Shown: one piece after another, positions 1 to 42,370 of the stretch
Layout: the number at the start of each line of letters is the position of its first letter
How positions within the stretch are numbered: the stretch's first letter is position 1
Assembly (NCBI GenBank): GCA_009692785.1
Contig: SHYN01000002.1
Coordinates: 1-42,370 of the forward strand
Length of the DNA stretch: 42,370 nucleotides
Source: Chloroflexota bacterium
GTDB lineage: Bacteria; Chloroflexota; Limnocylindria; P2-11E
Direction of reading: 5' to 3'
The notes under the pieces: generated by a model
The model's input: the letters and a program-made list of their open reading frames with translations, nothing else
What the model was told of the DNA's origin: nothing
Database searches by the model: none
Made by a program: the position numbers and the translations under genes

Positions 1-618
1 CTCGCCTACAAGGCTGACCCGATCATCGGCGTCCGTCTCCACGATCTCGAGGACGCACTGACCATTTTCGCGGTCCCCTTCGGCACATACATCGACATCG
101 AGAAGGGGCTCACGGTCGGCACCTCCTCGTGGCGGCGCGTCGACGACAACGCGATCCCGGCGCGCGCGAAGATCACCGGCTCGTATGTGAACGCGGCGCT
201 CGCGAAGACGGAAGCGCAGGACGCCGGGTACGACGAGGCGATCGTGCTCACTCACGATGGCCACGTTTCAGAGGGCTCGGCCGAGAACCTCTTCATGGTC
301 CGCGACGGTATCCTCGTCACGCCGCCGGCGTCGGACAACATCCTTGAGGGGATCACCCGTGCCTCGGTGCTCCAGCTCGCCCGTGATCTCGAGATCCCAA
401 CGGTCGTTCGCTCGATCGACCGGACCGAGCTCTACGTCTGCGACGAACTCTTCCTCTGCGGCACCGGCGCGCAGATCGCGCCGGTCACGAGCATCGACCA
501 CCGTGCCGTCGGCGACGGCGCCATCGGTCCGGTCACCTCCCGGATCAAGGACGTGTACTACGCGGCGGTGAAGGGCAAGGTCGCTCGCTACAAAAATTGG
601 TGCACGCCGGTCTTCTAG
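1..618 (+). CDS. ilvE: branched-chain amino acid aminotransferase, C-terminal part (5' end lies outside the window)
   Basis: Frame 1 is open from base 1 to TAG 616-618. The translation (..GSYVNAALAKTEAQDAGYDEAIVL..EGSAENLFMV..NILEGITR..LFLCGTGAQIAPV..) has the typical class IV (IlvE) aminotransferase C-terminal motifs. Confidence 0.85.
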   Translation, partial: LAYKADPIIGVRLHDLEDALTIFAVPFGTYIDIEKGLTVGTSSWRRVDDNAIPARAKITGSYVNAALAKTEAQDAGYDEAIVLTHDGHVSEGSAENLFMVRDGILVTPPASDNILEGITRASVLQLARDLEIPTVVRSIDRTELYVCDELFLCGTGAQIAPVTSIDHRAVGDGAIGPVTSRIKDVYYAAVKGKVARYKNWCTPVF

Positions 619-2232
619 CTACTGGCGGGCATCCCCGGTGAGCCCGCGGTAGTCGGCGCCGATCACCGCGATGATGTCGGCGGCGCTCGCGTCGCCCGGC
701 GGTAGCGGCACCGCGGCCCGCAGCCCGAGCTGCGCGGCGAGCGCGTCTGCGGTAGCGCGCTTGGCCTGATTCCGGAGGTAGACGACGGTACGCGCCGCCG
801 CCGGTCCCTCGGTGCTCGTCGCGGACACGTTGTAGGCGCGCGCCGCAAGGCGACCGGCCACGGCGAGCAGGGCCTCTCTCCGCTCCCCACCACCGCGGAC
901 CTCGATGAGCGCGGCCTCCTGCCGCACCCGCGGGTCATAGAAGACCTGCGCCACAAGATCGGCGATGCGCGCTCGATCAGGGAACAGGTAGAAGCCGCCG
1001 GGGCCGTTCTGCTCCCTGAGCTCGCAGTGGGAGAAGTCACCGCCACAGGGATAGAGGACCTCAGTGCGGATCGCGCCGCGATCCATCCCCGCGCCCAGAC
1101 GGGCGACCGGGAGCACCTGCGCCGGATCGAAGCTCGTCTGGATCGCGGGTCCGACCTGATCCATGATCGCCGGCAGCCTGACGAGAAGGTCACCTCCGGT
1201 GAGCCGTGCGCGCAGGGCGGCGACGACCTCCTGCTGGCGCGCGGCGCGGTCGTAGTCGGTGGAGCCATGCCGGGTTCTGGCGTACCGCAGTGCGGCTTCT
1301 CCGCGCATCAGCTGCGGCCCGGCGAGGATATCGAGGCGCTGCACGCCGAAGGCGGCGGTCGGATAGGTCTCATCGCGAAGCGGCCGCCGAACGTCCACGA
1401 GGACGCCGCCCGCGCCGTCGATGATCCTCGTGAATGCGTCGAAGTCGAGGAGGCCGTACGCGTGCAGATCGATCCTGAGAAGATCCTCGACCAGCCGGCG
1501 CGACAGGTCGGCGCCACCGAACGAGTACGCGGCGTTGAGCTTCTCCTGAAAGATGCCGGGACGATCGATGAAGATGTCGCGCGGGATGGAGAGCATGCCG
1601 ACCGTCCGGTTCAGCGGATCGAGGGTGAGAATGATCATCGTGTCTGTGTTCCGGTCGGTGTCGGTCGGCCCGCGCGAGTCGATCCCGAGGAGGAGCACGT
1701 TGAGTCGCTCGGTCCCGGTCCAGGCCGGTGGCGGCGTCGCCGTCGTGGCCGCTCGGCTTCCTAGCGCAACGGGTGTGAAGAGCCTTGTGGTGAGTCCCGC
1801 CCAGGCCGCGGCCCGCTGGTAGACCGCGCCATACCCCGCGAGAAGGGCGACAAGCAGAGTGATAAGGACCGCGTATTCGCGCCTCCGTCGCCCGACAAGG
1901 CCGGGGAGGCCGCGCTCGCCGTTCAATGCGTCGCCGACGGCCGAGAGGTGGACGAGGCAGCCAGCCCCGAGCGCGACGGCGACGATCGCGTCCGCATACC
2001 GGATGAGGGCCCCGCTCCACGCGTCGACGCCCACGGCGAGCGCGCCGACCACGACGAGCATCGCCACCGGCAGGCCGAGGAGGACGGCGCCCCGCGTCCA
2101 CTGCCCGCGGTACCACTGGCCGAGGCCCGGGAGCAGGGCGGAGAGCACCGCGGCGAACTCACCCGATGCGGGCGCAGAGACCAGCGGGCTCCGCGCAAGC
2201 CTCCGCCGACGGTCGGCGATCGTTTCTGCCAT
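619..2232 (-). CDS. LytR-CpsA-Psr (LCP) family cell-envelope phosphotransferase with N-terminal TM helices and a LytR_C-like tail
   Basis: LCP core motifs are present: LNVLLLGIDSRG..DTMIILTLDP..MLSIPRDI..KLNAAYSFGG. A hydrophobic N-terminus is also present. I place the start at ATG 2232 (MAETIADRRRR); the track start at 2313 would overlap the divergent ABC gene. Confidence 0.8.
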   Translation of the reverse strand: MAETIADRRRRLARSPLVSAPASGEFAAVLSALLPGLGQWYRGQWTRGAVLLGLPVAMLVVVGALAVGVDAWSGALIRYADAIVAVALGAGCLVHLSAVGDALNGERGLPGLVGRRRREYAVLITLLVALLAGYGAVYQRAAAWAGLTTRLFTPVALGSRAATTATPPPAWTGTERLNVLLLGIDSRGPTDTDRNTDTMIILTLDPLNRTVGMLSIPRDIFIDRPGIFQEKLNAAYSFGGADLSRRLVEDLLRIDLHAYGLLDFDAFTRIIDGAGGVLVDVRRPLRDETYPTAAFGVQRLDILAGPQLMRGEAALRYARTRHGSTDYDRAARQQEVVAALRARLTGGDLLVRLPAIMDQVGPAIQTSFDPAQVLPVARLGAGMDRGAIRTEVLYPCGGDFSHCELREQNGPGGFYLFPDRARIADLVAQVFYDPRVRQEAALIEVRGGGERREALLAVAGRLAARAYNVSATSTEGPAAARTVVYLRNQAKRATADALAAQLGLRAAVPLPPGDASAADIIAVIGADYRGLTGDARQ

Positions 2233-2303
2233 CCGGTCCAGTCTCGACCATCGCGCCCCGTTTTGCGTTTGACTTTGCTGGAGGCGCCCCGCATCGTGGC
2301 GGC

Positions 2304-3062
2304 ATGGGGGCAATGATCGCCGTACGTGACCTCGCGAAGCGCTACGGCGCCCTCGAGGCGGTGCGCGGGATCTCGTTCGAGGTCGAGCCTGGCGAGATCT
2401 TCGGCCTCCTCGGGCCGAATGGCGCAGGGAAGACGACGACCGTGGAGATCCTCGAGGGTCTGCGGAGTGCCGACAGCGGGAGCGTGACCGTCGCGGGCGT
2501 TGACGTCATGCAGGACCCACGAGCGGTCAAGGGCCGGATCGGGGTGCAGCTCCAGGCCAGCGCCTTTCCCGAGAACTTCCTGGCCCGCGAGATCATCGAT
2601 CTGTTCGCGCTCTTCCACGGGCGCCGCGTCGACGCGCTGGCGCTGCTCGCCGCTGTGGGCCTCCAGGACAAGGCCAGCGCACGGGAGGAGAAGCTCTCCG
2701 GCGGCCAGCGGCAGAGGCTTTCGCTTGCGGTGGCGATGGTGGGCGAGCCGCAGGTGCTCTTCCTCGACGAGCCGACGACCGGCCTTGACCCCCAGGCGCG
2801 CCGGAACCTCTGGGCGCTCATCCGGACGGTCCAGGCGCGTGGGACGACGGTGCTCCTCACCACCCATTACCTCGACGAGGCGGAGATCCTCTGTGATCGC
2901 GTTGCCGTGATGGACGGTGGCCGCATCGTGGCGTTGGATGCGCCCCGCGCTCTCGTGGGCTCCCTGCTCGCTCGTGGATTCTCCAAGCCCGCGGTCCAGC
3001 AGCAGGCGAATCTTGACGACGTGTTCCTCGACCTCACCGGTCATGCGCTCAGGGACGACTGA
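2304..3062 (+). CDS. ABC transporter ATP-binding protein (ABC-2/DrrA-like exporter ATPase)
   Basis: Walker A GPNGAGKTT, signature LSGGQRQRL and Walker B LFLDEPTTGLD are all present. The start is ATG 2304 (MGAMIAVRDLAKRYG); the upstream part of the track ORF overlaps the divergent LCP gene. Confidence 0.85.
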   Translation: MGAMIAVRDLAKRYGALEAVRGISFEVEPGEIFGLLGPNGAGKTTTVEILEGLRSADSGSVTVAGVDVMQDPRAVKGRIGVQLQASAFPENFLAREIIDLFALFHGRRVDALALLAAVGLQDKASAREEKLSGGQRQRLSLAVAMVGEPQVLFLDEPTTGLDPQARRNLWALIRTVQARGTTVLLTTHYLDEAEILCDRVAVMDGGRIVALDAPRALVGSLLARGFSKPAVQQQANLDDVFLDLTGHALRDD

Positions 3063-4161
3063 CCTGATCGGTCAGGTGCTGCGCTACACGCTCATGCTCG
3101 CGCGGGCCTACCTGCGCGATCGCAGCGCGCTGTTCTTCAGCCTCATCCTGCCGCTCATGCTCATGCTCATCTTCGGCGGGCTGAACCTCGGCGCGTTCGG
3201 CCACGTGCGGGTCGGCATCGATGACCAGGCGCAGAACGCGGATTCCGCTCGCTTCATCGAACGGCTGGCCGCGGTCGACACGCTCACGATCAAGCGCGGG
3301 TCGGCCGCGGACGAGAAGGCGGCCCTCACCAAGGGCGACCGGGACATGGTCATCGTGCTCCCCAGGGAGTTCCGGCTCGCGCCGCTCGCGGATGGCCAAC
3401 GGGCGCCCACGATCACCCTGTACCTCAATGCCAGCAGCCCGCAGCAATCAGGCGTCGGGCAGGCGATCCTCGCGCAGCTCATCGATCAGACGACGTTCGC
3501 CGTCACGCGCACCGCCCCCATCGTCGCTGTGCAGGTCGAGTCGGTGAGCACGACCGATCTTCGCTACGTGGACTTTCTGGTCCCGGGCATCCTCGCGATG
3601 ACGATCATGCAGCTGGGGATCTCCGGCGTGGCATTCGCGCTCGTCGTCGCAAAGCAACGCGGGGGGCTCCGGCGGATCATGGCGACCCCGTTCACGCCGC
3701 GGCGTTTCCTCGCGGGGCACGTGCTCCTTCGACTTGCCCTTGCCGTGATCCAGACCCTCATCCTGCTCGGCGTCGCGGTGCTGCTCTTCAAGGTGCGGAT
3801 CATCGGCTCGCTGCCGGCCCTCCTGCTCGTCGCGGTGCTCGGCTCGGTCCTGTTCATCTGCCTCGGCTTCGCCCTCGCGGGGTGGGCGACCACCGAGAAC
3901 CAGGTCGCGCCGCTGACCCAGCTGGTGACCCTTCCGCAGATGTTCCTCGCGGGTGTGTTCTTCCCGACGGAGGCGGTGCCGGCCGTCGTTCGTCCGCTCA
4001 CCAACCTGCTTCCGCTCGCGTTCCTCGCCGACGCGCTCCGCAGCATCAGCACGACCGGAGCGACGCTCTGGGACGTCCGAGGCGCGATCATCGGCCTGCT
4101 CGCCTGGGCCGGGATCGGCTTCGTGCTGGCGGTGCGGCTCTTCCGCTTCGACACCGCTTGA
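3043..4161 (+). CDS. ABC-2 type transporter permease
   Basis: It overlaps the ATPase stop by 20 nt. It has an N-terminal TM helix, a large extracytoplasmic loop, then 5 hydrophobic helices (FLVPGILAMTIMQ.., ..LLFKVRIIGSLPALLL..), the typical ABC-2 membrane-protein layout. The start is taken at ATG 3043. Confidence 0.75.
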   Translation: MRSGTTDLIGQVLRYTLMLARAYLRDRSALFFSLILPLMLMLIFGGLNLGAFGHVRVGIDDQAQNADSARFIERLAAVDTLTIKRGSAADEKAALTKGDRDMVIVLPREFRLAPLADGQRAPTITLYLNASSPQQSGVGQAILAQLIDQTTFAVTRTAPIVAVQVESVSTTDLRYVDFLVPGILAMTIMQLGISGVAFALVVAKQRGGLRRIMATPFTPRRFLAGHVLLRLALAVIQTLILLGVAVLLFKVRIIGSLPALLLVAVLGSVLFICLGFALAGWATTENQVAPLTQLVTLPQMFLAGVFFPTEAVPAVVRPLTNLLPLAFLADALRSISTTGATLWDVRGAIIGLLAWAGIGFVLAVRLFRFDTA

Positions 4162-4164
4162 TCG

Positions 4165-4752
4165 CTAGCGGGCCAGCGCGCGATGCACGGCCCGGTGTGC
4201 CACGGCGCGGAAGCGACCCCAGCTGGCCCAGTCGCCCCCGAGCTCACCCAGAGCGTCGATCGCCTCGAGCGTGGCGGCGATGGTGAGGAGCTCGTCCGGC
4301 TCGATCTCGCGGAATGCCTCGATCTGCTCGCTCTCGTCCAGAGCGGCCAGGGTGCCGCCCGTCTCGGGCAGGAGGAAGCAGAAGGTGTGGAATGCCGCGC
4401 GCCGCTCGCCGCGCGCCCGGTATTCGATCGCGGCGAGGAAGCGTGGCACATCGTGCTGGAGGCCGGTCTCCTCGAGCATCTCCCGCTCGAGCGCCACGGC
4501 GATGCTCTCTCCGGGGTGGATGCCTCCGGTGGGTAGGCGCCACCCCGCGCGCGGGTAAAAGGTCTTGATCGACAGCAGAAGGCGGCCGTTCGGCCGGCGG
4601 ACGGCCATCAGGACCTCACCGGTGCGGGTCGGGTCGTGGATCGGATCGAAGGAGACGTCGTCAAGTTCGGCGATCACCCGGAGCGGCGTGCCCCACCGTC
4701 CGGCAAGGCCGGCGATCTCGACCTCGAAGTCGACCTCCCGTGGCATCCGCAT
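4165..4752 (-). CDS. NUDIX hydrolase
   Basis: The Nudix box is present: LPTGGIHPGESIAVALEREMLEETGL (GX5EX7REUXEEXGU). The start is placed at ATG 4752 (MRMPREV); the upstream 93 codons of the track ORF run antisense into ileS. Confidence 0.75.
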   Translation of the reverse strand: MRMPREVDFEVEIAGLAGRWGTPLRVIAELDDVSFDPIHDPTRTGEVLMAVRRPNGRLLLSIKTFYPRAGWRLPTGGIHPGESIAVALEREMLEETGLQHDVPRFLAAIEYRARGERRAAFHTFCFLLPETGGTLAALDESEQIEAFREIEPDELLTIAATLEAIDALGELGGDWASWGRFRAVAHRAVHRALAR

Positions 4753-4855
4753 GGACCGGTGAGTATGTCCGTTACAGTTGCTCTTCACAAGCGCTTGAGG
4801 GGCCATCACCCCAAGGATCTCCCGCAGGGACCTCTGGCATGTGGAGGTGGTGGAA

Positions 4856-7800
4856 ATGGCGAGCGAGAAGAACGCGCGCTTCGCAGCGGTGGCTTCGTCA
4901 CTCGACCTGCCGGCCGTCGAGCACGAGATCCTCGCGCTCTGGGAGCGCGATGGTTCGTTCGCGGAGCTCCGCCGAAAGAACGCCGGCGGCCCGGTCTTCT
5001 CATTTGTCGATGGCCCCGTTACCGCCAACATCGCCTATCTGGGCGTCCATCACGCCTGGGGTCGCACCTATAAGGATCTCTTCCAGCGCTACAAGGCGAT
5101 GCGGGGTTTCGACCAGCGGTACCAGAACGGATTCGACTGCCAGGGGCTCTGGGTCGAGGTCGAGGTCGAGCGCGAGCTCAAGCTGAACAGCAAGCGGGAC
5201 ATCGAGGCCTACGGCCTCGGCCGCTTTGCCGATGCCTGCCTGGCGCGTGTGCGGCAGTCGGCGGAGGCGATCTCGGTCCAGTCCGCCCGGCTCGGGCAGT
5301 GGATGGACTGGTCGAACTCCTACTACACGTACACCGACCAGAACATCTCCCACATCTGGGCGGTCCTCAAACTGTGCCACGAGCGAGGATGGCTCTATAA
5401 GGGGCAGCGCTCGATGCCCTGGTGCGCGCGCTGTGGCACCGCCCTCTCCCAGCACGAGATGATCGACTCGTACCGCGAGATGACCCACCTCTCGGTCACT
5501 GTGCGCATGCCGGTCGAGGGTAGGACGGACGAGGCCTTCCTCGTGTGGACCACGACGGCCTGGACGCTCAGCGCGAATGTGGCGCTCGCGGTGCACCCCG
5601 AGCTGGACTACGTGCGCGTGCGGGTCGGCGCCGAGGTGCTCATCGTGGGGAAGAAGGTCTATGAGGCCGCGGGCTGGTCCGACGCGTCCGTCCTCGAGAC
5701 CCTGAAGGGTGCCGCGCTCGTCGGTCTCAGGTACCGGGGTCCCTACGACGAGCTTCCCGCGACAAGGGACGTCAGCGCGCGTCACCGGGTCATCGCCTGG
5801 GACGAGGTCGGCGAGGATGAGGGCACCGGGATCGTCCACATCGCGCCGGGCTGCGGTGACGTGGACTTCCAGCTCGGCAAGCGCTACGAGTTGCCCGTGC
5901 TGGTCCCGATCGACGAGAACGCTCGCTACGGCGAGGGGTACGGTTTTCTCAGCGGACGTGAGGCGCGGGGCGTCGCGGACGACGTGGCCCTGGATTTGAC
6001 CGCCAAGGGCCTGCTCTTCAAGGCCGCCCCGTACACCCACCGCTACCCCGAGTGCTGGCGGTGCCACGAGGAGATCGTGTTCCGCGTGGACGAGGAATGG
6101 TTCCTCGCGATGGACGAGATCCGGCCCAAGCTCAAGGAGGTCGCCGCGGGCGTTCACTGGGTGCCGGAGTCGGCCGGAAAGCGGATGCAGGACTGGCTCC
6201 TCAACATGGGCGACTGGAATATCTCGCGCAAGCGCTACTGGGGCCTCCCGCTGCCCTTCTACACCTGCGCGAACGATCACTTCTTCGTCCTTGGTTCCGC
6301 TGATGAGCTGCGTGAGCGCGCGACGAGCGGGCTCGAGAGCCTCCGCGAACTCCACCGGCCGTGGATCGACGAGGTCGTCGTCGCCTGCCCCACCTGCGCC
6401 GCCCCCTCGAAACGCGTGCGGGAGGTGGGGGACTGCTGGCTCGACGCCGGCATCGTGCCCTTCTCGACACTCGACTGGCTCCACGACCGTTCGGGGTGGG
6501 CCAAATGGTTCCCGGCCGACCTCGTCGTGGAGATGCGCGAGCAGATCCGGCTCTGGTTCTACGCGCAGCTCTTCTTCAGCGTCGTGATCACCGAGACCGC
6601 ACCGTACCGGACGGTCGTCGCGCACGAGAAGCTCCTCGACGAGACCGGGAGGGCGATGCACCGTTCCTGGGGCAACGTCATCGTGTTCCCCGAGGCCGCG
6701 GAGAAGGTCGGCGCGGATGCGATGCGCTGGCTGTTCGGGCGGCAGAACATCCAGGAGAACATCCTCTTCGGCTACGGGCCGCTGGACCTCGTGCGGCGGC
6801 GCCTGCTCACGCTCTGGAACACGTACTCCTTCTTTGTGACCTACGCGAACCTTGACGGCTTCGATCCGAATGAGCCAGCGCCCAGCATCGCCTCGCGCAG
6901 TCTGCTCGACCGGTGGATCCTTTCGCGCCTGCACGTTCTCGTGCGTGATGTGACCGCCGATCTCGAGCGGTACGAATCGCAGGCGCCGGTGCTCGCCATC
7001 GAGCGCTTCTGGGATGAGCTTTCCGATTGGTACGTGCGGCTCTCCCGGCGCCGCTTCTGGAAGGCCACCTCCGATACTGACAAGCGGGCTGCGGAGTGCA
7101 CGCTGTACGAGGTGCTGACGACGCTTGCGCGCCTGATGGCCCCCTACATGCCGTTCGTCGCCGAATCGATGTACCAGAACCTCGAGCGCACGGCTCGCCG
7201 GGCGGCCCCAGCGAGCGTGCATCACACCGACTGGCCTAAGAGCAACGCCGCGGCCATCGACGGCGACCTCGAGGCGCGGATGCGTGCGGCGATGCGGGTC
7301 GTCTCGCTTGGCCGGGCGGCACGCGGTGAGGCCAGAGTGAAGGTCCGGATGCCGCTCGCCCGGCTCACCGCGGTCTTTGCGGAAGGCGACGCGGATCACG
7401 GTCAGCTCCGGTCAACGGACGAGCTGGTCCGGGTCATCTGCGACGAGCTGAACGTGAAGGCGCTCGAGATCCGCGACCACGCCAGGGGTTTGGTGGTCGA
7501 CGTCGTGCAGCCGGACCTGAAGAAGCTGGGACCAAAGCTCGGCAGGCAGATGCCAGACGTGCAGCAGAGGCTCCGCGAGGGGCGCTTCACGACGAACGAG
7601 GACTCGTCCCTCCAAGTCGGTGACGTTCGGCTCGGACCCGACGAGGTCATCGTGCGAAAGGTCGGTTCGCCGGGTCTTGCCATCGGCTGGGACGGCGGAG
7701 CCGTGGTGGTGATCGAGACCGCCCTGACCCCCGAGCTCGAGGCCGAGGGCCTCGCCCGAGAGCTCGCCCACCGCATCAACGTCATGCGCAAGGACGCGGG

Positions 7801-7990
7801 ACTCGCCATCGCCGACCGCATCGCGCTTCGGTATGCCGGCGCGATCACGCCGACCGTCGAGCGGCAGCGCGAGATGCTCGCGGAGGAGGCGCTCGCGACC
7901 TCGCTGACCGCGGGGCTCATGGGTCGTGGCCATTCCTGGAGCGGCGACCTCAACGGCGTCGCGAGCGAGCTGGAGATCGAGCGGGTCTAG
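4856..7990 (+). CDS. ileS: isoleucine--tRNA ligase (type 2, Thermus-like architecture)
   Basis: Collinear IleRS motifs are present: YKDLFQRYKAMRGF, WTTTAWTLSANVALAVHPE (CP1 editing), GTGIVHIAPGCG, CWRCHEEIVF, WNISRKRYWGLPLP, GADAMRWLF. GGAGG at 4844-4848 sits 7 nt upstream of ATG 4856; an alternative start is GTG 4841. Confidence 0.9.
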   Translation: MASEKNARFAAVASSLDLPAVEHEILALWERDGSFAELRRKNAGGPVFSFVDGPVTANIAYLGVHHAWGRTYKDLFQRYKAMRGFDQRYQNGFDCQGLWVEVEVERELKLNSKRDIEAYGLGRFADACLARVRQSAEAISVQSARLGQWMDWSNSYYTYTDQNISHIWAVLKLCHERGWLYKGQRSMPWCARCGTALSQHEMIDSYREMTHLSVTVRMPVEGRTDEAFLVWTTTAWTLSANVALAVHPELDYVRVRVGAEVLIVGKKVYEAAGWSDASVLETLKGAALVGLRYRGPYDELPATRDVSARHRVIAWDEVGEDEGTGIVHIAPGCGDVDFQLGKRYELPVLVPIDENARYGEGYGFLSGREARGVADDVALDLTAKGLLFKAAPYTHRYPECWRCHEEIVFRVDEEWFLAMDEIRPKLKEVAAGVHWVPESAGKRMQDWLLNMGDWNISRKRYWGLPLPFYTCANDHFFVLGSADELRERATSGLESLRELHRPWIDEVVVACPTCAAPSKRVREVGDCWLDAGIVPFSTLDWLHDRSGWAKWFPADLVVEMREQIRLWFYAQLFFSVVITETAPYRTVVAHEKLLDETGRAMHRSWGNVIVFPEAAEKVGADAMRWLFGRQNIQENILFGYGPLDLVRRRLLTLWNTYSFFVTYANLDGFDPNEPAPSIASRSLLDRWILSRLHVLVRDVTADLERYESQAPVLAIERFWDELSDWYVRLSRRRFWKATSDTDKRAAECTLYEVLTTLARLMAPYMPFVAESMYQNLERTARRAAPASVHHTDWPKSNAAAIDGDLEARMRAAMRVVSLGRAARGEARVKVRMPLARLTAVFAEGDADHGQLRSTDELVRVICDELNVKALEIRDHARGLVVDVVQPDLKKLGPKLGRQMPDVQQRLREGRFTTNEDSSLQVGDVRLGPDEVIVRKVGSPGLAIGWDGGAVVVIETALTPELEAEGLARELAHRINVMRKDAGLAIADRIALRYAGAITPTVERQREMLAEEALATSLTAGLMGRGHSWSGDLNGVASELEIERV

Positions 7991-8114
7991 TGGCGGGTCA
8001 TGCTGACTCGGAGCCCCATTGCATGTCGAGTGGCGGACCTCAACGTGCGCGCCGGGTCCGTGACACGCACGGTCTGGTTCGAGTCGACGGTACGCGGGTG
8101 GTAGCGTTCCTTCC

Positions 8115-9113
8115 ATGACAGGCCTCGCGTTCGTCTTCCCGGGGCAGGGGTCCCAGGCGGTCGGCATGGGCCGCGCCGTGTATCTCGCCTCTCGGCGGGC
8201 GCGCGAGATCTTTGATGAGGCGGACCGCATCCTTGGCTACCGGCTTTCGGCGATCTGCTTTGAAGGACCGGACGAGCGCCTCAATGACACAGCGGTCGCG
8301 CAGCCCGCGGTCCTCACGACGAGCGTGGCGCTTCTCGAGGCCCTCGCCGAAGCATCTGCGGTCGATCATCGGATGAGCGATGGGAGCGAACCGCGAGGTG
8401 TCGCGGCGCTGCCCAACGGCGTGGCCCCCGCGTTCGTCGCCGGGCACTCGCTCGGCGAGTACACGGCTCTCGTCGCCGCCGGAGTGCTCACGTTCTCCGA
8501 GGCGCTGCGGCTGGTGGCCGAGCGTGGGCGCCTTGCAGCGGTGGGTGGGGCCCGGGGCGCGATGGCCGCGGTGCTCGGGATGTCCGCGGCGGATGTCGAG
8601 CGCGTCATCGACGCCACCGTGGCTCGCGGTAGCGCGGTGGTCGCGAACGACAACGGTCCGGCACAGGTCACCATCGCCGGCGACGACGTGAGCCTATCCA
8701 GGGTCAGCCTCGCCCTCGCGGCTGCGGGCGCAAAAAAGGTGGTGCCGCTCAGGATCTCGGCCCCCTTTCACTTTCCGGCGATGGGCCGCATCGGCCCGGA
8801 CCTTTCCGCATTCATGCGCGGCCTGACCTGGCGCGATCCCGTCGTCCCGATCGTCGCCAACGTTTCCGCCCTGCCCCACCTACCCGGCAGCATTCCGGAA
8901 ACGCTGGTCCGGCACCTCACGCAGCGCGTCGAGTGGCTTCGGTCGGTCCGGTACATGGTCGGGCTCGGCGCCTCCACCTTCGTCGAGCTCGGCGCCGGCC
9001 AGGTCGTGAATGGACTTGTCAAGCGGATCGCCGACGTGCGGCTCATCAACATTTCGGACCCGCTTACCATCTCGGGCGCCCTGACGGCGCTTCGTCGTGG
9101 AGGGCCGCGTTGA
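8115..9113 (+). CDS. fabD: malonyl CoA-ACP transacylase
   Basis: FVFPGQGSQAVGMG and the active-site GHSLGEY motif are present, and fabF/fabG lie immediately downstream. Confidence 0.9.
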   Translation: MTGLAFVFPGQGSQAVGMGRAVYLASRRAREIFDEADRILGYRLSAICFEGPDERLNDTAVAQPAVLTTSVALLEALAEASAVDHRMSDGSEPRGVAALPNGVAPAFVAGHSLGEYTALVAAGVLTFSEALRLVAERGRLAAVGGARGAMAAVLGMSAADVERVIDATVARGSAVVANDNGPAQVTIAGDDVSLSRVSLALAAAGAKKVVPLRISAPFHFPAMGRIGPDLSAFMRGLTWRDPVVPIVANVSALPHLPGSIPETLVRHLTQRVEWLRSVRYMVGLGASTFVELGAGQVVNGLVKRIADVRLINISDPLTISGALTALRRGGPR

Positions 9114-10342
9114 CCCGGCGCGTTGTTGTGACGGGGATGGGCGCGATGACACCGGTGGGCAACGACATCCTCTCGACCTGGGCGGCCCTCAAAGCAGGCC
9201 GCGGCGGGATCGGTCGGATCACGCGCTTCGATCCCGCGCCCTACGAATCGCAGATCGCCGGCGAGGTGAAGGGCTTCGACCCCACGGCCTTCATGGACCG
9301 GAAGGATGTGCGGCGCACGGACCGCTTCACCCAGCTCGCCGTGGCCGCGGCGTCGATGGCGCTCAGTGACAGCGGGCTTGACCTGAAGTTCGAGACCGAA
9401 CGGATCGGCGTGGCGATCGCGACCGGCGTTGGCGGCCTCGAAACACTCGTCGAGCAGGTTCTCGTGATGGCCGAGCGCGGTCCATCACGCCTCTCGCCAT
9501 TCCTTGTGCCGATGCTCATGGCGAACGCCGGTTCGGCGCAGGTCTCGATGCAGTTCGGGCTTCAGGGTCCCAACCTGACCCACGTGTCAGCCTGCGCCTC
9601 GTCGTCGCACGCGATCGGCGAATGCGGCGAGATCATCAAGCGCGGCCAGGCCGACGTCATGGTTGCCGGCGGCGCGGAGGCGGCAGTCATCCCCCTTGCG
9701 ATCGGTGCGTTCTCGAACATGCACGCGATGAGTCGCCGGAACGACGATCCGGCGCACGCCTCGCGTCCGTTCGACAAGGATCGTGATGGATTCGTGCTCT
9801 CCGAGGGCGGCGCCGTGGTCATCCTCGAGGAGCGCGAGCATGCTCTCGCACGGGGCGCGCGGATCTATGGCGAGCTCATCGGGTACGGCGCGACCGCCGA
9901 CGCCTACCACATCACCTCGCCCGCGCCGGAGGGCGCCGGCAATGCGCGGGCGATGCGGATGGCGCTGACGCAGGCCGGCATCGCACCCGAAAAGGTCGAC
10001 TACATCAACGCGCACGGCACCTCGACCGGGCCGAACGACCGCGAGGAGACCGCCGCGATCAAGGCGGTCTTCGGGGCGCACGCGCAGAAGCTGCTCGTCT
10101 CAAGCACAAAGTCGATGACCGGCCACCTTCTTGGCGCGGCCGGCGCATTGGAAGCGATCGCCTGCCTGCTCGCGCTTCGCGACGGCATCATCCCTCCCAC
10201 GATCAACTACGTCACCCCCGACCCCGAACTCGACCTCGACTACGTGCCGAACGTCGCCCGCGAGCGTCAGATCACGACCGCCCTCTCCAACTCGATGGGG
10301 TTCGGGGGCCATAACGCTTCGCTCATCCTGACTACGGCATGA
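9110..10342 (+). CDS. fabF: beta-ketoacyl-ACP synthase II
   Basis: RRVVVTGMGAMTPVG is the N-terminus. Also present: the active-site C in HVSACASS, the YINAHGTSTGPND and KSMTGHLLGAAG His motifs, and GFGGHNASL. I place the start at TTG 9110 in a TTGA overlap with the fabD stop; the track start at 8933 lies inside fabD. Confidence 0.9.
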   Translation: MTRRVVVTGMGAMTPVGNDILSTWAALKAGRGGIGRITRFDPAPYESQIAGEVKGFDPTAFMDRKDVRRTDRFTQLAVAAASMALSDSGLDLKFETERIGVAIATGVGGLETLVEQVLVMAERGPSRLSPFLVPMLMANAGSAQVSMQFGLQGPNLTHVSACASSSHAIGECGEIIKRGQADVMVAGGAEAAVIPLAIGAFSNMHAMSRRNDDPAHASRPFDKDRDGFVLSEGGAVVILEEREHALARGARIYGELIGYGATADAYHITSPAPEGAGNARAMRMALTQAGIAPEKVDYINAHGTSTGPNDREETAAIKAVFGAHAQKLLVSSTKSMTGHLLGAAGALEAIACLLALRDGIIPPTINYVTPDPELDLDYVPNVARERQITTALSNSMGFGGHNASLILTTA

Positions 10343-11085
10343 GCCTTGCCGGCAAGACGGTCCTCATCACCGGCGCAAGCCGGGGCATCGGCCGCGCCAC
10401 GGCGGTGCGGCTGGCGCGCGACGGCGCGCGAGTCGCGGTGAACTACAAGGGCAACGTTGCCGCGGCGGAGGAGACCAAGCGCCTCGTGGAGGCGGCGGGC
10501 ACAAGCGCACTGCTCGTGCAGGGCGATGTCTCGCTCGATGTCGACGTCGAGCGGGTCGTGAACGAGGCGCTCGCGTTCGGCGAGGGGCGACTTGAGCTGC
10601 TCGTGAACAACGCCGGCACGACGCGCGACGGTCTGCTGTTGCGGATGAACCTCGCCGACTGGGACACGGTCCTGGACCTCAACCTCCGGGGGGCGTTCCT
10701 TGTCACGAAGGCAGTTCTGCGGCCGATGATGAAGCAGCGTGGCGGTCGGATCGTGAACGTCTCGTCGGTCGCGGGCGTCGTTGGGAATCCGGGGCAGGCC
10801 AACTATGCCGCCGCGAAAGGCGGATTGATCGCCTTCACCAAGACCGTGGCGCGCGAGATGGCGAGTCGGCAGATCACCTGCAACGCGGTCGCACCCGGCC
10901 TTATCCCGACAGATCTGACGAACGATCTTCCGCAGGAGGTGCGGGACGGGATGCTCAAGCAGGTCCCGCTCGGCCGGCTCGGAACCGTGGAGGATGTCGC
11001 GAACGCCATCGCCTTCCTCGTTTCCGACGACGCGGCCTATATCACCGGCCAGGTGCTCGTCGTCGATGGCGGCATGGTCACCTGA
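10339..11085 (+). CDS. fabG: 3-oxoacyl-ACP reductase
   Basis: SDR motifs are present: TGASRGIGRA, NNAG, S..YAAAKGG. The start forms an ATGA overlap with the fabF stop. Confidence 0.9.
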   Translation: MSLAGKTVLITGASRGIGRATAVRLARDGARVAVNYKGNVAAAEETKRLVEAAGTSALLVQGDVSLDVDVERVVNEALAFGEGRLELLVNNAGTTRDGLLLRMNLADWDTVLDLNLRGAFLVTKAVLRPMMKQRGGRIVNVSSVAGVVGNPGQANYAAAKGGLIAFTKTVAREMASRQITCNAVAPGLIPTDLTNDLPQEVRDGMLKQVPLGRLGTVEDVANAIAFLVSDDAAYITGQVLVVDGGMVT

Positions 11086-11614
11086 ACCGCCTAGCATTGA
11101 GGCGGTGACGACCCGCCGCGCCGCCCTCATCGCCGCCGTCGGGTTCGCTGCTTTTCTGCTCGACCGGGTGAGCAAGGCGCTGGTCGTGGCGAACGTCCCG
11201 CTGCACGATACGCGCGAGATCATCGGCAACCTCCTGCGCATCACCCACACCCAGAACTCCGGATCGGCCTTCGGATTGTTCCAGGAGCGGACCACGGTGC
11301 TCGCGGTCCTCAGCGTCGTGGCCGTCGGCGCGATCCTCTATTACTACCGGACGCTCGCCGCTCGCTCGCCGCTCCTTGCAGCGACGCTCGGCATGCAGCT
11401 CGGTGGCGCCCTCGGCAATCTCGTCGATCGCCTGGGTCAGGGCTACGTCGTCGATTTCATCGACGCCGGGGTTGGCGGCGTGCGCTTCTGGGCATTCAAC
11501 CTCGCGGACTCATCGATCGTCGTCGGGATCTTTCTGGTGTCAGGGCTGCTCTGGCTGGAAGAGCGCCGCTCCCCGCGGCCAGCCAGAGGTGGTCCGCTGG
11601 CTGCGGGCGAGTGA
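11066..11614 (+). CDS. lspA: lipoprotein signal peptidase II
   Basis: LDRVSK.., NSGSAFGL, GGALGNLVDRL..GYVVDFI and FNLADSSIVVG are present. The start is uncertain: ATG 11066 overlaps fabG by 20 nt, while GTG 11105 gives a more typical short basic N-terminus. Confidence 0.85.
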   Translation: MAAWSPEPPSIEAVTTRRAALIAAVGFAAFLLDRVSKALVVANVPLHDTREIIGNLLRITHTQNSGSAFGLFQERTTVLAVLSVVAVGAILYYYRTLAARSPLLAATLGMQLGGALGNLVDRLGQGYVVDFIDAGVGGVRFWAFNLADSSIVVGIFLVSGLLWLEERRSPRPARGGPLAAGE

Positions 11615-12567
11615 ACCGGGTGACGGAGCGGATCGCATTGGCGGGGGAAGCCGGGGGGCTCAGGGCCGATCGCTTTGTCGCGGAACGGACCCTCCTGTCG
11701 CGGAGCGCGATCGCGCGACTCGCGAAGGACGGACGGATCACGGCGAATGGGGTGCCGATCGAGCCCGCCTACAAAGTGCGGATGGGTGATGCCCTCGTCG
11801 TCGACATTCCCGAAGCGGAACCTGCGCTCTCGCTCGCGGCGGAGGACATCGCGATCGACGTCATCTACGAGGATGCCGATGTGATCGTCGTGAACAAGCC
11901 CGCCGGCCTCGTCGTCCATCCCGCCTACGGACATCACACCGGAACGCTCGTCAATGCCGTCGTCGGTAAGATCACCGCCGACACCGGTCGCGCGGCCTCG
12001 CGACCGGGGATCGTCCACCGTCTCGACAAGGACACGAGCGGGGTGATCATCGTGGCAAAGACGGACCTCGCGCATCTTGCGCTTTCGCGGCAGCTGCAGG
12101 CCAAGCGTTTTGGCAAGGAGTATCTCGCGCTCGTCTGGGGGGACCCTGGGGACCAGCCGGTCGTCGTCGATGCACCGATCCTCCGTGATCCGGACGATCG
12201 CCGCCGGATGGTCGTCCGCGCGGGTGGCCGGGAATCCACGACCCGCTTCACGAGGATCGCGGTCTTCGGCCCGGCCTCCGCGCCGCAGACGCTGCTGCAC
12301 GTGCGACCGATCACCGGGCGGACGCACCAGATCAGGGTCCATCTTGCGTACGCGCGCTTTCCGATCGTCGGTGACCCGGTGTACGGACGGAAGAACGACT
12401 CGAGCGCCCTTGGGCGCCAGTTCCTGCACGCCTGGCGCCTCGCCGTACGCCTGCCGCAGGCGGGCGAGCAGACGTTCACGGCGCCCCTCGCTGTGGACCT
12501 TGTGGCGCACCTGGGCGCCCTCGGTCCGCCCCGCGACGTGGCCGAGCCATTTGGCGAGGTGGCGTGA
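11611..12567 (+). CDS. rluD: RluA-family 23S rRNA pseudouridine synthase with N-terminal S4 domain
   Basis: An S4-like N-terminus is present (DRFVAE..LSRSAIARLAKDGRITANG). The catalytic HRLDKDTSGVIIVAK and GRTHQIRVHL motifs are also present. The start forms a GTGA overlap with the lspA stop. Confidence 0.85.
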   Translation: MNRVTERIALAGEAGGLRADRFVAERTLLSRSAIARLAKDGRITANGVPIEPAYKVRMGDALVVDIPEAEPALSLAAEDIAIDVIYEDADVIVVNKPAGLVVHPAYGHHTGTLVNAVVGKITADTGRAASRPGIVHRLDKDTSGVIIVAKTDLAHLALSRQLQAKRFGKEYLALVWGDPGDQPVVVDAPILRDPDDRRRMVVRAGGRESTTRFTRIAVFGPASAPQTLLHVRPITGRTHQIRVHLAYARFPIVGDPVYGRKNDSSALGRQFLHAWRLAVRLPQAGEQTFTAPLAVDLVAHLGALGPPRDVAEPFGEVA

Positions 12568-13163
12568 CGGAGATCGCTGGCGGCGGCCTCCTCGTCATCA
12601 TCTCCGCGCCGTCCGGCGCGGGCAAGGACACCGTCATCGAGCGCCTCGTGAAGGTGCTCGATGACGGTGTCGTCTACATCACGGCCACGAGCCGCAAGCC
12701 GCGGCCGGGAGAGGTCCACGGCACCCACTACTTCTTCTACGAGCCCGATAAGTTTCGGTCGGAGATCGAGGCCGGCAACTTCCTCGAGTGGAGCATGGTG
12801 CATGGCGACTTCAAGGGTGTGCGGCGGGACGCGCTTGCGGACACGATCCGTGCTCACCGGGTGGTCATCGTGAAGCCGGAGCCACAGGGCATGCGCAAGA
12901 TCAAGGTGCTGCTGCCCGAGGCGACGACGATCTTCATCATGCCGCCGTCGGTCGCGGCGCTTCGGCGCCGGCTGGAGCTGCGCGGCACCGAGTCGCCAGA
13001 GCAGCTCGAGATCCGGATGCGGAACGCCGAGATCGAGATGGCCGCGGCGCCGGAGTACGACCATGTGGTCACGAACCACGACGGGAAGATCGACGAGACG
13101 GTGGCCGAGATCGCCGCGATCATCCGCGTCGACGCGCGGCGGCCTCGCCGCTACGAGCTCTAG
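12564..13163 (+). CDS. gmk: guanylate kinase
   Basis: The P-loop ISAPSGAGKDT is present, followed by TSRKPRPGEVHGTHYFF and the ..EW..VHGDFKG motifs. The start forms a GTGA overlap with the rluD stop. Confidence 0.9.
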   Translation: MTEIAGGGLLVIISAPSGAGKDTVIERLVKVLDDGVVYITATSRKPRPGEVHGTHYFFYEPDKFRSEIEAGNFLEWSMVHGDFKGVRRDALADTIRAHRVVIVKPEPQGMRKIKVLLPEATTIFIMPPSVAALRRRLELRGTESPEQLEIRMRNAEIEMAAAPEYDHVVTNHDGKIDETVAEIAAIIRVDARRPRRYEL

Positions 13164-13169
13164 GAGACC

Positions 13170-15530
13170 ATGCCGGGCACCCCGCGAGCGCGAAGCGATG
13201 CGGAAGGTGTCGAGCGCAGCGCGGAGGTCGCGGTCTTCGCCGGACTTCGTGGACCGATGCGAACCTTCAGCTACTCGGTCCCGCGCGACCTCGCGGTCGC
13301 CCCCGGCCATCTGGTCAGCGTGCCGCTCGGCACCATCGCCGCGCGTGGCGTGGTGCTCGGCCTCGACGTGCCGGCACCTCCGGGCGCCGTTCTGCGCGCG
13401 ATCCAGGGACTCGTGCATCCGCTTCCACTGCTCCGGCCGCATCAGCTCGCTCTGGCGCGGTGGATCGCCCTGCGGTACCGCTCGGGTCTTGCCGACGCGG
13501 TGCGCGCGATGCTCCCGCCGGCACTCGCCGCGCGGTCTCGAGGTAGCGCGCTCCTACCCGCCCGCGGCGGTCGCACCGAGCCGGTCTTCGCGCTCACCGC
13601 GAAGGGCCGGGAAGCGCTCGTGCTCTGGACCGACCTCGACGCGGTCTCGGTCTCAGAGACCGCGGTGGTCCCTCCGGTTGGGACGCGGCCCGCGTCGGGG
13701 CGGCCGCCCGCGACCGCGAGGCTCACGTCGAAGCAGCTCGCGACGCTTCGCGCACTCGCGGCGGGCGCCGTCACCGGGCCTGAGCTCGCTCTGGCCGGGG
13801 CGTCGGCGGATGCCGCGACCCGGCTCGCGGTGCGCGGGCTTGCGACCGCCGGGCGTCGCGCGATCCGGCGGGTCCCGACGGAGTTCCGCCTCCTGGAGAC
13901 CGATCCGATCCGCGATGCGACGCTGACCAAGGGCCAGGAGGAGGCGCTCGCCGCCCTGGTGGCATCGTTGGGGAGCGGCGGCGGATTCCTGCTCCACGGC
14001 GTGACCGCAAGCGGAAAGACGGAGGTGTACCTCCGCGCCGCACAGGCCGCCCTCGATCGTGGGCTCGGCGTCATCATCCTTGTGCCCGAGATCGCGCTGA
14101 CGGCGCAGATCGTTGCGCGATTCCTCGCTCGCTTCGGCGATCACGTCGCGCTGCTCCACAGCGCACTGTCCGCCGGTGAGCGGTTCGATGAATGGCGCCG
14201 GGTGCTCGACGGCGTGGCGGACGTGGTCATCGGGTCGCGCTCGGCGCTCTTCGCGCCGCTCGCGAGGCCTGGGCTCATCGTTGTGGACGAAGAGCAGGAG
14301 CCCTCGTACAAGCAGGAGTCGTCGCCCCGTTACCACGCCGTGGACACTGCGCTCGCGCTCGTCGAGATCGCAGGTGCGACCGTGGCGCTCGGCAGCGCGA
14401 CCCCGCGGGTCGCCACCTGGCATGCCGCAAAGAATGGTCCGCTCCGCCTCTTCGAGCTTCCCGAGCGTGTCGCGCTCCGAACGCTCCCCGTCACGACCAT
14501 CGTTGACCTGCGCCTCGAGTTGAAGGAGGGGAACCGCGGCACCCTCTCGCGCCCGCTCCGGCTCGCCCTTGAGCGGACCGTGGCGCAGGGCGAGCAGGCC
14601 ATTCTGTATCTGAATCGACGCGGTTTCGCCACGGTCGTGCTCTGCCGCGACTGCGGATTCGTCGTCCCCTGTCCGGGCTGCGAGATCCCCTTCGCGTATC
14701 ACACGAGCTGGGGATCCTCGCCGGGGGCCACCGCGGCCCCGCGACTCGTCTGTCATCGCTGCGGCCGGGTTGAGCGACAGGTGCCAACGACCTGCCCGCA
14801 GTGCGCGTCTCCCCGGATCCGCCATCTTGGCACGGGGACGCAGCGCGTGGAGGAGGAGGTCCGCGCCGCCGTGCCGCGCGCTCGGGTCGCACGACTCGAT
14901 CGCGACTCGGTCCGGGCGAAGGGCGCGCACGCCGCGGCGTACGAGCGGATGCGGAGCGGTGAGTCGCAGGTGATCATCGGCACCCAGATGGTCGCCAAGG
15001 GTTTTGACCTTCCTGGCGTTTCCCTGGTCGGTGTGATCAACGCCGACACGCTGCTCAACCTCCCCGACTACACCTCCGCGGAGCGGACCTTCGAGCTCAT
15101 CACGCAGGTGCTCGGCCGATCCGGCCGTGGCGAGGCGGGAGGGTGCGGCATCCTTCAAACGTACCTGCCGGAGCACTACGCGATCCGAGCGGCGGCCGGG
15201 CATGACTACGCGGCGTTCGCCGAGGCAGAGCTTGGCGTCCGTCGCCGGTTCGGTCACCCGCCGTTCGGGCGCCTCATCCTCCTGCAGACGAGCGCGAAGC
15301 GCGAGGACACGGTCGAGCGCCGCGCCTCGACCCTGGCGGCGGAGCTCCGAGCCGAAGCCGATCCCGCAACGAGCGTCCTGGGTCCCGCCCCGGCGTTCGC
15401 GGCGAAGCTTCGCGGCTCGTATCGCGTGCAGATCGTCCTTCGTGGACCGGATCCCGCGAGCCTCCTCGACCGCGTGCCCCCCGGTCCAGAGTGGACGGTC
15501 GATGTGGACCCCGCGACACTTCTGGGATGA
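13170..15530 (+). CDS. priA: primosomal protein N' (replication restart helicase)
   Basis: Walker A HGVTASGKTEVY and DEEQEPSYKQ are present. The Cys-rich zinc region is present (CRDCGFVVPCPGCEIPFAYH..CHRCG..CPQCAS), as is GTQMVAKGFD. Confidence 0.9.
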   Translation: MPGTPRARSDAEGVERSAEVAVFAGLRGPMRTFSYSVPRDLAVAPGHLVSVPLGTIAARGVVLGLDVPAPPGAVLRAIQGLVHPLPLLRPHQLALARWIALRYRSGLADAVRAMLPPALAARSRGSALLPARGGRTEPVFALTAKGREALVLWTDLDAVSVSETAVVPPVGTRPASGRPPATARLTSKQLATLRALAAGAVTGPELALAGASADAATRLAVRGLATAGRRAIRRVPTEFRLLETDPIRDATLTKGQEEALAALVASLGSGGGFLLHGVTASGKTEVYLRAAQAALDRGLGVIILVPEIALTAQIVARFLARFGDHVALLHSALSAGERFDEWRRVLDGVADVVIGSRSALFAPLARPGLIVVDEEQEPSYKQESSPRYHAVDTALALVEIAGATVALGSATPRVATWHAAKNGPLRLFELPERVALRTLPVTTIVDLRLELKEGNRGTLSRPLRLALERTVAQGEQAILYLNRRGFATVVLCRDCGFVVPCPGCEIPFAYHTSWGSSPGATAAPRLVCHRCGRVERQVPTTCPQCASPRIRHLGTGTQRVEEEVRAAVPRARVARLDRDSVRAKGAHAAAYERMRSGESQVIIGTQMVAKGFDLPGVSLVGVINADTLLNLPDYTSAERTFELITQVLGRSGRGEAGGCGILQTYLPEHYAIRAAAGHDYAAFAEAELGVRRRFGHPPFGRLILLQTSAKREDTVERRASTLAAELRAEADPATSVLGPAPAFAAKLRGSYRVQIVLRGPDPASLLDRVPPGPEWTVDVDPATLLG

Positions 15531-16225
15531 GCGCCGAGGTTCCGCCCCCCGTGGACGACGACGACGACGTCGAGATCGAGGACGACGAGGCTGAGTCCAC
15601 CGAGCCGCGCCTCGAGATCGTCAGAGGGCGTCCGTGGACGATCGACACCGGCCGCCGCGAGAAGTGGAGCACCCCCGAGTTCGTCGCGGCCCACGCGGTC
15701 GAGGTGCGCCAGGTCGGCGATCCCGTACTCCATGCGCCGGCGCGGAAGCCCAAGCTCTCGCGGGGCGACATGGACGCGTTGCTCGAGCGGATGTTCGCCT
15801 CGATGATCGCCGCGCACGGGATCGGGATCGCGGCGCCGCAGATCGGCGTGCCGCTGCGGGTCGCGATCATCGACGTCGATCGGGCCGGGATCGTCGTCGT
15901 GAATCCGGAGATCGAGTGGGTGAGCGACGAGGTGGAGGAGACAAGCGAGGGCTGTCTGTCGGTCCGAGGGCTGTACGGGATGCTCGAGCGCCCCCTCGAG
16001 GCGCGCGTCGTCGCCGAGGATCCCAACGGCAAGCGCTTCACGCTCTACGGTTTCGATCTCGGCGCGCAGTGCATGATCCACGAAACGCAGCATCTCGACG
16101 GCACGCTGTACATCGACAAGCTGAGGACGCGTGCGGATCTCTTCCCGGTCAAGGTGGGAGCGCCGGACGAGGAGCCACGGTCGGTGTCCGGCCACACGCG
16201 GGCCGAGATGGAAGGCACATCCTGA
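15527..16225 (+). CDS. def: peptide deformylase with a ~57-aa acidic N-terminal extension
   Basis: PDF motifs 1-3 are present: GIGIAAPQIG, EGCLS, HETQHLDG. The start forms an ATGA overlap with the priA stop. GC3 is high across the extension (by-eye read), which supports it being translated. Confidence 0.9.
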   Translation: MSAEVPPPVDDDDDVEIEDDEAESTEPRLEIVRGRPWTIDTGRREKWSTPEFVAAHAVEVRQVGDPVLHAPARKPKLSRGDMDALLERMFASMIAAHGIGIAAPQIGVPLRVAIIDVDRAGIVVVNPEIEWVSDEVEETSEGCLSVRGLYGMLERPLEARVVAEDPNGKRFTLYGFDLGAQCMIHETQHLDGTLYIDKLRTRADLFPVKVGAPDEEPRSVSGHTRAEMEGTS

Positions 16226-17163
16226 GACCGCGCGCCGTCTTCCTTGGGACCCCCGCCTTCGCCGTGCCATCCCTTGATGCCCTCTGGCGGCTCGATCGCG
16301 CCGGCGTCATCGAGCTCGTTGGCGTCTGCACCCAACCTGATCGGGAGCGTGGTCGGGGCCACGTCCTCGCGATGTCAGCGGTGAAGGTGCGGGCGCTCGC
16401 GCTTGACCTACCGGTGCTCCAGCCAGCGCACCTGCTGGGTGAGGACCTCGCGGCTGTCGTCGCCCTGCGGCCGGGACTGCTCGTCTGGTCCGCCTACGGC
16501 AACCTCATCCCGCGCCCGCTGCTCGCCGCCGCCGGCAACCGCGCCCTCAACGTGCACGGGTCGCTGCTTCCCCGGTGGCGGGGTGCGGCGCCGGTGGCCC
16601 ACGCGATCCTAGCCGGCGACACAGAAACGGGTGTATCGCTGATGGTCGGCACGCCATCCCTTGACGCCGGCCCGGTGTATGCGGTCGCGCAGACCGCGAT
16701 CGGTGCCGATGAGGACGCGGGAGGCCTCACCGGTCGTCTGGCCGGGCTGGGCGCGGTGCTGCTCGAGCGCGAGCTCCCGAGTTTTCTGAGCGGCGATCGA
16801 GCGGCGCTGCCGCAGGACCCGACCCTGGTCACGTGGGCGCCGAAGCTCACGACGGCCGACGGTGTCCTCGATTGGGCGCAGCCCGCGGATCGGCTTGCCC
16901 GCCTCGTGAGGGCAATGACGCCGGAGCCCGGCGCATGCACGACGTTCCAGGGTCGACGCCTGGACATCGAGCGTGCCACCGTGACGGGCGGCGTTCCCGC
17001 GGAGCACGGCGTGGTGCAGCTCCGCGCAGGAGTTCCGCACGTCGCGGCGGGCGCCGGCTGGCTTCGGCTCGACCTGGTCCGCCCGTCGGGGAAGCGCGCG
17101 ATGGCCGGTGCGGAATGGGCCCACGGGGTGCGCGACCTGGAAGGGCTCGCACTGCCCTCCTGA
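16222..17163 (+). CDS. fmt: methionyl-tRNA formyltransferase (start codon uncertain)
   Basis: RAVFLGTPAFAVPSLDAL is the N-terminus, with NVHGSLLPRWRGAAPV and the C-terminal tRNA-binding domain following. There is no in-frame ATG/GTG/TTG between 16069 and 16264. I place the start provisionally at CTG 16222, in a CTGA overlap with the def stop and 6 nt after GGAAGG. Confidence 0.8.
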   Translation: MRPRAVFLGTPAFAVPSLDALWRLDRAGVIELVGVCTQPDRERGRGHVLAMSAVKVRALALDLPVLQPAHLLGEDLAAVVALRPGLLVWSAYGNLIPRPLLAAAGNRALNVHGSLLPRWRGAAPVAHAILAGDTETGVSLMVGTPSLDAGPVYAVAQTAIGADEDAGGLTGRLAGLGAVLLERELPSFLSGDRAALPQDPTLVTWAPKLTTADGVLDWAQPADRLARLVRAMTPEPGACTTFQGRRLDIERATVTGGVPAEHGVVQLRAGVPHVAAGAGWLRLDLVRPSGKRAMAGAEWAHGVRDLEGLALPS

Positions 17164-17330
17164 CCGCCGCCACCGTTTCGCAACCCGCCCGTCACTGTCG
17201 GGGACCCGTTCCAGGGCCTATCCTGCAGGCAGATGCGCACCGTACCGGCAGCGAGCGCTACCCCGATCGCCACCGCAGCAGCGGTAGGTGAGGCTTAGTC
17301 GCACCCAGGAAGCTCCGGACCAAGCGACAG

Positions 17331-17364
17331 GCCTCCCGAGATCGAAGGATCGGGAGGCTTTTTC
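17331..17364 (+). terminator. rho-independent terminator hairpin
   Basis: GCCTCCCGA (17331-17339) pairs perfectly with TCGGGAGGC (17350-17358). The hairpin is followed by CTTTTTC. It is the only strong stem plus T-tract I found in the window. Confidence 0.6.
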
Positions 17365-17415
17365 ATTCACGGTCAGGCGCGGCGATCCAGCGAAGAGATA
17401 CGAAAGGAGCACACG

Positions 17416-20400
17416 GTGGTGGACGAGCATGACAGCTGTGCGCTCGTGTCGATCGCTCGCAAGGACGGGCGCCCGACGACCGACGTCCTCCATCAGGCGA
17501 TCCAGGGACTTTCGCACCTCGCGCACCGTTCGGGCCTCGTCGACGGCGAAGGGGATGGCGCCGGGGTCCTGACCGACATCCCGCGTGCGCTCTGGTCGGA
17601 GATCCTCGCGGGCGAAGCCGGGCTGCCGGCGACCCTCGCCTCCGATCCGGGCTTCGCCGTTGCGCACGTCTTCGTGCCTCGCCCCGCTGCCGATGACGCG
17701 ATGAGCGCCGTGCGCCGGATCTTCGCGCACCACGCCCTGACCATTGTTCACGAACGGACCGCCACGACAAGCAGCGCCGCCCTCGGTCGAGGTGGCCGCT
17801 CGGCCGAGCCGCTCTTCTGGCAGATCGCATTCACGGCCGCGCTCGGGACGCGCGGCGATCGCGCGCTGTTCGATGCGGCCTTTGCGGTCGAGCGCCAGAC
17901 CGTGGCCACCGTTGCGAGCCTTTCGCGATCAGCGGTGGTCTACAAGCTGCGCGGGAGCGGCGTGCAGCTCACGCGTTACTTCGCCGATCTGGCGGACCCT
18001 CGCTTCGCGACCTCCATGGCGCTGGGTCACAACCGGTACTCGACGAATACGAGCACGACCTTTGAGCGCTGCCAGCCCTTTGGTGCATTCGCACACAACG
18101 GCGAGATCAACACGATCGCTCGCCTGCGAGAGGAAACGGCCGCGCTCGGGCTGCCGCTCTCGCGCGAGGGCAGCGACTCGCAGGACGTCGACGCGCTGCT
18201 TCGTGGGCTCGTGTATCGGCTTGGGCTGCATCCGATCGAGGCCGTGGAGCTCGTCTTTCCGCCGATCATGAATGAGATCGCGCAGCTCTCTGGCGAGCTC
18301 CAGGACCTCTACCTGCAGGCCCGCGCTGCGATCGGTCCGATCGCGCAGGGGCCCGCGGGGATCCTTTCCCGTTTCGACGACGTGTGCATCTTCGGTGTCG
18401 ATGCGATGGGTCTCCGGCCGCTCTGGCACGTCGAGACCGCTGAGGAGCACATGTTTTCGAGTGAGCGCGGCTGGGTGCCGCTCGCACGCTATGTGCGCGA
18501 CCCCAGGCCGCTCGGCCCGGGTGAGCGCAATGCGCTAGTCCGCACCGTTCGCGGCTGGGAGTTCCTCGGCCACGCGGCGCTGCGCGAGCGATTCGCCGTG
18601 CTCCGCGCGCACCGGCGGATCGCCTCCTTCGGCCTGCGCGCCCACCTCGACTGCGGCGGCCCCGACGCGGCGCCGCTGCGCCCCGAGGCCCTCCGCGCCC
18701 GGAGCGAGCCGCACGGCCGCCCTCCGGTGCAGGTCATGACCCCGCCGGACGAGATCGAGGACCTGTCGGTCCGTCGCGAGGCGATGTTCGCCGCCTTCGG
18801 ATACGAGCCCGACGATCTGAAGCAAGCGACGTTCATGCTCCAAACGGCGAACGAGGCCATTAGCTCCCTCGGCTACGACGGCCCGCTCGCCGTGCTCTCG
18901 GAGCAGCGGCCCAACGTGGCCGACTTCCTTCAGGAGACCGTGGCCGTCGTCACGAACCCAGCGGTCGACCGCGAGCGCGAGATCGAGCACTTTTCCACCC
19001 GGATCGTGCTCGGCCCGCGGCCGACGCCGCACCGCGCGGCCGACCTGCGACCGTGGGTCGAGCTGCGTCACCCGATCATCCTCGGCGGCCACGAGGCCGA
19101 ATCCGCACTGGATGCGGGGGACTACCGCGCACTCGCACGGTCCCTGGGCACCTGGCTGCTGGAGGATGTCGAGGCGCGCTTCGCGACCGATGGCGCCCGA
19201 CCCCCGATCCTCGTCGAGGCGGATCGCGACTGGGAGGAGCACCCGCGCGACGCGCTCGCCCGTATCGCCGCTGCCGCGTGCGTTGGCGTTCGCGCCGGCG
19301 CGCGTCTGGTGGTCATCCGCGACCGACATGCGGTCGATGAAGGCCGTGCCTGGCTCGATCCGATGCTCGTCACGGCCGCGGTCCATCGCGCGCTTGGGGT
19401 CCAGCCGTCGCGCTCCGGCTCGCTGCGTCGGGACTGCGGCCTTGTCGTGTCGGTCGGCAGCCTGCGCAACCTTCACGACATCGTCACGGCGCTCGCGCTC
19501 GGCGCCGATGCCGTGAACCCGTACCTCCTCCTCGAATACGCCATCTCGTCGGGCGACCCCGACGCACAGGCGAACCTCGTCGAGGCGATGCGCAAGGGGA
19601 TCGAGAAGGTCATCTCCACGCTCGGCATCCACGAGGTGCGGGGCTACGGTCGGCAGCTCGCCGCGGTGGGTGTCGCGCCGGAGATCGCGCGCCTTCTTGG
19701 TGTGCGCACCTTCGTCGGCCGTGACGGTGTCGGCCTCGATTGGGAGCGGGTCGGCCGGGACGGGATGGAGCGCTCCGCGATGCTGCGCCAGCGGACCGTG
19801 GCTCGGCTCTCGCCCGCGTTCAGGATCTACCCGCGGGTCTGGAAGGCGGCGCTTCAGGCGGCGAATGGCGAGGTGCCGTGGGCGTCGTATGCCGAGCGCC
19901 TCCGCGAAATGGAGGAGCAGCACCCCGTCGCGCTCCGCCACCTCCTGGATATCGTCGGCGGCGCGCCGGCACCTGACGGTCGCCGCGCCGACACGCAGGC
20001 GGGGGAGCACGATGCCCCGTTCTACATCTCGTCGATGTCCTTCGGTTCCCAGGGTGAGACCGCGTATCGCGCCTACGCCGAAGCCGCGTTCCGCATGAAC
20101 ATCCTCTGCATCAACGGCGAAGGTGGGGAGCTTCCCGATCTCTACGGCCGGTACCCACGCAACCGCGGCCAGCAGGTCGCGTCGGGTCGCTTCGGCGTGT
20201 CCGCGGGCCTCACGAACTCGTCCGACTATCTCGAGATCAAGATCGGGCAGGGTGCCAAGCCCGGCGAGGGCGGCCACCTTCCCGCGCGCAAGGTGACGGC
20301 CAAGGTCGCGCTCGCGCGGAATGCGACGCCCGGCTCCGACCTCATCTCGCCGTCGAACAATCACGACATCTACTCGATCGAGGACCTCGCGCAGGTCGTG

Positions 20401-21861
20401 CACGAGCTCAAGACCGTGAACCCGCGGGCCAGGGTGGCGGTGAAGGTCCCGGTCGTGCCCGAGATCGGCATCATCGCCGTTGGTGTTGCGAAGAGCGGTG
20501 CCGACATCATCACGCTGTCGGGGTACGACGGTGGGACCGGCGCGGCTCGCCAGCACGCGCTCCGGCGGGCGGGGATGCCCAGTGACCTGGGCGTGCGTGA
20601 GGCGCACCGCGCGCTCGTCGAGTCAGGGCTCCGAGACCGTGTCGAGCTGTGGTGCGACGGAGGCATGAAGAGCGCGACCGACATCGTCAAGATGCTCTGC
20701 CTCGGCGCGGATCGAGTGGGATTCGGCACGCTCGCGATGGTCGCGATCGGCTGCACGATCTGCCGTGGTTGCCAGCTCGACACCTGCCATGTGGGCATCG
20801 CGACGCAGATCGAAACATCCGCCGAGGCCTCCGATCGGGGGATCAAGCGATTCGAGCCCCAGGAGCTCGATCGCGCCGTCGCGAACCTCCAGCGCTTCTT
20901 CGGCGCCATGCGCGAGGATCTTGCCGCGATCGCGGGCGCGCTCGGCGTCGCCTCCACCCGTGAGCTTGTCGGACGGGTCGACCTGCTGGCCCAGGTGCGC
21001 GGCGCCGACCGGGTCGATCTCACGGCACTGCTCACCCCGCTTGCGGAGGAATGGTCGCCGGCGCAGGTACGGACGTCCCTGTTCGTCGCCGCTCCGCTGA
21101 GTGTCGGTGATGCTCCGCTCAGCGCGCTCGACCGGTTCGTGGGAACCGCCGAGTCGGGTGCGCTGGCTCGCCAGCGGATCTTCGCCAAGGTGAGCGGCAC
21201 GCACGAGCGCGTGTTCCCGACCGGCTCGATCGCGGGAAACGGCTTCGCCGCCTACGCGACCGAGGGCGTCACACTCCACCTGAGCGGTGGGGCCCAGGAC
21301 GGAGCGGCAAAGTCCGCGCTCGGCGGGACGTTCGTGATCCTCAAGGCCCCGAACGCCGAAGGCCGGTTCGTCGACGGCTCGGTGGGGAAATGCTTCGCTT
21401 ACGGTGCTCAGCGCGGCCGGTTCCTCGTGCAGGGCTCGGCCGACGCGCGCGCCGGAATCCGCCTTTCGGGCGCGGATGTCGTCTTCGGCGGTGATCTCCA
21501 TGGTTTCGCGTTCGAGTACATGACCGCAGGCCGCGGCGTCGTGCTTGGTGACCCGGGCAGGTGGATCTGCTCGGGCATGAGCGGTGGCGTCGTGTACGTC
21601 CGCGTCGATCGGGCGCTCGATGAGCTCGCGCTCGGCAGACGCCTTGCGAAGGGCGGCCGGGTGGCGGTGCGACCGCTCGCGGCCGCGGATCGCGCTGACC
21701 TCGCGGAGCTCCTTGGCGCGTATGCCGACGAGCTGCAGCAGAGCGGTCAGCCGGCGGACGCCGAGCGGGTGCGGGCACTCCTCGCGGAGCCGGATCGGCA
21801 CTTTCGGGCAGTGCGGCCCGGCACCGGAGAAACGGTGGACCAGAGCATTTCGACCGAGTGA
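17416..21861 (+). CDS. gltB: glutamate synthase large subunit
   Basis: All four domains are present. Ntn-amidotransferase: DSCALVSIA.., HNRYSTNTSTTFERCQPF. Central domain. FMN domain: ISSMSFGSQGE, KIGQGAKPGEGGHLP, GGTGAA. C-terminal GXGXG beta-helix domain. GAAAGGAG lies 6 nt upstream of GTG 17416. Confidence 0.9.
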   Translation: MVDEHDSCALVSIARKDGRPTTDVLHQAIQGLSHLAHRSGLVDGEGDGAGVLTDIPRALWSEILAGEAGLPATLASDPGFAVAHVFVPRPAADDAMSAVRRIFAHHALTIVHERTATTSSAALGRGGRSAEPLFWQIAFTAALGTRGDRALFDAAFAVERQTVATVASLSRSAVVYKLRGSGVQLTRYFADLADPRFATSMALGHNRYSTNTSTTFERCQPFGAFAHNGEINTIARLREETAALGLPLSREGSDSQDVDALLRGLVYRLGLHPIEAVELVFPPIMNEIAQLSGELQDLYLQARAAIGPIAQGPAGILSRFDDVCIFGVDAMGLRPLWHVETAEEHMFSSERGWVPLARYVRDPRPLGPGERNALVRTVRGWEFLGHAALRERFAVLRAHRRIASFGLRAHLDCGGPDAAPLRPEALRARSEPHGRPPVQVMTPPDEIEDLSVRREAMFAAFGYEPDDLKQATFMLQTANEAISSLGYDGPLAVLSEQRPNVADFLQETVAVVTNPAVDREREIEHFSTRIVLGPRPTPHRAADLRPWVELRHPIILGGHEAESALDAGDYRALARSLGTWLLEDVEARFATDGARPPILVEADRDWEEHPRDALARIAAAACVGVRAGARLVVIRDRHAVDEGRAWLDPMLVTAAVHRALGVQPSRSGSLRRDCGLVVSVGSLRNLHDIVTALALGADAVNPYLLLEYAISSGDPDAQANLVEAMRKGIEKVISTLGIHEVRGYGRQLAAVGVAPEIARLLGVRTFVGRDGVGLDWERVGRDGMERSAMLRQRTVARLSPAFRIYPRVWKAALQAANGEVPWASYAERLREMEEQHPVALRHLLDIVGGAPAPDGRRADTQAGEHDAPFYISSMSFGSQGETAYRAYAEAAFRMNILCINGEGGELPDLYGRYPRNRGQQVASGRFGVSAGLTNSSDYLEIKIGQGAKPGEGGHLPARKVTAKVALARNATPGSDLISPSNNHDIYSIEDLAQVVHELKTVNPRARVAVKVPVVPEIGIIAVGVAKSGADIITLSGYDGGTGAARQHALRRAGMPSDLGVREAHRALVESGLRDRVELWCDGGMKSATDIVKMLCLGADRVGFGTLAMVAIGCTICRGCQLDTCHVGIATQIETSAEASDRGIKRFEPQELDRAVANLQRFFGAMREDLAAIAGALGVASTRELVGRVDLLAQVRGADRVDLTALLTPLAEEWSPAQVRTSLFVAAPLSVGDAPLSALDRFVGTAESGALARQRIFAKVSGTHERVFPTGSIAGNGFAAYATEGVTLHLSGGAQDGAAKSALGGTFVILKAPNAEGRFVDGSVGKCFAYGAQRGRFLVQGSADARAGIRLSGADVVFGGDLHGFAFEYMTAGRGVVLGDPGRWICSGMSGGVVYVRVDRALDELALGRRLAKGGRVAVRPLAAADRADLAELLGAYADELQQSGQPADAERVRALLAEPDRHFRAVRPGTGETVDQSISTE

Positions 21862-22961
21862 CCTTAGGCTTGGCCTTCATGGCAGACGATCGACCCGCGA
21901 TCAGCGACCAGAGCGAGCAGGCCCTGCTGTCGTGGCTCGAGGCGCATGGTGAGCCGGCGTATCGGGCAAAGCAGATCCGGCGCTCGCTTGCGCGTGGCTC
22001 CGCCTCCTCGTGGGAGGAGCTCACCAATCTCCCGCATGCGCTCCGCGGTGCCCTGGCCACGGAATTCCGCTGGTCGACGGTGGACCTGGTCGCCGAGGAG
22101 GCGAGCGCCGATGGTGAGACCCGCAAGGCGCTCCTGCGCCTTCGCGACGGCTCGCAGATCGAGACCGTCCTCATGCCGCATCATGGCGACCGGAATGCGA
22201 TCTGCCTTTCCACGCAGGTCGGCTGCGCGATGGCCTGCGCCTTCTGCGCGACCGGCGAGATGGGTCTCCTTCGGAATCTCAGCACAGCCGAGATCATCGA
22301 CCAGGTGCGCCATTGGCAGAAAGATCTCGTCCGCCGGGGCGACCGAGTCTCGCATGTGGTCTACATGGGCATGGGCGAACCGCTCCACAACTACGCCGCG
22401 ACGCTCGCTTCGGTCCGGATGCTCATCGACCATGAGCTGTTCGCGATCAGCCCCAGACGGCTGACCATCTCGACGAGTGGCCTGGTGCCGCAGATCGATC
22501 GCCTCGCGGCCGAGGACCTGCCGGTGAACCTCGCGGTGTCACTCCATGCGCCCGACGACGCCACGCGCAGCCTGGTGATGCCGGTGAATAAGCGTTGGGG
22601 GGTCGAGGCGGTCCTCGCCGCCGCCGCGCGCTACGTCGCGCGCACCCGCCGGCGCATCACGTTCGAGTATGTGCTGCTCAGAGGGGTGAATGACTCCGCG
22701 ACCGCTGCGACCGCGCTCGCCGCGCTCATCGTCGCGCACGGCCGGCCGCAGGATTCGCACGTGAATCTCATTCCGGTGAACGCCGGGCCGGGCGGCTTCA
22801 CGCGACCGCGAATCGAGACGACCGAACGGTTCGCGCAGATCCTGCGCGACGCGGGGATCGTGGCGACCGTTCGGATCAGCAAGGGTCAGGACATCGCCGC
22901 GGGATGCGGCCAGCTGAAGGTCGTGAACGAGCGGAGGTCCGGGGCCGCGGCGCGGGTCTAG
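21858..22961 (+). CDS. rlmN: 23S rRNA/tRNA adenine-C2 methyltransferase, radical SAM
   Basis: YRAKQI and the radical-SAM cluster CAMACAFCATG are present, along with MGMGEPL and GQDIAAGCGQL. The start forms a GTGA overlap with the gltB stop; an alternative start is ATG 21879. Confidence 0.9.
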   Translation: MTLGLAFMADDRPAISDQSEQALLSWLEAHGEPAYRAKQIRRSLARGSASSWEELTNLPHALRGALATEFRWSTVDLVAEEASADGETRKALLRLRDGSQIETVLMPHHGDRNAICLSTQVGCAMACAFCATGEMGLLRNLSTAEIIDQVRHWQKDLVRRGDRVSHVVYMGMGEPLHNYAATLASVRMLIDHELFAISPRRLTISTSGLVPQIDRLAAEDLPVNLAVSLHAPDDATRSLVMPVNKRWGVEAVLAAAARYVARTRRRITFEYVLLRGVNDSATAATALAALIVAHGRPQDSHVNLIPVNAGPGGFTRPRIETTERFAQILRDAGIVATVRISKGQDIAAGCGQLKVVNERRSGAAARV

Positions 22962-23176
22962 TTCTTCGCGGCCTTCGCTGCCTTCTCGGCCTTCTTTGCC
23001 ATCCGAGCATCCTTGGTCTGGGTCCGCAGGCAGCGGGTGCACACCAGCATTTTTGTGCCGGCGATGGCCGATACGTGCAGGTTCGCCGCGAAGCGGCGGT
23101 GCGTGTGGACCTTTGAGTGGCTCACGTTGTAGCCGAAGGCGGCGGACTTGCCGCAGAGCGCGCAGGCACGGGGCAT
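22958..23176 (-). CDS. rpmB: 50S ribosomal protein L28 (Cys-containing form)
   Basis: The translation begins MPRACALCGKSAAFGYNVSHSKVHTHRRF..CTRCLR. AAGGAG lies upstream of ATG 23176. Its stop overlaps the rlmN stop within CTAG at 22958-22961. Confidence 0.9.
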   Translation of the reverse strand: MPRACALCGKSAAFGYNVSHSKVHTHRRFAANLHVSAIAGTKMLVCTRCLRTQTKDARMAKKAEKAAKAAKN

Positions 23177-23196
23177 CAGGCTTCTCCTTGCTTCTT

Positions 23197-24885
23197 GTGC
23201 TCGCCGCTCGGGCGAGCCCGCCTCCGGCCGCGCTCGCCGCTGCCGGCTCCGACAAGTCAGAGGTTCTGGATGCAAATGGTACAGTCGCCCCCATCGGTAC
23301 GCAATGCGACGGGGCTTCCCTCCTTCACGTGCTGGAGGCCGCGGCCGACCGTCTCGCCGCTCACGTGGACGAGGTCAACGCCCTCAATGTGTATCCGGTC
23401 CCCGACGGCGACACCGGGACCAATCTGCTCCACACGATGCGGACCGCTCTTGCCCACGCCCACACTGCGGAGCCGACCTGCAGCGCGGTCGCCGCAGCGC
23501 TGGCGCACGGTGCCCTGATGGGCGCGCGGGGGAACAGCGGCGTGATCCTCTCGCAGATCATCCTCGGCCTGAAGGACGCACTGGTCGGGCGCACGCTCCT
23601 CGGTGGAGCGGAGCTCGTGGCCGCTGTCGGGGCCGCCCGGTCGCACGCCTTCCTGGCCGTCACGAAGCCCGCCGCCGGGACGATGCTCACCCTGCTCGCC
23701 GCCGTCGATGACGCGATCCAGGGTTCGGGTGACTTGCCGGCCGATGAGGTCCTCCGCCTGATCGTCTCCGCCGGCGTGCCCGCGGTCCGCGCGACCCAGG
23801 GGCAGAATCCGATGAACCGGGCGGCGGGCGTCGTCGATGCAGGAGCGCGCGGACTCTGGTTGCTCTTTGACGGCGCGCAGGCGGCACTCGACGGTCACGC
23901 CGACCAGAGCATGCCCGTCGCCCGCGCCTCCGTCATTGTGCCGCCGAAGGTCACAGCGGACTCCTCGTGGGCCGGTGCGTACGATGTGCAATTCCTCGTC
24001 GAGCATCCGACACGCGCGATCGGCGCGATCCGTGAGGAGATGCTCACCTATGGTGCCGACTGCGTGCTCGTCGTCGGCGACGAAACGGTGATGAAGGTCC
24101 ACGTGCACACCCTTCATCCCGACGAGATCCTGCGCATCGGCCTGTCGGCGGGTCGTGTCGCCGACGTCGTGGTCGAGGATCTGGATGCGATGAGCGAGGC
24201 GCATGCACAAGCCACAGGGATCGTCGTCCGCCCGCCGGCGGCGGTGCTCGCGCTCGTCACGGTGGTCCCCGGAGACGGCTTCGCCGAGGTGGCGCGGTCG
24301 CTCGGCGGGGTTCCGCTCCGAGGCGGCGCCACGATGAATCCCTCGACGGAAGAGCTTCTCGATGCGATCCGCGGCGCGAACGCGTCCCGGACCCTCGTGC
24401 TCCCCAATGATCGGAACGTCGTCCTCGCGGCCCGGCAGGCCGCGACGCTCACCACGGGGGTCATCGTCATCGAGAGCGAGAACATCGCACAGGGAATGGC
24501 CGCTCTCGTCGCATTCGACCCCGCGGGAGATCCCGCGGAGGTCGCGCTCCAGATGGAGAAGGCCGTACGCGCCACGCGCTGCGTCGAGCTCACCCGAGCG
24601 GTCCGGGACGCGAAGGTGGACGGTCGCGCGGTGCGCGAGGGCCAGGCGCTGGCGCTTCTCGATGGACGAGTGGTCGCACACGGCGACGCCGAGCTCGCCG
24701 TGCTCGCCGAGGCCGGTGCGCTGCTCGCCGGGGCCGGGCTGCTGACGCTCTACGTGGGCTCTGCCGTGTCCGCCGAGCGGTCGGCGGCGGCACACGCGAG
24801 GCTGGCCGCCGCCTGCCCGAGCGCTGAGATCCAGGTCCTCGAGGGTGGCCAGCCTCATTACGCCTTCGTCATCCAGGCCGAGTGA
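23197..24885 (+). CDS. DAK2 domain-containing protein (YloV-like)
   Basis: The Dak2 motif LNVYPVPDGDTGTNL and ARGNSGVILSQ are present, followed by a C-terminal DegV/YloV-type domain. It has the classic position between divergent rpmB and recG. The start is uncertain: GTG 23197, TTG 23188 or GTG 23329. Confidence 0.8.
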   Translation: MLAARASPPPAALAAAGSDKSEVLDANGTVAPIGTQCDGASLLHVLEAAADRLAAHVDEVNALNVYPVPDGDTGTNLLHTMRTALAHAHTAEPTCSAVAAALAHGALMGARGNSGVILSQIILGLKDALVGRTLLGGAELVAAVGAARSHAFLAVTKPAAGTMLTLLAAVDDAIQGSGDLPADEVLRLIVSAGVPAVRATQGQNPMNRAAGVVDAGARGLWLLFDGAQAALDGHADQSMPVARASVIVPPKVTADSSWAGAYDVQFLVEHPTRAIGAIREEMLTYGADCVLVVGDETVMKVHVHTLHPDEILRIGLSAGRVADVVVEDLDAMSEAHAQATGIVVRPPAAVLALVTVVPGDGFAEVARSLGGVPLRGGATMNPSTEELLDAIRGANASRTLVLPNDRNVVLAARQAATLTTGVIVIESENIAQGMAALVAFDPAGDPAEVALQMEKAVRATRCVELTRAVRDAKVDGRAVREGQALALLDGRVVAHGDAELAVLAEAGALLAGAGLLTLYVGSAVSAERSAAAHARLAAACPSAEIQVLEGGQPHYAFVIQAE

Positions 24886-24898
24886 GGTCGGCGACCCG

Positions 24899-27049
24899 GT
24901 GACGGTCGCGCGTGCGCCGCGGCTGCCGGACAGCTCGCTCGATCTACCCGTGACCCGGCTCTGGGGCGTGGGGGCGGAGTCGGCAAAGCTCTTCGAGCGG
25001 CTGGAGATCAGGACCATCGGCGACCTGCTCTGGCATCTGCCGCGCCGCTACAAGGACTACCGCACGGCGCTGCCGCTCGCCGCCGTGCGGGCGGGCGCGG
25101 AGCAGACCGTCGAAGCCGTGCTGGGGAAGATCGCGCAGCGGCGGACGCGGAGCGGACTTCTCCTCACCGAGGCCGAGCTTCTGGATGCGGACGGCACGCC
25201 GAGCGCGGTGCGGGCATCGTGGTTCGGAAAGCAGTTCATCGCGGAGCGCTTTCGCGAAGGCGCCGTCGTGCGGCTCGCGGGCAAGGTCGCGTTCCAGGGC
25301 CGCGGCCTCGTGTTCCAGCAACCCGCGATGGAGCCGGCGGGCGCGGCGGCGATCCACACCGGACGGATGGTGCCGGTCTACAAACTCACCGAGGGGCTCA
25401 AGGAGGGCCAGGTCCGGCGCTTCCTTCACACCGCGATCGAGGGCGAGGCCGGGCGGGCATCGGCGGTCGTCGGCGAGCTTCCGGACCTCGTCCCCGCCGA
25501 CACGCGTGCCCGCCACGGCCTGCCCACCATCGCGCAGGCCCTCGCGCAGGTGCATTTCCCCAACGCTCCGGAGGATCTCTTTGCCGCTCGGCGCGCGCTC
25601 GGGTTCCAGGAGCTGCTCGTCCTTCAGCTCGCCCTCGGTCAGCGGCGGGCGCGGTGGACCAGGAGCGCGAAGGCGCCGGTGCTCCACGCCTCGGATGCGC
25701 AGGTCGCCGAGTGGACGAGGGCGCTTCCGTTCTCGCTCACCGCGGCCCAGGTGCGTTCGTTCGGTGAGGTCCGGGGCGACCTCGCTCGGACCGTGCCGAT
25801 GTCGCGTCTTCTCCAGGGTGATGTGGGCTCGGGCAAGACCGTCGTCGCCGCTCTGGCCGTGCGGATCGCCGTTGCAGCCGGAGCCCAGGCCGCGCTCATG
25901 GCGCCGACCGAGCTCCTCGCCGAGCAACATTTCCGGTCGCTGCGGGGCCTGTGGCAAGAGGATGGGCCGAGCCTCGAGCTGCTCTCATCGAGCACCGGCG
26001 CCGCGCGCAAGCGGGAGATCCTCGCGCGGCTCGGGGACGGCTCGCTCGACATCATCGTGGGGACGCATGCGCTCGTGGAGGACAACGTCACCTTTCATCG
26101 GCTCGGGCTTTCGATCGTCGACGAGCAGCATCGATTCGGCGTACGGCAGCGCGCCACCTTCCGCGAGAAGGGCCAGGATCCGCATCTGCTGCTGACCACG
26201 GCGACGCCGATCCCCCAGACGCTGTCGCAGACCCTCTACCGGGACCTTGATGTATCGGTCATCGACGAGCTTCCCGCGGGCCGTCAGCCGATCCGCACGG
26301 AGGTGCGCGAGCCCGACGCACTTCCCAAGGTCTGGCCCTGGCTGCGCGAGCGTGTGGCTGCGGGTGAGCAGGCCTTCATCGTGTGTCCGCGGATCGGCGG
26401 CGACGACGACGATGATGATGACGCGCGTGGCGTGGCGGCCACCGAGATCGCCCGAGACCTGGAGCGTGGCCCGCTTGCCGGGCTTCGGATCGGCCTGCTT
26501 CATGGGCGCCTGCCGGCAAAGGAGCGGGATGAGCGGATGCGGCGTTTCGCCGCCGGTCAGCTCGACGTTCTGGTCGCCACGACGGTGGTGGAGGTGGGGA
26601 TCGATGTCCCGCGCGCGACGGTCATGATCGTGCTCTCGGCGGAGCGCTTTGGGCTGGCGACGCTCCACCAGCTTCGTGGGCGGGTCGGCCGCGGCGACCA
26701 GCGTTCGTTCTGCGTCCTCGTGAGCGCGGGTGCCGCCGAGTCAGAACGCCTTCGCGCCATGACCGAGACGAAGCGCGGCGCGGACGGCGCGGCGGTCCCG
26801 CTCGACGGGTTCGATCTGGCGCGGCGCGACCTCGAGATCCGTGGGGCCGGCGAGTTCCTCGGTGAGCGCCAGCACGGCTCGAACGAGCTGCGGATCGTTG
26901 ACTTCGACGACATCGACCCGCGCCTCTTGGGGGATACCGGCGCGGAGGCTGACCGGATCCTCGCGGACGATCCCGACCTTGTGCTGCCCGACCATGCGCG
27001 TCTGGCGAAGGCGGTGGGTGACCTCTGGGACCGCTATGCCCTGGCCTGA
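24899..27049 (+). CDS. recG: ATP-dependent DNA helicase RecG
   Basis: An N-terminal wedge region is present (..LWGVG..HLPRRY), with Walker A GDVGSGKT, DEQHRFGV, TATPIPQT and QLRGRVGRG. The start is taken at GTG 24899, just after the DAK2 stop; the track start at 24845 overlaps that gene by 41 nt. Confidence 0.9.
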   Translation: MTVARAPRLPDSSLDLPVTRLWGVGAESAKLFERLEIRTIGDLLWHLPRRYKDYRTALPLAAVRAGAEQTVEAVLGKIAQRRTRSGLLLTEAELLDADGTPSAVRASWFGKQFIAERFREGAVVRLAGKVAFQGRGLVFQQPAMEPAGAAAIHTGRMVPVYKLTEGLKEGQVRRFLHTAIEGEAGRASAVVGELPDLVPADTRARHGLPTIAQALAQVHFPNAPEDLFAARRALGFQELLVLQLALGQRRARWTRSAKAPVLHASDAQVAEWTRALPFSLTAAQVRSFGEVRGDLARTVPMSRLLQGDVGSGKTVVAALAVRIAVAAGAQAALMAPTELLAEQHFRSLRGLWQEDGPSLELLSSSTGAARKREILARLGDGSLDIIVGTHALVEDNVTFHRLGLSIVDEQHRFGVRQRATFREKGQDPHLLLTTATPIPQTLSQTLYRDLDVSVIDELPAGRQPIRTEVREPDALPKVWPWLRERVAAGEQAFIVCPRIGGDDDDDDDARGVAATEIARDLERGPLAGLRIGLLHGRLPAKERDERMRRFAAGQLDVLVATTVVEVGIDVPRATVMIVLSAERFGLATLHQLRGRVGRGDQRSFCVLVSAGAAESERLRAMTETKRGADGAAVPLDGFDLARRDLEIRGAGEFLGERQHGSNELRIVDFDDIDPRLLGDTGAEADRILADDPDLVLPDHARLAKAVGDLWDRYALA

Positions 27050-27646
27050 ATGCCGGAGGCCCGGGTGAGGGTCATCGCGGGTGAGGCGAAGGGGCGCCAG
27101 CTCGTCCACCCCGGAGGACCCGGCACGCGGCCGGCCACCGACCGGATCCGCGAAACGCTCTTCGCCATCCTTGAGCCGCGTCTTGGCGGCGCGCGCGTCC
27201 TGGACCTCTTTGCCGGCGCCGGGACCCTCGGGGTCGAGGCGCTCTCGCGGGGCGCCTCCCACGTGACATTCGTGGAGCGCGCGGCGCCGGCCCTGGCCGC
27301 ACTGCGAGAGAATCTCCAGGTGACGGGCTTCGCGGGGCGGGCGACGGTCGTTGCCGCGGATGTGCGCCGCTTTGCCCTGGCACCCGGCGGCCCCTACGAC
27401 CTGATCCTCTGCGATCCGCCCTTCGTCGACGCGCGGGAGCTGCGCGACCTTCTGGCGCTGGCCACCGTGCGCGGCGCGCTTGCCGAGGGGGGCCAGGTGG
27501 TGCTCCGCGCCCACCGGAAGACCCTCCCAGACCTCGCCGGGGTCGCTCGGGTGGCGCGGGAGCGCGTCGTCGGCGAGGAGGTCCTCCGTTTCGTAGAGTA
27601 CGATTTATCCGCGATAGGCGTCTCGCCGGAGGGTGATTTTGGATAG
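27050..27646 (+). CDS. rsmD: 16S rRNA (guanine966-N2)-methyltransferase
   Basis: The SAM motif DLFAGAGTLGVEALSRGA and the DPPF motif are present. The start ATG 27050 abuts the recG stop; an alternative start is GTG 27065. Confidence 0.85.
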   Translation: MPEARVRVIAGEAKGRQLVHPGGPGTRPATDRIRETLFAILEPRLGGARVLDLFAGAGTLGVEALSRGASHVTFVERAAPALAALRENLQVTGFAGRATVVAADVRRFALAPGGPYDLILCDPPFVDARELRDLLALATVRGALAEGGQVVLRAHRKTLPDLAGVARVARERVVGEEVLRFVEYDLSAIGVSPEGDFG

Positions 27647-28109
27647 GGACATCCAGTTCTTGGTCGAGCGCCTCGAGGCGCTCATCGTGAACGCTCGCAA
27701 GGTCCCGATGACGAGCAACGTCATGCTCGATCAGGCTGCCGTGCTCGACCTCATCGATCAGCTGCGCATCTCCATTCCCGAAGAGGTGAAGCAGGCGAAG
27801 CGCGTGACGCAGGACACCGAGCGCCTTGTCGCGCGCGGCCGCGAGGAGGCCGATGAGATCATCGCCGCCGCGCAGGAGCAGGCGGCCCTGCTCCTGCAGG
27901 ATCAATCAGTCCTGCGCGAGGCCGAGCTGCAGGCCCAGTCAACGCTGGACCGCGCACAGACCAAGGCGGACGAGACGATGCGCGGAGCCGACCAGTACGC
28001 GGGAGACGTCCTCGTTCGCCTCGAGAGCGACCTTGTCAAGACGCTCGCCATCATCAAGAGGTCCCTCGAGGTCCTCGAAGAGCGGCGGCCGCAGTCCACC
28101 GAGGCGTAG
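27633..28109 (+). CDS. hypothetical coiled-coil protein
   Basis: The 158-aa ORF has high GC3 (by-eye read). It is heptad-like and rich in E/A/Q/R (..EEVKQAKRVTQDTERLVARGREEADEIIAAAQEQAALLLQ..). I recognise no catalytic motif. It overlaps the rsmD end by 14 nt and abuts yceD. Confidence 0.55.
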   Translation: MILDRDIQFLVERLEALIVNARKVPMTSNVMLDQAAVLDLIDQLRISIPEEVKQAKRVTQDTERLVARGREEADEIIAAAQEQAALLLQDQSVLREAELQAQSTLDRAQTKADETMRGADQYAGDVLVRLESDLVKTLAIIKRSLEVLEERRPQSTEA

Positions 28110-28655
28110 GTGCTGGTCGTTGTCTCGTCGCTCCTCAGGCAGGCGGTCGGCACGCGGATCCGTTTCGAGATCTCGGAATCGCCGATCGCACCCGGTGGTG
28201 AGAACGCCGGCCTGATCGCGTCCGGCGCGCACTCGGTCGATGCCACGCTGGACGCCATCCATACCGATCCGGGAGTTCTCGTCGAGGGCACGGCCACGGC
28301 CCTCATCAAAGGGCAGTGCAGCCGTTGCCTGAAGGACTGCCTGACCCGCGTCCACACGGAGTTCGCGGAGCAGTACTACGCGACGGTCGACGTGGTGAAC
28401 GGCGCACCTCGTCTCGACCCGCCGGCCGAGGCGCAGACCATCGGGTCAGACTTTCGGATCGACCTGACACCGCTCGTTGCGGAGGAGCTGATCCTCGCGA
28501 CACCGTTCGCGCCCCTCTGCCGCGCGGACTGCAAGGGGCTCTGCCTGGCCTGCGGGGCCGACCTAAATCTTGGCCCGCACGCGCACGAGGACCGCACCGA
28601 TCCACGTTGGAAGAAGCTCGGGACGCTCGAGGGGTTTCACGCCGACCGCGAATAG
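28110..28655 (+). CDS. yceD: YceD/DUF177 family protein (large-subunit rRNA accumulation protein)
   Basis: The Cys pairs CSRCLKDC and CRADCKGLCLACGADLN are present. It has the conserved position immediately upstream of rpmF. Confidence 0.8.
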   Translation: MLVVVSSLLRQAVGTRIRFEISESPIAPGGENAGLIASGAHSVDATLDAIHTDPGVLVEGTATALIKGQCSRCLKDCLTRVHTEFAEQYYATVDVVNGAPRLDPPAEAQTIGSDFRIDLTPLVAEELILATPFAPLCRADCKGLCLACGADLNLGPHAHEDRTDPRWKKLGTLEGFHADRE

Positions 28656-28692
28656 GCGACAATGGTGGGACTAGAGCGAAGGAGCCACACCA

Positions 28693-28899
28693 TTGGCCGG
28701 TCAACCCAAGAAGCGCACGCCGCATGCGGCACAGGGCGATCGTCGCAGCCACCTCGCGTTGAAGGTCGCGCCGCTCGTACCCTGTCCGCAGTGCAAGAGT
28801 CCGAAGCCGTCCCACCAAGCCTGTCCGCACTGCGGAACCTACCGGGGCCGGCAGGTCATCGTGATCAAGTCGAAGAAGCCAAAGTCCGCGACCCGCTAG
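28693..28899 (+). CDS. rpmF: 50S ribosomal protein L32
   Basis: The translation begins ..PKKRTPHAAQGDRRSH and contains the zinc ribbon CPQC..CPHCG. GAAGGAG lies 8 nt upstream of TTG 28693. Confidence 0.9.
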   Translation: MAGQPKKRTPHAAQGDRRSHLALKVAPLVPCPQCKSPKPSHQACPHCGTYRGRQVIVIKSKKPKSATR

Positions 28900-28912
28900 G
28901 GAACACGCGCTG

Positions 28913-29914
28913 ATGCGCATCGCGGTCGACGCGATGGGCGGTGACCACGCCCCGGACGAGATCGTCCGGGGCGCTCTGCTGTACCGGACGAGCGGGGGGC
29001 CCGCTGACATCGTGCTGGTGGGTCGAGGCGAAGCGATCCGCGGCGCGCTTGGCAACCGTGACCGGTCCGGGATCACCGTCGTCGAGGCGAGCGACGTCGT
29101 GGCGATGCACGAGCATCCGGCGAATGCGCTCCGCCGTCGCCCCGACACCTCGATCGGCGTCGCGACCGCGCTCGTGAAGCGCGGCGAGGCCGACGCGGTC
29201 GTCTCGGCCGGCAATACCGGCGCAACCGTCGCCGCCGCGCTCTTCACCCTCGGCCGGATCAAGGGGATCGACCGGCCGGCGCTGTGCGGCATGCTGCCCA
29301 CCACCGCGGGTAAACCCGCCTGCATCCTCGACGTGGGTGCAACCCCAGAGGCCGAGGTGCGCAACCTCCTGGAGTACGCGGTCATGGCCTCCCGCTTCAT
29401 GGAGAGCGTGCACGGTCTCACCCGACCCAGCGTCGGTCTGCTGAACATGGGTGAGGAGGAGGAGAAGGGAGACCGCCTGCGCCGAGAGACGCACGTGGCG
29501 CTCCGAGCGGCGGCGACACTGAACTTCGTCGGCAACGTCGAGGGCCGCGACGTCATGCGCGGGACAACGGATATCGCGGTCTGCGATGGCTTCACCGGCA
29601 ACGTGCTCATCAAGGGCCTCGAGGGCACCGTCGACGTCTTTCGCGAAGCGATCCGCGACGACATCTTCGGCGGACCGCTCGGGAAGATCGCCTACCTCTT
29701 CGGGTTGCTCGGCGTCCGCCGGATGCGGCACAAGCTGGACTACGACCCCTACGCCTCGGCCCCGCTGCTCGGTGTGGACGGCGTCTCGGTGGTGACGCAC
29801 GGGCGCGCCCGGGCGAACATGCTGCGCTGGGCGATCGTGGTGGCGGAGCGCGCGGCGAGCGGCGGCCTGATCTCGGCCATTGCGCAGAGCGCCGCGACGA
29901 CCGCACGACCGTGA
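28913..29914 (+). CDS. plsX: phosphate acyltransferase
   Basis: MRIAVDAMGGDHAP is the N-terminus, with ..SAGNTGA.. and GNVEGRD..CDGFTGNV following. Confidence 0.9.
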   Translation: MRIAVDAMGGDHAPDEIVRGALLYRTSGGPADIVLVGRGEAIRGALGNRDRSGITVVEASDVVAMHEHPANALRRRPDTSIGVATALVKRGEADAVVSAGNTGATVAAALFTLGRIKGIDRPALCGMLPTTAGKPACILDVGATPEAEVRNLLEYAVMASRFMESVHGLTRPSVGLLNMGEEEEKGDRLRRETHVALRAAATLNFVGNVEGRDVMRGTTDIAVCDGFTGNVLIKGLEGTVDVFREAIRDDIFGGPLGKIAYLFGLLGVRRMRHKLDYDPYASAPLLGVDGVSVVTHGRARANMLRWAIVVAERAASGGLISAIAQSAATTARP

Positions 29915-30348
29915 GACCACCACTCCGCCACGGGCGGCATCCCGCGAGGCGGCTCGCGCTGCAGGTGCTCTTCGAGGTTGACTTCACCCGCGGCGAGCTT
30001 CGCGAGGCGCTGACCCGCGGTGCCTTCCGGGCCGGCCTCAGCGAGGAGGCGGCGGAGTTCTCCTGGGAGCTCGCCTCGGGCGTGCAGGAGCATTGCGCCG
30101 CTCTCGACGAGGAGATCGCAGCGCTCGCCCCCGAGTTCCCGATCGAGCAGATGGCGCGAGTGGACCGCAACGTGCTGCGCATCGCGCTGTTCGAGCTACG
30201 GATCTCCGGCGACGCGCCGGCGGCGGCGATCATCGACGAGGCGGTCGAACTTGCGAAGCTCTTTGGCTCCGAGGCGTCCGCCAAGTTCGTGAACGGGGTC
30301 CTGGCCACCGCGGTGGGTGGGAGAAGGGCCCGCGTGAGGCCAGATTGA
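29911..30348 (+). CDS. nusB: transcription antitermination factor NusB
   Basis: RRLALQVLFEVDF, VDRNVLRIALFEL and IDEAVELAKLFGSEASAKFVNGVL are present. The start forms a GTGA overlap with the plsX stop. Confidence 0.85.
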   Translation: MRPPLRHGRHPARRLALQVLFEVDFTRGELREALTRGAFRAGLSEEAAEFSWELASGVQEHCAALDEEIAALAPEFPIEQMARVDRNVLRIALFELRISGDAPAAAIIDEAVELAKLFGSEASAKFVNGVLATAVGGRRARVRPD

Positions 30349-30450
30349 CGCCCCGCGCGGCGACGATGACACTTGGCGTACTCGGTAGCAGGCCGGGTCG
30401 AGCGGATGTACCGAGAATCGGTCGCACGGCGGCCGCGTGGAGGTGGTCGG

Positions 30451-30693
30451 TTGGCACAGGCGGATATCTACGAGCGTCTGAAGAAGATCGTCGTCGAGCA
30501 GCTTGGCGTCGATGAAAAGGACGTCAAGCCCGAAGCGGCGTTTGTCGAGGACCTCAACGCGGACTCGCTCGACCTCGTGGAGCTCATCATGAGCCTCGAG
30601 GAAGAGTTCGGCATGGAGATCTCGGACGAGGACGCCGAGCAGATCAAGTCGGTCGGGGCGGCCCAGGAGTACATCGAGGAGCACGTTTCCTAG
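30451..30693 (+). CDS. acpP: acyl carrier protein
   Basis: The translation reads [44 protein letters not shown], which contains the DSLD phosphopantetheine site. GGAGG at 30440-30444 lies 6 nt upstream of TTG 30451. The 26 upstream codons of the track ORF are not ACP-like. Confidence 0.9.
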
Positions 30694-30758
30694 GAGGCGG
30701 GCCAGGCTCCGCTGATCGTTCGTTCAGCACGTGACAGCATGGGGAGGCAGGGATCGGA

Positions 30759-31469
30759 GTGGTCCCTGCCTCCCCGCAGTTCTGGAAAGGGAGGTCGAGC
30801 GACACGGAGATCGCCGGGTACGTCTTTCGCGACGAGCGGCTGGCCGATGTGGCGCTCACGCATGGTTCGTATCTCCACGAGCATCGGGAGGAGCCGGGCC
30901 TCGAGGACTTCGAGCGCCTCGAGTTCCTCGGCGATGCCGTGGTCGATCTCATCGTGGCCGAGGAGCTGTACACCATGCACCCCACGGCGGGCGAGGGCGA
31001 CCTCACCCATCTGCGCGCCGCCCTTGTCTCGCGGAACGCGATGGCGGCGTTCGCGACCACGCTGGGGCTTCCCGAGCGCGCTCGACTCGGACGTGGGGAG
31101 ATGGATTCGGGTGGACGTGGCCGACCGGGTCTCGCCGCACGGCTCTACGAGTCGCTCGTCGGTGCGATCTACCTCGACGGCGGGCTCGCGGCCGCGCGCG
31201 CGGTCGTGCTTCGGACGATGGGCGACGCGCTGACCGTGGGCGTCGCCGGGCGCGTCAAGTCTGCAAAGTCGGTCCTCCAGGAATGGGCGCTCGCCAAGGG
31301 CCACGCGCTCCCCGACTACAGCGTCGTCGGGACGAGTGGGCCCGATGACCGCCGGCTGTACGAGGTGGAGGCGAGGGTCGCGACAAGCCTGACGCGCGGG
31401 AGCGGCGCATCGAAGCGTGAGGCCGAGGAGGCTGCCGCCCGGCTGGCGCTTGCGGCGCTCGGGCTGTGA
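30759..31469 (+). CDS. rnc: ribonuclease III
   Basis: The RNase III signature FERLEFLGDAVVDL is present, along with a C-terminal dsRBD (KS.LQEW.., GSGASKREAEEAAA). Confidence 0.9.
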   Translation: MVPASPQFWKGRSSDTEIAGYVFRDERLADVALTHGSYLHEHREEPGLEDFERLEFLGDAVVDLIVAEELYTMHPTAGEGDLTHLRAALVSRNAMAAFATTLGLPERARLGRGEMDSGGRGRPGLAARLYESLVGAIYLDGGLAAARAVVLRTMGDALTVGVAGRVKSAKSVLQEWALAKGHALPDYSVVGTSGPDDRRLYEVEARVATSLTRGSGASKREAEEAAARLALAALGL

Positions 31470-34400
31470 CGCCCGAGGATGGCGTGATGATCGATCCCGC
31501 CGCCGCCGGCGCGGACGCCACCGATCCCGTTCTGAGCGACGCTCCGGCGCACGCCGGCGTCGTTGAGCTCGGAACGCCGAACGCCGTGCTCAAGACGCTG
31601 ACCATGACCGGCTTCAAGTCGTTCGTGCACCGCACCCATCTCGAGTTCGCACCCGGCATCACGGCGATCATCGGGCCGAATGGTTCGGGGAAGTGCACGC
31701 CCGGCTGGGTTCGCGTGACTCTCGCCGATGGGCGCGAGGTGCCGATCAGCGAACTGGTGGAGGCCGCGCTGAAGGTGGATGCGGAAGCGCTCGCCGACGG
31801 ATCCCAGACCACCGCGAATCCCGATGCGGTCGAGGTCCTCTCGCTTGACCCGGTGACCTTGCGCTTGGGGCCTCGTCCCGTTCTCGCGTTCGTGAAGCGA
31901 TCGTCACCGGCACGCCTGATCCGCGTGCGCACGCGTTCGGGCCGCCGGATCGAGGCAACCCCCTACCACCCACTCTTCGCGCTGCACGAGGGGCAGCTCG
32001 CTGCCCTGCGTGCGGATGAGCTGCGGATCGGCACGCGCGTGGCCGTGCCGCGCCAGCTCCCCACGGCTGAGGGCAGGATGTGGCTTCGGCCACGCGAGAT
32101 CCGTGACTCGTTCACCGCTGCCGACCGCGTCTACGTCGCTCCATCCGCCGGACTCACGGAATGGGCGGGTGAGGCTCGTGGCAGGTTCGGAGGGTGGGAG
32201 CGCTGGTTCCGCGCCGCCGGAGTAGACCGCCGCGGCCAGGGCATGCAGCAGGGTCAGGCGGTTCTGTCGACGGTCGTCGGGGCGCTGGCCCTGGCGGCTG
32301 GGACGGACGAGCCGAACGACGTGATGCTCAAGTCGTCCACCGGGGTAAGCGTCCGCATTCCCGATGCGCTCACCCCCGACCTCGCGCGGTTCCTGGGGCT
32401 GCAGATCGCTGAAGGCAGTTCGCAGAACTCCAACACGTTCAGGTTCACCAACTCCGATCCCGAGGTGCTCGTGGAATACGAACGACTCGTTCGGGATCTC
32501 TTTGGTGTGCGGGTCGAGCGCAGCGAACGGCCGCGTGCCACCTGCCTCATCGTGAATAGCCGCGCGCTGTCGGTGTTGCTTGAGCGCGGGTTGGGGCAGC
32601 GGGCGCGAACGCTCTCGGCGCAGAAGATCGCACCAGCCCAGATGCAGAGCGCTCCCGAGCACGTCCAGTGGGCGTTCCTCTCCGGCCTGTTCGAAGGCGA
32701 TGCTTTCATTTGTGTGAATCGCAAAGGTAGGGCCAAGGGGTACGCCTCTATCGAATACGCCACCGCTAGTGAGGCGCTCGCGCGCGAAGTCGTGTCCCTC
32801 CTCTTGCGACTCGGGGTGTTCGCCTCGATCCGCTCCGGAGAGAAGCTGGCGACGAACTCGTCTGCGCCGAACCTTCGTACCTACTGGAGTGTGCATATCT
32901 ATGGTGCCGAGCAGCTTCGCCACGCGGCCCGTCATCTCGACTTCGTAGGCTCGAAGCAGGCGGCCCTTGAGGAGCTCCGCGTCCTCGACGTCGCGTCGAA
33001 TCCCAACCTTGACGTCATTCCCGGGGCCACGGTGATGGTCCGCGAAGCGGCAAAGGCTGCGGGGGTCAATGTCAAGAAGCATCGAAATGGTCGCGCGAAA
33101 CTCGCCGCCTACAGCGAGCAACGCTGCGAGGCAACCCGCGGCGGTCTCCTCGAGGTCGCGGCCCAGATCGAGCAGCTCGGCGCCACGCCGGAGGCCGCGC
33201 GCCAGATGTTGGATCGACTCCAGATCCTGGCGACCTCCGATGTTTACTGGGACGAGGTCGTCCAGATCGAGGAGTTCGAGTCACCGGACAAGTGGGTGTA
33301 CGACCTCTGTGTCGCGGAGACGCACAACTTTGTCGCCGAGAACATCGTCGTCCACAACAGCAACGTGGCAGATGGCATCCGCTGGGCGCTCGGGGAGAAC
33401 AACCCGCGGCTGCTCCGCGCGAAGCGGAACGACGAGCTGATCTTCGCGGGATCCGAGACCCGCCGTGGACTGGGAATGGCCGAGGTCGAGCTGCAGCTTG
33501 ACAACTCGTCGCGCCGGTTGCCGATCGAATTCAACGAGATCGAGGTCGGTAGGCGGCTGTACAAGAGCGGCGAGGCAGAGTTCCTCGTCAATCGCTCCAA
33601 GGTGCGGCTCCGCGACCTTTCCGAGATCCTCGCGGGCGCGAACCTCGCCGACAACCCATTCGTGGTGATCGGCCAGGGGCTGGTGGATCAGGTGCTCGCG
33701 CTCCGTCCGGCGGACCGTCGCACGGTCATCGAGGAGGCCGCTGGTACCAGGCGCCTGCAGCACCGGCGGGAGCTCGCGCTCGATCGGCTGAAGAGCGCGG
33801 AGGGCGAGCTCGTGCGCGTGATCGATATTCTCCGCGAGCTGAGCCCTCGCGTGCAGCTCCTCACGGAGCAGGCCGGGCGATGGGCTGAGTACGAGACCGT
33901 CCGGAACGACCTGCGGCGCCGCGCGCTCCGCTGGTACCGCGGCTCCTTTGGAGCGACCGCGACGCAGCGTGCCGAGCTCGTGGCGAGGATCGTCGGTGTC
34001 GATCGTGAGGTCGCTCGTCTCACCGACCTTGCTGCCGAGATCGGCTCGTCGAGCGCCGGGACCGAAGCGGAGCTGCGTGCCGCGCGCGAGGAGGAGGAGC
34101 GGCGTCGGGTCGCCGCCGGCGACGCGGTCCAGCTGCTTGCGAGGCTCCGCGAGCGCCTCGCCGGCCTTCAAGCCAGCCTCGAAGCGATCGCGGCAGAACG
34201 CGACCGCGCACGCGAGGCGCTGGCCAGGCTCCCCGGTGAGCTAAGCAGCCTTCGCGAACGGCGTCAGAGTGTCGATGAGGAGACGCAGGTGGCCGCTCTC
34301 GCTGCGCGCTCGTCCGCCGACGCCGCGCGCGCAGCCGAGGAGGGCGCCTCAACGACCCGCGTCGCTCTTGCCGAGGCTCAGGCCGAAAGGGTCGAGAAGC

Positions 34401-36610
34401 AGCGTGCGCTCGTGCTCCGCGAAGGCGACGAGGTGCGGCTTGCCGACGACGAGCGAACGCTCCTGCTGCGTGACGAAGAGCTCGCGAACGCGGCCGAGAT
34501 GGTCGCGACCTCGCGGGCGGAGAGCGAGCGCAGGGTGTCCGCCATCGCCGCGGAGCTTCGGGGAGTGCGTGACGCCGCGGCGCTCGTCGCGGTGGCGGCG
34601 GAGGCGATGGGCGCGGAAGCCACCGCCGCACGGATCGCGGTGCAAGGTATCGACGGCGATCTCGCGCTCGTCCGCGGTCAGATCGCCGCGCTCCGCGAGG
34701 CCGTCCTGCGCACGGAGAGCGAGATCGCGGCCCGCGAGGCGGGCTCCGCGCTTCCTCCGCTGCCCGGTGGTCTCCGTTGGTTCCACGAGCACGCCCCGGA
34801 GCCGATCGCACGTTCGCTCGTCGCGGCCCTCGGCGAGGCCGTCGCCACCCTGGCCGATGGAGCGTGGACGGACGTTGCCGAGCCGGAACGCTGCCGGCGC
34901 GTCACCTCCGGCCTTCCGGTGTTCCTCGCGGAGGACGATGCGGCGGCGCTCGCCGCGGCCCTGACCCTGACCTCGGGGACCGTCGTCGCGCCGAGCGGCC
35001 TCCTGGTCATTCCCGGCCTCATCCGTCTCGTCACGCCCGGGGCCGCGGCGCGGGAGGGCCTTACTCAGCTCAGAGCGATCGCGTCCCGGGTTCGCGAGGA
35101 GCTGGCGACCGCGGAGCGCGTGCAGGGCGATGCCCTGGCCCGCCGCGCCGCCGCGGCCGAGCGCGCCGCGGATGCCGAGCGCCGGCTCCTTGCCATCCAG
35201 AGCGATCGAGGTGAGCATGATCGCGCCGCGGGTTCGCTCTCCTCACGCGAGGCCGACGAGCGCGACCTCATCCGGGCGGCGGTGGCGAGTGCGGGGGTCA
35301 TCGAGCACGAGCGTGGAGACATCATCCGGCGCCGCGAGCAGCTGTCCGACGATCGCGGATCGGCAGCGGCGGCGCGGGCGGTCGCCACGGCGATGCATGT
35401 CGCTGCCGAGCAGGCCGAGCAGGCTTCGCTCACACGGCATGCTGCGAATGCGAAGCAGGCCGAGGACGCGCGACTCGACGCCGCGACGAATGAGGAGCGG
35501 CGTGCCCAGCTTGCTCGCCTCCGCGACGAGCTCGACGAGCGCGTCGGGTCCACCGAGCGCCGGATCGCGGAAGAGGAAGCGCGGGCTCGAGCGCTTGCAC
35601 AGCAGGAGCGCGAGTCGCGGCAGCGGCTCGACGGGACGCAGGGCGAGCTGGGAGCGCTCACCGCGACGGCGCGCGACGCGGAGCGCTCCGCCGAGATCGC
35701 ACGCGAACGGGCGCTGGCGGCGGAGGGCACGCGCCGGGAGATTGAGCAGCGCCTCGCCACGGCGCGCGAGCGACTTGCCGAGCTTCGCGGAGAACGCGCG
35801 ACGCTTGCGGTCGAGGAGGAGCGCGCCACCGGCGCCCTGCGGCTCCTCGAGGAGCAGGTCCGCGCAGAGCTCGGCCTCACTGACGACCAGCAGCTGCCCG
35901 ACCCCGAGTCGCTCGAGGGCGACGACCTTGGGCCGATGACCGATCAGGAGCGGGCGACGGTCATGCGCGACCTGCAGCGACTGCGGCGCCGGCTCATGGC
36001 GCTCGAGCCGGTCAATCCGCTTGCTGCGACCGAGCTGGGCGAGGTGGGGACGAGGCACTCATTCCTCTCGGCGCAACGCGCCGACCTGGAGAAGGCGATC
36101 ATCGACCTGCGCTCGCTCGCGGACGACCTTGCCGCGGCCATCGCCGAGCAGTTCAGCGCCACGCTCCAGGCAGTCGACCGTGAGTTCGGCGTGTTCTTCC
36201 AGCAGCTGTTCGCCGGCGGCCAGGCCTCGCTGCGCACGAGCGATGATCCCGAGGAGCCCGGCATCGACATCTACGCGCGGCCCCCCGGGAAGCGCGCCGG
36301 CAGCCTCAATCAGCTCTCCGGCGGCGAGCGCGCGCTCACCGCGACCGCGCTTCTTCTCGCGATCCTCCGCGTGAAGCCCGCACCGTTCTGCGTGCTGGAC
36401 GAGGTCGACGCCGCGCTCGACGAGCGGAACATCGGTCGGTTCACACAGGCGCTGCGCTCTCTCACCGACCGCACGCAGTTCGTGGTCATCACGCACAACC
36501 GCGGCACGATCGAGGCTGCCGACACGCTCTACGGCGTCTCGATGGATGAGGGTGGCGTGTCGAAGATCATCTCGCTCCGATTGGCGGACCTGGACGATCG
36601 TGCCAGATAG
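31466..36610 (+). CDS. smc: chromosome segregation protein SMC, interrupted in frame by a 555-aa intein in the Walker A loop
   Basis: The head N-lobe reads LKTLTMTGFKSF..ITAIIGPNGSGK | intein | SNVADGIRWALGE. Long coiled coils follow. The head C-lobe has LSGGERALTATALLLA (signature) and FCVLDEVDAALD (Walker B). The precursor is 1714 aa; the host part is 1159 aa. The start is either GTG 31466 (GTGA overlap with rnc, high GC3 by eye) or GTG 31586 (VLKTLTMTGFKSF). Confidence 0.9.
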   Translation: MTPEDGVMIDPAAAGADATDPVLSDAPAHAGVVELGTPNAVLKTLTMTGFKSFVHRTHLEFAPGITAIIGPNGSGKCTPGWVRVTLADGREVPISELVEAALKVDAEALADGSQTTANPDAVEVLSLDPVTLRLGPRPVLAFVKRSSPARLIRVRTRSGRRIEATPYHPLFALHEGQLAALRADELRIGTRVAVPRQLPTAEGRMWLRPREIRDSFTAADRVYVAPSAGLTEWAGEARGRFGGWERWFRAAGVDRRGQGMQQGQAVLSTVVGALALAAGTDEPNDVMLKSSTGVSVRIPDALTPDLARFLGLQIAEGSSQNSNTFRFTNSDPEVLVEYERLVRDLFGVRVERSERPRATCLIVNSRALSVLLERGLGQRARTLSAQKIAPAQMQSAPEHVQWAFLSGLFEGDAFICVNRKGRAKGYASIEYATASEALAREVVSLLLRLGVFASIRSGEKLATNSSAPNLRTYWSVHIYGAEQLRHAARHLDFVGSKQAALEELRVLDVASNPNLDVIPGATVMVREAAKAAGVNVKKHRNGRAKLAAYSEQRCEATRGGLLEVAAQIEQLGATPEAARQMLDRLQILATSDVYWDEVVQIEEFESPDKWVYDLCVAETHNFVAENIVVHNSNVADGIRWALGENNPRLLRAKRNDELIFAGSETRRGLGMAEVELQLDNSSRRLPIEFNEIEVGRRLYKSGEAEFLVNRSKVRLRDLSEILAGANLADNPFVVIGQGLVDQVLALRPADRRTVIEEAAGTRRLQHRRELALDRLKSAEGELVRVIDILRELSPRVQLLTEQAGRWAEYETVRNDLRRRALRWYRGSFGATATQRAELVARIVGVDREVARLTDLAAEIGSSSAGTEAELRAAREEEERRRVAAGDAVQLLARLRERLAGLQASLEAIAAERDRAREALARLPGELSSLRERRQSVDEETQVAALAARSSADAARAAEEGASTTRVALAEAQAERVEKQRALVLREGDEVRLADDERTLLLRDEELANAAEMVATSRAESERRVSAIAAELRGVRDAAALVAVAAEAMGAEATAARIAVQGIDGDLALVRGQIAALREAVLRTESEIAAREAGSALPPLPGGLRWFHEHAPEPIARSLVAALGEAVATLADGAWTDVAEPERCRRVTSGLPVFLAEDDAAALAAALTLTSGTVVAPSGLLVIPGLIRLVTPGAAAREGLTQLRAIASRVREELATAERVQGDALARRAAAAERAADAERRLLAIQSDRGEHDRAAGSLSSREADERDLIRAAVASAGVIEHERGDIIRRREQLSDDRGSAAAARAVATAMHVAAEQAEQASLTRHAANAKQAEDARLDAATNEERRAQLARLRDELDERVGSTERRIAEEEARARALAQQERESRQRLDGTQGELGALTATARDAERSAEIARERALAAEGTRREIEQRLATARERLAELRGERATLAVEEERATGALRLLEEQVRAELGLTDDQQLPDPESLEGDDLGPMTDQERATVMRDLQRLRRRLMALEPVNPLAATELGEVGTRHSFLSAQRADLEKAIIDLRSLADDLAAAIAEQFSATLQAVDREFGVFFQQLFAGGQASLRTSDDPEEPGIDIYARPPGKRAGSLNQLSGGERALTATALLLAILRVKPAPFCVLDEVDAALDERNIGRFTQALRSLTDRTQFVVITHNRGTIEAADTLYGVSMDEGGVSKIISLRLADLDDRAR
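31694..33358 (+). mobile_element. intein (class 1, Cys1 ... His-Asn / Ser+1) with a LAGLIDADG homing-endonuclease domain, inserted in the smc P-loop
   Basis: Block A is CTPGWVRVTLADGREVPISEL. Block B is IEATPYHPL (TxxH). The dodecapeptide motifs are LARFLGLQIAEGS and AFLSGLFEGDAFI, with KIAP between them. Blocks F/G are WVYDLCVAETHNFVAENIVVHN, followed by S+1. Removing the element restores GPNGSGKSNVADGIRW. Confidence 0.88.
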
Positions 36611-36654
36611 CCTGTTGTGTCGCTGCCCCATCGTTCTGCCCTGGCGTTGAGCGC

Positions 36655-37554
36655 ATGTCACTGTTTGCGGGGCTCGCGAAGACGCGAAGCGGTCTCCTCG
36701 CCAGGCTGTTCGGGCCGAAGGATGCAAAAGTCACCCCGGAGTGGCTGGGGGCGCTCGAGGAGGCGCTGCTGCGAGCCGACATCGCGGTCACCCTCGTCGA
36801 CCCGGTGATGGCGCAGGCGCGCGATCTGGTGACGCTCGAAGGCATCGACACGGTGCCAAAGGTGCTCGACGCGGTCCGGGACGCGCTCATTCGGGTGCTC
36901 GGCGCGGAGGATCTGGTCCTGCGGACGTCGGCCGTGCGGCCGCGGGTCGTCCTCATGGTGGGTGTGAACGGAAGCGGCAAGACGACGACCGCCGCCAAGC
37001 TCGCGAAGCGCTTGAAGGACGCCGGGGAATCACCGCTGCTCGTCGCCGCGGACACGTTTCGCGCCGCGGCGATCGAGCAACTGCAGGCCTGGGCCGCGCG
37101 TCTCGATGTGCCGGTCATCGCCGGGAAGCCACAGGGTGATCCCGCTGCGATCGTTTTCGACGGGATCACCGCCGGCATCGCGCGCGGTTCCACGACGGTC
37201 ATCGCCGACACGGCCGGGCGGCTCCATACGAAGGTGCACCTCATGGACGAGCTGGGAAAGGTGGTGCGTGTCGCCGGGCGGGCGCGAGCCGGAGCTCCCG
37301 ACGAGGTGCTCCTTGTGCTCGACGGGACAGCGGGTCAGAACGCCATCGAGCAGGCGCGTGGCTTCACCGCCTCCGCCGGCGTCACGGGTCTTGTCGTCAC
37401 GAAGCTCGATGGCACCGCGAAGGGCGGCGCGGTGTTCAGGGTCGCCGGCGAGCTCCACCTGCCGGTGAAGTTTCTCGGCGTGGGCGAAAAGGCCACGGAT
37501 CTGGTGCCGATGGACCCACGCGCTTTCGTCGAGGCGCTTCTGCCCCGCTCCTGA
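36655..37554 (+). CDS. ftsY: signal recognition particle receptor FtsY (NG domain only)
   Basis: GVNGSGKTTTAAKLA, DTAGRLH, TKLDGTAKGG and the LGVGEK motif are present. Confidence 0.9.
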   Translation: MSLFAGLAKTRSGLLARLFGPKDAKVTPEWLGALEEALLRADIAVTLVDPVMAQARDLVTLEGIDTVPKVLDAVRDALIRVLGAEDLVLRTSAVRPRVVLMVGVNGSGKTTTAAKLAKRLKDAGESPLLVAADTFRAAAIEQLQAWAARLDVPVIAGKPQGDPAAIVFDGITAGIARGSTTVIADTAGRLHTKVHLMDELGKVVRVAGRARAGAPDEVLLVLDGTAGQNAIEQARGFTASAGVTGLVVTKLDGTAKGGAVFRVAGELHLPVKFLGVGEKATDLVPMDPRAFVEALLPRS

Positions 37555-37603
37555 CCGTCATACTCGACCCCGAGATGGTCACGTCCGTCGTGGTGCCGTA
37601 GCG

Positions 37604-38941
37604 GTGTTCGAGCAGCTCTCCGACCGGCTCACCGCCACCTTCGCGAGGCTTCAGGGAAGGCCGCGGGTCACGGAAGCCGACCTCGACGAGGCGGTGCGGG
37701 ACGTTCGGGTCGCCCTCCTCGAGGCCGATGTGAATTTCAAGGTCGTCAGGCAACTGGTCGCGACCGTGAGGGAGCGTGCCCTCGGCGAGCGGGTTCTCGA
37801 ATCGATCAGCGGCGCGCAGCAGGTCGTCAAGATCGTGCACGACGCTCTGGTGCAGATGCTCGGCGGCGGCTCCGCCACCCCTCTGGCGCGTGCCGAGCGC
37901 CCACCGACGGTCATTCTCCTCGTGGGTCTCCAGGGTTCGGGCAAGACGACCACGGCGGGGAAACTCGCCAACCTCCTGCGCAAGCAGGGACGTCGGCCGC
38001 TGCTGGTCGCTGCGGACGTGTACCGCCCCGCCGCCGTCGATCAGCTGCAGGCGCTCGGCAAGCAGCTCGGCCTGCCGGTCGCGACCGTGCGCGCCGAGGC
38101 GGTCGCGGACGATATCGGCACGGTCATCGCCGCCGCGTCGGCCGACGGTCGCGACGTGGTGATCGTGGACAGCGCAGGCCGGCTGCACATTGACGACGCG
38201 ATGATGGCCGAGCTTGAGGCAGTGGTCACCAGCGCCCGTCCGCACGAGACGCTCCTCGTGGTGGACGCGATGGGGGGGCAGGACGCCGTCGATGCCGCGG
38301 CCGCGTTCAAGGCGAGGCTCCCTCTGACCGGCCTTGTGCTGACCAAGATGGACAGCGACGCGCGCGGTGGGGCCGCGCTCTCGATCCGCGCGGTCACGGG
38401 AGTGCCGGTGAAGCTCATGGGCACAAGCGAGAAGCTCGATGGCATCGAGCTGTTCCACCCCGATCGGCTCGCGCAGCGCATCCTCGGCATGGGGGACATC
38501 CTCACGCTCGTCGAGCGAGCGCAGGAGCACGTTGACGTGAAGGAGGCCGAGGCGCAGGCCAGGCGCCTCCTCGAGGCGCGCTTCACTTTTGAGGATTTCT
38601 ACGGGCAGCTCCAGCAGATCAAGAAGATGGGTCCGATCGGCGATCTGTTGAAGATGATGCCGGGGATGGGCCAGCTGGCGAAGCAGCTGCCCGCGGGCGA
38701 CAAGGCCGAGAAGGATCTCGGAAGGATCGAGGCGATCATCGCCTCGATGACCCGCGCGGAGCGTGCCGATCCGGCGCTTCTCAACGGTTCGCGCCGCAAG
38801 CGGATCGCCGCGGGATCCGGGACCACGGTCTCGGAGATCAACCATTTCCTGAAGCAGTTCGCCGAGATGCAGAAGCTCATGAAGCAGGTGGGGGGCATGG
38901 CCAAGGCCGGTCGCCTGCGGCTCCCCGGCGTCCCGCGCTGA
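37604..38941 (+). CDS. ffh: signal recognition particle protein
   Basis: MFEQLSDRLTATF is the N-terminus, with GLQGSGKTTTAGKLA, DSAGRLH and TKMDSDARGGAALS following. A Met-rich M domain is present (MGPIGDLLKMMPGMG). The start codon is GTG. Confidence 0.9.
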   Translation: MFEQLSDRLTATFARLQGRPRVTEADLDEAVRDVRVALLEADVNFKVVRQLVATVRERALGERVLESISGAQQVVKIVHDALVQMLGGGSATPLARAERPPTVILLVGLQGSGKTTTAGKLANLLRKQGRRPLLVAADVYRPAAVDQLQALGKQLGLPVATVRAEAVADDIGTVIAAASADGRDVVIVDSAGRLHIDDAMMAELEAVVTSARPHETLLVVDAMGGQDAVDAAAAFKARLPLTGLVLTKMDSDARGGAALSIRAVTGVPVKLMGTSEKLDGIELFHPDRLAQRILGMGDILTLVERAQEHVDVKEAEAQARRLLEARFTFEDFYGQLQQIKKMGPIGDLLKMMPGMGQLAKQLPAGDKAEKDLGRIEAIIASMTRAERADPALLNGSRRKRIAAGSGTTVSEINHFLKQFAEMQKLMKQVGGMAKAGRLRLPGVPR

Positions 38942-39041
38942 CCGGACCCGCGGCAGCGGACCGGCGGGCCGAGCGAGGCAATGGCCGGTGACCTATCATT
39001 GACGAACGCGTTCCCAGTCGCGCGACAAGGAGCACCCCAAG

Positions 39042-39311
39042 TTGGCAGTCCACATCCGTCTGCGCCGCACCGGCAAGCACAAGGCGCCCACCTACCGTCT
39101 GGTGGTCGCGGACTCTCGTTCGCCGCGCAACGGCAAGTTCCTTGAGATCATCGGCCACTACAACCCGCGCAGCGAGCCCGTCGAGCTGGTCGTAAAGGCG
39201 GATCGCGCGACACACTGGTTCAGCGTCGGGGCCCGTCCGACGGCGACCACCCGCTCGCTGCTCATTCGGAGCGGCCTGCCCGACGCCGAGGTCCCGCCGG
39301 TCGCGCGATGA
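39042..39311 (+). CDS. rpsP: 30S ribosomal protein S16
   Basis: The translation begins AVHIRLRRTGKHKAPTYRLVVADSRSPRNGKFLEIIGHYNP. The start is TTG 39042, preceded by AAGGAG. Confidence 0.9.
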   Translation: MAVHIRLRRTGKHKAPTYRLVVADSRSPRNGKFLEIIGHYNPRSEPVELVVKADRATHWFSVGARPTATTRSLLIRSGLPDAEVPPVAR

Positions 39312-39556
39312 CCGAGTCCGGAGCCGCGATGCGCGGACTGATCGAGCACGTCGCGCGGCAGCTCGTTGACACACCCGACGGCGTGGTGGTCACTGAGGAG
39401 CAGGACGGCGAATTTACAAAGCTCCATCTGCAGGTCGCGGACGCGGACATCGGTCAGGTCATCGGCCGCGGCGGTCGCATCGCGAAGGCGTTGCGCGCGC
39501 TGCTGAAGGTGATGGCCACGCGCGATGGCACCAAGGTCAACCTCGAGATCGACTGA
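39308..39556 (+). CDS. KH domain-containing RNA-binding protein (YlqC/UPF0109 family)
   Basis: The GXXG KH loop is present (GQVIGRGGRIAKALRALL). It has the conserved position between rpsP and rimM. The start forms an ATGA overlap with the rpsP stop. Confidence 0.8.
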   Translation: MTESGAAMRGLIEHVARQLVDTPDGVVVTEEQDGEFTKLHLQVADADIGQVIGRGGRIAKALRALLKVMATRDGTKVNLEID

Positions 39557-40055
39557 CGCGGACGAGGCCGGCATCATCGTCGGCACCATCCGCGCCCCGC
39601 ACAGCAACCGCGGCGAGGTGCGCGTCCAGCCGGAGACCGATGCACCCGACCGGTTCCGCGTGGGCCGTGTGCTCCTCTGCGACGGGGTCGGCCTTCTCAA
39701 GATCGTGTCGCTCCGCGGAGACCTTGCGGAGCCGATCATCCGCTTCGACGGGTATGCGACTCGTCCCGAGGCGGCGAACCTCACGAACCGGCTGCTGCGC
39801 GTCTCAAGGGACGAGGCACGACGCGCCGTGGCTGCGACCGCGTCCTATCTGTGGGCCGACCTCATCGGGCTGCGTGCGGAGACGCCCGAGGGCGTGGCAC
39901 TTGGTGCGGTCACCGAGGTCCTGCGGGCAGGTGGCGCCGACGTTCTCGTGGTCACCGGTGAACGAGAGCTCCTCCTCCCGATGATCGGGAGCGTCATCCG
40001 CTCCATCGACCTCGCGGCGGGCCGCGTGGTCGTCACGCCGCTGGAGGGCACATGA
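39525..40055 (+). CDS. rimM: 16S rRNA processing protein RimM
   Basis: [17 protein letters not shown] (PRC-barrel family N-terminus) and LIGL are present. ATG 39525 is the only canonical in-frame start and overlaps the KH gene by 32 nt. Confidence 0.85.
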
Positions 40056-41041
40056 GGATCGATGTGCTCACCCTGTTCCCGCGGATGTTCGAGTCACCGT
40101 TCGCGGAGAGCATCGTCGCTCGCGCAAGGAGCGCGGGGCGCCTTGACCTCGTCGTCCGGGACATCCGAGAGTGGGCGACCGATCGCCATCGTGTGGTCGA
40201 TGACGCGCCGTACGGCGGCGGTGCGGGGATGGTCCTGAAGCCCGAACCGCTCGGCAGCGCGATCCGCGAGGTGCGGGGATCGTCGGGGTACGTCGTTCTG
40301 CTGAGCGCGCAGGGGAGACTCTTCGATCAGGCGGTCGCGGGCCAGTTGGCGTTGCGTCCGCACCTCGTTCTCGTCGCCGGTCACTACGAGGGTGTTGACG
40401 AGCGGGTCGTGGAGGCGCATGTGGACCTGGAGCTCTCGATCGGCGATTACGTGCTCACGGGCGGCGAGCTTCCGGCGATGGTGGTCATCGACGCCGTCAC
40501 ACGTCTCGTGCCCGGCGTCATCGACCCCACCTCCCTCGAGCACGAGTCGCACGACCAGGGCGTGCTCGAGGGGCCGCAGTACACCCGACCGCCGGAGCAC
40601 GAGGGCCGGCGGGTGCCGGCGGTCCTCCTCTCCGGCGACCACGCCGCGATTACCTCGTGGCGCCGGGCGGAGTCGATCCGGCGGACCGCCGAACGGCGGC
40701 CCGACCTTCTCGCCCAGGCCAGGCTGACGCCGGCGGAGCGCGCACGGCTCCCGGTCCCGGCGCCGGAACGCACGCAGGTCGCGGACGAAGATCTGCGGCT
40801 GGCCTACGCCTCCGGCATCGGCTCCTACAGGATCGCCGCGCGGTTCGGGCTCTCGGCCGCGACCGTCCGGCTGCGGCTCCGCGCGATGGGGGTGCGCCTT
40901 CGCTCGCGGACCGCGCTCCGCGGACCGACCGCCCTCGAGGTGGAGCGGCTTCGCGCCACCGGCCTCACCGTGCGTGAGCTCGCTCGCCATTTTGGTGTCT
41001 CGCACGTGACGATCCTGGACCGCCTCAAGCGCGCGAAGTGA
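40052..41041 (+). CDS. trmD: tRNA (guanine37-N1)-methyltransferase with a ~95-aa C-terminal helix-turn-helix extension
   Basis: [61 protein letters not shown] and YTRP are present. The start forms an ATGA overlap with the rimM stop. The protein is 329 aa, against about 230-260 aa for typical TrmD. Confidence 0.9.
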
Positions 41042-41102
41042 CCCCGCGCCCGCGTGGTGCGGCCTCCCCTGTGGGCTGGTACACTGCCATCACTTCCGAA
41101 AG

Positions 41103-41468
41103 ATGACTGTGATCGTAATGAATGATGTTCTGAGGACCCTTGCCCAGGAGCAGCTGAAGGCCGACCTCCCGGAGATCAGGCCCGGCGACACCGTGCGCCT
41201 GTCGGTGCGCGTCGTCGAGGGCACCCGTGAGCGCATCCAGCTCTTCGAAGGCACCGTCATCCGCATTCGCAATGGCGGGATCGATCGGATCATCACCGTG
41301 CGTCGCATCTCCAGCGGCATCGGCGTCGAGCGGACGTTCCTGGTGCATTCGCCGCGGCTTGAGAAGATCGAAGTGGTCAGGCACGGGCACGCCCGTCGCG
41401 CGGCGCTCTACTTCCTTCGTGAGCGCGTCGGCAAGGCCGCGACGCTCCGCGAGAAGCGCCGCAACTAG
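41103..41468 (+). CDS. rplS: 50S ribosomal protein L19
   Basis: The translation reads ..[56 protein letters not shown]. An alternative start is ATG 41118 (MNDVL). Confidence 0.9.
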
Positions 41469-41496
41469 CAGCAGCAGGTCCGGCACGCTCCGCGCC

Positions 41497-42159
41497 GTGA
41501 CCGCCACGCGTCGCCCCTCTCGTCGCCTCGAACGGTCCCTCCAGCGGCAGGGTCTTGCCCGTGTCGCGGGTGTCGATGAGGTCGGTGTGGCCTGCCTCGC
41601 CGGTCCGGTCGTGGCCGCCGCCGTGATCATGCCCGCCGCCGCGTCGTTCATCGCGGGGGTGCGTGACTCGAAGCTGGTGCCCACCCGCGAGGAGCGCGAA
41701 TGCCTGGCGCGGGAGATCCGTGCCGTCGCCCTGGCGGTCGGAGTGGGCAGAGCGTCCGTTCGCGAGATCGACCGTCTGAACATCCTCCGCGCGACCCATC
41801 TCGCCATGCAGCGAGCGCTGGTGCTCGTGCTCCCGTATGACCTTGCCCTCATCGACGGCAACCCGATTCGTGGGCTCGAGCTGGGGTCGCACGCCGAGAT
41901 CGTGGACGGAGACGCGAAGATCTACGCCATCGCCTGTGCCTCGATCGTCGCCAAGGTCGCTCGCGACCGGCTGATGGTCCGGTTGGCGGCGAGCCACCCC
42001 GGTTACGGTTGGGAGCGCAACGTCGGCTACCCGACGCCCGAGCACCGCGACGCGCTCCGTCACCTCGGCGTGACATCGCACCACCGTCGAGACTTCGGCA
42101 CCGTGCGGCTCCTTCGGCTTGGCGAGCAGCTCGGCCTTCCCGATCTGTCGCCCGGCTGA
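41497..42159 (+). CDS. rnhB: ribonuclease HII
   Basis: VAGVDEVGVACLAGPVVAAAV, DSKL, ..ASIVAKV.RD and GYP motifs are present. The start is taken at GTG 41497, after the rplS stop; the track start at 41227 lies inside rplS. Confidence 0.85.
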   Translation: MTATRRPSRRLERSLQRQGLARVAGVDEVGVACLAGPVVAAAVIMPAAASFIAGVRDSKLVPTREERECLAREIRAVALAVGVGRASVREIDRLNILRATHLAMQRALVLVLPYDLALIDGNPIRGLELGSHAEIVDGDAKIYAIACASIVAKVARDRLMVRLAASHPGYGWERNVGYPTPEHRDALRHLGVTSHHRRDFGTVRLLRLGEQLGLPDLSPG

Positions 42160-42218
42160 AGGACCGCTCCGGACGCTCCGCTCACCGCTCGGTGCAAGTT
42201 GGTACCGATGTTGAAGGC

Positions 42219-42370
42219 GTGACGGATCCGCGGAGAGCGCTCGGCACGGAGGGTGAGCGAGCGGCGGAGCGCATCCTTGTGGCGCGCGGCATGCGCGTCA
42301 TCGCGAGGAACGTGCGGACCCGGTTCGGCGAGATCGATCTCGTCCTTCGTGAGGCGGCCGGCTATGTGTT
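42219..42370 (+). CDS. yraN: YraN/UPF0102 family endonuclease, N-terminal part (3' end outside the window)
   Basis: The frame is open from GTG 42219 to the window end. The translation is VTDPRRALGTEGERAAERILVARGMRVIARNVRTRFGEIDLVLRE.., the typical YraN N-terminus, in the usual position after rnhB. It is absent from the ORF track because no stop lies within the window. Confidence 0.7.
   Translation, partial: MTDPRRALGTEGERAAERILVARGMRVIARNVRTRFGEIDLVLREAAGYV

Follow-up and report, generated by a model that had tools for sequence, protein, structure and literature searches.

A predicted class 1 intein with a LAGLIDADG homing endonuclease in the Walker A motif of SMC from a Chloroflexota bacterium

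The smc locus and its insert

The window analyzed here is a stretch of 42,370 nucleotides from a Candidatus Limnocylindria-type Chloroflexota bacterium, in which smc lies in the gene order rnc-smc-ftsY-ffh, the order known from B. subtilis. The 5145-nt smc reading frame is open throughout (Table 1); its GTG start codon overlaps the rnc stop codon by 4 nt, public gene calls place the start at ATG 31487 (1707 aa), and homology to SMC sets in at about aa 41 of the precursor ORF. The precursor therefore has 1674–1714 aa and the spliced protein 1119–1159 aa, which is a normal length for bacterial SMC.

A sequence-only reading of the window had described the excess length of this 1714-codon ORF as one contiguous in-frame block inserted exactly between the Lys and the Ser of the Walker A motif. 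Both points hold to the base: the insert has 1665 nt (555 codons, in frame and stop-free) and separates Lys76 from the Walker A serine (GPNGSGK/C...VVHN/SNVADGIRW). It opens with CTPGW and closes with IVVHN, followed by SNVADGIRWALGE. Cys77 (C1 of the intein), the nucleophilic residue 1, directly follows Lys76, and the +1 nucleophile of the C-extein is the Walker A serine itself, Ser632.

Table 1. Coordinates of smc, its exteins and the predicted intein in the window.
Feature	Position	Strand	Evidence or remark
smc precursor ORF	31466..36610	+	1714 codons from GTG 31466
N-extein end, Walker A GPNGSGK (aa 70-76; Lys76 is residue -1)	31673..31693	+	sequence reading
Predicted intein, 555 aa (precursor aa 77-631)	31694..33358	+	Pfam, NCBIfam, AF2 model/Foldseek
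HINT N-terminal half (intein aa 1-124)	31694..32065	+	holds blocks A and B
Block A CTPGWVRVTLADG	31694-31732	+	contains Cys1
Block B GRRIEATPYHPLFA	31940-31981	+	TxxH ATPYH; T89, H92
Variable helical linker domain (intein aa 125-224)	32066..32365	+	predicted helices 133-202
LAGLIDADG homing endonuclease core (intein aa 225-414)	32366..32935	+	Pfam, two stretches
LAGLIDADG motif 1 LARFLGLQIAEGS	32381-32419	+	E240
Block D SAQKIAP	32615-32635	+	K311
LAGLIDADG motif 2 WAFLSGLFEGDAF	32669-32707	+	D336
C-terminal helical domain of the endonuclease part (intein aa 415-514)	32936..33235	+	helices 421-513 (AF2 model)
HINT C-terminal part	33236..33358	+	holds blocks F and G
Block F WVYDLCVAETHNFVAEN (WVYDLCVAETHNF)	33293-33343	+	D537, H544
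Block G IVVHN	33344-33358	+	H554, N555
C-extein start SNVADGIRW	33359..33385	+	Ser632, +1 nucleophile and Walker A serine
Remaining C-extein	33386..36607	+	Q-loop, coiled coils, reduced hinge, signature, Walker B, H-loop
Q-loop VVIGQG of SMC	33662-33679	+
Reduced hinge of SMC (predicted)	34748-35059	+
Signature motif LSGGE of SMC	36314-36328	+
Walker B FCVLDEVDAALD of SMC	36386-36421	+
H-loop VITHN of SMC	36485-36499	+

The Q-loop, signature motif, Walker B and H-loop of this SMC are all intact by motif reading. Pfam SMC_N matches the precursor with an E-value of 5.9e-58, the match being split around the insert; when the insert is removed in silico, the product scores 644.4 bits with NCBIfam TIGR02168 (SMC_prok_B) against an equivalog cut-off of 567.35. 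The earlier proposal that excision restores the SMC consensus is borne out by the alignment of the in-silico spliced head with B. subtilis SMC (3zgx, 1.1e-56), which is gapless across GPNGSGK/SNV, and by its match to 34 natural empty smc alleles of close relatives, which read GPNGSGK[S/T]N. The hinge profile PF06470 gave no match to this SMC even at E<=10. The hinge segment has about 105 aa versus about 170 in canonical hinges, and since hhalign matches it to them (89% probability, E 2.3e-6) despite the missing PF06470 hit, the hinge appears to be reduced and divergent, not absent.

The window derives from a metagenome-type assembly, so that an intein-bearing fragment chimerically joined to smc had to be considered. 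This explanation is effectively refuted and was rejected: independent assemblies of SRR31412735 and SRR12053440, used in place of read mapping, are colinear with the window through both junctions at 99.9% identity, ENA contigs reproduce the locus at the same 99.9% identity through both junctions, and more than 45 unrelated assemblies share these junctions. Public contigs of the locus were located via the neighbouring ffh product; an exact look-up of the 1714-aa smc product in public proteins gave no match, the start codon in those gene calls being ATG 31487. In a second strain the smc product differs by 3 aa across 1707 residues.

The insert has the features of a class 1 intein

The class 1 hallmarks named by the sequence-only reading (Cys1, the block B TxxH, two LAGLIDADG motifs, the terminal His-Asn and the +1 Ser) were all found, and profile searches detected an intein splicing domain and two LAGLIDADG repeats. 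Pfam Intein_splicing (PF14890) matches the insert with 3.1e-24 (86 bits, cut-off 35.8), and LAGLIDADG_3 (PF14528) with 2.7e-17 in two stretches (63 bits, cut-off 22.5). The NCBIfam matches are intein_Nterm (1.2e-12) and intein_Cterm (1.1e-4), and TIGR01445 and TIGR01443 both exceed their cut-offs. Such a full set of named intein motifs is far beyond chance. In class 2 inteins residue 1 is Ala, and in class 3 inteins a Cys replaces the block F Asp; these two classes and a bacterial intein-like (BIL) domain were rejected for the insert, because it has Cys1, an Asp in block F, His-Asn at its end, a Ser at +1 and an insertion site in a conserved motif. By its residues and profile matches the segment 31694-33358 is thus a canonical class 1 intein, whose splicing is predicted.

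The insert is homologous in sequence to inteins with solved structures, namely PhoCDC21-1 (1.2e-26) and PI-PkoII (3.6e-19). The N-terminal half of the HINT domain is 31–34% identical to the Pyrococcus CDC21-1 (MCM) inteins 6rpq and 6rpp, which Foldseek superimposes with an rmsd of 1.3–1.5 A across 123–125 columns; these structures are chains of 168–279 residues whose match to the query is confined to its HINT parts. CDC21-1 is the P-loop site of MCM.

The AlphaFold (AF2) model of the intein (pLDDT 85.4) has its best Foldseek matches in the TliVMA intein (3e-27), PI-PkoII (7e-27) and PI-PfuI (1.5e-20) and also matches I-DmoI, I-OnuI and I-AniI. TliVMA/PhoVMA (7qss, 7qst), PI-PkoII (2cw7), PI-PfuI (1dq3) and PI-SceI (1vde) share its bipartite HINT and double LAGLIDADG organization. 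For the first five structural matches, with the whole model aligned, the TM-score is 0.50–0.66 when normalized by the query and 0.61–0.76 when normalized by the target, while sequence identity is 14–20% and the host genes and sites are different. Unlike the solved inteins, the window copy contains a helical linker (aa 125–224) and a C-terminal helical domain (aa 415–514) of its own; the latter may take part in DNA binding. DSSP analysis of the model predicts two alpha-beta-beta-alpha-beta-beta-alpha units in the endonuclease core, formed by H228-240, E241-245, E248-253, H256-270, E275-279, E282-288 and H290-300 in the first half and by H322-336, E337-340, E352-357, H360-372, E378-385, E394-402 and H405-414 in the second.

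Distribution and relatives of SMC P-loop inteins

Homologous inteins at the identical site of SMC (GK/C...HN/SN) were found in about 42 bacterial and archaeal GTDB species representatives, and about 60 of the best 150 protein clusters at 50% identity contain an SMC P-loop intein. The bacterial carriers belong to Limnocylindria, Ktedonobacterales, Chloroflexia, Pyrinomonadaceae/Blastocatellia, Armatimonadota, Methylomirabilota/Rokubacteria, Planctomycetia and Omnitrophota, and the archaeal ones to Methanosarcinales, Nanoarchaeia, Woesearchaeota and Diapherotrites MAGs; all carriers found are uncultured MAGs or metagenome contigs. The full-length homologs come from the search of representatives, whereas the word-indexed protein search yielded proteins of at most 970 aa, mostly partial. 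The SMC P-loop intein family, to which the window copy belongs, is widespread in several bacterial phyla and in archaea, and the question of novelty raised by the earlier reading has a clear answer: this is not a new allele but one common in public uncultured genomes.

Residues C1, T89, H92, D537, H544, H554 and N555 do not vary among 41 members of the family, and E240 and D336 are kept in every full-length homolog except one. Conservation is lowest in the linker domain, with a mean identity of about 26%, and the 507-aa variants lack some 50 aa of this domain; the mean identity of the C-terminal helical domain across the family is 42–47%.

Thirty-four of 41 closely related smc alleles are intein-free and seven are occupied. 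The two closest SMC heads (92–93% identity) are empty, one closely related allele carries a mini-intein of 183 aa, and mini-inteins of 183–367 aa occur among close relatives. Such a mixture of empty, occupied and mini alleles is a textbook pattern for homing elements. The inteins found in IMG/VR are all distant, being no more than 32% identical where the alignment spans much of the intein, and none lies in SMC; phage origin or carriage was rejected on this result.

Novikova et al. (2016, Mol Biol Evol 33:783, PMC4760082), the only relevant match of our literature search for SMC inteins, already mention such inteins in archaea; the main text of this paper names them for archaea only, and SMC is outside its top 15 bacterial intein hosts. 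The archaeal inteins found here reside in the same host protein at the identical position and are homologous LAGLIDADG inteins, but they are only 30–35% identical to the window intein, whose host is a bacterium (Limnocylindria). The bacterial SMC P-loop inteins share its site, five-part architecture and invariant residues at 36–55% identity over the full length, while the window copy forms a separate deep branch. Its nearest non-SMC relatives, 27–34% identical, are P-loop inteins of other NTPases: those of DnaB, PhoH, RadA/Sms and the MCM-type GDPGxGK/C inteins occupy the same Walker A position (GK / S/T) in different host proteins. For Anaeramoeba, inteins have been reported to spread from the P-loop of one protein to that of unrelated ones (PMC10710043).

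Age and selection

The identity of the window intein to any other member is at most 55%, and therefore its activity is not to be inferred from a tested close relative. To other Limnocylindria inteins it is 50–53% identical, whereas the SMC heads are 79–85% identical. In the intein tree, sequences group by phylum and the window copy is basal to the Limnocylindria clade, which suggests a divergent lineage that branches off deeply as sister to the remaining Limnocylindria SMC inteins. GC3 of the intein is 0.80 versus 0.83–0.89 in host genes. Given the nearly host-like codon usage and the deep branch, the intein is a long-term resident of its host; recent horizontal acquisition is not supported by the GC3 values and the basal position.

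The dN/dS ratios in close pairs are 0.05–0.16 for the endonuclease core, as low as for the splicing domain, and thus far below one in both parts; dS is near saturation (about 1), which makes the ratios rough. The purifying selection on the endonuclease part could be explained by structural coupling to splicing instead of active homing. Occupied and empty alleles are not distinguished by the Ser+1 codon (AGC or TCG) or by the Lys-1 codon, and target-site immunity through a codon signature was rejected. For the same reason, the target sites bear no direct trace of recent homing.

Proposed mechanism and alternative explanations

We consider it highly probable that the insert between Lys and Ser of the smc Walker A motif is a canonical class 1 intein with a two-motif LAGLIDADG homing endonuclease. 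The steps given here follow the established class 1 mechanism, the residues alone being observed in the window. The 1714-aa SMC precursor would be translated with a split P-loop. The HINT domain would then fold, and Cys1, aided by Thr89 and His92 of block B, would perform an N-S acyl shift at the Lys76-Cys77 bond. The hydroxyl of Ser+1 (Ser632) would attack the thioester to give a branched ester, and Asn555 would cyclize with the help of His554 and of Asp537 and His544 of block F, releasing the intein. A final O-N shift would create a normal peptide bond and restore GPNGSGKSNVADGIRW, and the resulting SMC, about 1150 aa long, would have its ATP site intact. Once released, the intein is predicted to cleave smc alleles that lack it at the codons of the P-loop, whereupon it would be copied in by double-strand-break repair.

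It is possible, though in our estimate rather unlikely, that the intein splices but has ceased to home, being fixed and vertically inherited in this lineage and retained only since imprecise loss would destroy the P-loop. An intein tree that largely mirrors the host phyla, with the window copy on a long, old branch, is consistent with this, as are the nearly ameliorated GC3, the lack of a near-identical copy in other hosts (the best match has 55% identity), the lack of codon differences between resistant and sensitive target sites, and the deletion and mini derivatives in relatives. However, the window copy retains both catalytic acidic residues of the LAGLIDADG motifs and the block D lysine, all of which hardly vary across the family, the dN/dS of the endonuclease core is as low as that of the splicing domain, and the patchy distribution in Limnocylindria, with the two closest SMC heads empty, fits ongoing gain and loss. 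A dead insertion, in which the intein does not splice, smc is a pseudogene and the SMC is non-functional, is very improbable: nothing specific speaks for it, the frame is open, all splicing residues and SMC ATPase motifs are intact, the spliced product exceeds the cut-off of the SMC equivalog model, and the second strain is nearly identical over 1707 residues.

It is improbable that a domesticated regulatory intein benefits the host by gating the SMC ATPase through conditional splicing (redox, metal, DNA or temperature). The intein is absent from 34 of 41 closely related metagenomic alleles and is thus dispensable in the clade. The location in the catalytic P-loop, where the precursor should be inactive, and the long persistence of the family under strong purifying selection agree with such a role; in addition, a disulfide between Cys1 and Cys539, which lies next to block F, is conceivable. 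Yet Cys539 is Ser in many homologs, and the sequence has no feature setting this intein apart from ordinary selfish inteins. Clustering of inteins in P-loops has been taken by Novikova et al. (2016, PMC4760082) to suggest function. A conserved post-translational switch, in which conditional splicing sets when SMC becomes an active ATPase, would explain the long persistence, the purifying selection and the use of one site across bacterial and archaeal phyla, but we regard it as a long shot. In a weaker version, one intein lineage may have jumped repeatedly among the Walker A loops of SMC, MCM, DnaB, PhoH and RadA/Sms.

Implications

Under the preferred explanation, a chromosome-organizing ATPase of the essential type gains its ATP-binding loop here only via predicted protein splicing, which makes it a neat case in nature of an intein that targets a catalytic P-loop. 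The sequence-only reading had concluded that chromosome condensation in this organism depends on splicing; this is sound for the SMC encoded here, whereas a second SMC-like system may exist outside the window. The window intein leaves the existing knowledge of inteins and SMC unchanged.

Databases list partial copies only under "LAGLIDADG family homing endonuclease, partial" and full-length copies under "chromosome segregation protein SMC", and NCBIfam is without an intein-containing SMC model. Owing to the partial-copy labels and the missing model, SMC fragments in MAGs may be wrongly named or measured. The set of about 60 diverged inteins that have a Ser+1 junction, together with the natural mini-variants of 183–367 aa, could be mined for protein-engineering tools, and the occurrence of empty, full, deleted and mini alleles in one bacterial class provides a good natural data set for the homing cycle.

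Identity of the insert

The insert in smc directly follows GPNGSGK (aa 70-76 of the ORF product), begins with CTPGW, ends with IVVHN and is followed by SNVADGIRWALGE; the SMC_N match (Pfam, 5.9e-58) falls in two stretches, one on each side of it. The sequence-only reading, which had placed an intein between the lysine and the serine of the Walker A motif, was accurate in the position of the insert and in every motif it named, its sole imprecision being the start codon of the ORF: the GTG at 31466 overlaps the rnc stop (GTGA), whereas public gene calls start at the ATG at 31487 (1707 aa). The ambiguity concerns 33-40 aa of weakly conserved sequence at the N-terminus, similarity to SMC heads beginning only at about aa 41.

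On the insert alone, Pfam finds Intein_splicing (3.1e-24; 86 bits, cut-off 35.8) and LAGLIDADG_3 in two stretches (2.7e-17), and the NCBIfam profiles intein_Nterm and intein_Cterm both exceed their cut-offs. An AlphaFold2 model computed from an alignment of 10 family sequences (mean pLDDT 85.4, pTM 0.78) has the domains listed in the table. Foldseek places it closest, among PDB entries, to endonuclease-bearing inteins: TliVMA (7qss, 3e-27), PI-PkoII (2cw7, 7e-27) and PI-PfuI (1dq3, 1.5e-20), with PI-SceI also among the best. The HINT part superposes on the mini-inteins of Pyrococcus CDC21-1 (MCM) at 1.3-1.5 A with 31-34% identity, and the CDC21-1 inteins are the best sequence match as well (1.2e-26). 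As had been proposed, the insert is a textbook class 1 intein of the LAGLIDADG type.

Features of the smc locus and of related inteins (L-numbers, related SMC sequences; P-numbers, protein database matches)
Feature	Position	Strand	Remarks
smc precursor ORF	31466..36610	+	1714 codons
Intein	31694-33358	+	exactly 555 codons, stop-free
HINT domain	intein aa 1-124 and 515-555		beta-rich; AlphaFold2 model
Helical linker	intein aa 125-224		AlphaFold2 model
Two alpha-beta-beta-alpha-beta-beta-alpha units	intein aa 225-414		AlphaFold2 model
C-terminal helical domain	intein aa 415-514		AlphaFold2 model
SMC hinge, reduced	34748-35059		precursor aa 1095-1198
trmD	40052-41041	+	called at 329 aa
ORF between rsmD and yceD	27618-28106	+	163 codons
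Mini-inteins	SMC P-loop		L118 183 aa, L044 218 aa, L039 250 aa, L038 306 aa, L041 367 aa
507-aa inteins, recurrent			at the SMC P-loop; helical linker shortened by ~50 aa; L017, L120-L123, P0009

Host protein, assembly and predicted splicing

After in silico removal of the 555 residues, the SMC head aligns without gaps to that of B. subtilis (PDB 3zgx, 1.1e-56), with GPNGSGKSNVADGIRWALGE placed against GPNGSGKSNITDAIRWVLGE, in agreement with the proposed boundaries. At 644 bits, the spliced protein scores above the cut-off (567) of the NCBIfam equivalog TIGR02168 SMC_prok_B, and its Q-loop, LSGGE signature, Walker B and H-loop are retained. Around smc the genes run plsX-nusB-acpP-rnc-smc-ftsY-ffh-rimM-trmD, an ordinary housekeeping context, and no intein matches were found in other genes of the window.

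A mis-join at either junction was rejected, since contigs from independent runs are colinear through both. The ffh product of the window was located on contigs of the ENA assembly ERZ1305449 and of Logan assemblies of the independent runs SRR31412735 and SRR12053440, all carrying a 1707-aa smc with intein Pfam matches. The two contigs with DNA are 99.97% and 99.91% identical to the window over 12.0 and 12.5 kb; the SMC of one is identical to that of the window and the other differs at three residues. The strain assembled from SRR12053440 (L162) differs at precursor aa 272, 279 and 1281, and G272A and G279E fall in the poorly conserved linker domain of the intein.

The splicing residues were read in the sequence, and the chemistry is predicted from the established class 1 pathway. 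Cys1 would undergo an N-S acyl shift aided by Thr89 and His92, transesterification onto Ser+1 would follow, Asn555 would cyclise with the aid of His554, His544 and Asp537, and an O-N shift would complete the restoration of GPNGSGKSN. The unspliced precursor should not bind ATP productively, because 555 residues part the Walker A lysine from the serine. Splicing that is conditional and regulates SMC seems improbable to us. The freed intein is a predicted site-specific endonuclease that would cut empty, intein-free smc alleles.

Relatives and distribution

P-loops are established intein hot spots. A word-indexed protein search with the intein retrieved 27 metagenomic SMC_N proteins, 37-55% identical, that share the GK|C...HN|SN junctions; next came inteins of DnaB, PhoH and RadA/Sms at this Walker A position (27-33% identity). 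Scanning GTDB species representatives with the family alignment and parsing the flanks identified about 42 genomes, all of them MAGs, in which a homologous intein occupies exactly this position in SMC. The bacterial carriers belong to Limnocylindria, Ktedonobacterales, Chloroflexia, Roseiflexaceae, Pyrinomonadaceae/Blastocatellia, Armatimonadota, Rokubacteria/Methylomirabilia, Planctomycetia, Omnitrophota and Chlorobiota, and the archaeal ones to Methanosarcinales, Nanoarchaeia and Woesearchaeota. A profile search of 1.84 billion 50%-identity representatives gave 1120 matches at E<=1e-30; about 60 of the best 150 matched clusters are SMCs with a P-loop intein, and P-loop inteins of MCM (GDPGTGK|C) and DnaB (ARPSMGK|C) stand out among the remainder of these 150. 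Viral contigs yielded distant inteins only.

Novikova et al. 2016 (PMC4760082) report inteins in the archaeal SMC ATPase, and the top 15 bacterial intein hosts given there do not include SMC. No description of a bacterial SMC intein was found in the searchable papers. In Anaeramoeba, inteins have spread between P-loops of unrelated proteins (PMC10710043), which fits the kinship of the window intein with those of MCM, DnaB, PhoH and RadA/Sms. The window copy represents a divergent lineage within the SMC P-loop inteins, a widespread family that publications have hardly covered.

Public annotation hides the allele: N-terminal SMC fragments that contain the intein go under the names 'LAGLIDADG family homing endonuclease, partial' or 'intein/homing endonuclease' (P0001-P0027), and full-length precursors (P0064, P0072) simply under 'chromosome segregation protein SMC'. 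Models of intein-containing proteins exist in NCBIfam for GyrA, RtcB, RecA and Tes, but not for SMC.

Evolution, signs of mobility and selection

The SMC head of the window is 79-85% identical to Limnocylindria heads, which identifies the host as a Candidatus Limnocylindria-type Chloroflexota. The intein of the window shares just 50-53% identity with Limnocylindria inteins, about equal to its 49-55% with inteins of Acidobacteriota, Ktedonobacteria and Armatimonadota, carriers with SMC heads no more than 41-50% identical to that of the window. In neighbour-joining trees the inteins cluster by phylum, with the window copy as a deep sister of the Limnocylindria clade, and pairwise identities of intein and extein correlate (Spearman 0.78). 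The grouping and the correlation together point to long vertical residence within phyla and old transfers between them. Recent acquisition of the window copy is not supported, as its GC3 (0.80; endonuclease core 0.77) is near that of host genes (0.83-0.89).

When metagenomes were scanned with the spliced head, using peptide patterns none of which crosses the junction, 41 close 'WALGE-type' alleles were recovered. No intein is present in 34 of them, among these the two closest heads (93% and 92% identity); the other seven hold inteins of 507-560 aa or, in one case, a 183-aa mini-intein. In Chloroflexales, Ktedonobacterales, Roseiflexaceae and Chlorobiota, this site carries mini-inteins of 218-367 aa. 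The mini-inteins and linker-deleted forms are stages of endonuclease loss, and could serve in engineering as small Ser+1 inteins. Empty, full, deleted and mini alleles side by side are the classic pattern of the homing cycle, which Goddard and Burt are said to have treated in 1999. Codon choice at the target site did not separate empty from occupied alleles.

Across 41 family members none of the seven splicing residues varies, and E240 and D336 of the endonuclease are retained in every full-length member except one. In close pairs, dN/dS is 0.05-0.16 for the endonuclease core and 0.05-0.17 for the HINT domain, rough values at dS of about 1.

Other observations in the window

The SMC hinge of the window lineage, to which L001, L003, L006 and L017 also belong in this respect, is reduced and divergent: the non-coiled segment at its position spans about 105 aa vs about 170, and two internal stretches of the longer forms L007, L010 and L014 are missing from it. 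Pfam SMC_hinge has no match in the window SMC (even at E<=10) or in the Limnocylindria SMCs L001 and L010, and matches those of Ktedonobacterales, Chloroflexia, Pyrinomonadaceae and Rokubacteria (4e-13 to 6e-24). Profile-profile comparison of the window-lineage hinge with canonical hinges gave 89% probability (E 2.3e-6).

A typical TrmD is about 80 aa shorter than the product called here, whose C-terminal tail has only sub-threshold helix-turn-helix matches (HTH_38 4e-5, under the cut-off). The ORF between rsmD and yceD has no Pfam match at E<=1e-3; its GC3 of 0.87 is coding-like.
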